From an uncultured Rhizobiaceae bacterium (GTDB taxonomy: Bacteria > Pseudomonadota > Alphaproteobacteria > Rhizobiales > Aestuariivirgaceae), in NCBI GenBank assembly GCA_964461545.1, contig CAYWVA010000001.1, positions 1 through 43,207 on the forward strand: a DNA stretch of 43,207 bases, in the 5' to 3' direction. The translations under genes and the position numbers were made by a program. The notes under the pieces are model-generated. The model searched no databases, was not told where the DNA came from, and saw only the letters and a program-made list of their open reading frames with translations. Below are positions 1-43,207 of the stretch, one piece after another. How positions within the stretch are numbered: the first letter of the stretch is position 1; each line of letters starts with the position of its first letter.

Positions 1-1420
1 CGCTTGTCCGGCGGTCGATGAAGCGCTGCGTCAATCGTTCGTGCAAGGCGTCCGAAAGGCGATCCTCGATCTCGCGCGCCCGGGCCTGCCAGTACAGCGG
101 ATCGGCGAGCCAGTCTGCCCGGTTGGCTACAAAAGTCCAGGTCCTCACATGTGCGATCCGGTTGGACAAGGTGTCAATATCGCCTTCTGCCCGGTTGCAA
201 AAGCTGAGCTGACGGGCAAACCAATCGTCAGGGATGCGACCCGGTTCCACCATAATGAAGCGATAGATCTGGGCAATGATGTTGGCATGCTCGGCCGCCG
301 AGACGTTTCGGTAATCGGGAATTTGGCACACTTCCCAAAGCCGCACCACAGCCTCTCGGCCTGAACCCAGCGCGACGATGGTCTCGTCCCGGCTCAGCGT
401 GTCGAGCGCAGCAAGGTCCGGTGAGGCCAACGCCCGCGTCAGCCGGGGATGACTGGGGGCAGCGGTGAGCGAGGCCTGAAGCCTTTCGACGGATGAATAC
501 TCAAGCTCGTGATTGCGCCACTGCAGTACTCGAAGCGGCTCGAACCGGTGGTCCTCGAGTCGCTCGATCAGTTCAGGCTCGAACGCTTCGGCCTTGCCGG
601 TCACGCCGAAGGTGCCATCATTCATATGGCGACCGGCCCGTCCAGCGATCTGGGCGAGCTCGGCAGCGGTGAGGTTGCGCTGCTGAATGCCGTCGAATTT
701 CCGCCGCGCGGCGAATGCCACATGGTCAACGTCCATGTTGAGCCCCATGCCGATGGCATCGGTGGCCACCAGATAATCGACCTCGCCGGATTGGTAGAGG
801 GCCACCTGGGCATTGCGGGTGCGAGGGCTCAAGGCGCCGAGCACCACCGCAGCGCCGCCGCGATGGCGGCGGACGAGTTCGGCAAGGGCGTAGACCGTCT
901 CGGCGGAGAAAGCGACAATGGCCGAGCGCCGCGGCAGGCGGGTGATCTTCTTCTGGCCGGCCCAGCTGAGCCTTGAAAAGCGCGGTCGGCTGATGAAACG
1001 GGTGTCGGGAAGCAGGTCCTCGACCGCTCCGCGCATTGTCTGGGCGCCAAGCAGCATGGTCTCGTCGCGGCCGCGCCGATGGAGCAACCGGTCAGTGAAG
1101 ATGTGGCCGCGCTCGAAATCGCCGGCGAGCTGGACCTCGTCGATGGCCACGAACGAAACCTCGATGTCGGACGGCATCGCCTCTACCGTGCATACCCAGT
1201 AGCGCGGCTCGGGCGGTATGATCTTTTCTTCCCCCGTCACCAGCGCCACTGCACCATCGCCTGTCCGCAGACGCACTCGGTCGTAGACCTCGCGTGCCAG
1301 CAACCTGAGCGGCAAACCGATCATGCCGCTCGGCGAGCCAAGCATGCGCTCGACGGCCAGGTGCGTCTTGCCGGTGTTGGTGGGCCCAAGGACGGCGGTG
1401 ACGTTGCGGGCAGCAGGCAT
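1..1420 (-). CDS. ATP-dependent helicase, Suv3-like / helicase-related protein (3' end runs off the window start)
   Basis: Absent from the ORF track because no stop lies in the window. Manual minus-strand translation from the ATG at 1420-1418 gives MPAARNVTAVLGPTNTGKTHLAVERML... It carries Walker A GPTNTGKT, AIDEVQL (DExQ box), VATDAIGMGLN and GRAGR motifs. The frame stays open to position 2. Confidence 0.85.
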   Translation of the reverse strand, partial: MPAARNVTAVLGPTNTGKTHLAVERMLGSPSGMIGLPLRLLAREVYDRVRLRTGDGAVALVTGEEKIIPPEPRYWVCTVEAMPSDIEVSFVAIDEVQLAGDFERGHIFTDRLLHRRGRDETMLLGAQTMRGAVEDLLPDTRFISRPRFSRLSWAGQKKITRLPRRSAIVAFSAETVYALAELVRRHRGGAAVVLGALSPRTRNAQVALYQSGEVDYLVATDAIGMGLNMDVDHVAFAARRKFDGIQQRNLTAAELAQIAGRAGRHMNDGTFGVTGKAEAFEPELIERLEDHRFEPLRVLQWRNHELEYSSVERLQASLTAAPSHPRLTRALASPDLAALDTLSRDETIVALGSGREAVVRLWEVCQIPDYRNVSAAEHANIIAQIYRFIMVEPGRIPDDWFARQLSFCNRAEGDIDTLSNRIAHVRTWTFVANRADWLADPLYWQARAREIEDRLSDALHERLTQRFIDRRTS

Positions 1421-1544
1421 GAAACAGTGACCGGAAACTCAATCCACGAGGTTGCAGTTACGATGCGGGCGATCGCTGGCGCTTGCTTGACCCTATCGGC
1501 GTCCTTTCCGATGTATGGGTCTGGAACCACTTGTTCAACCTCTT

Positions 1545-1559
1545 GAACGTAGCACGAAC
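1545..1559. promoter_or_regulatory. LexA (SOS) box-like direct repeat GAAC-N7-GAAC
   Basis: Exact GAACgtagcacGAAC, 125-139 nt upstream of the helicase ATG. It matches the alphaproteobacterial LexA-box form also seen upstream of imuA in this window. Confidence 0.45.
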
Positions 1560-1590
1560 AAAATTTGACCGAATCAGGGAATGGGTGCCT

Positions 1591-1605
1591 GTTCGTTCTT
1601 CGTTC
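1591..1605. promoter_or_regulatory. LexA (SOS) box-like direct repeat GTTC-N7-GTTC
   Basis: Exact GTTCgttcttcGTTC in the opposite orientation to the 1545 box, in the same 636-bp intergenic gap. Confidence 0.45.
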
Positions 1606-2056
1606 GCGGGTGGTTCACCGTGAATCGGCAGTAATCCACAGGTTTTCCACAGGTGTCTCGTTCGGTACGATGGGCCGCATGCCTGGAGAGGGCCTGCCAG
1701 AGTAAACCGGCGGTAGGCTTTCTCTAGCCGGCGGCAGCCGTGGTCGTTAAGGATGCGGAGAAAGCACGAACGGATCATGGCCGAATCGCTCTGGGCACAG
1801 CGTTCCCGGTTTATCCCAGTCCTATTTTGAGAGGTTTGAGGGTCGATTCCGCAAAATGTGGTTAGACTAGTTGTACGCGCAGCGCGATGAGCGTGCAGCC
1901 GACTGCTTCGCTGTTAACGGTTCGTCCCGTCTCGGGACAAGAGGGCGGGCTCTTCAGGTTAATCCCCCCGCCCCCGGTAGCCCGCAGCGATGCGGTTGCG
2001 CCCGCCCCGGCGACGGCCCATAAAAGGCCGTTCTTCAGAGCGACGAGGTATCCCCG

Positions 2057-3661
2057 ATGAGCACGGAGATCAGCGTCGGCGAGGCGATCGTCGAACTGCT
2101 CGAGGCCTATGGCGTCGACACGGTTTTCGGTATTCCCGGCGTGCACAATGTCGAGATGTACCGGGCCTTGCCGCGCTCTAAGATCCGCCACGTCTTGACG
2201 CGCCACGAGCAGGGCGCGGGCTTCATGGCGGACGGCTATGCCCGGGCCACCGGCCGGCCGGGCATTTGCTTCACCATTACCGGCCCGGGGCTCACCAACA
2301 TTCTCACGCCCATGGGTCAAGCGTGGTCGGATTCCGTGCCGATGCTCGTCATCTCCACCGCCCTCGACGTCGCCGACCAGGCCTTCGGTCGCGGCCGCCT
2401 GCATGAGATGCGCGACCAGCGCGGTGCGGCCCGTTGCGTGGTCGAACCGGCCGTCACTGCGAATTCGGGCCACGACGTCCAGGACGCCATGGCTGCGGCG
2501 TTTTCAGGCTTTGCCAGCACACGTCCGCGTCCGGCTTATCTCGAAGTGCCCATCGACGTGCTGAAATCGCCCGCCGCGACAGGCTGGTTACCCAGACTCC
2601 TCGCTAAAGCGCCTCATCCGGCACGCGAGGACGTTGCAAAGGTCGCAGCTCTGTTAGGCGACGCTGAGCGGCCGGTGATGATCGTCGGCGGCGGTGCGCG
2701 CCGGTTGAGCGCTGCGGTCACCGCGATCGCCGAGCGCGCGGGTGCAGTCGTATTCACCACCATCGCGGCCAAGGGCGTCATGCCCGATGACCATCCGTTG
2801 CACGCCGGCGCGGTGCTGCCCAGTGACGCAGCCATCTCGATCATCGAACGGGCCGACGTGGTTCTGGCGGTGGGGACCGAGATTGCCGAAACCGACTTGT
2901 GGCACAAGCACATAACCATGACCGGCGCACTGATCCGCGTCGACCTCGATCCGTCGATGCTGGCGCGGCCTTACCCGGCGAGCCTGCCGATCCTTGCCGA
3001 TGCCAGCGCCACCCTGAATGCAATTATGGCGGCACTGTCGGGACAGGCGGACGGCGTCCAGGGGCTCGCTGCTGCCGACCAGGTGATAGCGCTGCGCCGC
3101 GCCTTGGTGGCTGAAGACGATGAGTTGCGCACCACTCTGCGACGTGTGCTGGAGACCATACGGGAGGGGCTTCCCGAAGAGACCATCGTCGCTTCCGACA
3201 TGACCCAGATTGCTTATGCCGCCAACGAGATCTTCCCCATGAACCGGCCCGGCCAGTGGCTCCATCCGGTCGGGTTCGGTACGCTGGGTTATGCGCTGCC
3301 GGCCGCCATCGGCGCCAAGGCCGGACATTCGGAAGCCCCCGTAGCGGCGCTGATCGGCGACTACGGCTTCCAGTATACAGTAGCCGAGCTTGGTACCGCC
3401 GCTGAGCTCGGCCAAGCTCTGGTCATCCTCTTGTGGAACAACGACTCCCTCGGCCAGATTCGCGACGACATGGTGAGGAAGGGCATTCAACCCACCGCGG
3501 TGACTACCAAGAATCCCGACTTTCAGCTTCTATTCCGGGCCTATGGCTGTTACGCCGAGAAGCCGGCAAGCGTTAAAGAGATCGCTCCGGCAATCGGGCG
3601 CGCACTGGCCGCCGATCGCCCGACCCTGATCGAGTTGACCCCGCGCATGGTCGGCCTGTGA
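2057..3661 (+). CDS. Thiamine-diphosphate-dependent enzyme, acetolactate-synthase-like (resembles the 5-guanidino-2-oxopentanoate decarboxylase family)
   Basis: 534-aa ORF. The N-terminal Pyr domain reads VELLEAYGVDTVFGIPGVHNVEMY...RHEQGAGFMADGYARATGRPG...TGPGLTN. The C-terminal ThDP-binding region reads IGDYGFQYTVAELGTA...LLWNND. GAGG lies upstream of the ATG. Confidence 0.9.
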   Translation: MSTEISVGEAIVELLEAYGVDTVFGIPGVHNVEMYRALPRSKIRHVLTRHEQGAGFMADGYARATGRPGICFTITGPGLTNILTPMGQAWSDSVPMLVISTALDVADQAFGRGRLHEMRDQRGAARCVVEPAVTANSGHDVQDAMAAAFSGFASTRPRPAYLEVPIDVLKSPAATGWLPRLLAKAPHPAREDVAKVAALLGDAERPVMIVGGGARRLSAAVTAIAERAGAVVFTTIAAKGVMPDDHPLHAGAVLPSDAAISIIERADVVLAVGTEIAETDLWHKHITMTGALIRVDLDPSMLARPYPASLPILADASATLNAIMAALSGQADGVQGLAAADQVIALRRALVAEDDELRTTLRRVLETIREGLPEETIVASDMTQIAYAANEIFPMNRPGQWLHPVGFGTLGYALPAAIGAKAGHSEAPVAALIGDYGFQYTVAELGTAAELGQALVILLWNNDSLGQIRDDMVRKGIQPTAVTTKNPDFQLLFRAYGCYAEKPASVKEIAPAIGRALAADRPTLIELTPRMVGL

Positions 3662-4356
3662 ACCGACCGGCCGCCGCCGTGGTATTTGACGTTGACGGCG
3701 TTCTGCTCGAGCTCACGCCGGCCGAAGAAGATGCTTTTTTCGCCCCGTTCGAGACGCTGTATGGCATCACGGGCCTGTCTCGCGACTGGGACAGCTATCG
3801 TGTGCGCAATGACGAGGACATCATCAAGGAGATACTGGAGTGGCACTTTGGCCGCCCGCCAAAGGCAGACGGGGTAGCGCGGCACTTGGGAGAATATTGC
3901 GCAGGGCTCGAGGACGGCTACCGCTGCGGTCGCCTCAAGGTCGAGCTGATCCCCGGCGCCCGTGAACTGCTCGATACACTGGCACCCGTGCCCGGGCTGG
4001 CGCTCGGGATCGCAACTGCCAATGTCCTGCGCGCCGCTGAGATTCGGCTTGTTGAGGTCGGGCTGTGGGAGCCGGTCAGTGCCTATGCCTGCGGCGCCGA
4101 TGGCGGCGGCCATAAGCGAGATGTGCTGTCGCGGGTCATCGATCGCCTCGCCGTGCCGCGCGAGCACATCATTTATGTCGGCGACAACCTGAACGATCTT
4201 GAAGCCGGACGGGCGACGGGGGTGCATTTTATCGGCTTTGCCGTTGAGCCCTCACGGCGTGACCGACTAACCGCCGCCGGGGCCGAGAACGTGAGCGGCG
4301 ACCATCGCACCACGCTCGGCCTCATCAACTCGGCGCTGAGCATTCTATGCTGCTGA
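3658..4356 (+). CDS. HAD-superfamily hydrolase (phosphatase-like)
   Basis: The GTG start overlaps the upstream stop (GTGA). Motif I is VVFDVDGVLLE and motif III/IV is YVGDNLNDLEAG. Confidence 0.85.
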   Translation: MNRPAAAVVFDVDGVLLELTPAEEDAFFAPFETLYGITGLSRDWDSYRVRNDEDIIKEILEWHFGRPPKADGVARHLGEYCAGLEDGYRCGRLKVELIPGARELLDTLAPVPGLALGIATANVLRAAEIRLVEVGLWEPVSAYACGADGGGHKRDVLSRVIDRLAVPREHIIYVGDNLNDLEAGRATGVHFIGFAVEPSRRDRLTAAGAENVSGDHRTTLGLINSALSILCC

Positions 4357-4499
4357 GCTTCGCCTGCAGCCGCTTGCGGATCGTCTGGCAAAGCCCTGTG
4401 AACCGGCTTGTCCTCGACGCGTCTCCGGCGCCGTTCGGCCGCGTGGAGTCTGATCTCGACGAGCCGCGTCTTCTCGGGATGCTTGAGGAACTTCTCCAG
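4335..4499 (-). pseudogene. Remnant of a group II intron reverse transcriptase/maturase ORF (short, frameshifted fragment)
   Basis: The minus strand reads LEKFLKHPEKTRLVEIRLHAAERRRRRVEDKP. This resembles the conserved RT-domain stretch ...LHPEKTRLIEFGRHAA.RR..RG.GKPETF... that I recall from rhizobial intron RTs. A second frame gives F.GLCQTIRKRLQAKLSSIE, resembling ...RKT.R.R..AKL.EIK. There is no start codon and no other RT domains, and it sits between the convergent HAD and mttB-family genes. Confidence 0.45.
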
Positions 4500-4543
4500 T
4501 CGACATTACTTTAACGTGGTATGAGGCATCCCCGACAGCCCGC

Positions 4544-6082
4544 TCAGCTCGCCATCGGGATCAGCTCCTCCTTGCGCCGGGCCATGTAGGCCTGGAGCGC
4601 CTCGTCGATGGCCGGGTCCATGGGCGGCGGCTCGTAGTCGGCCAGCAGCCTCTTCCACAGCACGCACGCCCGTTGTGTTGCCGTCCTGGCCCCATCGTCT
4701 TCCCAGTTTTCGTAATTGCGCCAGTCGGAGATGAGCGGCTCATAGAAGGCGGTGGCAAAGCGAGCAAGCGTATGGTTTTCGCCGAAGAAATGCCCGCCTG
4801 GTGGCACCGCTTTGATGGCCTCCAGAGCCAGTGCGTCGTCGCTGACGTCGAGGGGCTTGAGCGTCTCGGCCCAGGCGCGGATCATCTCGGCATCGATCAC
4901 CGTCTTTTCCATCGAAGCGGTGAGCCCGCCTTCCAGCCAACCGAGACCATGGTGGACAAGATTGGCGTGGCCCATCACCACCGCCCACAGCGACAGGCCA
5001 CTTTCGTAAGTGGACTGGGCGTCTACGGTGTTTGAGGCGTTTACGTTGGAGGACCGGTAAGGCAGGTTGAAGCGGCGGGCGATCTGGCCGCCGGCGAGCA
5101 CCGCCTTGACATACTCCGGCGTGCCGAAGGCCGGCGCCCCGGACTTCATGTCGACGTTGGACGTGAAGCCGCCGAGCATGATCGGGGCGCCTGCCCGCAC
5201 CATCTGCGAGAACGCGATGACGGCGAGTGCCTCGGCCGTTTGCTGAACCAGGGCGCCGGCGATGGTGACCGGGCTCATAGCGCCAGCCAGAGTGAACGGC
5301 GTGATCGCCGTCACCTGCCCGTGCTCGGCGAAGGCCATCAGGCCGTCGAGCAGTTCCTCGTCGACGCGGCGCGGCGAATTGACGTTGAACGACGTCACGA
5401 CCGAGGGTCGATCCGCCATGTCCTCGAGCCGCAGGCCCTGGCCGATGGCGACCATCTCGATGCCGTCAAGCGCCCGGAAGGCGCTCACCGAGCGGATCAT
5501 CACCGGCCGGTCGGAGTAGCGCAGAATCGCATACGTGTTGTCCAGGTGGCGGGTGGGAACCGGCAAATCGAGCGGCTCCACGACCGCGCCGCCGATCAAA
5601 TGGCAGACGTTCAGCGCCTGGTTGAGTTTGATCAGGTCGCACAGCGCCTCATAGGTGCCCGGACGACGGCCGCGCTCGATGTCGGAGATATTGGGAGGAC
5701 TGCCGACCGTATTGAAATTGATCCGGTTGCCGCCAAGCCAAGTGTTACGCTCGGGGTTACGGGCGCAGAGCGGGATCTTGGCTGGTGCCAGCGCAACGAA
5801 ATGATCGATCACCTCACGACCGATGCGAACCATCTGACTGGCTTGGTCGACTTCAGCACCATTGGCCTTGAGGATCGCCAGCGCCCGGGCGGAACGGAAT
5901 TCGAGCCCCGCCTCCTCGATCACCCGATAAGCCGCCGCAATGATCCGCTGCATGGCCTCGGCGTCGAGCACCTCCACCGGCGGCCATGGATTGTCCAGCG
6001 GCGGCAGCGGCGCGTTGCGGGGTGCCGCTCGGCTCCGCTCCGGACGAGCGCGGCGGCGACCCTTGTCTTGCTCTTCGCTCAT
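4544..6082 (-). CDS. MttB-superfamily methyltransferase (non-pyrrolysine; quaternary-amine/glycine-betaine type)
   Basis: 512-aa uninterrupted ORF, so no in-frame TAG. The Arg-rich N-terminus followed by ...VLDAEAMQRIIAAAYRVIEEAGLEF...ILKANGAEVD and the overall layout are typical of trimethylamine-methyltransferase-family proteins. Confidence 0.8.
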   Translation of the reverse strand: MSEEQDKGRRRARPERSRAAPRNAPLPPLDNPWPPVEVLDAEAMQRIIAAAYRVIEEAGLEFRSARALAILKANGAEVDQASQMVRIGREVIDHFVALAPAKIPLCARNPERNTWLGGNRINFNTVGSPPNISDIERGRRPGTYEALCDLIKLNQALNVCHLIGGAVVEPLDLPVPTRHLDNTYAILRYSDRPVMIRSVSAFRALDGIEMVAIGQGLRLEDMADRPSVVTSFNVNSPRRVDEELLDGLMAFAEHGQVTAITPFTLAGAMSPVTIAGALVQQTAEALAVIAFSQMVRAGAPIMLGGFTSNVDMKSGAPAFGTPEYVKAVLAGGQIARRFNLPYRSSNVNASNTVDAQSTYESGLSLWAVVMGHANLVHHGLGWLEGGLTASMEKTVIDAEMIRAWAETLKPLDVSDDALALEAIKAVPPGGHFFGENHTLARFATAFYEPLISDWRNYENWEDDGARTATQRACVLWKRLLADYEPPPMDPAIDEALQAYMARRKEELIPMAS

Positions 6083-6104
6083 CCTTGGCTCCGCGATCGG
6101 ATCA

Positions 6105-6114
6105 GGTCAGACCA
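6105..6114. promoter_or_regulatory. GGTCAGACCA palindromic (GntR-type) box upstream of the mttB-family gene
   Basis: GGTC-A-GACC inverted repeat 23-32 nt upstream of the ATG at 6082. The same 10-mer occurs at 19550-19559 in the ABC-operon promoter region. Confidence 0.3.
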
Positions 6115-6149
6115 GGCGCGGGGACCGTAGCCCAACGGCTGCGGCAAGG

Positions 6150-6539
6150 CTACCGGCTCGACAACCCCAGATCCCGGACGACCACCACCTTAAACGTCCG
6201 CAGCACTTCGTCATGCTCGCGGATCGAGACATATTCGCCCAAGCGGAAGCGGTGATCGGAAAACCGGTAGCCGGTTTCGTCGTCATCCTCGTTGCCGTGG
6301 ATGTCGTAGTGGAACGCCCAACTCCCGCCAGCCTTGCGCACCAAATGGCCAAGCTCGTCAGGCTCGCCCTCCCAGAAGCGCTTGACCCGGCACCTGTCCC
6401 GACTGGCTCGCCAGGCTTCGACGTCGATCCGGTCGTCGTCGTCGAGCGGCGCAACGAACTCGTAGCCGTGGGCGCGGCTGCCCGAGGGGAACTCTTCATC
6501 GCGCGCCAGCTCCATCCTGATCCACTTGAGCACTGCCAT
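6150..6539 (-). CDS. Hypothetical acidic protein, 129 aa
   Basis: An ATG at 6539 is preceded by GGAGGA with 5-nt spacing, and the TTG at 6551 given in the track lies inside that RBS. The amino-acid composition is protein-like (MAVLKWIRMELARDEEFPSGS...). It lies between usp and the mttB-family gene on the same strand. I recognise no domain. Confidence 0.6.
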   Translation of the reverse strand: MAVLKWIRMELARDEEFPSGSRAHGYEFVAPLDDDDRIDVEAWRASRDRCRVKRFWEGEPDELGHLVRKAGGSWAFHYDIHGNEDDDETGYRFSDHRFRLGEYVSIREHDEVLRTFKVVVVRDLGLSSR

Positions 6540-6563
6540 GTAATCCTCCAACTGAATCTCGCC

Positions 6564-7406
6564 TTAGTGGGACATGAGAACCGGCACAGTCATGCTTTGC
6601 AGGATATACCGGGTGGTGCCGCCGAACACGAACTCGCGCAGGCGGGTGTGTCCATAGGCTCCGATCACCAGGAGGTCGGCCCCAAGGTCGGCCACGTGCA
6701 CTAGCAGCGCCTGTCCGGCCGTCATGCCGTCCCCCACCACGGTCCCGGCCGACGCCGCCGCGCCATGTCGCGACAGAGACCGGGCCAAATCAGCGCCGAG
6801 AAACGAACCGGCCTGTGTCCGCTTGTTCTGGATCTCCACCCAGGTCACATGCACCGCCTCGGCGTGGCACAGCAAAGGTGCGGCATCGAACACGGCGCGC
6901 GCCGCCTCGCGGGTGGCGTTCCATCCGATGACCGCAATGCGACCGCAGCTGCTGAAATGACCCGACTGCGGCACCAGGAGCAACGGGCGTCCGGTCTCCA
7001 TCAACACCCGCTGGGCGAAATCGAGCTCGACGCCGGCTTCGCTATTGCGGTCGACCTGGCTGGCGATGATGAGGTCCGAGCCCAGCGCCCGCTCGACGAC
7101 CGGGTCAGCGATTAGCGGCGAAGGCGATTCGACAAGCTGCCACTCCCCTTCAAGCCCATTGCGGAGCATTATGTCCTCGAACTGGGCTTTCACCTCCTCG
7201 CTGCGCGCGCTGAAAAACTCCCGATGGCTCTCGAAAACCTGCGCCGTCATCTGAAAGCGGGCCGAAGAAGGCAGCCGCACCGCGGGAACGACATAGAGGC
7301 CGATGACATGGGCGCCCTGCTTTTGAGCGATGCTTGCGGCAACGTCGAGCAGGACTTGCGTCCGGTTTACCTCGTTGAGGCAAACGAGGATCGTTTTGAA
7401 CGCCAT
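6564..7406 (-). CDS. Universal stress protein, tandem UspA domains
   Basis: MAFKTILVCLNE...HVIGLYVVP and a second domain ending GAYGHTRLREFVFGGTTRYILQSMTVPVLMSH. The start was chosen at the ATG at 7406, which has AGGAGG 7 nt upstream. The track ORF begins 21 nt earlier. Confidence 0.85.
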   Translation of the reverse strand: MAFKTILVCLNEVNRTQVLLDVAASIAQKQGAHVIGLYVVPAVRLPSSARFQMTAQVFESHREFFSARSEEVKAQFEDIMLRNGLEGEWQLVESPSPLIADPVVERALGSDLIIASQVDRNSEAGVELDFAQRVLMETGRPLLLVPQSGHFSSCGRIAVIGWNATREAARAVFDAAPLLCHAEAVHVTWVEIQNKRTQAGSFLGADLARSLSRHGAAASAGTVVGDGMTAGQALLVHVADLGADLLVIGAYGHTRLREFVFGGTTRYILQSMTVPVLMSH

Positions 7407-7584
7407 GGCGAAACCTCCTAGGCTCAAGCGCGATCATATCGCTGGCAGAGACCGAAATGCCAGTCCTTCACCTGAATCGAGCCGGCGGAGTCCGCCACCA
7501 TCCCGCAATCGGCTGTGCAGCAACGGTGGAACCCGGGGGAGTGGCTAGGCCTTTTCCCTGCTGACACCTGCCACCCATCGTAAT

Positions 7585-8376
7585 ATGCCATCACCCAATT
7601 CGAAGACCGCCTTCAGTCCAGCCAGCAAGCGCTCACGCATTACCACCTATAACGTGCATCGCTGCCTGGGGGTCGATGGCCAGTTGTCGCCGCGGCGCAT
7701 CGCGGAGGTGATTGCGGCTTGCGAGCCGGACATCGTGGCCTTGCAGGAGCTCGACGTCGGCCGGCTGAGAACTGGCGGCGTCGACCAGGCTCATGCCATC
7801 GCCACCGAGCTCGGCATGGATCTGCACTTCCATCCCGCCGTGAAAGTGATGGAGGAACTCTATGGCGATGCCATCCTCACCGCACGGCCATCCCGGCTGA
7901 TCAAGGCAGGAGCCCTGCCCGGACCGGCGCGCTGGCCAGAGCTCGAGCCGCGGGGGGTGCTGTGGGCCGTGATTGACATGGACGGCACCGAGCTCAACGT
8001 GATCAATACTCATCTGGGCCTGAGCCGGCCGGATCGAAAGGCCCAGGTCGAAGAGCTTCTCGGACCCAGATGGCTCGGCGATCCGCGCTGCCAGGACCCA
8101 CTCATCCTGCTCGGCGACTTCAACGCACCACCGCGCTCGGGCGCCTATCGGCGACTTGCTCGCGAGCTACGCGATGCCCAGATCGCCGCCGGCCATCGCT
8201 GGCCCAAAGCGACCTTTCCGGCCTATCTCCCGGTGCTGCGCATCGATCACGTCTTCGTGAGCGAGTCGGTGGAGGTGCTCGCCGCCACGGTGGTACGCAC
8301 CGATCTCACCCGGGTCGCATCTGACCATCTGCCGCTCAGCGTCGATGTTCGCCTGCGATTGGGAGAAGGCGGTTGA
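7585..8376 (+). CDS. Endonuclease/exonuclease/phosphatase (EEP) family protein, YbhP-like
   Basis: ITTYNVHRCLG...PDIVALQELD...INTHLGL...LLGDFN...SDHLPL are the EEP catalytic motifs. Confidence 0.85.
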   Translation: MPSPNSKTAFSPASKRSRITTYNVHRCLGVDGQLSPRRIAEVIAACEPDIVALQELDVGRLRTGGVDQAHAIATELGMDLHFHPAVKVMEELYGDAILTARPSRLIKAGALPGPARWPELEPRGVLWAVIDMDGTELNVINTHLGLSRPDRKAQVEELLGPRWLGDPRCQDPLILLGDFNAPPRSGAYRRLARELRDAQIAAGHRWPKATFPAYLPVLRIDHVFVSESVEVLAATVVRTDLTRVASDHLPLSVDVRLRLGEGG

Positions 8377-9344
8377 GGCTGGGCGCCAACACCGCCCCGG
8401 TGGCAAAGCGCGCGCTCAAGGCGTTGTTTTTTCCCGCTGTACTGGCCCTTGCCGGTTTTTTGATCTGGCGCATCACACGGCAGTACGGCCTTGACGAGGT
8501 GCTGGAGTCGGTCGGCGCCATCCCGGCGAACCGGCTGCTGCTGGCGTTCGGCTTCGCCGCCTTGAGCTATCTTTGCCTCACCGGCTTCGACTGGCTGGCG
8601 GTGCGCTACGTCGGCCGCCCGTTGCCCTGGCGCAAGACGGCCCTGGCATCGTTCAGCGCCCTGTCGATCGGACACAACATCGGCGTTGCGGCGCTGAGCA
8701 GCGGAGCCATCCGCTACCGCTTCTACTCGCGCTGGGGGCTGAGCGGCAGCGAGTGCATCAAGGTCATTCTGTTCTGCGGCCTGACGGTGGGCCTCGGGCT
8801 GATGATCCTCGGTGGAGTGGCGCTGTTGCTGAGCCCCGGGGTTGCCAGCGAATACACCCGGCTGCCGCGTTCGGTTGTGCTACTGGTTGGCGGAGTCTGT
8901 CTCGGAATTGCAGCGGCCTATCTGGTGCTGTCCATCTTCGACTGGCGCCCGGTTCGCGTTGGCAAGTATTCGGTTCAGGTCCCGCCGTTCCACCTGGCGC
9001 TCGGTCAGGCGATCATCGGCCCGCTGAACTTCGCCTTCGTTGCCGCCTGCCTTTATCAAGGCATCGCCGCGGTGCGCGATGTAAGCTACGTCGCGGTGGC
9101 TTCGAGCTATGTCATTGCCAACGTGATGGCGATGATCAGCCATGTGCCCGGCGGCCTCGGGGTGTTGGAGAGCGTCATGCTGTTTTTGATGGGCGGTGGC
9201 CCGGTAATCGGCGCCCTGCTGGTCTTTCGAGTGGTGTACTTTTTGGTACCGCTGGCGCTCGGCGGCAGCGCGTTCGTTGTCATCGAACTCGGACTGCTGC
9301 TGCGCTCCAGGCGCTCCAAGCCCGCCGATCATCGGCGAGGCTAA
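8373..9344 (+). CDS. Lysylphosphatidylglycerol-synthase-TM-region / YbhN-like (UPF0104) integral membrane protein
   Basis: 323-aa polytopic hydrophobic ORF. It overlaps the EEP stop by 4 nt (TTGA). A GTG at 8400 is an alternative start. Confidence 0.7.
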   Translation: MRLGANTAPVAKRALKALFFPAVLALAGFLIWRITRQYGLDEVLESVGAIPANRLLLAFGFAALSYLCLTGFDWLAVRYVGRPLPWRKTALASFSALSIGHNIGVAALSSGAIRYRFYSRWGLSGSECIKVILFCGLTVGLGLMILGGVALLLSPGVASEYTRLPRSVVLLVGGVCLGIAAAYLVLSIFDWRPVRVGKYSVQVPPFHLALGQAIIGPLNFAFVAACLYQGIAAVRDVSYVAVASSYVIANVMAMISHVPGGLGVLESVMLFLMGGGPVIGALLVFRVVYFLVPLALGGSAFVVIELGLLLRSRRSKPADHRRG

Positions 9345-10789
9345 TGGCCGGCGCCGATTGCCCGCCTGCGCTTCCGGCTCACAAACGACAATAGTTCGAA
9401 CGGCTTGGCCGGATCTATGATCCCGGTGCCCAGCACCAACCTGGTGGGGCCATCGCCGGGTTCGAAACGGCGCAAGGCCCTAGGATTGTGGTTGAGCGCC
9501 TCAATCGCGGCGATGAGCGATCCCTTGTCAGCTGTCGCCTCTGCAATCAATTCGGGGGCAACGTCGAGATGTTCTCCCACCAGACGCGATCTCACGCCTG
9601 CGATGGACTCACGCATGGCCTCATCGGTCGCCTCGATTGCTAAGTCGCACTCGCTATCAAGTCCCATGGACCGGTTGCTCATATTGCCCGAACCGACGCG
9701 CAGGAGATCGTCGTCGACGATCAAGAGCTTGGTATGAACTTTCACTTCGCAGTCGCCATCCAGCCCGGGCACGATTGGGAAAAGGAACCTGGCCCGGTGC
9801 GCCCCGGGGAGGCGACTGAGCCTGCGGATGATTCGGTTGCGGTTGGTGCCGAAGAAGTGGTGCTCAAAAAAACCGCGAGAGAACGGCGTGGTGAGTAACA
9901 CGATTTCCGGCCCAGCCCGTTGTGACAACCGATTGGCAAGCGCGTTGGCGACCAGGCTAGAAGATAGGTATTGAGTCTCGATATAGATGGTGTGTTCGGC
10001 CGCAGCGATCGCGTCAGCAACCAGGTTGGCGACTTCTCTGATCGGACAGACATTGCCCCAGGCCGGCATAGTGCGAGAAATGGCCACCGAGGTGTTCGTG
10101 AAGTCGGGCTTCAAATCGTCCGGCCAGCAGCACGATGGCTGCTCGACAGGGCGTAGCGTCTCGCCCAAGGCGTTTTCCCAGCGCCAACGCGCGAGTTCCC
10201 CAAGCGTCCGGGCCGCTTCGCCCTCTACCACCATCTGGGCGTCATGCACCGGCTCATAGCTGGTCCCGTCCGGGGCGGCGCGACAGGCGTGTTCTTCCTT
10301 GTGCGTCGAGGCGTCCCAGCGCCGGATCGTCAGGTCGATGCCCCCGGCGAAGGCAATGGAATCGTCGACAACCACGATCTTCTGATGGTGGCTGGCATAG
10401 ATCGGATGTCGGGTGTCGAGGTGCAGGTGAATGCGCGGATGCTGCTGCCAAGCGTCGCCAACCAGCAGCGCCATGGAGTCGCCGGGCGCATGAATGACGG
10501 CGTTGCTCCATACCAGGATGCGGACTTCAAGCTCCGGCCGTTCCTCCACCAGAGCGCGCAGGAACGGCCCCAGCGGCCTTGCCTGTTCCGGCCCGCGATC
10601 CGGGCAGAGCTCGATCCTGCCATCGAAATCCCACCCGAGAATCATGATGGAGCGCTGGGCCCTCAGCAGGGCGACTTGCAGATGGCGGAAATAATCGGCC
10701 GCATCGATCAGGACTGCGGCGCGTTCAGCCTCGGCCAAGCGCCAGCAGTTACGGCCGGGCTTCAAGATGCGCCAGTCGTGTGCTGCCAT
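9341..10789 (-). CDS. Phospholipase D / cardiolipin-synthase-like protein (two HKD motifs)
   Basis: The HKD motifs are HHQKIVVVDDSIAFAGGIDL and HTKLLIVDDDLLRVGSGNMSNRS. The start is uncertain: ATG at 10789, 10867 or 10918. Its stop overlaps the convergent YbhN-like stop by 4 nt. Confidence 0.85.
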   Translation of the reverse strand: MAAHDWRILKPGRNCWRLAEAERAAVLIDAADYFRHLQVALLRAQRSIMILGWDFDGRIELCPDRGPEQARPLGPFLRALVEERPELEVRILVWSNAVIHAPGDSMALLVGDAWQQHPRIHLHLDTRHPIYASHHQKIVVVDDSIAFAGGIDLTIRRWDASTHKEEHACRAAPDGTSYEPVHDAQMVVEGEAARTLGELARWRWENALGETLRPVEQPSCCWPDDLKPDFTNTSVAISRTMPAWGNVCPIREVANLVADAIAAAEHTIYIETQYLSSSLVANALANRLSQRAGPEIVLLTTPFSRGFFEHHFFGTNRNRIIRRLSRLPGAHRARFLFPIVPGLDGDCEVKVHTKLLIVDDDLLRVGSGNMSNRSMGLDSECDLAIEATDEAMRESIAGVRSRLVGEHLDVAPELIAEATADKGSLIAAIEALNHNPRALRRFEPGDGPTRLVLGTGIIDPAKPFELLSFVSRKRRRAIGAGH

Positions 10790-10973
10790 ATGCGCGGGTC
10801 CAACATTCGGGGCACTCTGGGCGGCCTGGCTTTTCCTGGCCGTTGTTTGGACCGGTAGTGGAGGCATGCAAACGATCGGACACTGGGGTTGGGAGATGGG
10901 GACAACACACCGTGCCACAACGACGTAGTGTCCCCAGGGTTCCCCCTCGGGAGCCTGGCTGCACCGACACGGG

Positions 10974-11891
10974 CTACTGGCGCGCGCTGCGGCGCAACAC
11001 TTCGACGGTGCCCGCCGCCAGGATGAGAATCGAACCCAGCCCCTCGCGCAGGCCGAAAGGCTCCCCCGAGAACACCGCCGCCGAAGCAGTGCCGACGACG
11101 CATTCGGTCATCAGCAAAAGTCCGACGCGACCGGGATTGACGCGCTGCGTGCCCCACAGGATGAGCATGTTGGTCGGCACGAAGGCAAGCAGCGCGAGCA
11201 ACACGATGAACGGCATCATGGCGCCCGTGGCTGCGGCGGTCGGAACCGCTCCGAGCCCAAGCTGGGGAAGCACAAGTATGATCACGCACGAGACCAGCCC
11301 ACCGATGGCAAATGCGAGGACGGTCTCGGGAATCCGGGCAGCACCGCGGGCGTACAGGCGGATGGTGCCCCAGGCCCACGCCAGGCCGGCGGAAAGTGCC
11401 ATCCAGTCGCCGACATTGCGCGGCAATGGAATCGCCCCGCGGTAGTCCAGCACCACTAACAGCCCAGCAATACCCAGCGCCAACGCCAGGAGCCGGTTGC
11501 GCGTGACGGCATGGCCCATGAACACAAAGCCGAGGGCGGTGCTCCACACCGGGGTGAGATAGAACAGCAGCAGGGCACGGATCACCTCGGTATGGACGAG
11601 GCTCACGCAATAAAGAGTAAAGGCGGTCCCGGTCAGCATCCCCGACACGATAAGGTCGGTATCCTGCATGGCACGACGGGGTGCGGCCCGGGCGACGAAA
11701 GGCACCGTGGCAAGCACGGTGACGGCAAACAACACCAGCGCGACCCAGGCGGCATTGACGCCCTGATCGTCGAAGTATCGCAGCGGCATCCAGAACAGCC
11801 CCCACAGCGCGCCACTGACTGCTATGGCGAGGCTGGGCAGGAGCTGGTTGGGACGATGATCGAAGGCTATGGACGGCTGGCTGTCGGACAT
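10974..11891 (-). CDS. DMT-superfamily (EamA-like) transporter
   Basis: About 10 hydrophobic helices with two EamA-like halves. The start was set at the ATG at 11891 (MSDSQPSIAF...), because the upstream part of the track ORF is Arg/Gly-rich and not protein-like. Confidence 0.8.
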   Translation of the reverse strand: MSDSQPSIAFDHRPNQLLPSLAIAVSGALWGLFWMPLRYFDDQGVNAAWVALVLFAVTVLATVPFVARAAPRRAMQDTDLIVSGMLTGTAFTLYCVSLVHTEVIRALLLFYLTPVWSTALGFVFMGHAVTRNRLLALALGIAGLLVVLDYRGAIPLPRNVGDWMALSAGLAWAWGTIRLYARGAARIPETVLAFAIGGLVSCVIILVLPQLGLGAVPTAAATGAMMPFIVLLALLAFVPTNMLILWGTQRVNPGRVGLLLMTECVVGTASAAVFSGEPFGLREGLGSILILAAGTVEVLRRSARQ

Positions 11892-12007
11892 GCTCAAACA
11901 ACGCGCGCGCCAGGCTCTCGTCTGTCGGGCGCGCGTAAGGAACGGTGGGACGCCACCCGTACCGGGAGATCGAGCCGCTGACAAGCGCCCAACGACCGAG
12001 TTGCCGA

Positions 12008-13279
12008 ATGATCCCAGCCGAGCCCCGCACGTTCCTCGAATCGCTGTTTCGCGAGGCGATCGCCGCAGCTGATCCAAGACTGTGCGTTCCGCCACACCTG
12101 CCCCATCCACCTCGCGGCCGCACCATCGTGGTCGGCGCCGGCAAAGCCAGCGCTGCCATGGCAGGGGCTGTGGAGGCGCACTGGCCGGGTGAGCTGACGG
12201 GCCTTGTCATCACCCGCTACGGCCATGGGGTGGCGTGCGAGCGCATCGAGATCGTCGAGGCGGCCCACCCGGTGCCCGATGCCGCAGGGCTGCGCGCCGC
12301 CCAGCGTATCGCAGAGCTGGTGCGGGGCCTCAGTTGTGAGGACCTCGTGATCTGCCTCGTCTCGGGCGGCGGCTCGGCGCTTTTGACGGCGCCTGCCGCC
12401 GACCTCAGCCTCGAAGACAAGCGGGAGGTCAACCGGCAGCTTCTCGCGTCCGGCGCGCCAATCTCGGAGATGAACTGCTTACGCAAGCATCTTTCCAGCC
12501 TCAAGGGCGGCCGGCTCGCTGCCGCCGCCTATCCGGCGCGCGTGGTTTCGCTAATCATCTCCGATGTGCCGGGCGACGACCCTTCGGTTGTCGCCTCCGG
12601 ACCGACGGCAGCGGACCCGACGACCCGAGAGGATGCGCTTGCCATCGTCAAGAACCGCAACCTCAAACTGCCTGACGGCGTGCTGCATTTTCTCGGCAGC
12701 GCCGAGTCCGAAACGCCCAAGCCCGGCGATGAGCGGCTGGCCCGGGTTGAGAACCGGATGATCGCCACGCCGGCCCAATCGCTTGCCGCCGCCGGACGCC
12801 TGGCCCACCAAGCCGGCTATGAGGTGCTCGGTCTTGGCGACCGGGTGGAAGGGGAGGCCCGCGATGTTGCCGGCGAGCATGCCAAACTGGCGCTGGAGCT
12901 CGCCGCCGGTCGCCAAGCCGCGAAGCCGCCGGCGGTCATCTTGTCGGGCGGCGAGACCACGGTCACGATCCGCGGGCGGGGGCGCGGCGGGCGCAATGCG
13001 GAATACGCGCTGGCGCTGGCCTTGGCGCTCGATGAGCACCCGCGCATCTGGGCTGTCGCTGGCGACACTGATGGCATCGACGGCTCGGAGGACAATGCCG
13101 GCGCGCTGATTGCCCCCGACACACTGTCACGCGCCCGTGCCGCCCGGCTCGATGGCACGGCACGACTCACCGACAACGATGCCTATGGCTTCTTTAGCGT
13201 CCTCGGCGACCTCGTCGTCACCGGTCCGACACTAACCAACGTCAATGACTTCCGTGCCATCCTGATCGACGCCCAATGA
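12008..13279 (+). CDS. Glycerate kinase / hydroxypyruvate-reductase-like (DUF4147 + MOFRL type)
   Basis: ...PRGRTIVVGAGKASAAMA...VSGGGSALL...LKGGRLA...ISDVPGDDPSVVASGPT...ILSGGETTVT...GRGGRN is the characteristic layout of the family. The start was chosen at ATG 12008. Confidence 0.8.
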   Translation: MIPAEPRTFLESLFREAIAAADPRLCVPPHLPHPPRGRTIVVGAGKASAAMAGAVEAHWPGELTGLVITRYGHGVACERIEIVEAAHPVPDAAGLRAAQRIAELVRGLSCEDLVICLVSGGGSALLTAPAADLSLEDKREVNRQLLASGAPISEMNCLRKHLSSLKGGRLAAAAYPARVVSLIISDVPGDDPSVVASGPTAADPTTREDALAIVKNRNLKLPDGVLHFLGSAESETPKPGDERLARVENRMIATPAQSLAAAGRLAHQAGYEVLGLGDRVEGEARDVAGEHAKLALELAAGRQAAKPPAVILSGGETTVTIRGRGRGGRNAEYALALALALDEHPRIWAVAGDTDGIDGSEDNAGALIAPDTLSRARAARLDGTARLTDNDAYGFFSVLGDLVVTGPTLTNVNDFRAILIDAQ

Positions 13280-13282
13280 AAC

Positions 13283-14191
13283 TCAGCGCATCCCTAAAGC
13301 CTGGATCACATCGGCGATGGCCTGCGGCGACTGCCCCGGCGCCATGAGATGCACCCCGGCCACGCCATCGATGGTGCTGAGCCCGGCGATCAGTTCGACA
13401 CAGATGGCCAGGCCCTCGGCCCTTTCGTCGCCTGCCATGTCGAGCCGCTCGATGACCGATTCGGGAATCGAGACCCCGAACAGGTTGTCGCGCATGAACC
13501 GCGCCTGCTTGGCCGACAGCAACAGGCCGATGCCCACGAGGAGGCCGAGTTGTTCAGTAATTCCGGCATGCTTGAGCCGGGCGAAGTAGCGCCGGACCAG
13601 GTCGAGGTCAAAGCAGAACTGCATCTGTGCGAAGCGGGCGCCGGCGGTAATCTTGGCTTCAAGCCCGGTTGGAATCCAGTCGGCCGGCGGATCGAGCGGT
13701 GTATCGGCACAGCCGATGAAGAACCGGGGCGGCGGCTCGATCAGCCGGCCCGAAGGCAGGGTTCCCGCCTCGCTCATTTTGCAGGCGAGTGCCATGAGTT
13801 CGCGCGAGTTGAGGTCGTAGACGGGCTTGGCGTCGGGCATATCGCCGGTGGCGGGATCGTCACCATGCAGGATAAGCAGGTTCTCGATGCCTTGTGCCGC
13901 AGCGCCTAGGAGCTCGCTTGCAAGGGCGATGCGATTGCGGTCGCGGCAGGTGATCTGCAGCACCGGCTCGATGCCTTGGCGTGCCAGGATGGCGGCGGCG
14001 GCAAAGCTCGACATGGTCGTCCGGGCGCCCGGCGCATCGGTGACGTTGACGGCATCGACGAGACCGGCGAGCGGCTCGACGCGGGCCAGCAGCACGTCTG
14101 CAGACGCCGACAGCGGCGGGGTCACTTCGGCGGTGATGACGAACTTTCCGCCGGCAAGCTTATCGCGCAAGGTCACGCTTTTCTCCGTCAC
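13283..14191 (-). CDS. Methylenetetrahydrofolate reductase (short MetF-like form)
   Basis: 302-aa ORF with a GTG start. FVITAEVTPP...VNVTD...ITCRDRNR...ILHGDDP resembles the MTHFR TIM barrel. Confidence 0.75.
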   Translation of the reverse strand: MTEKSVTLRDKLAGGKFVITAEVTPPLSASADVLLARVEPLAGLVDAVNVTDAPGARTTMSSFAAAAILARQGIEPVLQITCRDRNRIALASELLGAAAQGIENLLILHGDDPATGDMPDAKPVYDLNSRELMALACKMSEAGTLPSGRLIEPPPRFFIGCADTPLDPPADWIPTGLEAKITAGARFAQMQFCFDLDLVRRYFARLKHAGITEQLGLLVGIGLLLSAKQARFMRDNLFGVSIPESVIERLDMAGDERAEGLAICVELIAGLSTIDGVAGVHLMAPGQSPQAIADVIQALGMR

Positions 14192-14416
14192 CCCAACGCA
14201 GGCTGGGATCCATTACGGCCACGCCGCTCGCAAAACCGCCCTATTGGATGCCAGCCTTCGCTGTTCTAGCACCCCCGCAATTGCGGGCACCCCCTTGCGG
14301 GCTGACCGCCTTCAAATTCGGCTATTCCTGCGCAACATCGCGGGCTTGCGTCCACGGTACACTGAGAATTCACCATAGGGTACATAAGAGTGAGCTTGCC
14401 CTCCACTGCAAGCATG

Positions 14417-14521
14417 GTACTCGATGACACGCGGTTCGATGCCGGTCTGTCGAATCAGGCCCAGGGTGTTGCGCGAAGTTCCGCAGCCGGGATTGCGATA
14501 GATGACGACGTCCTGGATGTT
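14417..14521 (-). pseudogene. Arsenate reductase (ArsC, glutaredoxin type) N-terminal stub
   Basis: The minus strand reads NIQDVVIYRNPGCGTSRNTLGLIRQTGIEPRVIEY, matching the ArsC N-terminus (compare E. coli NITIYHNPACGTSRNTLEMIRNSGTEP). A TAG lies immediately upstream with no start codon, and similarity is lost after about 35 codons. Confidence 0.6.
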
Positions 14522-14627
14522 CTACCGGCAGCAATTCTCGGTCAGCTAGGTGGCGAGGCTCCCCCATTGTCGTGAAGTCGGAGATCAAGGAGCGCCCCCA
14601 GTGCGTGTTGGGCATCAGCGCCGCGCA

Positions 14628-15434
14628 CTACAGCGACGCCCTACGGGCGGCCTCGAAGCTGGCGCAATAGCGCAAGAGCCGCTCTCGGTCGCTTCGGGCA
14701 TTCAAGAGAGGCTTACCCTTGCCGGTCACCAGAACCATGTCATCGCCAATCTCATCAAGGGCGGCTGCCGCATCAGTTCCAGAGGGTATGACCACTCCGT
14801 TATAGCGCACATAGGGATGACTCGGCGCACGTTACGTGCGGCATTCGCGCTGCCAGTCGGGCAAACTCCTCAGTCGATGCCACATTGCAAGGTAGGGACA
14901 GCGTCCTGAGGCGCCTCAGCTTACCAAGCGGTGCTAGGCTTCCATTCCGGATGCGGATGGAGACACATCGCAACTCTTCCAGCGCTTCGAGCTCGGCCAG
15001 CGGTTCCAGGCTCGCCACAGAAAGGGTTGACCACATACCCCCGACAATCTGCAGTGAGCGCAACTTCTTCAATTGTGAAATCGGTCCGAGATCGCGCACC
15101 CGTTTCAAGTCAACCAGCGAGAGCACTTCGAGCTCTGGCAAGCACCTGAGGAAACCCAGGGTATCGATCTTAGTGTTCCAGTCGATGGCGAGGCAACGGA
15201 CCTTGTTCAGTGGCTCGAAAATCTGGTCGAGCTCGGCAGTTTGGCAGCCCTCCATCGCTGGCCGAGGAACTCGAACCGCTTCGTGCCCCCCTTAGCTACT
15301 ACCGTATCGAGCACATGGAGCCGCTCGGCCCACACACGCTCACCGATCGCCGCCGACTGCAAGATTGCCGTCGAAAACAACAGCGATGGCGGGGGCGGGA
15401 GGTCCAGGCGAAACGTCCTGTTAAATGACCGCAC
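14628..15434 (-). pseudogene. Leucine-rich-repeat protein gene broken into three frames (probable pseudogene, or two sequencing indels)
   Basis: Three consecutive minus-strand ORFs (15434-15207, 15255-14800, 14810-14628) overlap end to start in different frames. The middle one has clear LRRs (LEVLSLVDLKRVRDLGPISQLKKLRSLQIVG...LEELRCVSI...LRRLRTLSL). A G7 homopolymer at about 15290 lies near the first frame change. G+C is visibly lower than in the flanks. Confidence 0.5.
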
Positions 15435-15463
15435 CAGCTTTGGATGTCCACTTCCGCAGCAAG

Positions 15464-16282
15464 TTAGCGATCCGATTTGCCCAGTACCAGAGTCAAGGTC
15501 AACAGCAGAGAAGTGATTACGATCATCACGGTCGAAATGGCGGCAATCGTTGGATCGATCTGGTCACGCAAGGCAAGGAACATGTTGCGTGTCAGCGTCG
15601 AGTTCTGACCCCCGGAGATGAACAGCGCCACGATGACTTCATCGAAGGAGGTGAGAAAGGCGAGCAGCGCCGAGGTGATCACTGCGAAGCGGATCTGCGG
15701 CAGGGTGATCACCAGAAAGGCGCGCGGCCGCGACGCGCCGAGGCTGCGGGCCACCATCTCCTGGCTCATGTCATAGCTCTTGAGAGCCGAGGTGATGATC
15801 AGCACCACCAGGGGGATTGCCAGCATGGAGTGGGCAAACACCAGTCCCGGCAGCGTGTTGAGCAGTCCGACCCGGACATAGGCGTAGAAGATACCTATGC
15901 CGACCAAGATAAGCGGCACGATGATCGGGGTGACCAGCAGCATCATCACCGCCCCGACCCAGCGGATTCGGGAGACGAACAGGCCATACGCCGCCAGGGT
16001 GCCGAGCGGGGTAGCGAGCAACATAGTGAACAAGCCGGCCCTGAGCGACGTCCAGGTCGCCTGCATCCATTCGAGCGAACCGAAATAGCTCATGTACCAT
16101 CTCAGCGACCACTCGCGCGGCGGGAACTCCAGGTACTGTGAGGCGGAAAACGACATCGGGACGACGATGAGCGAGGGCACGACAAGAAACACCATGACCA
16201 GGCCGGCCACGACATAAAGCCACAGCCGCGCACCGTGGGTAATCTGGGTGTCAGTCGCCGGGCGCCGGCTCCAGCCGATCAT
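15464..16282 (-). CDS. ABC transporter permease (PotC-like)
   Basis: The start ATG at 16282 overlaps the upstream stop (ATGA). It has six TM segments and the EAA-type loop SQEMVARSLGASRPRAFLVITLP. The longer track ORF is an artefactual extension. Confidence 0.9.
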   Translation of the reverse strand: MIGWSRRPATDTQITHGARLWLYVVAGLVMVFLVVPSLIVVPMSFSASQYLEFPPREWSLRWYMSYFGSLEWMQATWTSLRAGLFTMLLATPLGTLAAYGLFVSRIRWVGAVMMLLVTPIIVPLILVGIGIFYAYVRVGLLNTLPGLVFAHSMLAIPLVVLIITSALKSYDMSQEMVARSLGASRPRAFLVITLPQIRFAVITSALLAFLTSFDEVIVALFISGGQNSTLTRNMFLALRDQIDPTIAAISTVMIVITSLLLTLTLVLGKSDR

Positions 16283-17193
16283 CGTGACCCCCCGCCAAGC
16301 ACCCGCTCCAACTTCACCACGCGCGAGGCGGCGAACAGGAAGGCCCCGGTCGCGGCCAGCAGCACCACACCGAGGGCGCTGGCCGCACCCCAGTTGAAGA
16401 ACAGCTCGATGTCGGTGGCAATACGCATCGACACCATAATAACCCGGCCACCACCGAGGATGGCTGGGGTGACGTAGAATCCGAGGCAGAGAATGAACAC
16501 GATGGTGGCGCCGGCTAACAGCCCAGGCAGCGACAGCGGCAGGAAAACCAGCCAAAACGCCCGTGTCGGGGTAGCGCCAAGATTGGCTGCCGCCTTGACG
16601 TAGTCCGGATCGATGGCGCGCATCGAACCATAGAGCGGCAGCACCAGAAACGGCAGCATGATGTGTACCATGCCGATCAGCGTGCCGGACAGGTTGTGCA
16701 CCAGCGACAGCGGCTCCTGCCACAGACCGAGATCCATGCCCCAGCTATTGATCAGCCCCTGGCGCTGGAGCAGGACCAGCCAGGCATAAGTGCGCACGAG
16801 AAGCGACGTCCAGAACGGTAAGAGCACCGCGATGAGGCAGAGGCCAGCAGCCCGCCGGGGGAGCTGCGACAGGACATAGGCCAGCGGATAGCCGAGCAGG
16901 ATGCAGATGCCGGTGGTGATCAGGCTGACCTCGAAGGTGGTTCGGAAGATTCGCACATAGGAGGCCTGGGCGACGAGGCGGCGATAATGCTCGAGGCTGA
17001 AGCTGGCGTCGTCGCCGAGAAATGACAGCCAGAACAACCAGCCGACTGGGACGATCATCGTCGCGAAAACAAGAATCAGGGCCGGCAGTGAGAGGCCGAA
17101 CAGCATCCATCGCTCGCGGAGGTGGTCGCGGCGCAGATCACGGGGCGAGACGAGCTGGCCGAGGGCAGGCGATGATACCGGAACGGCGGTCAC
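16279..17193 (-). CDS. ABC transporter permease (PotB-like)
   Basis: The GTG at 17193 overlaps the ATPase stop (GTGA). The EAA loop is DYVKAAANLGATPTRAFWLVFLP. Confidence 0.85.
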   Translation of the reverse strand: MTAVPVSSPALGQLVSPRDLRRDHLRERWMLFGLSLPALILVFATMIVPVGWLFWLSFLGDDASFSLEHYRRLVAQASYVRIFRTTFEVSLITTGICILLGYPLAYVLSQLPRRAAGLCLIAVLLPFWTSLLVRTYAWLVLLQRQGLINSWGMDLGLWQEPLSLVHNLSGTLIGMVHIMLPFLVLPLYGSMRAIDPDYVKAAANLGATPTRAFWLVFLPLSLPGLLAGATIVFILCLGFYVTPAILGGGRVIMVSMRIATDIELFFNWGAASALGVVLLAATGAFLFAASRVVKLERVLGGGSR

Positions 17194-18284
17194 CGGAACT
17201 GTCCCTCTCCGTGGGGTAGCAGGAAGGCGTCGCGAGGGTGGAGGCCGAGCTGTACCGGCTCGCCGATCTCGGGCAGCGCCGCCATGGCGTCGCTGCGCGA
17301 GGCGCCACGCACGCTGACCCGGCTGCCGCACGATAACTCGGCATGCAGCACGAAGCTGTCGCCTTGATACACCAGCCCTGCGACCCGTCCCTTCAGCAGG
17401 TTGAGGCGAGCGGAGTTGTCGCCAGCGACGATCTGCAGCCTCTCAGGGCGCAGCATGAGAAGCCAGGCCCCGTCGGTCATAGCCTGTCCTTCCATCAGCT
17501 CGAGCGGCCGCCCGTCGAGCAGGCAGCGCCCGCCATTGACCTCGACCGGCAGGAACACCGACTCGCCGATGAATTCGGCCACGAATCGGTTCGCCGGTTG
17601 CTCATAGATGCGCCGCGGTGTGTCGAGCTGCATAATGCGGCCTTCGTTAATGACCGCGATGCGATCGGACATCGTCAGGGCCTCGCGCTGATCGTGGGTC
17701 ACATAGACTGTTGTCATGCCGAGCAGGTCATGGAGCTGGCGCAGCTCAATCTGCATATGCTCACGCAGCTGCTTGTCGAGCGCCGACAGCGGCTCGTCCA
17801 TCAACAGGATCCGCGGCTCGAAGACGATGGCCCGGGCTAGCGCAACCCGCTGGCGCTGGCCGCCGGAGAGTTCGTCGACGCGGCGCGCACCGAGCCCGGA
17901 CAGCTTGACCGTTTCGAGTGCCGCCACCACCCGTTCGGCGATGTCCGGCCGGGCCACGCCGCGCAGCCGCAGGGGAAAGCCAATGTTTCCGGCGACATCC
18001 ATGTGCGGGAATAGCGCGTAGCTTTGGAATACCATGCCGACATCGCGCTTATGGGGCTGAAGGCGGATCACCTCCCGATCGCCGAACATAACGCTGCCGT
18101 AGTCGGGGCGGGTGAAGCCTGCAAGTACCATCAGGAGCGTAGTTTTGCCAGATCCCGATGGACCCAGGAGAGTCAGGAACTCGCCGCTCCTCACCTCGAG
18201 ATCGACATGGTCGAGGGCGTGGAGCGCGCCATATGTCTTGGTGACCTGGCGAATGGTGATCGGCAGAGACGCGGCGCGGCGCAT
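17190..18284 (-). CDS. ABC transporter ATP-binding protein (PotA/spermidine-putrescine type)
   Basis: Walker A GPSGSGKTT, signature LSGGQRQRVALARA, Walker B ILLMDEPLSALD, and a C-terminal TOBE-like region. Confidence 0.95.
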   Translation of the reverse strand: MRRAASLPITIRQVTKTYGALHALDHVDLEVRSGEFLTLLGPSGSGKTTLLMVLAGFTRPDYGSVMFGDREVIRLQPHKRDVGMVFQSYALFPHMDVAGNIGFPLRLRGVARPDIAERVVAALETVKLSGLGARRVDELSGGQRQRVALARAIVFEPRILLMDEPLSALDKQLREHMQIELRQLHDLLGMTTVYVTHDQREALTMSDRIAVINEGRIMQLDTPRRIYEQPANRFVAEFIGESVFLPVEVNGGRCLLDGRPLELMEGQAMTDGAWLLMLRPERLQIVAGDNSARLNLLKGRVAGLVYQGDSFVLHAELSCGSRVSVRGASRSDAMAALPEIGEPVQLGLHPRDAFLLPHGEGQFR

Positions 18285-18327
18285 TCGCGAACATATCTCC
18301 GAAAACCCGATGCCGGAAGCGGGGAGA

Positions 18328-18354
18328 GGGCAGCGCCGTAGTGCGGCGCTGCCC
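18328..18354 (-). other. Intercistronic GC-rich stem-loop between the binding-protein and ATPase genes
   Basis: Perfect 10-bp stem GGGCAGCGCC / GGCGCTGCCC with a 7-nt loop, in the 102-nt gap inside the ABC operon. No U-tract follows on the transcribed strand. Confidence 0.4.
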
Positions 18355-18386
18355 TTGCAGCCAGGAGCTGCCGGCTGGTCTGGCAG

Positions 18387-19445
18387 TTATTCCGTCAGCA
18401 TGTCCTGGTAGGCTGACGATGCATCTGCTTCGAAATCAATGTACCACTGGAGATTCACAGGAAGCTGCTTGGCTGCATTGTCGGGATGCGAGGGCAGTTT
18501 AAGGGCGTAGTCCTTGTCGATGAGCCCGAGTTCGTAGGTCCTGACGTTGGTCGGCCCGTAAGTAATGTAGTTGGTGAAGTCGGCCTGGTATTCCGGCTTA
18601 GTGATCTCGGCCAGGAACTGCATGGCGAGATCCTTATTCGGGGCCCCCTTCGGGATGGCGTAGCAGTCATAATCCAGCAGCGCCTGATTGAAGGTGTAAC
18701 TCACCGAGGCACCGTCTTTTGCCGCCACGTCGAAGCGGCCATTCCAGCCGGTCACCATGTCGACTTCGCCGTCCTTCATGAGCTGGGCATGCTGGGCGCC
18801 CGATGCCCACCACACGGCGATGTGCGGCCTGAGTTCGCGGATCTTATCGAGGGCGCGCTCGATTCCGCCCGGCGAAGAGAGCACCTCATAGACTTCCTCC
18901 GGCGGCACGCCGTCGGCCATCAGGGCCGGCTCGAGAGCGCCGGCCACCGAGTTACGGTAGGAGCGCTTGCCCGGGAACTTCTCGACGTCCCAGAAGTCGG
19001 CCCAGCTCTGCGGGCCGTTCTCGCCATAGGTGTTCGTATTCCAGGCGAGCACGGTGGAGAATACGTCGCCGCCGACGCAGTAATCTTGCCACAGACCTGA
19101 CTGGAACGTGGACACGTCGATGACCGAGTAGTCAAGCGGCTCGAGAATTCCCTCTGCCCCGGCCCGTGCCGCACTGCCTGACCCGCTAGCCACCACATCC
19201 CAGGTGACGGCACCGGCGCGCACCTGCAGGCGCAGGTCAGCGATGCCGCTATAGGTCTCCTCGCGCACTGTGATGCCCATCGCCTTGGCGGCGGGCTGGA
19301 ACAATGCCTTGCTCTGGGCCTCCTGATAGGCGCCTCCAAACGACACAGCCGTCAGCTCATTGGCCGCGGCCGGCGTCACGGACGCGTTCCCGGCATGCAA
19401 CAGCAGGGCAGCGGCAGCGGAGCACAACAGAAATCTCTTAAGCAT
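18387..19445 (-). CDS. ABC transporter periplasmic substrate-binding protein (PotD/PotF-like)
   Basis: Signal peptide MLKRFLLCSAAAALLLHAGNA. 352 aa, with a typical family-1 solute-binding layout. It is the first gene of the ABC operon. Confidence 0.9.
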   Translation of the reverse strand: MLKRFLLCSAAAALLLHAGNASVTPAAANELTAVSFGGAYQEAQSKALFQPAAKAMGITVREETYSGIADLRLQVRAGAVTWDVVASGSGSAARAGAEGILEPLDYSVIDVSTFQSGLWQDYCVGGDVFSTVLAWNTNTYGENGPQSWADFWDVEKFPGKRSYRNSVAGALEPALMADGVPPEEVYEVLSSPGGIERALDKIRELRPHIAVWWASGAQHAQLMKDGEVDMVTGWNGRFDVAAKDGASVSYTFNQALLDYDCYAIPKGAPNKDLAMQFLAEITKPEYQADFTNYITYGPTNVRTYELGLIDKDYALKLPSHPDNAAKQLPVNLQWYIDFEADASSAYQDMLTE

Positions 19446-19528
19446 GGCTTCCTCCTATTTCTTGGTGGCAGCGAGGGTAATGGACAGGCCCACTCACCAC
19501 ACAGCCTTGTGCAAAGTTGGTCGGCGGC

Positions 19529-19564
19529 ATAGGGCCACTCTGAAAAGACGGTCAGACCACTTGT
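19529..19564. promoter_or_regulatory. Operator-like box B (AGGGCCACTC-N10-GTCAGACCA), upstream of the ABC operon
   Basis: Lies 84-119 nt upstream of the binding-protein ATG. It aligns with box A at 20738-20774 with identical spacing and contains the palindrome GGTC-A-GACC. Confidence 0.5.
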
Positions 19565-19572
19565 CGCAGGGG

Positions 19573-20676
19573 CTAATCGAGTTGGCTGCTGCTGTAGCGT
19601 GATTTCGCAAGCCACTCGGGCTCGATCTCAACCCCCCAGCCAGGACCGTCGGGGATCCGCACGGTGCCGTCCTCCACGGCATAGGGTGGGTTGCGGAACA
19701 GGCCTTCCTGCCAAGGATAGTAGTCGGGCCCCTCGATCGACAGCTCAAGATAAGGACCGGCATTGGGGGCGGCGGTGAGGAAGTGCATGGTGAACAGTGT
19801 GACCATCGACAGATTGGCGCTGTGAGGCGTGCAAGGGAGTCCGGCGGCGGCAGCCATACGGGCCACCAGCAGTGTTCGGGCAAGACCTCCGACGTAGCAG
19901 ACATCGGGCTGTGCGATGTCGACCGCCCGCAGCTCGATCATCCGCCGCCAAATCGCCAGCGAGCAATCCTGCTCGCCGCCGGCGACATCGACGTTAAGCG
20001 CCTCGGCCACCTGCCGCGTCTGCTCAAGCTCCCAGTACGGGCAGGGCTCCTCATAATGACAAATGCCGAAGTCTTCCAGCATTCGTCCCACTTCGATTGC
20101 CCGCTCAGGCGAGAAGCCACCATTGGCATCTACCAGGAGGGTGATGTCGTCACCGAGCGCCTTTCGCATTACCGGAACGATCGCCTCGGTGCGACCCGGC
20201 CACTCATCAATGTCCTGGCCGCATTCGGCACCGATCCGGAACTTGAAGGCATCGAAGCCCTTGACATCTCGCAGCCGAACCAGTCGCTCGGCCTCCTCCT
20301 TTGGCGTGATATCCCGCTTCATCGACGAGGCATAGGCACGCAGCCGGCGCCGGCTACCGCCGATCAGCTCGCACACGCTCTTGTCTTCGAGCTTGCCGCG
20401 GAGGTCCCACAGAGCCGTGTCGAGCCCCGCCATGGCGCGGCGCAGATAGGTACCGGGAAACTTGTGTTCGCGGCGCGGGATCAGATCCATGAGGCCTTCA
20501 ATGTCGAACACGCTACAGCCCAGCGACCAGGGCGCGACCTGTCGATGCAACACCTGCGCGGTGATGTCGGCATTGTAGGTCGAAAGCTGTCCCCAGCCTT
20601 GCATGCCGTTGTCGGCAGTCACGCGGACGAAACCGACGTAAGTGTCGCAGAAGCTTTCGATTGCCTTGATCTTCAT
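19573..20676 (-). CDS. Enolase-superfamily enzyme (mandelate racemase/muconate lactonizing family), substrate unknown
   Basis: MKIKAIE...GWGQ N-terminal capping domain. Putative metal ligands are in LLVDANGG, ICHYEEP and VAGGEQD. Candidate acid/base residues are in FKFRIG, DIAQPD and TPHS. The start was set at ATG 20676. Confidence 0.85.
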   Translation of the reverse strand: MKIKAIESFCDTYVGFVRVTADNGMQGWGQLSTYNADITAQVLHRQVAPWSLGCSVFDIEGLMDLIPRREHKFPGTYLRRAMAGLDTALWDLRGKLEDKSVCELIGGSRRRLRAYASSMKRDITPKEEAERLVRLRDVKGFDAFKFRIGAECGQDIDEWPGRTEAIVPVMRKALGDDITLLVDANGGFSPERAIEVGRMLEDFGICHYEEPCPYWELEQTRQVAEALNVDVAGGEQDCSLAIWRRMIELRAVDIAQPDVCYVGGLARTLLVARMAAAAGLPCTPHSANLSMVTLFTMHFLTAAPNAGPYLELSIEGPDYYPWQEGLFRNPPYAVEDGTVRIPDGPGWGVEIEPEWLAKSRYSSSQLD

Positions 20677-20737
20677 GATGACCTGCGCTTGCGCGATCCG
20701 GGCTGACGCGCGATGGTTGATCGCGATTGGGCGGGAG

Positions 20738-20774
20738 ATAAGGTCCACTCCCGACAGATCGTCAGACCAATTTG
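20738..20774. promoter_or_regulatory. Operator-like box A (AGGTCCACTC-N10-GTCAGACCA) in the divergent enolase/MocR promoter region
   Basis: Lies 62-98 nt upstream of the enolase-family ATG and 46-82 nt upstream of the MocR ATG. Same orientation and spacing as box B. Confidence 0.5.
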
Positions 20775-20819
20775 CCCCGGCCGGCACGGTCCTGCCGGAG
20801 GAGCTGCGAGGAGACAGCC

Positions 20820-22346
20820 ATGGTCAAGCGACCGGGGGGCGCATTGCTGCTGGGGATTGACATCGACCATCGCTCGGGCAGGCCGATCGGCACCCAGCTC
20901 TACGCCGCCTTGCGGGAGTTGATGCTATCGGGAGCGCTGAATGCCGGCGATCGCCTGCCCGCCACCCGCACGCTGGCGCGCGAGTTGCGGCTATCGCGGA
21001 CGACGGTCATTGACGCCTTCGAGCGGCTGATCGCCGAGGGCCTGGTGGAAACACGGGTTGGCTCGGGCACTTTTGTCAGCGATGCCTTCAACGCCGATCG
21101 GCCCTCCCAGCAGCCTTATCGGGGCCGCATCGATCCCACACGGGGCAAGCCGCGCCTTTCACGCGCCATGGGGTTTGCGCTCGACCGATTCAGCGTGCGC
21201 CAGCGACTGCCGCATTCGGCCTGCCCATTCGTAACCGCCCTGCCGGCGTTCGACGCCTTTCCGATGGCGCAATGGGCGCGTCTGTCCGCCAAGCACTGGC
21301 GGAATGGTCGCAGCGAGGTCATGGGCTACGGCGAGCCCGGCGGTTATCTGCCGCTGCGCCGAGCCGTTGCCACGCATCTGCGCCTCAATCGCGGCGTGGC
21401 CTGCGAAACCGAGCAAATCTTCATTACCGTTGGGGCCCAGCAGGCATTCCATCTCGTCGGCAGTCTGCTGCTCGATCCTGGCGATAAGGTATGGTTCGAA
21501 AATCCGGGGGCCATCGGGGCCCGCAACAGCCTGATCGCCTGCGGCGCCGATCTCATCCCGGTGTCAGTTGACCGGGAAGGTCTCCGGGTCGATGAGGGAT
21601 TGCGACAGAGCCCCGACTTCCGATTGGCCTTCGTGACACCGTCGCATCAGCAGCCGCTCGGCCACGTTATGAGCCTGGAGCGTCGCTTCGCCATCCTGCA
21701 CGCCGCCGAGCAGGCAGGCGCTTGGATCATCGAAGACGATTACGACGGTGAGTTCTTCTTCGGCCGGCGCCCACTGCCGACGCTGAAAAGCGTCGACCAC
21801 ACCGGCCTTGTCATCTACGTCGGGACGTTCAGCAAATCGCTATTTCCAGCGCTGCGGCTGGGCTTCATGCTGGTGCCGGCGGCGTTGGTGGACAGTTTCG
21901 AGCGGGTCTCGTCGTCCTTCGTCCACGGGGTACCGTCCAGCCTGCAGGCGATGGTGGCCGAGTTCATCGAGGAAGGTCATTTCGCCACCCACATAAGGCG
22001 CATGCGCCGCACCTATGGCGAGCGTCATGCAGCCTTGCTGGAGGCGGCGAGTCGCGAGCTTGGGGACCTACTTGATGTCGTTGCCGCCGACAGCGGACTG
22101 CACACCATTGCCCATCTCGCTCCTTGCCTCGACGAGGCCGCTGTGGCGGCCGCAGCCGAGAGGGGAGGCATCATCGTAGCACCGATCCGGCGCTATTCCA
22201 TCGCTCCCACCGGACTTAACGGATTGGTCCTCGGTTTTGCAGGTTGCGCGCCGCCGCAGATTCGCAAGGGGATCACGACGCTCGCCCAGGTGCTGGAGGA
22301 GATTGCCACCGGCCGCACGACGGCGGCTATCTCTGGCGTGGTATGA
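20820..22346 (+). CDS. MocR/GabR-type transcriptional regulator (GntR wHTH fused to an aminotransferase-fold PLP domain)
   Basis: wHTH LPATRTLARELRLSRTTVIDAFERLIAEGLVETRVGSGTFV, and an aminotransferase domain with the PLP-lysine motif YVGTFSKSLFPALRLGF. The start was set at ATG 20820. Confidence 0.9.
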   Translation: MVKRPGGALLLGIDIDHRSGRPIGTQLYAALRELMLSGALNAGDRLPATRTLARELRLSRTTVIDAFERLIAEGLVETRVGSGTFVSDAFNADRPSQQPYRGRIDPTRGKPRLSRAMGFALDRFSVRQRLPHSACPFVTALPAFDAFPMAQWARLSAKHWRNGRSEVMGYGEPGGYLPLRRAVATHLRLNRGVACETEQIFITVGAQQAFHLVGSLLLDPGDKVWFENPGAIGARNSLIACGADLIPVSVDREGLRVDEGLRQSPDFRLAFVTPSHQQPLGHVMSLERRFAILHAAEQAGAWIIEDDYDGEFFFGRRPLPTLKSVDHTGLVIYVGTFSKSLFPALRLGFMLVPAALVDSFERVSSSFVHGVPSSLQAMVAEFIEEGHFATHIRRMRRTYGERHAALLEAASRELGDLLDVVAADSGLHTIAHLAPCLDEAAVAAAAERGGIIVAPIRRYSIAPTGLNGLVLGFAGCAPPQIRKGITTLAQVLEEIATGRTTAAISGVV

Positions 22347-22402
22347 CGAAATCTCCACATTGGACCTCGCCAGCCGACCGATCTCCAGCATACCGTGCCA
22401 GC

Positions 22403-24031
22403 ATGGAATTCGACTACATCATCGTCGGCGCCGGTTCGGCCGGTTGCGTACTCGCCAACCGGCTAAGCGAGAGCGGGCGCAACCGCGTCCTGCTGCTCGA
22501 GGCGGGTGGCGGCGACCGCCGCTTCTGGCTGCGCGCGCCGATCGGCTATGGCAAGTGCTTTTACGACGCCCGCGTCAACTGGATGTATCGCACCGAGCCA
22601 GACCCCGGTCTGGCAGGTCGGCAAGGCTACTGGCCGCGAGGCAAGGTGATCGGAGGATCGAGCGCCATTAATGCCATGGTGTTCATCCGTGGCCTGCCTG
22701 ATGATTTCGAACACTGGCGTGCGCTCGGCAATCCGGGCTGGGGCTGGGACGACGCGCTGCCCGTCTTTCGCCGGTTGGAGGACTATAGCGGCGGGGCCAA
22801 CCCATGGCGTGGCCAGGGCGGGCCGGTTTCGGTGGCTGATGTATCCGAAGATGTGCATCCGTTGTGCGAAGTCTTTCTGCAAGCCGGTGAGGAAGCTGGC
22901 CTGTCGCGCACCCGCGATTTCAATGGCGAACGCCAGGAGGGCGTCGGGATCTATCAGATCACTACGTCGCGCGGGCTTCGGGTCTCGGCTGCCCGCGCCT
23001 ATCTCCATCCGGCCATGCGGCGATCGAACCTGCATGTGCTCACTGATGCGGCAGTGGCCCAGATCCTGCTCGACGGCGGCCGCGCCACCGGGGTGTCGTT
23101 CCGGTTCAAGGGCAAGGAGGAAACGGCAACTGCGCGACGCGAGGTGATCGTGGCGGCCGGCGCCATCGCCTCACCGCAGCTGTTGCAGCTGTCGGGCATC
23201 GGTCCGCCGGAGGTGCTGCAACGGGCCGGCATCACGGTGGCTGTGGCGAGCCCGGCGGTCGGTCGCCATCTTCAGGATCACCTGTGCATCGACCATCTCT
23301 ACCGCGCGCGCGTGTCGACCCTGAACAGCGAACTCGGTACCTGGTGGGGCCGGCTGCGCTGCGGCATGGCCTATCTTCTGACCCGGCGCGGGCCGCTCAG
23401 CCTCAGCGTCAATCAGGCGGGGGGATTTGTCCGCTCCGCGTCGGGCCGTGTTCGCCCCAACTTGCAGCTCTATTTCTCGCCGCTCAGCTATACCCGCGCG
23501 CCGCCGGGAAAGCGGCCACTCCTCAAGCCTGATCCATTTCCCGGGTTTCTGCTGTCGGCCCAGCCCTGCCGGCCGACGAGCCGCGGATGGCTGGAGCTTC
23601 GATCGAACAACAGCGGCGACCACCCCCGCATCTTTCCCAACTCGCTGTCGAGCGACGTGGACATCGAAGAGATGCTGGAGGCCTCGCGGTTCTTGCGCCG
23701 GCTGGCAGCCACGCCGGCGCTGTCCTCCGTCATTGCCGAGGAGCTGAAGCCCGGCAGCCATGTCCAATCGGACGAAGAGATGCTCGACGACATCCGCCGG
23801 CGCTCGTCCACCGTGTTTCATCCGGTGGGGACCTGCCGCATGGGTCCGGCTCCGGGGGATGCTGTCGTCGACTGTAAGCTCAAGGTCTACGGCGTTTCCG
23901 GCCTGCGGGTGATCGACGCCTCGGTATTTCCGGCCCTGACGTCCGGCAATACCCATGCCCCGACGCTGATGGTGGCGGAGAAGGGCGCCGAACTGATATT
24001 GCGGGATGCCAAGGAGGGCGTGAATGGCTGA
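22403..24031 (+). CDS. GMC-family FAD oxidoreductase (choline/alcohol-dehydrogenase-like)
   Basis: MEFDYIIVGAGSAGCVLANRLSE (Rossmann GxGxxG), GGSSAINAM, and C-terminal HPVGTCRMG...GLRVIDASVFP. An alternative start at ATG 22343 overlaps the MocR stop (ATGA). Confidence 0.9.
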   Translation: MEFDYIIVGAGSAGCVLANRLSESGRNRVLLLEAGGGDRRFWLRAPIGYGKCFYDARVNWMYRTEPDPGLAGRQGYWPRGKVIGGSSAINAMVFIRGLPDDFEHWRALGNPGWGWDDALPVFRRLEDYSGGANPWRGQGGPVSVADVSEDVHPLCEVFLQAGEEAGLSRTRDFNGERQEGVGIYQITTSRGLRVSAARAYLHPAMRRSNLHVLTDAAVAQILLDGGRATGVSFRFKGKEETATARREVIVAAGAIASPQLLQLSGIGPPEVLQRAGITVAVASPAVGRHLQDHLCIDHLYRARVSTLNSELGTWWGRLRCGMAYLLTRRGPLSLSVNQAGGFVRSASGRVRPNLQLYFSPLSYTRAPPGKRPLLKPDPFPGFLLSAQPCRPTSRGWLELRSNNSGDHPRIFPNSLSSDVDIEEMLEASRFLRRLAATPALSSVIAEELKPGSHVQSDEEMLDDIRRRSSTVFHPVGTCRMGPAPGDAVVDCKLKVYGVSGLRVIDASVFPALTSGNTHAPTLMVAEKGAELILRDAKEGVNG

Positions 24032-24060
24032 GCAGGTGCTAGCCGAGGACTGCCGGTTCG

Positions 24061-24084
24061 CCCCTCTGCTATTCAAAAGAGGGG
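24061..24084. terminator. Weak stem-loop between the convergent GMC and dnaE2 genes
   Basis: CCCCTCT-gctattcaaa-AGAGGGG, a 7-bp stem 30 nt after the GMC stop. There is no flanking U-tract, so terminator function is uncertain. Confidence 0.25.
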
Positions 24085-24297
24085 TACCGATCGATCACGC
24101 TGGCGCTTCGGCTCCGGCTTGCTAGTGGGCTCCTGGTTCCAGGCGCGCAGCATGGCTGCCTTGGCGCCGCAGTCCACCGAGGGTACATGTGCGAAACAGG
24201 TCAGGGTACATGCGGTCGACAAGAGCGGCCTGTTCCGGGGCCTCACCAGCCTTCGCTACCATGACGCAAGGGCTTGGGAAAGCGGCGGCATCGCAGA

Positions 24298-27200
24298 TCA
24301 ACGAAAATCGCGGGTCTTGGGCATGATGCGCACCTGCCGGGGATGGCGGGCCGGGGGCTCGCGGGCGTCATGACCGGGGCGCGCGATGTGATCGGCGCGC
24401 GCCAGCGGGGGTGACAGAAGCTGGCGATCCTCCATCAGGCGCAACAGCCAATCGGTGCGGTCTTCCAGGGTGTCAGCAACCACATGAATGATGTCTTCGC
24501 TCCGCTGCAGCCGGCCCTTCACCAGCAAAAGACGCGCACCCATGACTGCGGCGCGGAAGCGCTCGAGCACTTGCGGCCACACTACGATGTTGGCGACCGC
24601 GAACTCGTCTTCGAGCGTGATAAACACCACCCCGCTCGAACCTGGGCGCTGGCGCACCAGCACCACGCCGGCGACGGTGATCCGCCGGCCATCCTTGCCG
24701 GCCTTGAGAGCCAGGTTGTCGGTGACCCGGTGCGACCGGCAGATGTCGCGCAGGAACTCCATGGGATGGCCTTTGAGCGACAGCTTCAGGGTCTGATAAT
24801 CGTTCACGACCTCTTCCGATGCCGGCATCGGGGGCAGTGCGACCGGTGCATCAACACCCTGATCGCGAACCTGCGCGTAGGCAAACAGCGGCAGGTCTTG
24901 CGCCTTGCTCAGCGCCTTGGCCTGCCACAGGGCCTGACGACGGCTCAGATTGAGCGAGCCGAACGCATCTGCCCCCGCCAGCTTCTCCATCGCCGCCACC
25001 GCCACGCCGGCCCGGCGCTGCAGGTCGGCGAGGGAGGTGTAACGCCTCTCCCCCTCGTCCCCCTCCCCCTTTTGGAGTCTCTCTCTCCCCCCGCTGGCGG
25101 GGGAAGAGGATAGAGTGAGGGGGGTGGAGGGGCTGGCAAGGTGGTTCGTATCCCTGGCGCCTGAGCCCCTCACCCGATTACGCGCTGCCACGATCGCCTG
25201 GCCTTCCGCCTCGGCAAGCCCTTTGACTTCGCGCAGGCCCAGGCGCACGGCGGGGGCCGCTTTATCGTTCCCCTCCTCCTTGTGGGGAGGGGTCAGGGGA
25301 GGGGGCGCGGGCGCCTCCAGCATCGCATTCCAGTGCGAGACGTTGATGTCCGGGGAGCGCACCTCGACGCCGTGCTCGCGGGCGTCGCGCACAATCTGGG
25401 CGGAGGCATAAAAGCCCATGGGCTGGGCGTTTAGCAGCGCGGCGGCAAACACCGCCGGGAAATGACACTTGAGCCATGCCGAGACATAAACCAGATGGGC
25501 AAAGCTCGCGGCATGGCTTTCGGGGAAGCCATATTCGCCAAACCCCTTGATCTGATCGAAGCAGCGCTGGGCGAATTCCTCCTCGTAGCCGCGCTCGACC
25601 ATGCGTCTTACCATCTTGTCCTCAAGCCGGCCGATGGTGCCGCGCCGCCGAAACGTCGCCATCGCCTTCCTCAGCTCATTGATCTCGCCCGGCGCGAACT
25701 CGGCCGCCACCATGGCAAGCCGCATCGCTTGCTCTTGGAACAGCGGCACGCCCTTGGTCTTGCCGAGCACGGTCTTCAATTCGTCGGGCGGCCCGAAGGC
25801 CGGGTTGGGTGCGGGGTAGTCCTCGGCCTCCAGCCCCTGGCGGCGGCGCAGATACGGATGCACCATGTCGCCCTGGATGGGGCCGGGACGCACGATCGCC
25901 ACCTCGATCACCAGGTCGTAGAAGCATCGGGGCTTGAGCCGCGGCAGCATGTTCATCTGGGCCCGGCTCTCAACCTGGAAGACGCCGACCGAATCGGCCT
26001 TGCACAGCATGTCGTAGACGCCTCGATCCTCGCGCGGCACGGTGGCGAGCGAATATTTCACGCCATACCACCCCTCGATCAGCTCGAAGCTTTTCCGGAT
26101 GCAGGTGAGCATGCCCAGCCCCAGCACATCCACTTTCAAGATGCCGAGCGCGTCGATATCGTCCTTGTCCCACTCGATCACCGTGCGGGCTTCCATGGCG
26201 GCGTTGCCGATCGGCACGGTCTCATCGAGCCGGCCTTTGGTCAGGACGAAACCGCCGACATGCTGGGACAGATGGCGCGGGAAGCCGGTGATCTCGTCGG
26301 CGAACTCGAGCACCCGGGCGAGCAGCGGATCGGCTGCATCGAGGCCGACCTCCTTCAGACGCTGTGGCGTCATTTCCTCGTTCATGCGGCCCCACACGAT
26401 GCCGGCGAGCGCGGCCGTCACGTCCTCCGACAGGCCCATGGCCTTGCCGACATCGCGCACCGCCGAGCGGCCGCGATAGGTGATCACCGTGGCCGCCAGG
26501 CCGGCGCGCTCGCGGCCGTAGCGCTCATAGATGTACTGGATGACCTCCTCGCGCCGCTCGTGCTCGAAATCGACATCGATGTCGGGCGGCTCCTTGCGCT
26601 CCTCGGAGACGAAGCGCTCGAACAGGAGGTCGATCTGGACGGGATCGACCGCGGTGATGCCGAGGCAGTAGCACACCGCGGAGTTGGCCGCCGAGCCGCG
26701 GCCCTGGCACAGGATCGGGGTGTCGCGCGAACGCGCAAAGCGCACGATGTCGTGGACGGTGAGGAAATAGGGGGCATAGCCGAGCTTTTCGATGAGCTTG
26801 AGTTCCCGCGTCACCGCGGTCCGGACCTTGTCGGGCAGCCCTTGGCCGTAGCATTCGCCAGCGCCCTGCCAGGTCAGCGCCTCAAGGTGGCCTTGGGCGC
26901 TGGTGCCCGCCGGCACCGGCTCCTCCGGATATTCGTATTTGAGCTCATCGAGCGAAAAGCGGCAGGCCTCGGCGATCTCCACGGTACGTTCCACCGCCGC
27001 CTCATGGCCGCGGAAGAGGCGGGCCATCTCGGATGCCGGCTTCAGATGGCGCTCGGCATTGGCCTCGAGCCGAAAGCCCGCTTGCGAAATCGTGCAGGTG
27101 TTGCGGATGCAGGTGACGACGTCGTGCAGCGGCTTGCGGTCGGGGTGATGGAAGAGCACGGCATTGGTGGCGATGAGCGGCGCCGAATAGCGCACCGCCA

Positions 27201-27861
27201 GCGCTGCCAGGCGGTTGAGACGGGCCCGGTCGCGGCCGCGATAGAGCATGTGGGCGACGAGATGGAGGGCTGCGCCGTCCAGCGTCCGGCGGACGTGGGT
27301 GAGGGTCGTCTCGAAGGCCTCGCCTGGCCAGGTCTCGGGTGGCACGACGGCCAGGATCAGCCCTTCGGCATGGGCGACGACATCGGCCAGCGTCAGGTGG
27401 CACTCGCCTTTTTCGACTCGGCGCTGACCTAGGGTGAGGAGGCGGCACAGCCGGCCGTATGCCGCCCGGTCGGTGGGCCAGGCGAGAAGGGAGAGGTCAC
27501 TGGCGGACTTCTTGCCGCTGGTCCCCCCACCCCCGACCCCGCCCCACGAGGGGGAGGGGGGCTTTTCCGGCATCTCCGTTCTGCTCCCTCCCCCCTTGTA
27601 GGGAAGGGCCGGGGTGGGGGGTAGGCCACGCTCCAAGCCATCCGCGTCACTCAAATCCAGCCTCGCCCCCACCACGAGGCGCAGTCCTGTTTCCTTGGCC
27701 TGCACGTGCGCCCGCACGATGCCGGCGAGCGAGTTGTGGTCGGTGACGGCTAAGGCATTGAGCCCCAGATGCTTGGCCTGGACCACGAGCTCTTCCGGGT
27801 GCGACGCACCGCGCAGGAAAGAGAAATTGCTGGTGACCTGAAGCTCGGCGTACTCGGTCAT
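24298..27861 (-). CDS. dnaE2: Error-prone DNA polymerase III alpha-like subunit DnaE2 (ImuC)
   Basis: Start at ATG 27861 gives MTEYAELQVTSNFSFLRGASHPEELV (PHP domain). The core reads ...GVFQVESRAQM...IVRPGPIQGDMVHPYLRRR... and the C-terminus is HPRQVRIMPKTRDFR. It lies 8 nt downstream of imuB and carries three in-frame repeat insertions. Confidence 0.95.
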   Translation of the reverse strand: MTEYAELQVTSNFSFLRGASHPEELVVQAKHLGLNALAVTDHNSLAGIVRAHVQAKETGLRLVVGARLDLSDADGLERGLPPTPALPYKGGGSRTEMPEKPPSPSWGGVGGGGTSGKKSASDLSLLAWPTDRAAYGRLCRLLTLGQRRVEKGECHLTLADVVAHAEGLILAVVPPETWPGEAFETTLTHVRRTLDGAALHLVAHMLYRGRDRARLNRLAALAVRYSAPLIATNAVLFHHPDRKPLHDVVTCIRNTCTISQAGFRLEANAERHLKPASEMARLFRGHEAAVERTVEIAEACRFSLDELKYEYPEEPVPAGTSAQGHLEALTWQGAGECYGQGLPDKVRTAVTRELKLIEKLGYAPYFLTVHDIVRFARSRDTPILCQGRGSAANSAVCYCLGITAVDPVQIDLLFERFVSEERKEPPDIDVDFEHERREEVIQYIYERYGRERAGLAATVITYRGRSAVRDVGKAMGLSEDVTAALAGIVWGRMNEEMTPQRLKEVGLDAADPLLARVLEFADEITGFPRHLSQHVGGFVLTKGRLDETVPIGNAAMEARTVIEWDKDDIDALGILKVDVLGLGMLTCIRKSFELIEGWYGVKYSLATVPREDRGVYDMLCKADSVGVFQVESRAQMNMLPRLKPRCFYDLVIEVAIVRPGPIQGDMVHPYLRRRQGLEAEDYPAPNPAFGPPDELKTVLGKTKGVPLFQEQAMRLAMVAAEFAPGEINELRKAMATFRRRGTIGRLEDKMVRRMVERGYEEEFAQRCFDQIKGFGEYGFPESHAASFAHLVYVSAWLKCHFPAVFAAALLNAQPMGFYASAQIVRDAREHGVEVRSPDINVSHWNAMLEAPAPPPLTPPHKEEGNDKAAPAVRLGLREVKGLAEAEGQAIVAARNRVRGSGARDTNHLASPSTPLTLSSSPASGGRERLQKGEGDEGERRYTSLADLQRRAGVAVAAMEKLAGADAFGSLNLSRRQALWQAKALSKAQDLPLFAYAQVRDQGVDAPVALPPMPASEEVVNDYQTLKLSLKGHPMEFLRDICRSHRVTDNLALKAGKDGRRITVAGVVLVRQRPGSSGVVFITLEDEFAVANIVVWPQVLERFRAAVMGARLLLVKGRLQRSEDIIHVVADTLEDRTDWLLRLMEDRQLLSPPLARADHIARPGHDAREPPARHPRQVRIMPKTRDFR
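25045..25133. repeat. G/C-homopolymer palindromic repeat, divergent composite copy, inside dnaE2
   Basis: C-arm CCTCTCCCCCTCGTCCCCCTCCCCC, inner hairpin CCCCCG-ctgg-CGGGGG, G-arm GAGGGGGGTGGAGGGGC. It is read through as SPSTPLTLSSSPASGGRERLQKGEGDEGE. Confidence 0.6.
25270..25305. repeat. G/C-homopolymer palindromic repeat, half unit, inside dnaE2
   Basis: CCCCTCCTCC-TTGT-GGGGAGGGGTCAGGGGAGGGGG: a short C-arm, TTGT loop and long G-arm, as in the right half of the full copies. It encodes PPPLTPPHKEEG. Confidence 0.7.
27523..27621. repeat. G/C-homopolymer nested-palindromic repeat, full ~99-bp copy, inside dnaE2
   Basis: CCCCCCACCCCCGACCCCGCCCC-ACGA-GGGGGAGGGGGG, a 22-nt spacer, then CTCCCTCCCCCC-TTGT-AGGGAAGGGCCGGGGTGGGGGG. 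It encodes PPTPALPYKGGGSRTEMPEKPPSPSWGGVGGGG, interrupting the PHP-domain region. Confidence 0.8.
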
Positions 27862-27869
27862 GGCGGCCT

Positions 27870-29552
27870 TCAGGCGAACAGGCCGTGGATGAACCAGGCC
27901 GGTTGCTTTTCCTCGCCATACAGGCCCTCGCGGAACAGCCAGTAGCGTCGGCCGGCATGGTCCTCGATGACATAGTAGTCGCGGGTGCCACCCGTGCCAT
28001 CGCGCCACCATTCGGGCGCGATGCGCTCAGGGCCCTCGGCGCGCACCACTTGGCGCGCCACCCGGCGCCAGGTGAAGCGGACCGGCGGCCCATCGGGAAC
28101 CGCGGCGATGGCGACCACCGGTTCGGGACGGTCAAGCAGCAGGATCGGGCGGAGCCCCCCTCCCCCAACCCTTCCCCCCTCGTGGGGGAGGGTTAGGGTG
28201 GGGGGTAACGCAATCTCCGCCCGCTCCGGCACATGGCTCTCTGCGGCCTCGAGCCTGGCAAGCGCCAGGCGCTCATAGCGGTTGAGAATGCGGTCGGCGA
28301 GTTCGACCAGAGACGAGCCGGGGGCAATCCGGCCGGCGAGAAAATCGGCCTGGGCCGGCGCCACGGCTGCGGTTTCGACCGCTTCCATGGTCCCGGCCTC
28401 GATGCCGTAGCCGAGATCGAGGTCCTCGAGCTTGAACACGATAAGCCGTGCCAGATGGCTGGGATCATGACAGCCCTGGGCCAGACCGACCGGGATGACG
28501 GCCCGGGAGCCGTCGACCCGGTAGAGTTTGACGAGAAGCCGCAGGGCGCTGCGGCCGGCACTCTCGAGCCGGGCGCAGAAGGCATGCGCCAGGTGTTCGA
28601 TGAGGACCTTCACGCCCTCAGCGCTCACCAGCGGCTCGATGACGGCCTCGCGCACCGCAAGGACGGGCGGAGAGTTGAGCGGGGCAATCGGCGCCTCGGC
28701 ACGCCCCAAGGCCTGATCGAGCTTCACCATGAGCGAGCTTGTCAGATCGTTGCGGAAGCGTCGGGCGAGACTTACCCGCGGCAGGTCATGGAGCTGGCCG
28801 ATGCGCTTGAGGCCCAGCTGCCGCAAAGTCTGGCAGGTCTCGAGCTCAAGCCCCAACGCTTCGACCGGCAGGGTCTCGAGTGCGCGGTACTCCTCGCCAG
28901 GGGCAACGATGGGGAAGGGGGAGGGCGGAGCTTCCGAGAAGCCCTCCTCACCTCCCCCAGAAAGGGGGAGGTCGGCCCGTAGGGCCGGATGGGGGTTGAC
29001 CGGGCGCCGGCGTTCCTTGGGGGAAGCCCCGTCAATCCCCTCCCTGACCCTCCCCTTTTCTAGGGGAGGGAATGCGCAGTACCGCGCCAGGGCCCAGGCG
29101 GCGGCCGCGGTGCCGGCCAGGGCGAGGTTTATGGTGAAGCCGAGGCGGCGGAACTTTGCGGCCATATCGGCCAGCAGCGCCGCCTCGCCACCGAACAGAT
29201 GCGCGATTCCGGTGACATCGAGCACCATGCCATCGGGTGGATCGGGGGCGATGAAAGGGCTCCAGCGCTCCGACCAACGCATGAGCTTCAACAGCATGGC
29301 GGCGTCCTTGTCGGGCTCATGCAGGCGTGAGACGAGGTCCGGCACCCGGGCGCGGGCATCGGCGAAGCGCTCGCCTGTCTTCAGCCCACGGGCCCGGGCG
29401 GCCACGCTACAGGCGGCGAGCCGTAGACCGTGGGCGCCCGCCTGCACCAGCACCAGCGGCTGGCTCGTCGGGATCATGTCCTGATGAGACCTGCCGCGGA
29501 TCAACCGTTCGATCGCAAACTGCGGCAGCCAGAGCGAAACAATGCGTCGCAT
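27870..29552 (-). CDS. imuB: Y-family-polymerase-like protein ImuB
   Basis: Start at ATG 29552 gives the canonical MRRIVSLWLPQFAIERL. The C-terminus is ...YWLFREGLYGEEKQPAWFIHGLFA. It lies between imuA and dnaE2 and carries three or more in-frame repeat insertions. Confidence 0.9.
   Translation of the reverse strand: MRRIVSLWLPQFAIERLIRGRSHQDMIPTSQPLVLVQAGAHGLRLAACSVAARARGLKTGERFADARARVPDLVSRLHEPDKDAAMLLKLMRWSERWSPFIAPDPPDGMVLDVTGIAHLFGGEAALLADMAAKFRRLGFTINLALAGTAAAAWALARYCAFPPLEKGRVREGIDGASPKERRRPVNPHPALRADLPLSGGGEEGFSEAPPSPFPIVAPGEEYRALETLPVEALGLELETCQTLRQLGLKRIGQLHDLPRVSLARRFRNDLTSSLMVKLDQALGRAEAPIAPLNSPPVLAVREAVIEPLVSAEGVKVLIEHLAHAFCARLESAGRSALRLLVKLYRVDGSRAVIPVGLAQGCHDPSHLARLIVFKLEDLDLGYGIEAGTMEAVETAAVAPAQADFLAGRIAPGSSLVELADRILNRYERLALARLEAAESHVPERAEIALPPTLTLPHEGGRVGGGGLRPILLLDRPEPVVAIAAVPDGPPVRFTWRRVARQVVRAEGPERIAPEWWRDGTGGTRDYYVIEDHAGRRYWLFREGLYGEEKQPAWFIHGLFA
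28155..28205. repeat. G/C-homopolymer palindromic repeat, single long hairpin, inside imuB
   Basis: CCCCCCTCCCCCAACCCTTCCCCCC-TCGT-GGGGGAGGGTTAGGGTGGGGGG, with imperfect ~20-bp arms. It encodes LTLPHEGGRVGGGG. Confidence 0.8.
28911..28995. repeat. G/C-homopolymer palindromic repeat, composite copy, inside imuB
   Basis: GGGGAAGGGGGAGGGCG ... GCCCTCCTCACCTCCCCC-agaaa-GGGGGAGGTCGGCCCGTAGGGCCGGATGGGGG. It has a perfect 8-bp CCTCCCCC/GGGGGAGG stem and shares GGGCCGG.TGGGGG with the 27601 and 39146 arms. Confidence 0.7.
29037..29070. repeat. G/C-homopolymer palindromic repeat, half unit, inside imuB
   Basis: CCCCTCCCTGACCCTCCCC-ttttcta-GGGGAGGG: a long C-arm and short G-arm, with a perfect 8-bp stem. 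It encodes PLEKGRVREG. Confidence 0.7.
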
Positions 29553-30351
29553 AAGACCATTCCACTGACCACTGGCCGGGCCTGCCGCCACGACAGCGGG
29601 CCAGGCGTACATCCCAGACCGGCGGGCCTGGTGCTTTTTCATCAAAGGACGGCGGCACCGACGCATTTGCGGCGACGATCCAGCGGGTCCGCGCCGCCAT
29701 GCCGCCTTGGAGAGGGGCGGGGAAGAGGAGGAGGGCGGGGGTCTTGCCCTGGCTCGCCGCCAGCATGAGACGCCGGACCGCGGTGAAGCCCAAGCCCGGG
29801 TCGGCATCGGCAATGACGCCGGCAAGGCCCGTGGACTTGAGGGCCTCTTCCACCGTCCACAGTACCGCTTGCGGCTTGCTCAAGGTAACGGTGAGGAGCT
29901 GGTGGCGCGGCAGCCCCAGCGCCTCAAGCCCATGGCCATGGAGCCGTCCCCACTCACGGCTCTCCAACGACAGGCGGCACCATAGGAGGGGGCGCTCATC
30001 TTCAGGAAGGCTTTGCAACCGCCGCACGGCAAGCGCTGCGGCAAATCCCACCGCGGCGGGCATGTCTCCATAGCCGGCGGGCGCGATCTCGTGGACGGCC
30101 GCCGTCGCCAAGCCGCCGCCCTCTAAGCCTCGGGGGAGATGACAATCGATCTCGACCAAGCCGAAGGTCCAGGCCTGCGCCGCAGCCGGTACGCTCCGTT
30201 CGCCCGGGGTGATCAGGGCTGGTGCCGCCTCGATGCCGGCGATGCGGGCACGCAGCCGCTCCAGAAGCAGGCTGCGAGTTCCCTTGCCTGGCACTTTGCT
30301 GGCGGAGGGAACGCCTGCCCCTTGCGCCGCATATGAAGCAGTGCAAGTCAT
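29407..30351 (-). CDS. imuA: SOS-response cell-division-inhibitor-like / RecA-fold protein ImuA
   Basis: First gene of the imuA-imuB-dnaE2 cassette. LLERLRARIAGIE... and ...RCRGGRPGQWSVEW are typical ImuA ends. The start was placed at ATG 30351 because the LexA box lies inside the longer track ORF. The annotated stop (29407) lies 146 nt inside imuB in another frame. Confidence 0.8.
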   Translation of the reverse strand: MTCTASYAAQGAGVPSASKVPGKGTRSLLLERLRARIAGIEAAPALITPGERSVPAAAQAWTFGLVEIDCHLPRGLEGGGLATAAVHEIAPAGYGDMPAAVGFAAALAVRRLQSLPEDERPLLWCRLSLESREWGRLHGHGLEALGLPRHQLLTVTLSKPQAVLWTVEEALKSTGLAGVIADADPGLGFTAVRRLMLAASQGKTPALLLFPAPLQGGMAARTRWIVAANASVPPSFDEKAPGPPVWDVRLARCRGGRPGQWSVEWSYATHCFALAAAVCDRTVDPRQVSSGHDPDEPAAGAGAGGRPRSTARRL

Positions 30352-30366
30352 GATCGGAATCCATTT

Positions 30367-30381
30367 GTTCATGTTTTGTTC
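30367..30381. promoter_or_regulatory. LexA (SOS) box, GTTC-N7-GTTC
   Basis: Exact GTTCatgttttGTTC (GAAC-N7-GAAC on the gene strand), 16-30 nt upstream of the imuA ATG. This is the expected position and form for alphaproteobacterial imuA operons. Confidence 0.8.
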
Positions 30382-30523
30382 TAATGGGGCCATCTCGTTC
30401 CGTCAAGTGTCTGTAGCGGCACCATCCAGCAGCTCGACTGCCGAGACGGCACGATCCCTGCCCCTTTTTTGCCGCGCATTGACTTTAGCGTCATTCCTCA
30501 GGGCTGGCCGATTCGCCGGTTGC

Positions 30524-31483
30524 ATGCGCGTCAGGGGAACAAGAGGGACTGTGAAACGCCTCGGGATCATTTTCGCCGTGTGTGCGCTGATGGCTGTCGA
30601 TCTGAGTGCCAAAGACCACCACTCCCTATTGCCGGAAGGGCAGGAGCGCACAACAGTACCGCTGTCGCAGTGGCTTCCATCCATCTTGCCCTCCGGATCA
30701 CAGGATGATGCGCAAACCAAGACGCCCATCCCCACCCCCGCTGCGGGTCCACCGGCCCAGTCGTCGCGCAAACAGCAGTCCAGCACGACGGCCTCTCAAC
30801 CCGCACCGAAGCCGGAGCCGAAGCCCCAGCCGCAGCGCACTCCTGAGGAAAAGGAGGCCGACGCCCGTTGGTGGGAAGAGACTGGCAATCCGGCAGTCTC
30901 GGCATTCAGCCGCTGCCTCACCGAGCACGCCGCAGATGAGGCCCGCAACGGCAACCAGTCGAGCTATCCTGATCTTGTCACCGCAGCCATGAGAGGCCGC
31001 TGCAGCGGCGAGTTCGGGACCATGGCCCAGCTGATCCTTGCCCGCCACGGGGAAGATGGCTTCGCCAAGATCGCCAGGGAGCTGATTGCGACAACGTTTG
31101 TACCGGCCGTGAAGCAGGTAGTGGAACACGGCCCGCCAGAGGTGACCGAGCCGGTAGATGCGGCGGCCGCGATTGAGGTCGAAATGCGCCAGTCCAAAGA
31201 AACGATGTTTGGCTGCTTGGTAAGCGAGGCTGACCGGCTGGCCGCCAGCTCTCCGGCAGCGGCCGAGCGGGTCGCAGACATGGTCATTGCGTCGTGCCAA
31301 GGCCCGGCAGAAGCCTATTTCCACACGATCGAACAACTCTATCCCGGAACGATGGCGGGCGAAGCGAGCGAGGCATCAGTTGCCATCCTCGATGCAAGCT
31401 ACCGACCGGCCATCGTCCAGCGCGTCGAAGCGGCGCGAGCCAAAGGCATGCACGCCATAACCGCGCGACCCGACGGCCGATAA
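30524..31483 (+). CDS. Secreted hypothetical protein with a Pro/Gln/Ser-rich linker and a duplicated ~75-aa Cys-pair domain
   Basis: Signal peptide MRVRGTRGTVKRLGIIFAVCALMAVDLSA (alternative GTG start at 30551 after AGAGGGA). The low-complexity stretch is PTPAAGPPAQSSRKQQSSTTASQPAPKPEPKPQPQRTPEE. Two repeats each have CL..(27-29 aa)..C ... [FY].PA[VI].Q.VE. Confidence 0.65.
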   Translation: MRVRGTRGTVKRLGIIFAVCALMAVDLSAKDHHSLLPEGQERTTVPLSQWLPSILPSGSQDDAQTKTPIPTPAAGPPAQSSRKQQSSTTASQPAPKPEPKPQPQRTPEEKEADARWWEETGNPAVSAFSRCLTEHAADEARNGNQSSYPDLVTAAMRGRCSGEFGTMAQLILARHGEDGFAKIARELIATTFVPAVKQVVEHGPPEVTEPVDAAAAIEVEMRQSKETMFGCLVSEADRLAASSPAAAERVADMVIASCQGPAEAYFHTIEQLYPGTMAGEASEASVAILDASYRPAIVQRVEAARAKGMHAITARPDGR

Positions 31484-31500
31484 TCGCCATTCGGTCCTGC

Positions 31501-32778
31501 TCAGCCCTGCCGGGCGGCCCGCGTGAAGGTCTCCGGTCCCGGCCAGCAGTCAACCTCAAGGCCACTCTTGCGCTGATAGTGCCCGACTGCGGTGCGCGTG
31601 CGAAAGCCAATCAGGCCGTCGATGGACTCCCCGATATTATAGCCATTACTGACCAGCACCGTCTGCAACGCCTTGACTTGGCTGCGCGAATAGACCGCAA
31701 CGTCCCCCCAGCTGCCTTCGAAGCGCCGGTCGTCGCCCAGCCGATCGGCAAGATGGCCGACAAATAGTGCATAGAGGTCCGACTCATTGTAGGCTTTGAG
31801 GACATAGAAATTATCGGTCACCAAGAAGGCCGGTCCATGCCGGCCGGCCGGTTTGAGCAAGTAACCTGTCGTCTTGAGCCTGTGGCTCGGCAGGGCGCGG
31901 CCCCGGGTTCGCTCGTAGCCCATTGCCATCCATTCGGCGAACGGCCGGCCCTGGTGGGGCCCTTCCAGAGTACAGTCGGCGCCGGGCGGCGGCTTGACCT
32001 CATAGCCCCAAGGTAAATCGGGCTGCCAGCCGTTGTGCCTGAGAAAGTGCGCCGAAGCCGCCAACGCGTCCGTAACAGAGCCCCAGACATCGCGACGTCC
32101 GTCGCCGTCGAAGTCGACGCCATGTTGCAGGATGTGCGTGGGCAGCATCTGGGTGTGTCCCATGGCGCCGGCCCACGAACTGCGCAAGGCGTCTCGCGAC
32201 ACATGGCCCTCCTCCAGGAGCTTCAAGGCCCCTATCAGTTGCCGGCGGAAGAACTCGGCGCGCCGGCCCATGAAGGCCTGCGTCGCCAGCACCCTGACAG
32301 CATCGAGCGGAATTGTGACAGTTCCGTACGCAGTCTCCCGACCCCAGATGGCCAGCAGGATCTGGTGCGGAACGCCGTAACGGCGCTCGATCGCCGTGAG
32401 ATCACCTTGCCTTCCGGCGAGTTCTGCCCGGCCGCGCCTGACCAGTATGGAGAGGTTAGCTTCGGAGAAGTAGCGTCCCGGGCTGCCGAACTCTGCCTGC
32501 CGAGTCGGCTCTTGATCGCTCGCGGCAGCCTTGCCGGGTGGCACAAGATCGGGCAGGGACCAGTCGAGCGTGATGCCGCGAAATGCGCTTTCAAAGGTCG
32601 AACGTGAGATACCCGAGGTGCGAGCATCCGTCCACAGCGCCTCGCGCCAAGCAGCGAAACTGGCTTCGACCTGACGCTGCGCTGATTCGGCCCGAACCTC
32701 GCCGGCGAGGAGTGCAACCAGCACCCATAGGCTCACAAGTCCCATCCAGCCCAGCGCCCTTGCCGCACCCTTGCCCAT
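31501..32778 (-). CDS. Lytic murein transglycosylase (MltB/SLT_2-like) with a C-terminal peptidoglycan-binding domain
   Basis: Start at ATG 32778 (MGKGAARALGWMGLVSLWVLVALLAG signal). ILLAIWGRETAYG and WAGAMGHTQMLP are catalytic-region motifs. The C-terminal LQTVLVSNGYNIGESIDGLIGFRTRTAVGHYQ is PG_binding_1-like. Confidence 0.85.
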   Translation of the reverse strand: MGKGAARALGWMGLVSLWVLVALLAGEVRAESAQRQVEASFAAWREALWTDARTSGISRSTFESAFRGITLDWSLPDLVPPGKAAASDQEPTRQAEFGSPGRYFSEANLSILVRRGRAELAGRQGDLTAIERRYGVPHQILLAIWGRETAYGTVTIPLDAVRVLATQAFMGRRAEFFRRQLIGALKLLEEGHVSRDALRSSWAGAMGHTQMLPTHILQHGVDFDGDGRRDVWGSVTDALAASAHFLRHNGWQPDLPWGYEVKPPPGADCTLEGPHQGRPFAEWMAMGYERTRGRALPSHRLKTTGYLLKPAGRHGPAFLVTDNFYVLKAYNESDLYALFVGHLADRLGDDRRFEGSWGDVAVYSRSQVKALQTVLVSNGYNIGESIDGLIGFRTRTAVGHYQRKSGLEVDCWPGPETFTRAARQG

Positions 32779-33004
32779 TTCGATCGCCCCTATCTGGCCG
32801 TGATGCCGCTTGCCGATGCCGACGTTTGTCTGGTTCTCTTTCGCATAACCATCCAATGAATTGATCAAACTGGTGCTTTGCGTCAACTCCCCGTCGTTGC
32901 GCAACATGGGGCCAGGCTTGCGCAACCAAGAAAAAACCGCAATGGTTCACCACAGTCCGGCCGAAGCGAGACTAGCGGTCGCCATACAATCCCGAGAGAC
33001 AGAT

Positions 33005-34756
33005 ATGCCACGATTCGACAAAGTTTTTTGTGCAGTGCCTGTTGCCTTTCTCTTCGTATTGACCAGCCACTCGGAGGCGTCGGAACATCGGCTTTTCAAT
33101 TTTGGCGCATCATCGCTGTCCGGCACCTATCTCGCCGGCCGCCACGCCGGTCGCGAGCGCGACATGGAGAGTGCGGCCGCCTACTTCTCCCGCGCGCTCG
33201 AAAGGGATCCCCAAAACCCGGTGTTGATGGAGCGTACCTTCGTCCACGAGCTGTCGGTGGGCAACATGACCAGGGCCGAGGAGCTTGCCCAATCGGTGAT
33301 CGAAATCAGCACCGACCACAGGATGGCCCGGATCGTTCTCGGGCTTCGCGGAGTCCGAAAGAACCGCCATGAAGAGGCGCGCACTCACTTTGCCGAAGCG
33401 GCGTTCACGCCCTTGGGCGAGCTGACCGCCGGCCTTCTCACTGCCTGGTCATTTGCCCATGAGGCCAAGCTGGACGAGGCCATTGAGGCGCTCGGCGCGC
33501 TTGATGCCCATGATGCGTTCGGCAATTTCAAGTTGCTTCATACGGGCCTGATTGCTGCTTATCTGGGCGATTACGATCGGGCCGAGCAGGCCTACCGGGA
33601 GGCCTATGAACGGGCTGGATCATCTCTCCGGGTGGTCCAGGCCTTCGGCAGTTTCCTCGAGCGCACCGGCCGCGGCAGCGAAGCCTCCGAAATCTACGAA
33701 CGGTTCCTCGCCACCTCGCAGCGCAATCCCCTAGTGGAGACTGCGAGGACCAGGATTGGCGAAGGTCGGCTGCCTGGGCCATTCATCACTGATGCCAGGG
33801 ACGGAATGGCCGAGTCCCTGTTCAGTCTGGCAAGCGCCATGTCGGCCGAGCAGAGCATCGACGTCGCGATCATCTACGCCCAGCTGGCGATTGCGCTGAA
33901 GCCTGCATTTCCGGTCGCTCAGGTGCTGCTTGGCGAGATTTACGAAGATACGAAACACTACGCCAAGGCGATCGAAGTCTTCGAGTCCATCCCGGAGGAT
34001 TCGCCTCTGCGGCCCAGCGCCGAGATTCAGATCGCTACCAATCTCGATCATCTCAAAAGGTTCGATGAGGCGCTCGAGCGGCTCGATCGACTGATCGCTG
34101 ACCGGCCGGGCTATTTCGATGCGCTGGTAGCCCGCGGCAATCTGATGCGGCTGCACGAGAAATGGACCGAGGCTGCCGAGAGCTATTCACGCGCCATCGA
34201 TGTCATCGGCACTCCTGAGCGCGAGCACTGGACCGTCATTTACTTCCGCGGCATCGCTTATGAGCGCGCCGGCATATGGAACCTTGCCGAGGCTGACTTT
34301 CGCGAAGCACTCCGGCTCGAGCCTGATCATCCTTCGGTTCTCAACTACCTCGGCTACTCACTGATCGAGCAGCGCCAGAACCTCGATGAGGCGGTGGGGA
34401 TGGTTCGCAAGGCCGTCGAGCTGCGGCCCAATGACGGTTACATCGTCGACAGCCTTGGTTGGGCGTATTATCAGCTCGGCGACTACGAGGAGGCGGTGAA
34501 GCACCTGGAGCGGGCGATCGGCCTGCCCTGCGGCGATCATCAGTGCTCGTCCGATCCGGTGATCAACGACCATCTCGGCGATGCCTACTGGCGGGTCGGG
34601 CGTAAGATCGAGGCACGGTTCCAGTGGCGCCACGCCCGCGACAGTGATCCCGATCCTAAGGATCTCGAGAGAATCGAGCGCAAACTCGTCGACGGCCTGG
34701 TTGATGAAGACCACCCGGAACCGATAAAGAGCGCCGGCGATCCCGACAAATCGTGA
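33005..34756 (+). CDS. Tetratricopeptide-repeat protein (periplasmic/secreted)
   Basis: Start at ATG 33005 with signal-like VPVAFLFVLTSHSEA. Multiple TPR units are present (AAYFSRALERDPQNP, EADFREALRLEPDHPSVLNYLGYS, AVKHLERAI...). Confidence 0.85.
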   Translation: MPRFDKVFCAVPVAFLFVLTSHSEASEHRLFNFGASSLSGTYLAGRHAGRERDMESAAAYFSRALERDPQNPVLMERTFVHELSVGNMTRAEELAQSVIEISTDHRMARIVLGLRGVRKNRHEEARTHFAEAAFTPLGELTAGLLTAWSFAHEAKLDEAIEALGALDAHDAFGNFKLLHTGLIAAYLGDYDRAEQAYREAYERAGSSLRVVQAFGSFLERTGRGSEASEIYERFLATSQRNPLVETARTRIGEGRLPGPFITDARDGMAESLFSLASAMSAEQSIDVAIIYAQLAIALKPAFPVAQVLLGEIYEDTKHYAKAIEVFESIPEDSPLRPSAEIQIATNLDHLKRFDEALERLDRLIADRPGYFDALVARGNLMRLHEKWTEAAESYSRAIDVIGTPEREHWTVIYFRGIAYERAGIWNLAEADFREALRLEPDHPSVLNYLGYSLIEQRQNLDEAVGMVRKAVELRPNDGYIVDSLGWAYYQLGDYEEAVKHLERAIGLPCGDHQCSSDPVINDHLGDAYWRVGRKIEARFQWRHARDSDPDPKDLERIERKLVDGLVDEDHPEPIKSAGDPDKS

Positions 34757-35616
34757 TCAAACCGATTCGGGAGTTCGCCCCCGCAAAGGTCAATCTGGCG
34801 CTCCATGTCACTGCCCGGCGTGGCGACGGTTATCATCATCTTGACAGCCTCGTCGTATTCGCCGGGCTTGGGGACTGGCTGGAAACTGGCCCCGGCCAGG
34901 GTTTGACGCTGGCGGTCAAAGGACCGCAAGCCGCGGGACTTCCGGTGCAGGGCAATCTGGTGCTCAAGGCCGCCGCGACGCTCCTCGAAGCGACCGGCCG
35001 GCCGAATTCCGGCGCAAACTTCATGCTGGACAAACACATCCCCGCCGCGGCCGGGCTCGGCGGGGGATCGTCCGACGCGGCCGCCGCCCTTCGCGCTCTC
35101 AACCGACTCTGGGACCTGGGTCTCGACACCGCCCGGCTCACCACGATTGGCGCCACGATCGGAGCTGACGTACCGGTGTGTGTGCCGGCGGCAAGTGCCC
35201 GAATTCAGGGCATCGGCGAACATGTCACGTCTCTGCCTGCCCTGCCCGAATTTCACCTGGTGCTTGCCAATTCGGGCCGCGGCCTTGCCACCGCATCCGT
35301 GTTTTCCGACCTGGCCCAGCCAAGCAACCCCGGCCTTCCCCAAATGCCCAGCCAATGGCGTGGCTTGGCGCAGCTTGTGGAATATCTCGGCTGCTGCCGC
35401 AACGATCTTGCAGGACCCGCCATGGCAGCCGAGCCGACGATCATAGAAGTGCTAACCGCCCTGGCTGGCCAGCGTGAGTGCCTGCTTGCCCGCATGTCAG
35501 GCTCGGGGGCAACCTGCTTTGGCCTGTTCGCCACCGCCAGCGCGGCCGCCGCTGCAACCGCGGCGCTCAGCCGGCAGAAGCCCCACTGGTGGGTGGCGGC
35601 AGCACCTCGACTTTGA
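34753..35616 (+). CDS. ispE: 4-diphosphocytidyl-2-C-methyl-D-erythritol kinase
   Basis: FAPAKVNLALHVTARRGDGYHHLDSLVVF and the GHMP-kinase motif IPAAAGLGGGSSDAAAALRALN. The GTG start overlaps the TPR stop (GTGA). Confidence 0.9.
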   Translation: MIKPIREFAPAKVNLALHVTARRGDGYHHLDSLVVFAGLGDWLETGPGQGLTLAVKGPQAAGLPVQGNLVLKAAATLLEATGRPNSGANFMLDKHIPAAAGLGGGSSDAAAALRALNRLWDLGLDTARLTTIGATIGADVPVCVPAASARIQGIGEHVTSLPALPEFHLVLANSGRGLATASVFSDLAQPSNPGLPQMPSQWRGLAQLVEYLGCCRNDLAGPAMAAEPTIIEVLTALAGQRECLLARMSGSGATCFGLFATASAAAAATAALSRQKPHWWVAAAPRL

Positions 35617-35623
35617 TGCGCCC

Positions 35624-36253
35624 TTATTGGCTCGCCCACACGATCCGAGCGAGCCACTCGACCTGATCGGCAGCCAGCAAGATGGTCTCGTGCTGGATAT
35701 TGAACGAGGCGAGTTCGAGGCTTTGTGCGGTCTGACGCTTGAGGATCTTGGCCAGCACTTCGCCTGCCCTGGTTCTCACCACCACACGATCCCCGCGCCG
35801 CGGCGTCGAATTGGGCGAGACAATGATGATGTCACCGTCACGATAGACCGGCTCCATGCTGTCACCGGTAATCTCGACCGCATAGGCGTTTTCATCCTTG
35901 ATGCCGGGGAACCGGATTTCATCCCAGCCGCCGCCGACCGGAAAGCCTGCGTCGTCGAAATAGCCGCCGCTGCCGGCCTGCACCAGGCCGATCAGAGGGA
36001 TGCGTCGCTCCGGCATATTGGCCATACCGCTGAGCAGAGCGGTAAACTCTTCCAATGGGGTCTCAGTTGCGGCGAGAACCTTTGCCAGGCTTTCCGTCGT
36101 GGGCCAGCGCCGACGGCCGTCGGGGCTGATTCGCTTGGACTTGTTGAACGAGGTCGAATCGAGCCCTGCCTGCTTCGCCAGACCCGATGCCGACAGACCA
36201 TTGCGCTCGGCGACGGCATCGATTGCCCGCCAGACTTGGTCATGGGTGAACAT
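35624..36253 (-). CDS. HTH (Cro/CI-type) + S24 peptidase LexA/CI-like repressor
   Basis: Start at ATG 36253. HTH is LSASGLAKQAGLDSTSFNKSK. A candidate Ala-Gly cleavage site lies in LVQAGSGGY. The catalytic Ser is in ITGDSMEP and the Lys in VLAKILKR. It is not the canonical LexA N-terminus. Confidence 0.8.
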   Translation of the reverse strand: MFTHDQVWRAIDAVAERNGLSASGLAKQAGLDSTSFNKSKRISPDGRRRWPTTESLAKVLAATETPLEEFTALLSGMANMPERRIPLIGLVQAGSGGYFDDAGFPVGGGWDEIRFPGIKDENAYAVEITGDSMEPVYRDGDIIIVSPNSTPRRGDRVVVRTRAGEVLAKILKRQTAQSLELASFNIQHETILLAADQVEWLARIVWASQ

Positions 36254-36333
36254 TGGATTATTCCATTGTGAACATAGTTTCTGATTCCAGGGCAGTAGTA
36301 GGAATGTAAGCCTTGATTCTGCCATTGTCCACA
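36254..36333. promoter_or_regulatory. Two ~21-bp direct repeats (TGGATTATTCCATTGTGAACA / TTGATTCTGCCATTGTCCACA) in the S24-repressor/pyrD divergent region
   Basis: The repeats lie at 36254-36274 and 36313-36333 and are identical at 16 of 21 positions. The first abuts the repressor start codon. Confidence 0.35.
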
Positions 36334-36393
36334 AAAATCACCACTCCTTGCCGGCCTTGTATGGCTGTCGCTCGCCCGATAATTTCGCCCGCC

Positions 36394-37467
36394 ATGGGCG
36401 GCACTCTGTTTCGGCTCGTCAGACCTCTCCTTGCGACCCTGGAGCCCGAAGCAGCGCATCGGCTGACCATGAAAGCATTGCAGTGGCGCCTGGTGCGGGC
36501 GCCAGACTGGCCGGATCCGCGCTTGGCCACGCGTCTTTTCGGACTCGAGTTTGCCAACCCCGTCGGCCTTGCAGCCGGTGCCGACAAGAACGCCGAGGCG
36601 CCGGACGGCGCGCTTGCGCTCGGCTTCGGGTTTGTCGAAATCGGCACGGTCACCCCGCGGCCGCAGGCAGGTAACCCTCGCCCGCGGCTGTTTCGGCTGG
36701 CCGAGGACCAGGCGTTGATAAACCGAATGGGATTTAACAATGACGGCTTCGAGGCCGTGCTCGCCAGACTCCCGACCCATAGCGCGCGCGCTGGCATCGT
36801 CGGCGTGAATATCGGCGCTAATCGCGACTCCGCCGACCGCATTGCCGATTACGTGGAAGGGCTTTCGGCGTTCTATCCGCTTGCAAGCTACGTTGCAGTC
36901 AACGTGTCTTCGCCCAATACGCCAAGCCTGCGCACGCTACAGGCGCGCAGCGAGCTGGAGTTGCTCATCGCCAGGCTGAACAAGACGCGCGACACGCTGA
37001 CGGTGTCTGTCCCGCTGCTGGTCAAGATTGCGCCCGATCTCACCCGAGACGAGCTTTCCGGCATTGCCGAGGTCTGCCTTGCCGGCCGCATTGACGGGAT
37101 CATCGTCTCAAACACTACGGTGTCGCGGCCGCCGCTCACCTCCAGGCATGCCAGCGAGTTAGGCGGGCTATCGGGGCGGCCGCTGTTCGAACTCTCCACC
37201 CTTAGGCTTGCCGAGATGTACCGTCTGGTCGGAAACCGGATCCCGTTGATCGGCGTCGGTGGAGTCGATTCGGCCGAAGCCGCATGGGCCAAAATCCGCG
37301 CTGGTGCCTCGCTCGTCCAGCTGTATACCGCACTTACCTTCCAAGGTCCCGAACTGGTGATGGAGATCCTGCATGGTCTCTCGCGGCGCCTCGACGAGCA
37401 GAACCTGACCTCAATTGCGGATGCGGTCGGCATCGGTGCCGATGCGTGGACCGAGACGCGCGGCTAA
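36394..37467 (+). CDS. pyrD: Dihydroorotate dehydrogenase (quinone), class 2
   Basis: LFRLVRPLLATLEPEAAHRL N-terminus, then GLAAGADKNAEA, GFVEIGTVTPRPQAGNPRPRLFRL, NRMGFNN, VNISSPNTPSLR, IGVGGV. An alternative start is at 36361. Confidence 0.92.
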   Translation: MGGTLFRLVRPLLATLEPEAAHRLTMKALQWRLVRAPDWPDPRLATRLFGLEFANPVGLAAGADKNAEAPDGALALGFGFVEIGTVTPRPQAGNPRPRLFRLAEDQALINRMGFNNDGFEAVLARLPTHSARAGIVGVNIGANRDSADRIADYVEGLSAFYPLASYVAVNVSSPNTPSLRTLQARSELELLIARLNKTRDTLTVSVPLLVKIAPDLTRDELSGIAEVCLAGRIDGIIVSNTTVSRPPLTSRHASELGGLSGRPLFELSTLRLAEMYRLVGNRIPLIGVGGVDSAEAAWAKIRAGASLVQLYTALTFQGPELVMEILHGLSRRLDEQNLTSIADAVGIGADAWTETRG

Positions 37468-38802
37468 TCAACTTGGCGTCCCGAACGCGCGGCGTTCGAG
37501 GGCCGGCAGCCGCATCATGAGCGTCGCCGTGCGCACTGCCAAGAACAGATCGAGCGCCAGCCACAGCCCATGATTGCCAAACACCGGCGTGAAAACCCAC
37601 CACGCGACGATGAACGCAGAAAAGCTCACAATCATCATGTTGCGCATGTCGCGTGTCTGGGTTGCGCCGGTGAAGATACCGTCGAGCTGGAAACACGCCA
37701 CGCCGAGCAACGGCGACACTGCAACCCAAGGCAAATACTGCCGCGCCATTACCCGGACCTCAGGCGAGACGGACAGGACATCGATCATCAGTGGACCGAC
37801 AAGCACGATCGCCAGCACAAGTGAAAGGCTAAGCGCGCCCGCCCACAGGCTCGAAATCTTGACCGCTTGTCGGTACATGGCCCGCATTCGCCGCCCCACT
37901 GCCTGGCCGACAAGGGCCTCTGCGGCGTGCGCAAACCCGTCAATCAGGTAGGACGAAAACGTGAAGAAGTGCATGAGAACGGCATTTGCGGCCAGCGTCA
38001 CGTCGCCCATCCGAGCTGCCTGGGCGGTAAACCAGAAGAAGGTCAGGATAAGCAGCAGAGAGCGCACCATGATGTCGAAATTGACCGACACCATGCGCCT
38101 GAGCCGATCCCGGTCGAGAACGCGGGCAAGCTCGAAGGTGGCCTGCACGCGCTTGAGCTCGAAGGCGACCAGCACCAGCCCGAGCAGCGCCGCCGAGACC
38201 TCGGCAATCAAGGTGCCGAGTGCAATGCCGTCCGCCGTCATGCCGAGGCCGAGCACGAAGAGGGCGTCCAGCGCCATATTGACCCCGTTCAGAAACAGCG
38301 CGATCACCAGCGCTGCCCGCGTCCGGCCGATACCGACGAACCAACCGACGAGCGCGTAGGTCATGAGCGTGAACGGCGCCGACCAGATGCGGATGCTGAA
38401 ATAGATCGCCGCCTCATGCTCTACGTCCTCCGACGCCTGGACCAAGTGGAAGACAATCGAGCCGACGACCGGGCTCAAGGCAATCAGGGCGAGACCCACG
38501 GCGGCCGCAAGGAGCAGGGCCCGGGCCAGCACCGCTGCCAGCTCAGCGGCATCGGCCATTCCATAGGCCTGTGCCGCAAGCCCGCCGGTGCCCATACGCA
38601 GGAAGCCGAACCCCCAGTACAGAAAGCTGAAGACGAGCGCGCCGATTGCCACTGCGCCGATGTAATGGGGCTCCGGCAGCCGGCCGATCACTGCGGTATC
38701 GACGATGCCAAGCAAGGGCTGGGAGACATTCGCCAGCATGATCGGCATAGCAATGGCCAGCACGCGGCGGTGAGAAACCTCGGTTTGGAAGGGCTGGGAC
38801 AT
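37468..38802 (-). CDS. MATE-family efflux transporter (DinF-like)
   Basis: 444 aa and 12 TM segments. The N-terminus is HRRVLAIAMPIMLANVSQPLLGIVDTAVIGRL. Its stop directly abuts the pyrD stop. Confidence 0.88.
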   Translation of the reverse strand: MSQPFQTEVSHRRVLAIAMPIMLANVSQPLLGIVDTAVIGRLPEPHYIGAVAIGALVFSFLYWGFGFLRMGTGGLAAQAYGMADAAELAAVLARALLLAAAVGLALIALSPVVGSIVFHLVQASEDVEHEAAIYFSIRIWSAPFTLMTYALVGWFVGIGRTRAALVIALFLNGVNMALDALFVLGLGMTADGIALGTLIAEVSAALLGLVLVAFELKRVQATFELARVLDRDRLRRMVSVNFDIMVRSLLLILTFFWFTAQAARMGDVTLAANAVLMHFFTFSSYLIDGFAHAAEALVGQAVGRRMRAMYRQAVKISSLWAGALSLSLVLAIVLVGPLMIDVLSVSPEVRVMARQYLPWVAVSPLLGVACFQLDGIFTGATQTRDMRNMMIVSFSAFIVAWWVFTPVFGNHGLWLALDLFLAVRTATLMMRLPALERRAFGTPS

Positions 38803-38878
38803 GACGGTACGACCGTTAGGCCACGGCTGCGATCATCGGGTCAAGCGCGCCTACGGCCGGTTGGCCTATAACGGCGCG

Positions 38879-41479
38879 ATGAGCCACTTGCTGCCGCCCC
38901 GATTCGAGCGATGGTTCGCCGCCCGCGGCTGGCGGCCGCGACCGCACCAGCTGGAAGTGGCGGCAGAAAGCGCCGCCGGGCGCTCGGTTCTGCTGATCGC
39001 CCCGACCGGTGGGGGCAAGACGCTCGCCGGGTTCATGCCGAGCCTCATAGATCTGGCGGAGGGGTTCCCTACCCCCAGCCCGGCACCACGAAGGGGAGAG
39101 GAAGAAAAGGTGCCGAGCCTTGCTCCCTCCCCCCTTGTGGAGAAGGGCCGGGGTGGGGCGCCTGTAGCCAGATCGAGGCGCAGAAATGCCGGACTCCATA
39201 CCCTCTACATCTCACCGCTCAAGGCGTTGGCGGTCGACATTGCCCGCAACCTCGAAGCGCCGGTGGTCGAGATGGGGCTCGACATCGCAGTGGAGACCCG
39301 CACCGGCGACACGCCGCAGTCCAAGCGTGCCCGCCAGAAAAGCGCGCCGCCCGACATCCTGATCACCACGCCCGAGCAGATCGCCCTGCTCATTGCCGAT
39401 CCGCTCGCCGCGCGACTGTTTCAGGATTTGAAGGCAGTGATCGTCGACGAACTGCATGCTTTGGCACCGTCCAAGCGCGGGGCCCTTCTGGCGCTCGGCC
39501 TTGCCCGCATCGGCGTAATGGCTCCGCAAGCGGTGCGGATCGGTCTGTCGGCGACCGTCGCCGATCCCGAAGCACTCGCCGCCTGGCTGGTACCTCAGGG
39601 TCCGGGCGCCGCCGAAGCACGCGCTAACATCGTCGCCGGTGCGGCTGGTGCGGCACCAGATATCGCCATTTTGAACTCCGGCCAACGGGTGCCCTGGGCC
39701 GGCCACTCGGCCCGTCATGCGGTGAGCGAGATCTATGACGCGATCCGGCAGGCGGGCATGGCGCTCGTCTTCGTCAACACCCGTTCCCAAGCCGAGGTGT
39801 TGTTCCAGGAGCTTTGGCACGCTAACGACGACGCCCTGCCGATTGCCCTCCATCACGGCTCGCTCGACACCGCCCGGCGGCGCAAGGTCGAGGCGGCGAT
39901 GGCGGCGGGTCGGCTGCGCGCCGTCGTGTGCACCTCAACGCTCGATCTCGGAATCGACTGGGGCAATGTCGATCTGGTCATCAATGTCGGGGCACCCAAG
40001 GGCTCAAGCCGCATCCTGCAGCGCATCGGCCGCGCCAACCACCGGCTTGACGAGCCTTCGCGCGCACTCCTGGTTCCCGCCAACCGGTTTGAGGTTCTGG
40101 AATGCGAAGCCGCCCGGGCGGCGGCCGCTGACGGCGCCCAGGACACCGAGCCCGCCGCCGAATTGAAGCGCGACGTGCTCGCCCAGCACGTTCTTGCCAT
40201 TGCCTGCGCCGGGCCGTTCCACCCCGACCGGTTGTACGACGAGGTCCGCAGCGCCTGGCCCTACCGTCGACTCGCCCGTGACGACTTCGACCAGACTGTG
40301 TCGTTCGTCGCCACCGGAGGCTACGCTCTCAGGACCTACGAGCGCTATGCCAAGCTGAAGCCGTTGCCAGATGGGCGGCTGCGGCTAGCCCATCCCCGGT
40401 TCGCGCAGCGCTACCGCTTGAACGTCGGGACGATCGTCGAATCGGAGATGGTGAAAGTCCGTTTGGTCGGCGCTAGGCAGCGCGCCGGGCGGCGGGTGCT
40501 GTCGGGCGGCCGCGTGCTGGGCGAGGTCGAGGAGTGGTTCATTGAACAGCTGTCCCCCGGCGATACGTTTGTGTTTGCCGGCGAGGTGCTGCGGTTTGAA
40601 GGCCTCGGCGACCTTGATGCCCTGACGAGCCGGACGCGCGCAACCGATCCCATGGTTCCCTCCTACATGGGCGGCAAGTTCCCTCTGTCGACCTACCTCG
40701 CTGCCCGGGTGCGCGCCATTCTCGCCGACGAACGTCAATGGCTCTCCCTGCCTAACCAGGTTCGGGACTGGCTGTACATGCAGCGCTGGAAGTCGCTTGT
40801 GCCACGCGCCGACGAGATGCTGGTCGAGACCTTCCCTCGCGGCCGCAAACACTACCTTGCATGCTACCCGTTCGAGGGCCGGCTGGCGCACCAGACGCTC
40901 GGCATGTTGCTCACCCGACGCCTTGAGCGTCTGGGCGCACAGCCGATGGGCTTCGCCGCCTCCGATTATGCGCTCTCCATATGGGGCCTCGGTGACCTGT
41001 CGCGCCTCGTCACGACCGGCGCCTTGAGCCTCGCAAGCCTGTTCGACGAGGACATGCTGGGCGATGATCTCGAGGCATGGCTTGCCGAATCAAACCTTAT
41101 GAAGCGGGCCTTCAGGACCTGCGCCATCATCGCCGGGCTCATCGAACGGCGTAGCCTTGGCAAGGAAAAGACCGGCCGACAGCTCACCGTCTCCTCCGAC
41201 CTCATCTATGACGTGCTCAGAGCCCACGAGCCCGATCATGTGCTGCTCAAGGCCGCCTGGGACGACGCCGCGGCCGGTCTCATCGATATCCACCGCCTGG
41301 CTCGGCTGCTCGCCCGCATTAAGGGACGCATTGTGCACCGGGCACTTGAGCAGGTCTCGCCGCTGGCAGTTCCAGTCATGCTTGAGATCGGTCGCGAACC
41401 GGTTTATGGCGAGGCCGATGACGCCCTCCTCAAGGAAGCCGCCGACGCTCTCATCGAGGAGGCCATGCGGCTTGTCTGA
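38879..41479 (+). CDS. lhr: Ligase-associated DNA-damage-response DEXH-box helicase (Lhr-like)
   Basis: Start at ATG 38879 (MSHLLPPRFERWFAARGWRPRPHQ). Motif I is APTGGGKT, then LYISPLKALAVDI, DELH, LSATV, FVNTRSQAE, HHGSL, TSTLDLGIDWG and QRIGRANHR. It is followed by pdeM and carries one in-frame repeat between motifs I and Ia. Confidence 0.92.
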   Translation: MSHLLPPRFERWFAARGWRPRPHQLEVAAESAAGRSVLLIAPTGGGKTLAGFMPSLIDLAEGFPTPSPAPRRGEEEKVPSLAPSPLVEKGRGGAPVARSRRRNAGLHTLYISPLKALAVDIARNLEAPVVEMGLDIAVETRTGDTPQSKRARQKSAPPDILITTPEQIALLIADPLAARLFQDLKAVIVDELHALAPSKRGALLALGLARIGVMAPQAVRIGLSATVADPEALAAWLVPQGPGAAEARANIVAGAAGAAPDIAILNSGQRVPWAGHSARHAVSEIYDAIRQAGMALVFVNTRSQAEVLFQELWHANDDALPIALHHGSLDTARRRKVEAAMAAGRLRAVVCTSTLDLGIDWGNVDLVINVGAPKGSSRILQRIGRANHRLDEPSRALLVPANRFEVLECEAARAAAADGAQDTEPAAELKRDVLAQHVLAIACAGPFHPDRLYDEVRSAWPYRRLARDDFDQTVSFVATGGYALRTYERYAKLKPLPDGRLRLAHPRFAQRYRLNVGTIVESEMVKVRLVGARQRAGRRVLSGGRVLGEVEEWFIEQLSPGDTFVFAGEVLRFEGLGDLDALTSRTRATDPMVPSYMGGKFPLSTYLAARVRAILADERQWLSLPNQVRDWLYMQRWKSLVPRADEMLVETFPRGRKHYLACYPFEGRLAHQTLGMLLTRRLERLGAQPMGFAASDYALSIWGLGDLSRLVTTGALSLASLFDEDMLGDDLEAWLAESNLMKRAFRTCAIIAGLIERRSLGKEKTGRQLTVSSDLIYDVLRAHEPDHVLLKAAWDDAAAGLIDIHRLARLLARIKGRIVHRALEQVSPLAVPVMLEIGREPVYGEADDALLKEAADALIEEAMRLV
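39067..39158. repeat. G/C-homopolymer nested-palindromic repeat, full ~92-bp copy, inside lhr
   Basis: CCCTACCCCCAGCCCGGCACC-ACGA-AGGGGAGAGG, a 21-nt spacer, then CTCCCTCCCCCC-TTGT-GGAGAAGGGCCGGGGTGGGG. It is colinear with the dnaE2 copy at 27523 and encodes FPTPSPAPRRGEEEKVPSLAPSPLVEKGRGG. Confidence 0.8.
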
Positions 41480-41489
41480 GCCCGTCAGT

Positions 41490-41591
41490 CCCCCCACCCG
41501 CGACCCCTCCCCCCGAGGCGAAGGGGAGCAGCATGCGCCGGTGCCCATCGCTCCCTCCCCCCCAACATGGGAGGGTCGGGGAGGTGGCGGG
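41490..41591. repeat. G/C-homopolymer nested-palindromic repeat, full ~102-bp copy, filling the lhr-pdeM spacer
   Basis: CCCCCCACCCGCGACCCCTCCCCCC-gaggcga-AGGGGAG, a 22-nt spacer, then CTCCCTCCCCCCC-aacat-GGGAGGGTCGGGGAGGTGGCGGG. It begins 11 nt after the lhr stop and ends 27 nt before the pdeM ATG. Confidence 0.8.
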
Positions 41592-41618
41592 ACGGCACCA
41601 ACCATCCGGCTCGCCGCC

Positions 41619-42266
41619 ATGGACCTGGTGCCGGATCTGACCGGCGCCCTCTACATGCCGGACGACCGGACCTTGATCGCCGCCGACCTGCACTTCGAGA
41701 AGGGCTCGAGTCGCCGGGCAAACGGCGTCCATCTGCCGCCCTATGATACCCGTTCGACACTCACACTGCTCGCTGATGCAGTGGCGCGTTGGCGGCCCCA
41801 ACGGCTGGTTCTGCTCGGCGACAGTTTCCATGACGAGCGGGGACCGCAGCGCCTCGATGCTGCTGACGCGGCGGGCATCGACGCTCTCGGCCAAGCTACG
41901 GAGATCATCTGGATCGCTGGCAATCACGATCCGGTGCTCGACGCTGATCTCCCCGGCACGGTCGCGCACGAGATGTGGCTCGGGCCACTGGTGTTGCGAC
42001 ACGAGCCGTGCCCCGGAGCCGTCAACGAAATCGCCGGCCATCTGCATCCCGTGGCGGCAGTGCAGCGGCGCGGGCGCAAATTGCGCCGCCGGTGCTATGC
42101 CGGCGATGACGAGCGCCTGATCCTGCCGGCCTTCGGCGCCTATGCCGGAGGCCTGAGCGTGCTAGCCCAGCCGTTTGCGCCGCTGTTCTACGGGCGCAGC
42201 TTTACTGCCTGGCTCATCGGTCGCAATGCCATCCATCGCGTCCCGGCAACCGCCCTGCTGGCGTGA
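41619..42266 (+). CDS. pdeM: Ligase-associated DNA-damage-response metallophosphoesterase PdeM
   Basis: LIAADLHFEKGSS, VLLGDSFHD, IAGNHD and GHLHP are metallophosphoesterase motifs. It lies directly downstream of lhr. The start is the ATG at 41619, with an in-frame GTG at 41541 inside the repeat as the only upstream alternative after the lhr stop. Confidence 0.85.
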   Translation: MDLVPDLTGALYMPDDRTLIAADLHFEKGSSRRANGVHLPPYDTRSTLTLLADAVARWRPQRLVLLGDSFHDERGPQRLDAADAAGIDALGQATEIIWIAGNHDPVLDADLPGTVAHEMWLGPLVLRHEPCPGAVNEIAGHLHPVAAVQRRGRKLRRRCYAGDDERLILPAFGAYAGGLSVLAQPFAPLFYGRSFTAWLIGRNAIHRVPATALLA

Positions 42267-42269
42267 TCC

Positions 42270-42743
42270 TCAGGCGCTCGACAGGACGATCCGCGCCAGG
42301 ACGGCAAGCAGCGGCACCACCGCAAGGCTTGTCAGGATCATGCGAAGCCGGGCGAACCAGGCCGGCAGCCGGCCTGAATCGGCGCAGATCTGATCCCACA
42401 AGGCCTGGGTGAGCAGCCCGGCGATGAGAACGGATACCCCGACTACCGGCGGGGCCATGAGTGCGGCGAACCCTGCCAGTGGCGCTCCGATGCTCAAGGC
42501 GAGCTCCCACGCCTGCCGCCGTGTCCCCTGTGGGCGCAGGGCTAGGCCCCACCGGATGCCGCCGAGAAAGGCCAGCCCGACTGCGCCATAGGCAGTCATG
42601 GCCAAGATCACCCCGGAGGCTGCGACTGGTCCGATGTCAGTGAGCAAGATCAATGCGGCCACCCAGTAGGGCACGATGCCGGCAAGCCCGAGCACCAGCG
42701 CCGCTGGTCGGACGCGATCGCCATCGGTCACATCGAGCAGCAT
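42270..42743 (-). CDS. Small integral membrane protein (DUF3429-like)
   Basis: Start at ATG 42743. There are four or five hydrophobic segments, and AYGAVGLAFLGGIRWGLAL resembles DUF3429 proteins as I recall them. Confidence 0.6.
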   Translation of the reverse strand: MLLDVTDGDRVRPAALVLGLAGIVPYWVAALILLTDIGPVAASGVILAMTAYGAVGLAFLGGIRWGLALRPQGTRRQAWELALSIGAPLAGFAALMAPPVVGVSVLIAGLLTQALWDQICADSGRLPAWFARLRMILTSLAVVPLLAVLARIVLSSA

Positions 42744-42832
42744 AGTCGCCCCCTTTGAGCGTGCGCCTATGCCGCCAAACGCGTCAGGCATCGTGCGGGT
42801 TGCTGCAATCGCAAGACCGCTTGGTATGATCG

Positions 42833-43207
42833 TCACGATCTGAGTTCGGCCAGGTCCCGGAACAGCGCCAGCGCCTCGGGGTTGGCAAGCGCCTCCTGGT
42901 TCTTGACCTCGCGGCCGTGCACCACGTCGCGCACCGCAAGCTCGGTGATTTTGCCCGACTTGGTGCGCGGAATATCGGCGACTGCCACGATCCTGGCCGG
43001 CACGTGTCGCGGCGAGGCCCCCTCTTTGACCTTGGCCCGGATCCGCTGGCGCAAGTCATCATCGAGCACCATCCCGTCTTTCAGGCGCACGAACAGCACG
43101 ATACGCTCGTCGTTGTCCCAGTCCTGGCCGATCGCCAGGGCCTCGGCAATGGCGGGGATCTGTTCGACCTGGGCATAGATCTCGGCGGTGCCGATGCGCA
43201 CCCCGCC
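42833..43207 (-). CDS. Acetoacetyl-CoA synthetase / AMP-forming acyl-CoA ligase, C-terminal part (5' end beyond the window)
   Basis: ...[15 protein letters not shown]...FVRLKDG...[35 protein letters not shown] matches the C-terminal domain of acetoacetate-CoA ligases. The frame is open to the window edge. Confidence 0.85.

Follow-up and report, generated by a model that had tools for sequence, protein, structure and literature searches.

How palindromic DNA comes to lie, in frame and several times over, within genes of the DNA-damage response is the question raised by a 43,207-nt stretch of contig CAYWVA010000001.1 from an uncultured Rhizobiaceae bacterium (hereafter the window), in which a preliminary description had placed six G/C-rich palindromic units inside the mutasome genes dnaE2 and imuB. 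Both genes lie on the minus strand in a cassette whose first gene, imuA (29407-30393, minus strand; a weak NCBIfam ImuA_translesion match), is upstream of imuB (27870-29552). The latter encodes a Y-family-like mutasome subunit of 560 aa with an IMS domain and two variable blocks; its start (MRRIVSLW) was checked at the start codon, and an identical protein, P0121, is annotated as ImuB. The error-prone DNA polymerase gene dnaE2 (24298-27861) hosts three insertions and encodes 1187 aa with the Pfam domains PHP, DNA_pol3_alpha, finger, HHH_6 and OB; the protein is 80% identical to its orthologues by BLASTP (86-87% across the alignment), and is over-long, as had been suspected, against the 1101-1122 aa of the closest of them. 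With a dN/dS of ~0.16 against three orthologues and its catalytic motif intact, dnaE2 is judged to be still under purifying selection. Upstream of the imuA-imuB-dnaE2 cassette, at 30367-30381 on the plus strand, lies GTTCATGTTTTGTTC, an exact match to GTTC-N7-GTTC, which we take to be a LexA site of the alphaproteobacterial type. A third host gene, lhr (38801-41479, plus strand; start probably at 38879 from N-terminal alignment), encodes a ligase-associated DNA-damage-response DEXH helicase according to Pfam and the names of its homologues, and is separated by a spacer from the PdeM coding region (41595-42266).

The repeat units and their family

All six units originally described in dnaE2 and imuB are present, at the coordinates given and with the sequence claimed for them, and on translation each genic copy is read through in frame with neither a stop nor a frameshift; the family consensus contains zero stop codons in all six frames. 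A family-blind scan for a C-arm, a short loop and a G-arm recovered five strict hairpins, all in 25081-29072, against 0.7 in shuffled sequence. When relaxed, it added two hairpins within 27528-27609, and the remaining family copies lay only in lhr (39072-39147) and directly past the lhr stop codon (41501-41585); total matches in the relaxed scan were fewer than in shuffles, and the few found elsewhere in the window are not of the family. A hidden Markov model (HMM) built from 81 units from other genomes likewise gave matches (E<10) only within dnaE2, imuB, lhr or the lhr-pdeM spacer, and none in imuA. The claim that copies are limited to DNA-damage genes stands for dnaE2, imuB and lhr, but one of the supposed lhr copies is intergenic: an inverted pair at 41490-41591, starting ~10 nt past the lhr stop codon (HMM E=0.03; pattern described below with 4 mismatches on both strands).

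In each unit of ~40 nt, a C-stem of 9 nt is followed, after a short loop, by a complementary G-stem and this in turn, after a loop of 3 nt, by a mirror-image G-stem; units occur singly or as an inverted pair (~100 nt) that folds as one ~45-bp hairpin. That the units form a genuine repeat family is borne out by the HMM and by multi-copy occurrence in other genomes, but the family is not new. BoxC/PIT/TMECO, the "triplex motif" repeat, is a known and widespread bacterial family with a C-stem, loop, G-stem, 3-nt loop and mirror G-stem (Holder et al. 2015, PMC4666352), and its published pattern, CCCTCNCCC-N3-6-GGGNGAGGG-N3-GGGNGAGGG (PMC4666352), matches the window at 10 places with up to 5 mismatches (0.35 expected) and at 6 with up to 3 (0 expected), every match falling in dnaE2, imuB, lhr or the lhr-pdeM spacer. 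Among units from other genomes, 81 of 99 fit with at most one mismatch. Judged by sequence, the window units are thus diverged, degenerate copies of BoxC/PIT/TMECO. They share its three-block architecture and pattern (Bachellier; Hoyne & Maher 2000; Holder et al. 2015, NAR 43:10126, PMC4666352), its inverted pairs, the lack of an associated transposase, and its local indel instability with 'palindrome effect' deletions, and the second loops TTA and CCG are those of E. coli BoxC types A and B. Copy number is also alike, at tens per genome, including Bradyrhizobium, Rhodopseudomonas and Methylobacterium, for most tabulated genomes of which 17-50 copies are given (Holder et al. 2015, PMC4666352). 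Differences are that the window copies carry 1-5 mismatches to the pattern, that their stems are poly-C/poly-G where the N positions of E. coli BoxC are CT and GA, and that most of them lie in frame within genes, whereas all 23 of the 23 copies in E. coli K-12 are intergenic. Hundreds of genomes contain the family, for the most part in intergenic DNA, and the motif extends to contigs of Planctomycetota, Chloroflexi and Elusimicrobia, beyond the Proteobacteria of published reports.

Insertion into hypervariable loops

Comparison with orthologues shows that the blocks entered dnaE2, imuB and lhr in multiples of three nucleotides and were deleted again, partly or wholly, in some lineages. The 102-nt and 135-nt blocks of dnaE2 are missing from orthologues at ~85% nucleotide identity, and these clean empty sites uphold the reading of the segments as lineage-specific in-frame insertions, not ancestral linkers. 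Site 1 of dnaE2 (27520-27621) is the 102-nt block, an inverted unit pair occupying aa 80-114 in a beta-hairpin loop of the PHP domain (HMM matches at 27584-27623, E=6e-11, and 27523-27558, E=0.08) and folding as a single hairpin of -77.6 kcal/mol (z = -4.2). Orthologues L120, L121 and L122 have a clean 102-nt gap here, and the junction is occupied likewise in L123 and L126, so that an identical junction is seen in three lineages interleaved with empty ones. Site 2 (25267-25305; HMM E=7.5e-4, TMECO pattern with 3 mismatches) is a single unit at aa 853-865, in a beta-hairpin turn adjoining the HhH motif that aligns with the HVNDD/GEIVY turn of E. coli Pol III alpha (chain 5fku); at this position L120 carries a full pair and L122 a hairpin of another kind, and L121 is almost empty. 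Site 3, first delimited as 25045-25133, proved larger: the insertion is a 135-nt composite of nested C/G hairpins (25044-25178; aa 896-939), the most degenerate copy, with a weak HMM match at 25081 and missing in L120 and L121.

The mapping of inserts onto loops that had been proposed is supported for DnaE2 by an AlphaFold2 model (pLDDT 74.5), in which the three inserts score 27-37 and form coil between confident strands or helices. pLDDT falls below 50 at aa 77-119 (site 1, between strands 66-72 and 123-129), aa 855-865 (site 2) and aa 902-932 (site 3, between helices 884-896 and 944-951), and the insert peptides of DnaE2 are predicted to be disordered. In a profile alignment, they sit at loop positions of E. 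coli Pol III alpha. Across the host genes, the insert-encoded peptides are rich in Pro, Gly and Ser.

In imuB, site B (28155-28205; HMM E=6e-8, fold -45.8 kcal/mol) is a 51-nt perfect palindrome of both long arms at aa 450-466, in the linker past the little finger, matching the TMECO pattern on both strands with 1-2 mismatches and with TTA as the second loop. Orthologues P0123-P0128 carry full unit pairs at this site, of which the window palindrome is, by alignment, a collapsed form, consistent with the 'palindrome effect' deletions known from E. coli. The two units previously placed within 28911-29070 are both real, but belong to one variable block, site A (28920-29078; aa 159-211), in a palm-domain loop directly upstream of the KPDG-strand region that aligns with Pol IV (chain 7yll). 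They lie at ~28942-28975 and 29036-29072 (HMM E=0.012 and 1.5; TMECO pattern with 4 mismatches at 29036-29070), and the block is missing or different in orthologues, only 17 of 118 having at least 10 aa there. The lhr insertion (39065-39175) is an in-frame inverted unit pair between helicase motifs I and Ia (HMM E=2e-9 at 39123-39158; second loop CCG; fold -65.4 kcal/mol, z = -4.4); it is missing in P0243 and P0244 (84% protein identity) and is the largest insert at that loop among 120 Lhr orthologues. Inserts are thus seen only in hypervariable loops or linkers (three in DnaE2, two in ImuB and one in Lhr), within the few internal blocks of large length variation among 119 DnaE2, 118 ImuB and 120 Lhr orthologues.

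At these three DnaE2 loops and at the ImuB linker, many orthologues are longer by some residues, as would be expected had the segments been old, low-complexity Pro/Gly-rich linkers whose DNA is palindromic in looks only. Distant orthologues do, indeed, carry segments at the same positions, the observation that had been set out as telling against insertion, but in other frames or from other repeat families and interleaved with empty sites, which leaves insertion unrefuted and indicates recurrent insertions instead of ancestral linkers. The same DNA is read as PSPTRGEG in one orthologue and as LPHKGGG in another, and the unit is, on this reading of the alignments, a DNA-level element and not a protein motif. 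Together with the empty sites in the nearest orthologues and the fit to a multi-copy, mostly intergenic family, this makes an ancestral origin highly improbable. In other lineages these loops hold unrelated repeat families, which speaks for permissive sites more than for a link peculiar to the BoxC-type family.

Concentration in DNA-damage genes

The distribution of copies is uneven. In 131 kb of the clade the family is almost confined to imuB, dnaE2 and lhr, and imuB-dnaE2 carries ~65 HMM matches per 100 kb, ~20 times the average of family-carrying loci (3 per 100 kb) and a density that may exceed even the purely intergenic one, such that tolerance alone may not suffice as an explanation. One alternative, unlikely in our assessment although the more credible of those considered, is that DNA-damage genes are favoured as places where elements arise or insert, making their concentration a matter of mechanism and not only of tolerance: either they would enter single-stranded DNA exposed by strong transcription of SOS genes during damage, or stalled forks would give rise to them through template switching or gap repair. 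The shared dnaE2 site-1 junction is in keeping with this, as is a 132-copy sample from other genomes: of ~10 secure in-frame copies there, 4 lie in dnaE2 or lhr, and further copies are located upstream of uvrB and within or upstream of a gene for DNA ligase. In vitro, the E. coli elements are a block to DNA polymerase, and they have been linked to local instability; for other repeats it has been argued that repair genes are not struck by chance (Di Nocera et al. 2013, PMC3733652). Against it, most copies across genomes are intergenic, and in-frame copies also occur in genes for oxoprolinase, HrpB, GltB and ribonucleotide reductase; the suggested bias thus holds in the window and related loci but does not apply to translesion-synthesis or SOS genes alone. 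Counts are inflated by phylogenetic non-independence, HMM matches have no consistent orientation relative to transcription, neither a target motif nor a target-site duplication was found at the junctions inspected, and unrelated families use the same loops.

Nor is the phenomenon confined to this family, and the novelty suggested for a GC-rich analogue of Rickettsia palindromic elements (RPEs) in repair genes has to be given up. RPEs are AT-rich, 100-150 bp long and found in many gene classes; they are reportedly palindromic selfish DNA lying in frame in functional protein genes, and the host proteins are said to tolerate them in surface regions (Ogata et al. 2000). RPEs are not known outside Rickettsia, and whilst the window units resemble them as in-frame palindromes, RPEs are without the triplex-type architecture. 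The nearer precedent is the GTAG/CGTC REPs, short palindromes occurring singly or as dimers with in-frame read-through (Di Nocera, De Gregorio & Rocco 2013, BMC Genomics 14:522, PMC3733652). In several phyla, genes of DNA synthesis and repair (dnaE2, uvrABCD, recBCD, ligase and helicases) are enriched in in-frame REPs, with dnaE2 inserts at aa 934-971 in O. terrae, a residue position similar to sites 2 and 3 here, and at aa 166-246 in S. wittichii (PMC3733652). The window family differs in having no GTAG or CGTC tag; imuB and ligase-associated lhr are not among the hosts in the sections consulted, and that study, unlike the present analysis, made no comparison of orthologous empty and filled sites and no loop mapping. 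REPIN/RAYT systems (Bertels & Rainey 2011) offer a further likeness, since two inverted REP-like units and a spacer form one long hairpin and the window singlets resemble remnants, but spacers here are poorly conserved between copies and the family has no cognate RAYT in 119 loci. More broadly, no mobilising enzyme was found; the repeat flanking the single RAYT of the 119 loci is a different one, a GTAG REP, and the label 'mobile element' therefore draws on presence and absence.

DNA structure and the preferred explanation

As a single strand, the DNA of a unit can form a hairpin and, by analogy with the E. coli elements, could adopt an intrastrand triplex of the purine-motif type. Its four G-tracts also match a G-quadruplex (G4) motif, and the units account for 10 of the window's 12 G4-type motifs. 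It might be supposed that such structures, or the added peptides, are kept to tune the mutasome and Lhr, whether by attenuating transcription or translation of mutagenic polymerases, by structure-dependent sensing or by modifying protein activity. Three diverged lineages keep near-perfect hairpins of -78 to -91 kcal/mol at codons 80-114 of dnaE2, with inner loops that covary between the two halves and arms more conserved than spacers, and a half-unit common to lineages is 97% identical in spite of a dnaE2 dS of 0.48. However, close relatives without inserts have the gene intact, lineages differ in position, copy number and reading frame, and recognisable units occur in only ~10% of orthologue clusters. 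Covarying arms are also produced by mobile palindromes and hairpin-driven conversion, and work in E. coli detected neither promoter nor terminator activity, nor a triplex that was stable in vivo. A functional cis-element is, on balance, improbable, and less credible than biased insertion.

We therefore favour, at a probability of about 0.6, as the best explanation overall that the BoxC-type DNA is selfish and structure-prone and that permissive loops of LexA-repressed genes tolerate it. The elements would be selfish or neutral passengers that selection purges from nearly all coding DNA but tolerates in loops of modular, LexA-repressed and rarely expressed proteins, and existing copies may attract or seed more. 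Such seeding would account for several units per site; 73 of 99 non-seed matches lie within 300 nt of another unit. The density, clade confinement, shared junction, hairpin covariation and 97% half-unit could all reflect targeting, gene conversion or constraint, and not neutrality. Whichever of these has shaped the family, in-frame palindromic repeats in disordered surface loops of DNA-damage-response proteins are a real finding, and one like those described for other repeat families.

Hairpin units in the mutasome cassette and at lhr

The imuA-imuB-dnaE2 cassette occupies the minus strand of the window: dnaE2 (24298-27861, minus) encodes 1187 aa and the complete complement of Pol III alpha domains, imuB (27870-29552, minus) encodes 560 aa with an IMS domain, and imuA, on the same strand, gives a weak NCBIfam match whose score is under the NCBIfam cutoff. 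As an exact GTTC-N7-GTTC box, which we take to be the alphaproteobacterial LexA site, lies upstream of the cassette at 30367-30381, these genes are presumably under SOS control. The box falls within the longest imuA ORF (ATG at 30393), and so the true start of imuA is probably an ATG further downstream. Three exact GTTC-N7-GTTC (LexA-type) boxes also lie within 72 nt at 1545-1616, in the spacer separating an ORF (1079-1546) from a TPP-enzyme gene (2057-3661) that resembles 5-guanidino-2-oxopentanoate decarboxylase; an NCBIfam search of the ORFs flanking this cluster returned no match, and the cluster could be a strong SOS operator of an unannotated gene.

The preliminary description had located six G/C-rich hairpin units in dnaE2 and imuB, each read through without interruption. 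The sequence agrees with the layout and coordinates of all six, and translation of the dnaE2, imuB and lhr ORFs passes through every genic unit. Some extents required amendment: the third dnaE2 insert (site 3) is really 135 nt long (25044-25178), and the two distal imuB units, both present, belong to a single variable block (site A, 28920-29078). Of the copies ascribed to lhr, the in-gene pair (39065-39175) stands, and the other copy is intergenic, in the lhr-pdeM spacer (41490-41591). The remaining inserts are at 27520-27621 (dnaE2 site 1), 25267-25305 (dnaE2 site 2) and 28155-28205 (imuB site B), such that five of the six window insertion sites lie inside ORFs.

Three independent scans for unit location were mutually consistent. 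A family-blind scan (C-rich arm, short loop, G-rich arm) returned five strict hairpins, all inside 25081-29072, against 0.7 in shuffles; a relaxed version added two hairpins each at 27528-27609, within lhr and shortly past the lhr stop codon, with a total below that of shuffles and a few matches elsewhere in the window, these unrelated to the unit family. Runs of at least five G or C are rare window-wide (87 vs 206 ± 12 in mononucleotide shuffles), yet are heaped up at 25-29 kb despite this depletion, making the cluster there more conspicuous. An HMM constructed from 81 foreign units (copies from other genomes) matched dnaE2 site 1 (27584-27623, E=6e-11), the lhr insert (39123-39158, E=2e-9), imuB site B (28171-28207, E=6e-8) and dnaE2 site 2 (25271-25305, E=7.5e-4), with weaker matches at 28950, 41551, 27523, 29048, 25081 and 39075. 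At E<10 it had zero matches in the window outside dnaE2, imuB, lhr and the lhr-pdeM spacer, bearing out the earlier restriction of the units to DNA-damage loci.

Inverted pairs occur at dnaE2 site 1, in lhr and in the lhr-pdeM spacer; computed folding returns the first as one long hairpin of -77.6 kcal/mol (z = -4.2) and the lhr pair as another of -65.4 kcal/mol (z = -4.4). Ten of the 12 G4-type motifs in the window fall inside units, although it is their location alone that is unusual, as a total of 12 is not above that of shuffles (9 ± 2.8) and a window-wide G4 excess is thereby ruled out.

Family membership and comparison with other repeat classes

The units are members of the BoxC/PIT/TMECO family, for which Holder et al. 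2015 (PMC4666352) give the pattern CCCTCNCCC-N3-6-GGGNGAGGG-N3-GGGNGAGGG: a C-stem followed by two mirror-image G-stems, which form a purine-motif intrastrand triplex in vitro, as demonstrated for an E. coli sequence by CD and NMR. That study counted 3610 copies across 262 genomes of proteobacteria (most of the listed Bradyrhizobium, Rhodopseudomonas and Methylobacterium genomes have 17-50 each), the second loops being TTA (type A) or CCG (type B); found mobility genes not to be associated with them; and reported polymerase blocking in vitro, raised local indel instability and a 'palindrome effect', whereby pairs shed their inner parts and the hairpin is retained (PMC4666352). Membership was tested with the published pattern, allowing one stem mismatch, and 81 of the 99 foreign units among the matches listed fit with at most one mismatch. 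Window copies carry 1-5 mismatches and are therefore degenerate members: ten match at ≤5 mismatches (0.35 in shuffles) and six at ≤3 (0 in shuffles), comprising one copy with 1 mismatch, five with 2-3 and four with 4-5, and all ten are in dnaE2, imuB, lhr or the lhr-pdeM spacer. The imuB site B unit has TTA as its second loop, and the units of dnaE2 site 1 and lhr have CCG. The mirror G-stem accounts for a 'long G-arm' conserved beyond the requirements of a hairpin, and supplies four G-tracts per unit. By analogy with the E. coli sequence the window units may form intrastrand triplexes; the energies computed here are those of hairpins. Whereas the 23 copies of E. coli K-12 are all intergenic, five as inverted pairs (PMC4666352), window copies are mostly in ORFs; intergenic location describes E. 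coli and does not define the family.

Other classes of repeat share some of these features. REP/REPIN elements are likewise short imperfect palindromes in many copies, whose inverted doublets form one long hairpin, but they end in a GTAG/CGTC tetranucleotide and the units carry neither tag. A tblastn search with an approximate E. coli RAYT query found none in the window and one in the sampled loci, a RAYT-like gene (L005:2957-3487, 49% identical to the query) with GTAG-type REPs (GGGCGATTTTGCGCAC) on both sides (L005:2860-3710). This locus looks like a classical REPtron, with no apparent relation to the BoxC-type pair that lies 2 kb off, and RAYT mobilisation of the units gains no support from it, as this sole RAYT borders an unrelated GTAG REP. 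The inverted outer arms of unit pairs recall MITEs; comparison of filled and empty junctions revealed no target-site duplication, no target motif was seen at insertion junctions, and no mobilising transposase was found in the examined loci, the ORF between the paired units of a Bradyrhizobium locus (L094) proving to be an ordinary gene. In L050 (5781-5900), L055 and L097 (uncultured proteobacterium A14_bin-2326), inverted pairs are bounded by GTAAGCGTTCA...TGAACGGTTAC ends, which we take to resemble those of the IS66 family, suggesting that a unit pair may be carried within a MITE in some genomes. Rickettsia palindromic elements (RPEs) resemble the units in inserting in frame in functional genes; on composition, homology is implausible, given G/C homopolymers in the units and AT-richness in RPEs.

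The units represent a genuine, widespread repeat family. A scan of one genome per species with the window 16-mer CTCCCTCCCCCCTTGT retrieved at least 119 stretches containing at least 132 copies, with carriers among the matches listed being mostly Bradyrhizobium, Rhodoplanes, Xanthobacteraceae and uncultured Alphaproteobacteria, and others being Planctomycetota, Competibacteraceae, Chloroflexi and Elusimicrobia. In the foreign units among these matches the 3' flank of the seed, outside the query, is nearly invariant (GGGGGAGGG-YT-GGGG-W-GRGGGG-T). Conservation ends abruptly on both sides: the base after the last G-run is T in 66% of foreign units, beyond which conservation is lost. Most copies among the matches listed are intergenic, and 73 of the 99 non-seed HMM matches listed lie ≤300 nt from another unit. 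The unit consensus contains zero stop codons in all six frames. Inverted-pair lengths in other genomes showed no preference for multiples of three, and counts of pair orientation are confounded by palindromic double matches. Rfam at permissive thresholds gave no family model, only spurious microRNA-precursor matches to the hairpins; a literature search with the unit sequence itself found nothing relevant, and exact-protein lookup of the window DnaE2 returned no record. Phage carriage was rejected, with a 25-mer of the motif present in only 6 of 2.9 million viral contigs, and assembly artefact is ruled out because independent assemblies contain the same inserts or variants of them.

Organisation varies among carriers. 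In L013, L027, L112 (a Planctomycetota MAG) and L035 (Elusimicrobia) the hairpin part is repeated head to tail in tandem, every 30-46 nt, whereas Alphaproteobacteria have singlets and pairs. Bradyrhizobium copies in L004, L019, L029, L039, L094 and L109 share a conserved 5' extension (GTGAGGTGAGCACGC...), and the unit there is thus part of a larger repeat.

Filled and empty alleles in length-variable loops

Inserts are restricted to length-variable loops of their host proteins. Across 119 orthologues, DnaE2 has exactly three internal length-variable blocks, and these are the three insert sites: ~72-120 (window aa), with ≥10 aa in 36/119 orthologues and at most 66 aa; ~851-869, with ≥10 aa in 37/119 and at most 58 aa; and ~889-953, with ≥10 aa in all, a median of 22 aa and a maximum of 88 aa. 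The two main internal length-variable blocks of ImuB are sites A and B, and Lhr has a single such block, in which the window insert is the largest of 120 orthologues. An AlphaFold2 model of DnaE2 from the 119-sequence alignment (mean pLDDT 74.5, pTM 0.71), which replaced a discarded earlier model from 17 sequences (pLDDT 44), includes the three inserts among its low-confidence internal segments (77-119, 855-865 and 902-932). As to the check for surface loops suggested at the outset, each is predicted to be a coil loop between confident strands or helices, and disorder is likewise a prediction of this DnaE2 model. When DnaE2 is aligned by profile to E. coli Pol III alpha (5fku), site 1 falls in the PHP loop past residue 72, site 2 at the turn HVNDD|GEIVY, and site 3 at the ARNKGG loop, adjoining the GIGAIKGVG segment, presumably an HhH motif. 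ImuB site A is just upstream of the part that aligns to Pol IV (7yll), from the KPDG-strand segment on, and site B past the little finger. Pro makes up 18% and Gly 17% of the insert peptides.

The inserts had been proposed to be lineage-specific and not ancestral linkers, and alignment of orthologues upholds this with empty sites at ~85% nucleotide identity, that of the closest dnaE2 orthologues (L120-L122). Site 1 is a clean 102-nt gap in all three, and site 3 a gap of 135 nt in L120 and L121 and of 120 nt in L122; at site 2 the window has a half-unit, L120 a full pair, L122 a different hairpin and L121 almost nothing. The lhr insert, between helicase motifs I and Ia, is missing from orthologues 84% identical, and two Bradyrhizobium species carry the BoxC-type family in the same loop. 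In ImuB, site A comes after AAWALARY, and the linker following ESHVPERAE is site B; close ImuB orthologues carry the BoxC-type family at these sites in different frames (PSPTRGEG vs LPHKGGG) and some have other repeat families there (LDPSLRWGDG), and remoter orthologues lack an insert at site A and have just a short linker at B. Insertion/deletion polymorphism and reading-frame independence are shown, as is the clustering of units. With dN/dS of ~0.16 at dS of ~0.5, purifying selection on dnaE2 persists, and the DIDVDF motif, which we take to be catalytic, is invariant across orthologues. The 51-nt perfect palindrome at imuB site B reads as a pair without its inner arms and spacer, a collapse that agrees with the 'palindrome effect' (PMC4666352).

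Unrelated repeat families also occupy these loops, in the ImuB orthologues P0123, P0127 and P0128, the DnaE2 orthologues P0064, P0013, P0022 and P0043, and L063:1131-4832, with peptides such as SCQRRLASNRD...LDPSLRWGDG, RWREATDEG...LIRPSGTFPQGGK and PSPLAGEGGGRSPPDEG. DnaE2 of L106 and L063 has insertions at two more places, one within the finger domain and one following VVMPP.

Concentration in DNA-damage genes and its possible causes

All genic copies in the window are in dnaE2, imuB or lhr, out of ~40 genes. An additional 88 kb from related metagenomic genomes (L123, L125, L126, L133, L134) covers the surroundings of imuB-dnaE2 and lhr; in it, every HMM match at E<1 and eight of nine family-blind hairpins are in imuB or dnaE2. 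Independent extra HMM matches number ~3 per 100 kb across 863 kb of loci from family-carrying genomes, and the density in the window imuB-dnaE2 is ~65 per 100 kb. Unit-derived peptides occur in ~10% of the 120 nearest DnaE2 and 120 nearest ImuB clusters, at the same hot spots every time. The bias towards DNA-damage genes suspected initially is therefore real, but is not exclusive to repair. Among the at least 132 foreign copies listed, ~10 are securely in frame in identified proteins, these counts by gene class not being phylogenetically independent: two in dnaE2 (at further sites, in DnaE2 only ~50% identical to that of the window), two in lhr, and the remainder in oxoprolinase (2), HrpB (2), GltB and class II ribonucleotide reductase. 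Among the matches listed, further copies are associated with a DNA ligase gene (inside it or upstream) or precede uvrB. Apparent in-frame uvrB copies in Bradyrhizobium were rejected, as the true uvrB start is 330-480 nt downstream of the units; the inverted pairs (L015:1827-1996, L054:3563-3771) are within a long spurious ORF and represent another repair-gene association, not in frame. The oxoprolinase (L003, L049) and HrpB (L059, L061) copies are in frame at the same protein position in two genomes each, which shows that permissive loops outside DNA repair are also occupied recurrently.

Rickettsia RPEs are the classical in-frame palindromic insertions. The available portion of Di Nocera, De Gregorio and Rocco 2013 (PMC3733652) reports in-frame GTAG and CGTC REPs from several phyla, with hosts including dnaE2 (O. 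terrae aa 934-971, S. wittichii aa 166-246), uvrABCD, recBCD, ligase and helicases; its authors offered flexible loops as a neutral explanation, yet doubted chance. In-frame palindromic insertion, in dnaE2 too, is thus already known in kind. What is new is the occurrence of BoxC/TMECO, earlier described as intergenic, as an in-frame family; imuB and ligase-associated lhr as hosts, relative to those named in the same portion; and the mapping of filled and empty alleles and host loops.

We consider it reasonably probable (roughly 0.6) that the units are tolerated selfish DNA: structure-prone sequence under selective filtering, which would persist in the loops of rarely expressed, LexA-repressed modular proteins. 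Insertion biased through a link to DNA damage is an unlikely reading, and a structural regulatory role a very unlikely one, the three being not mutually exclusive. The window, L123 and L126 share exactly the same junction for the pair at dnaE2 site 1, and these filled lineages interleave with the empty L120, L121, L122 and L125. Every filled lineage has a near-perfect hairpin (-78 to -91 kcal/mol), with arms ~15-20% diverged by eye, spacers far more different, and inner loops that covary within pairs (GCAA/TTGC, ACGA/TCGT, ACAA/TCGT); a shared half-unit is 97% identical, against a gene dS of 0.48. Each of three processes fits this pattern: symmetric master copies inserting repeatedly at one site, self-conversion driven by the hairpin, and constraint on structure. 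The units are prone to G4 and hairpin structures and, by analogy, to triplexes, and a mechanistic cause for the BoxC-type enrichment in imuB-dnaE2 and lhr-pdeM, beyond tolerance, is a distinctly improbable proposition with two versions. Firstly, units might insert or regenerate via damage-associated single-stranded DNA or repair synthesis, in which case the damage response would write units into its own genes. Secondly, the very stable structures might be kept by concerted arm evolution as attenuators of mutagenic polymerase expression.

For annotation, the Pro/Gly-rich extra segments of DnaE2, ImuB and Lhr in Hyphomicrobiales are best read as repeat-derived and not as new domains. The finding links the unexplained over-representation of palindromic repeats within DNA-repair genes to a BoxC/triplex-motif literature in which structure has been characterised, polymerase block seen in vitro and location reported as intergenic, function and movement being without known explanation. 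With filled and empty alleles cleanly resolved to the single nucleotide among close relatives, insertion loops placed on a structural model and signs of concerted hairpin-arm evolution, this locus allows tolerance, targeting and tuning of mutagenic polymerases to be told apart by test.
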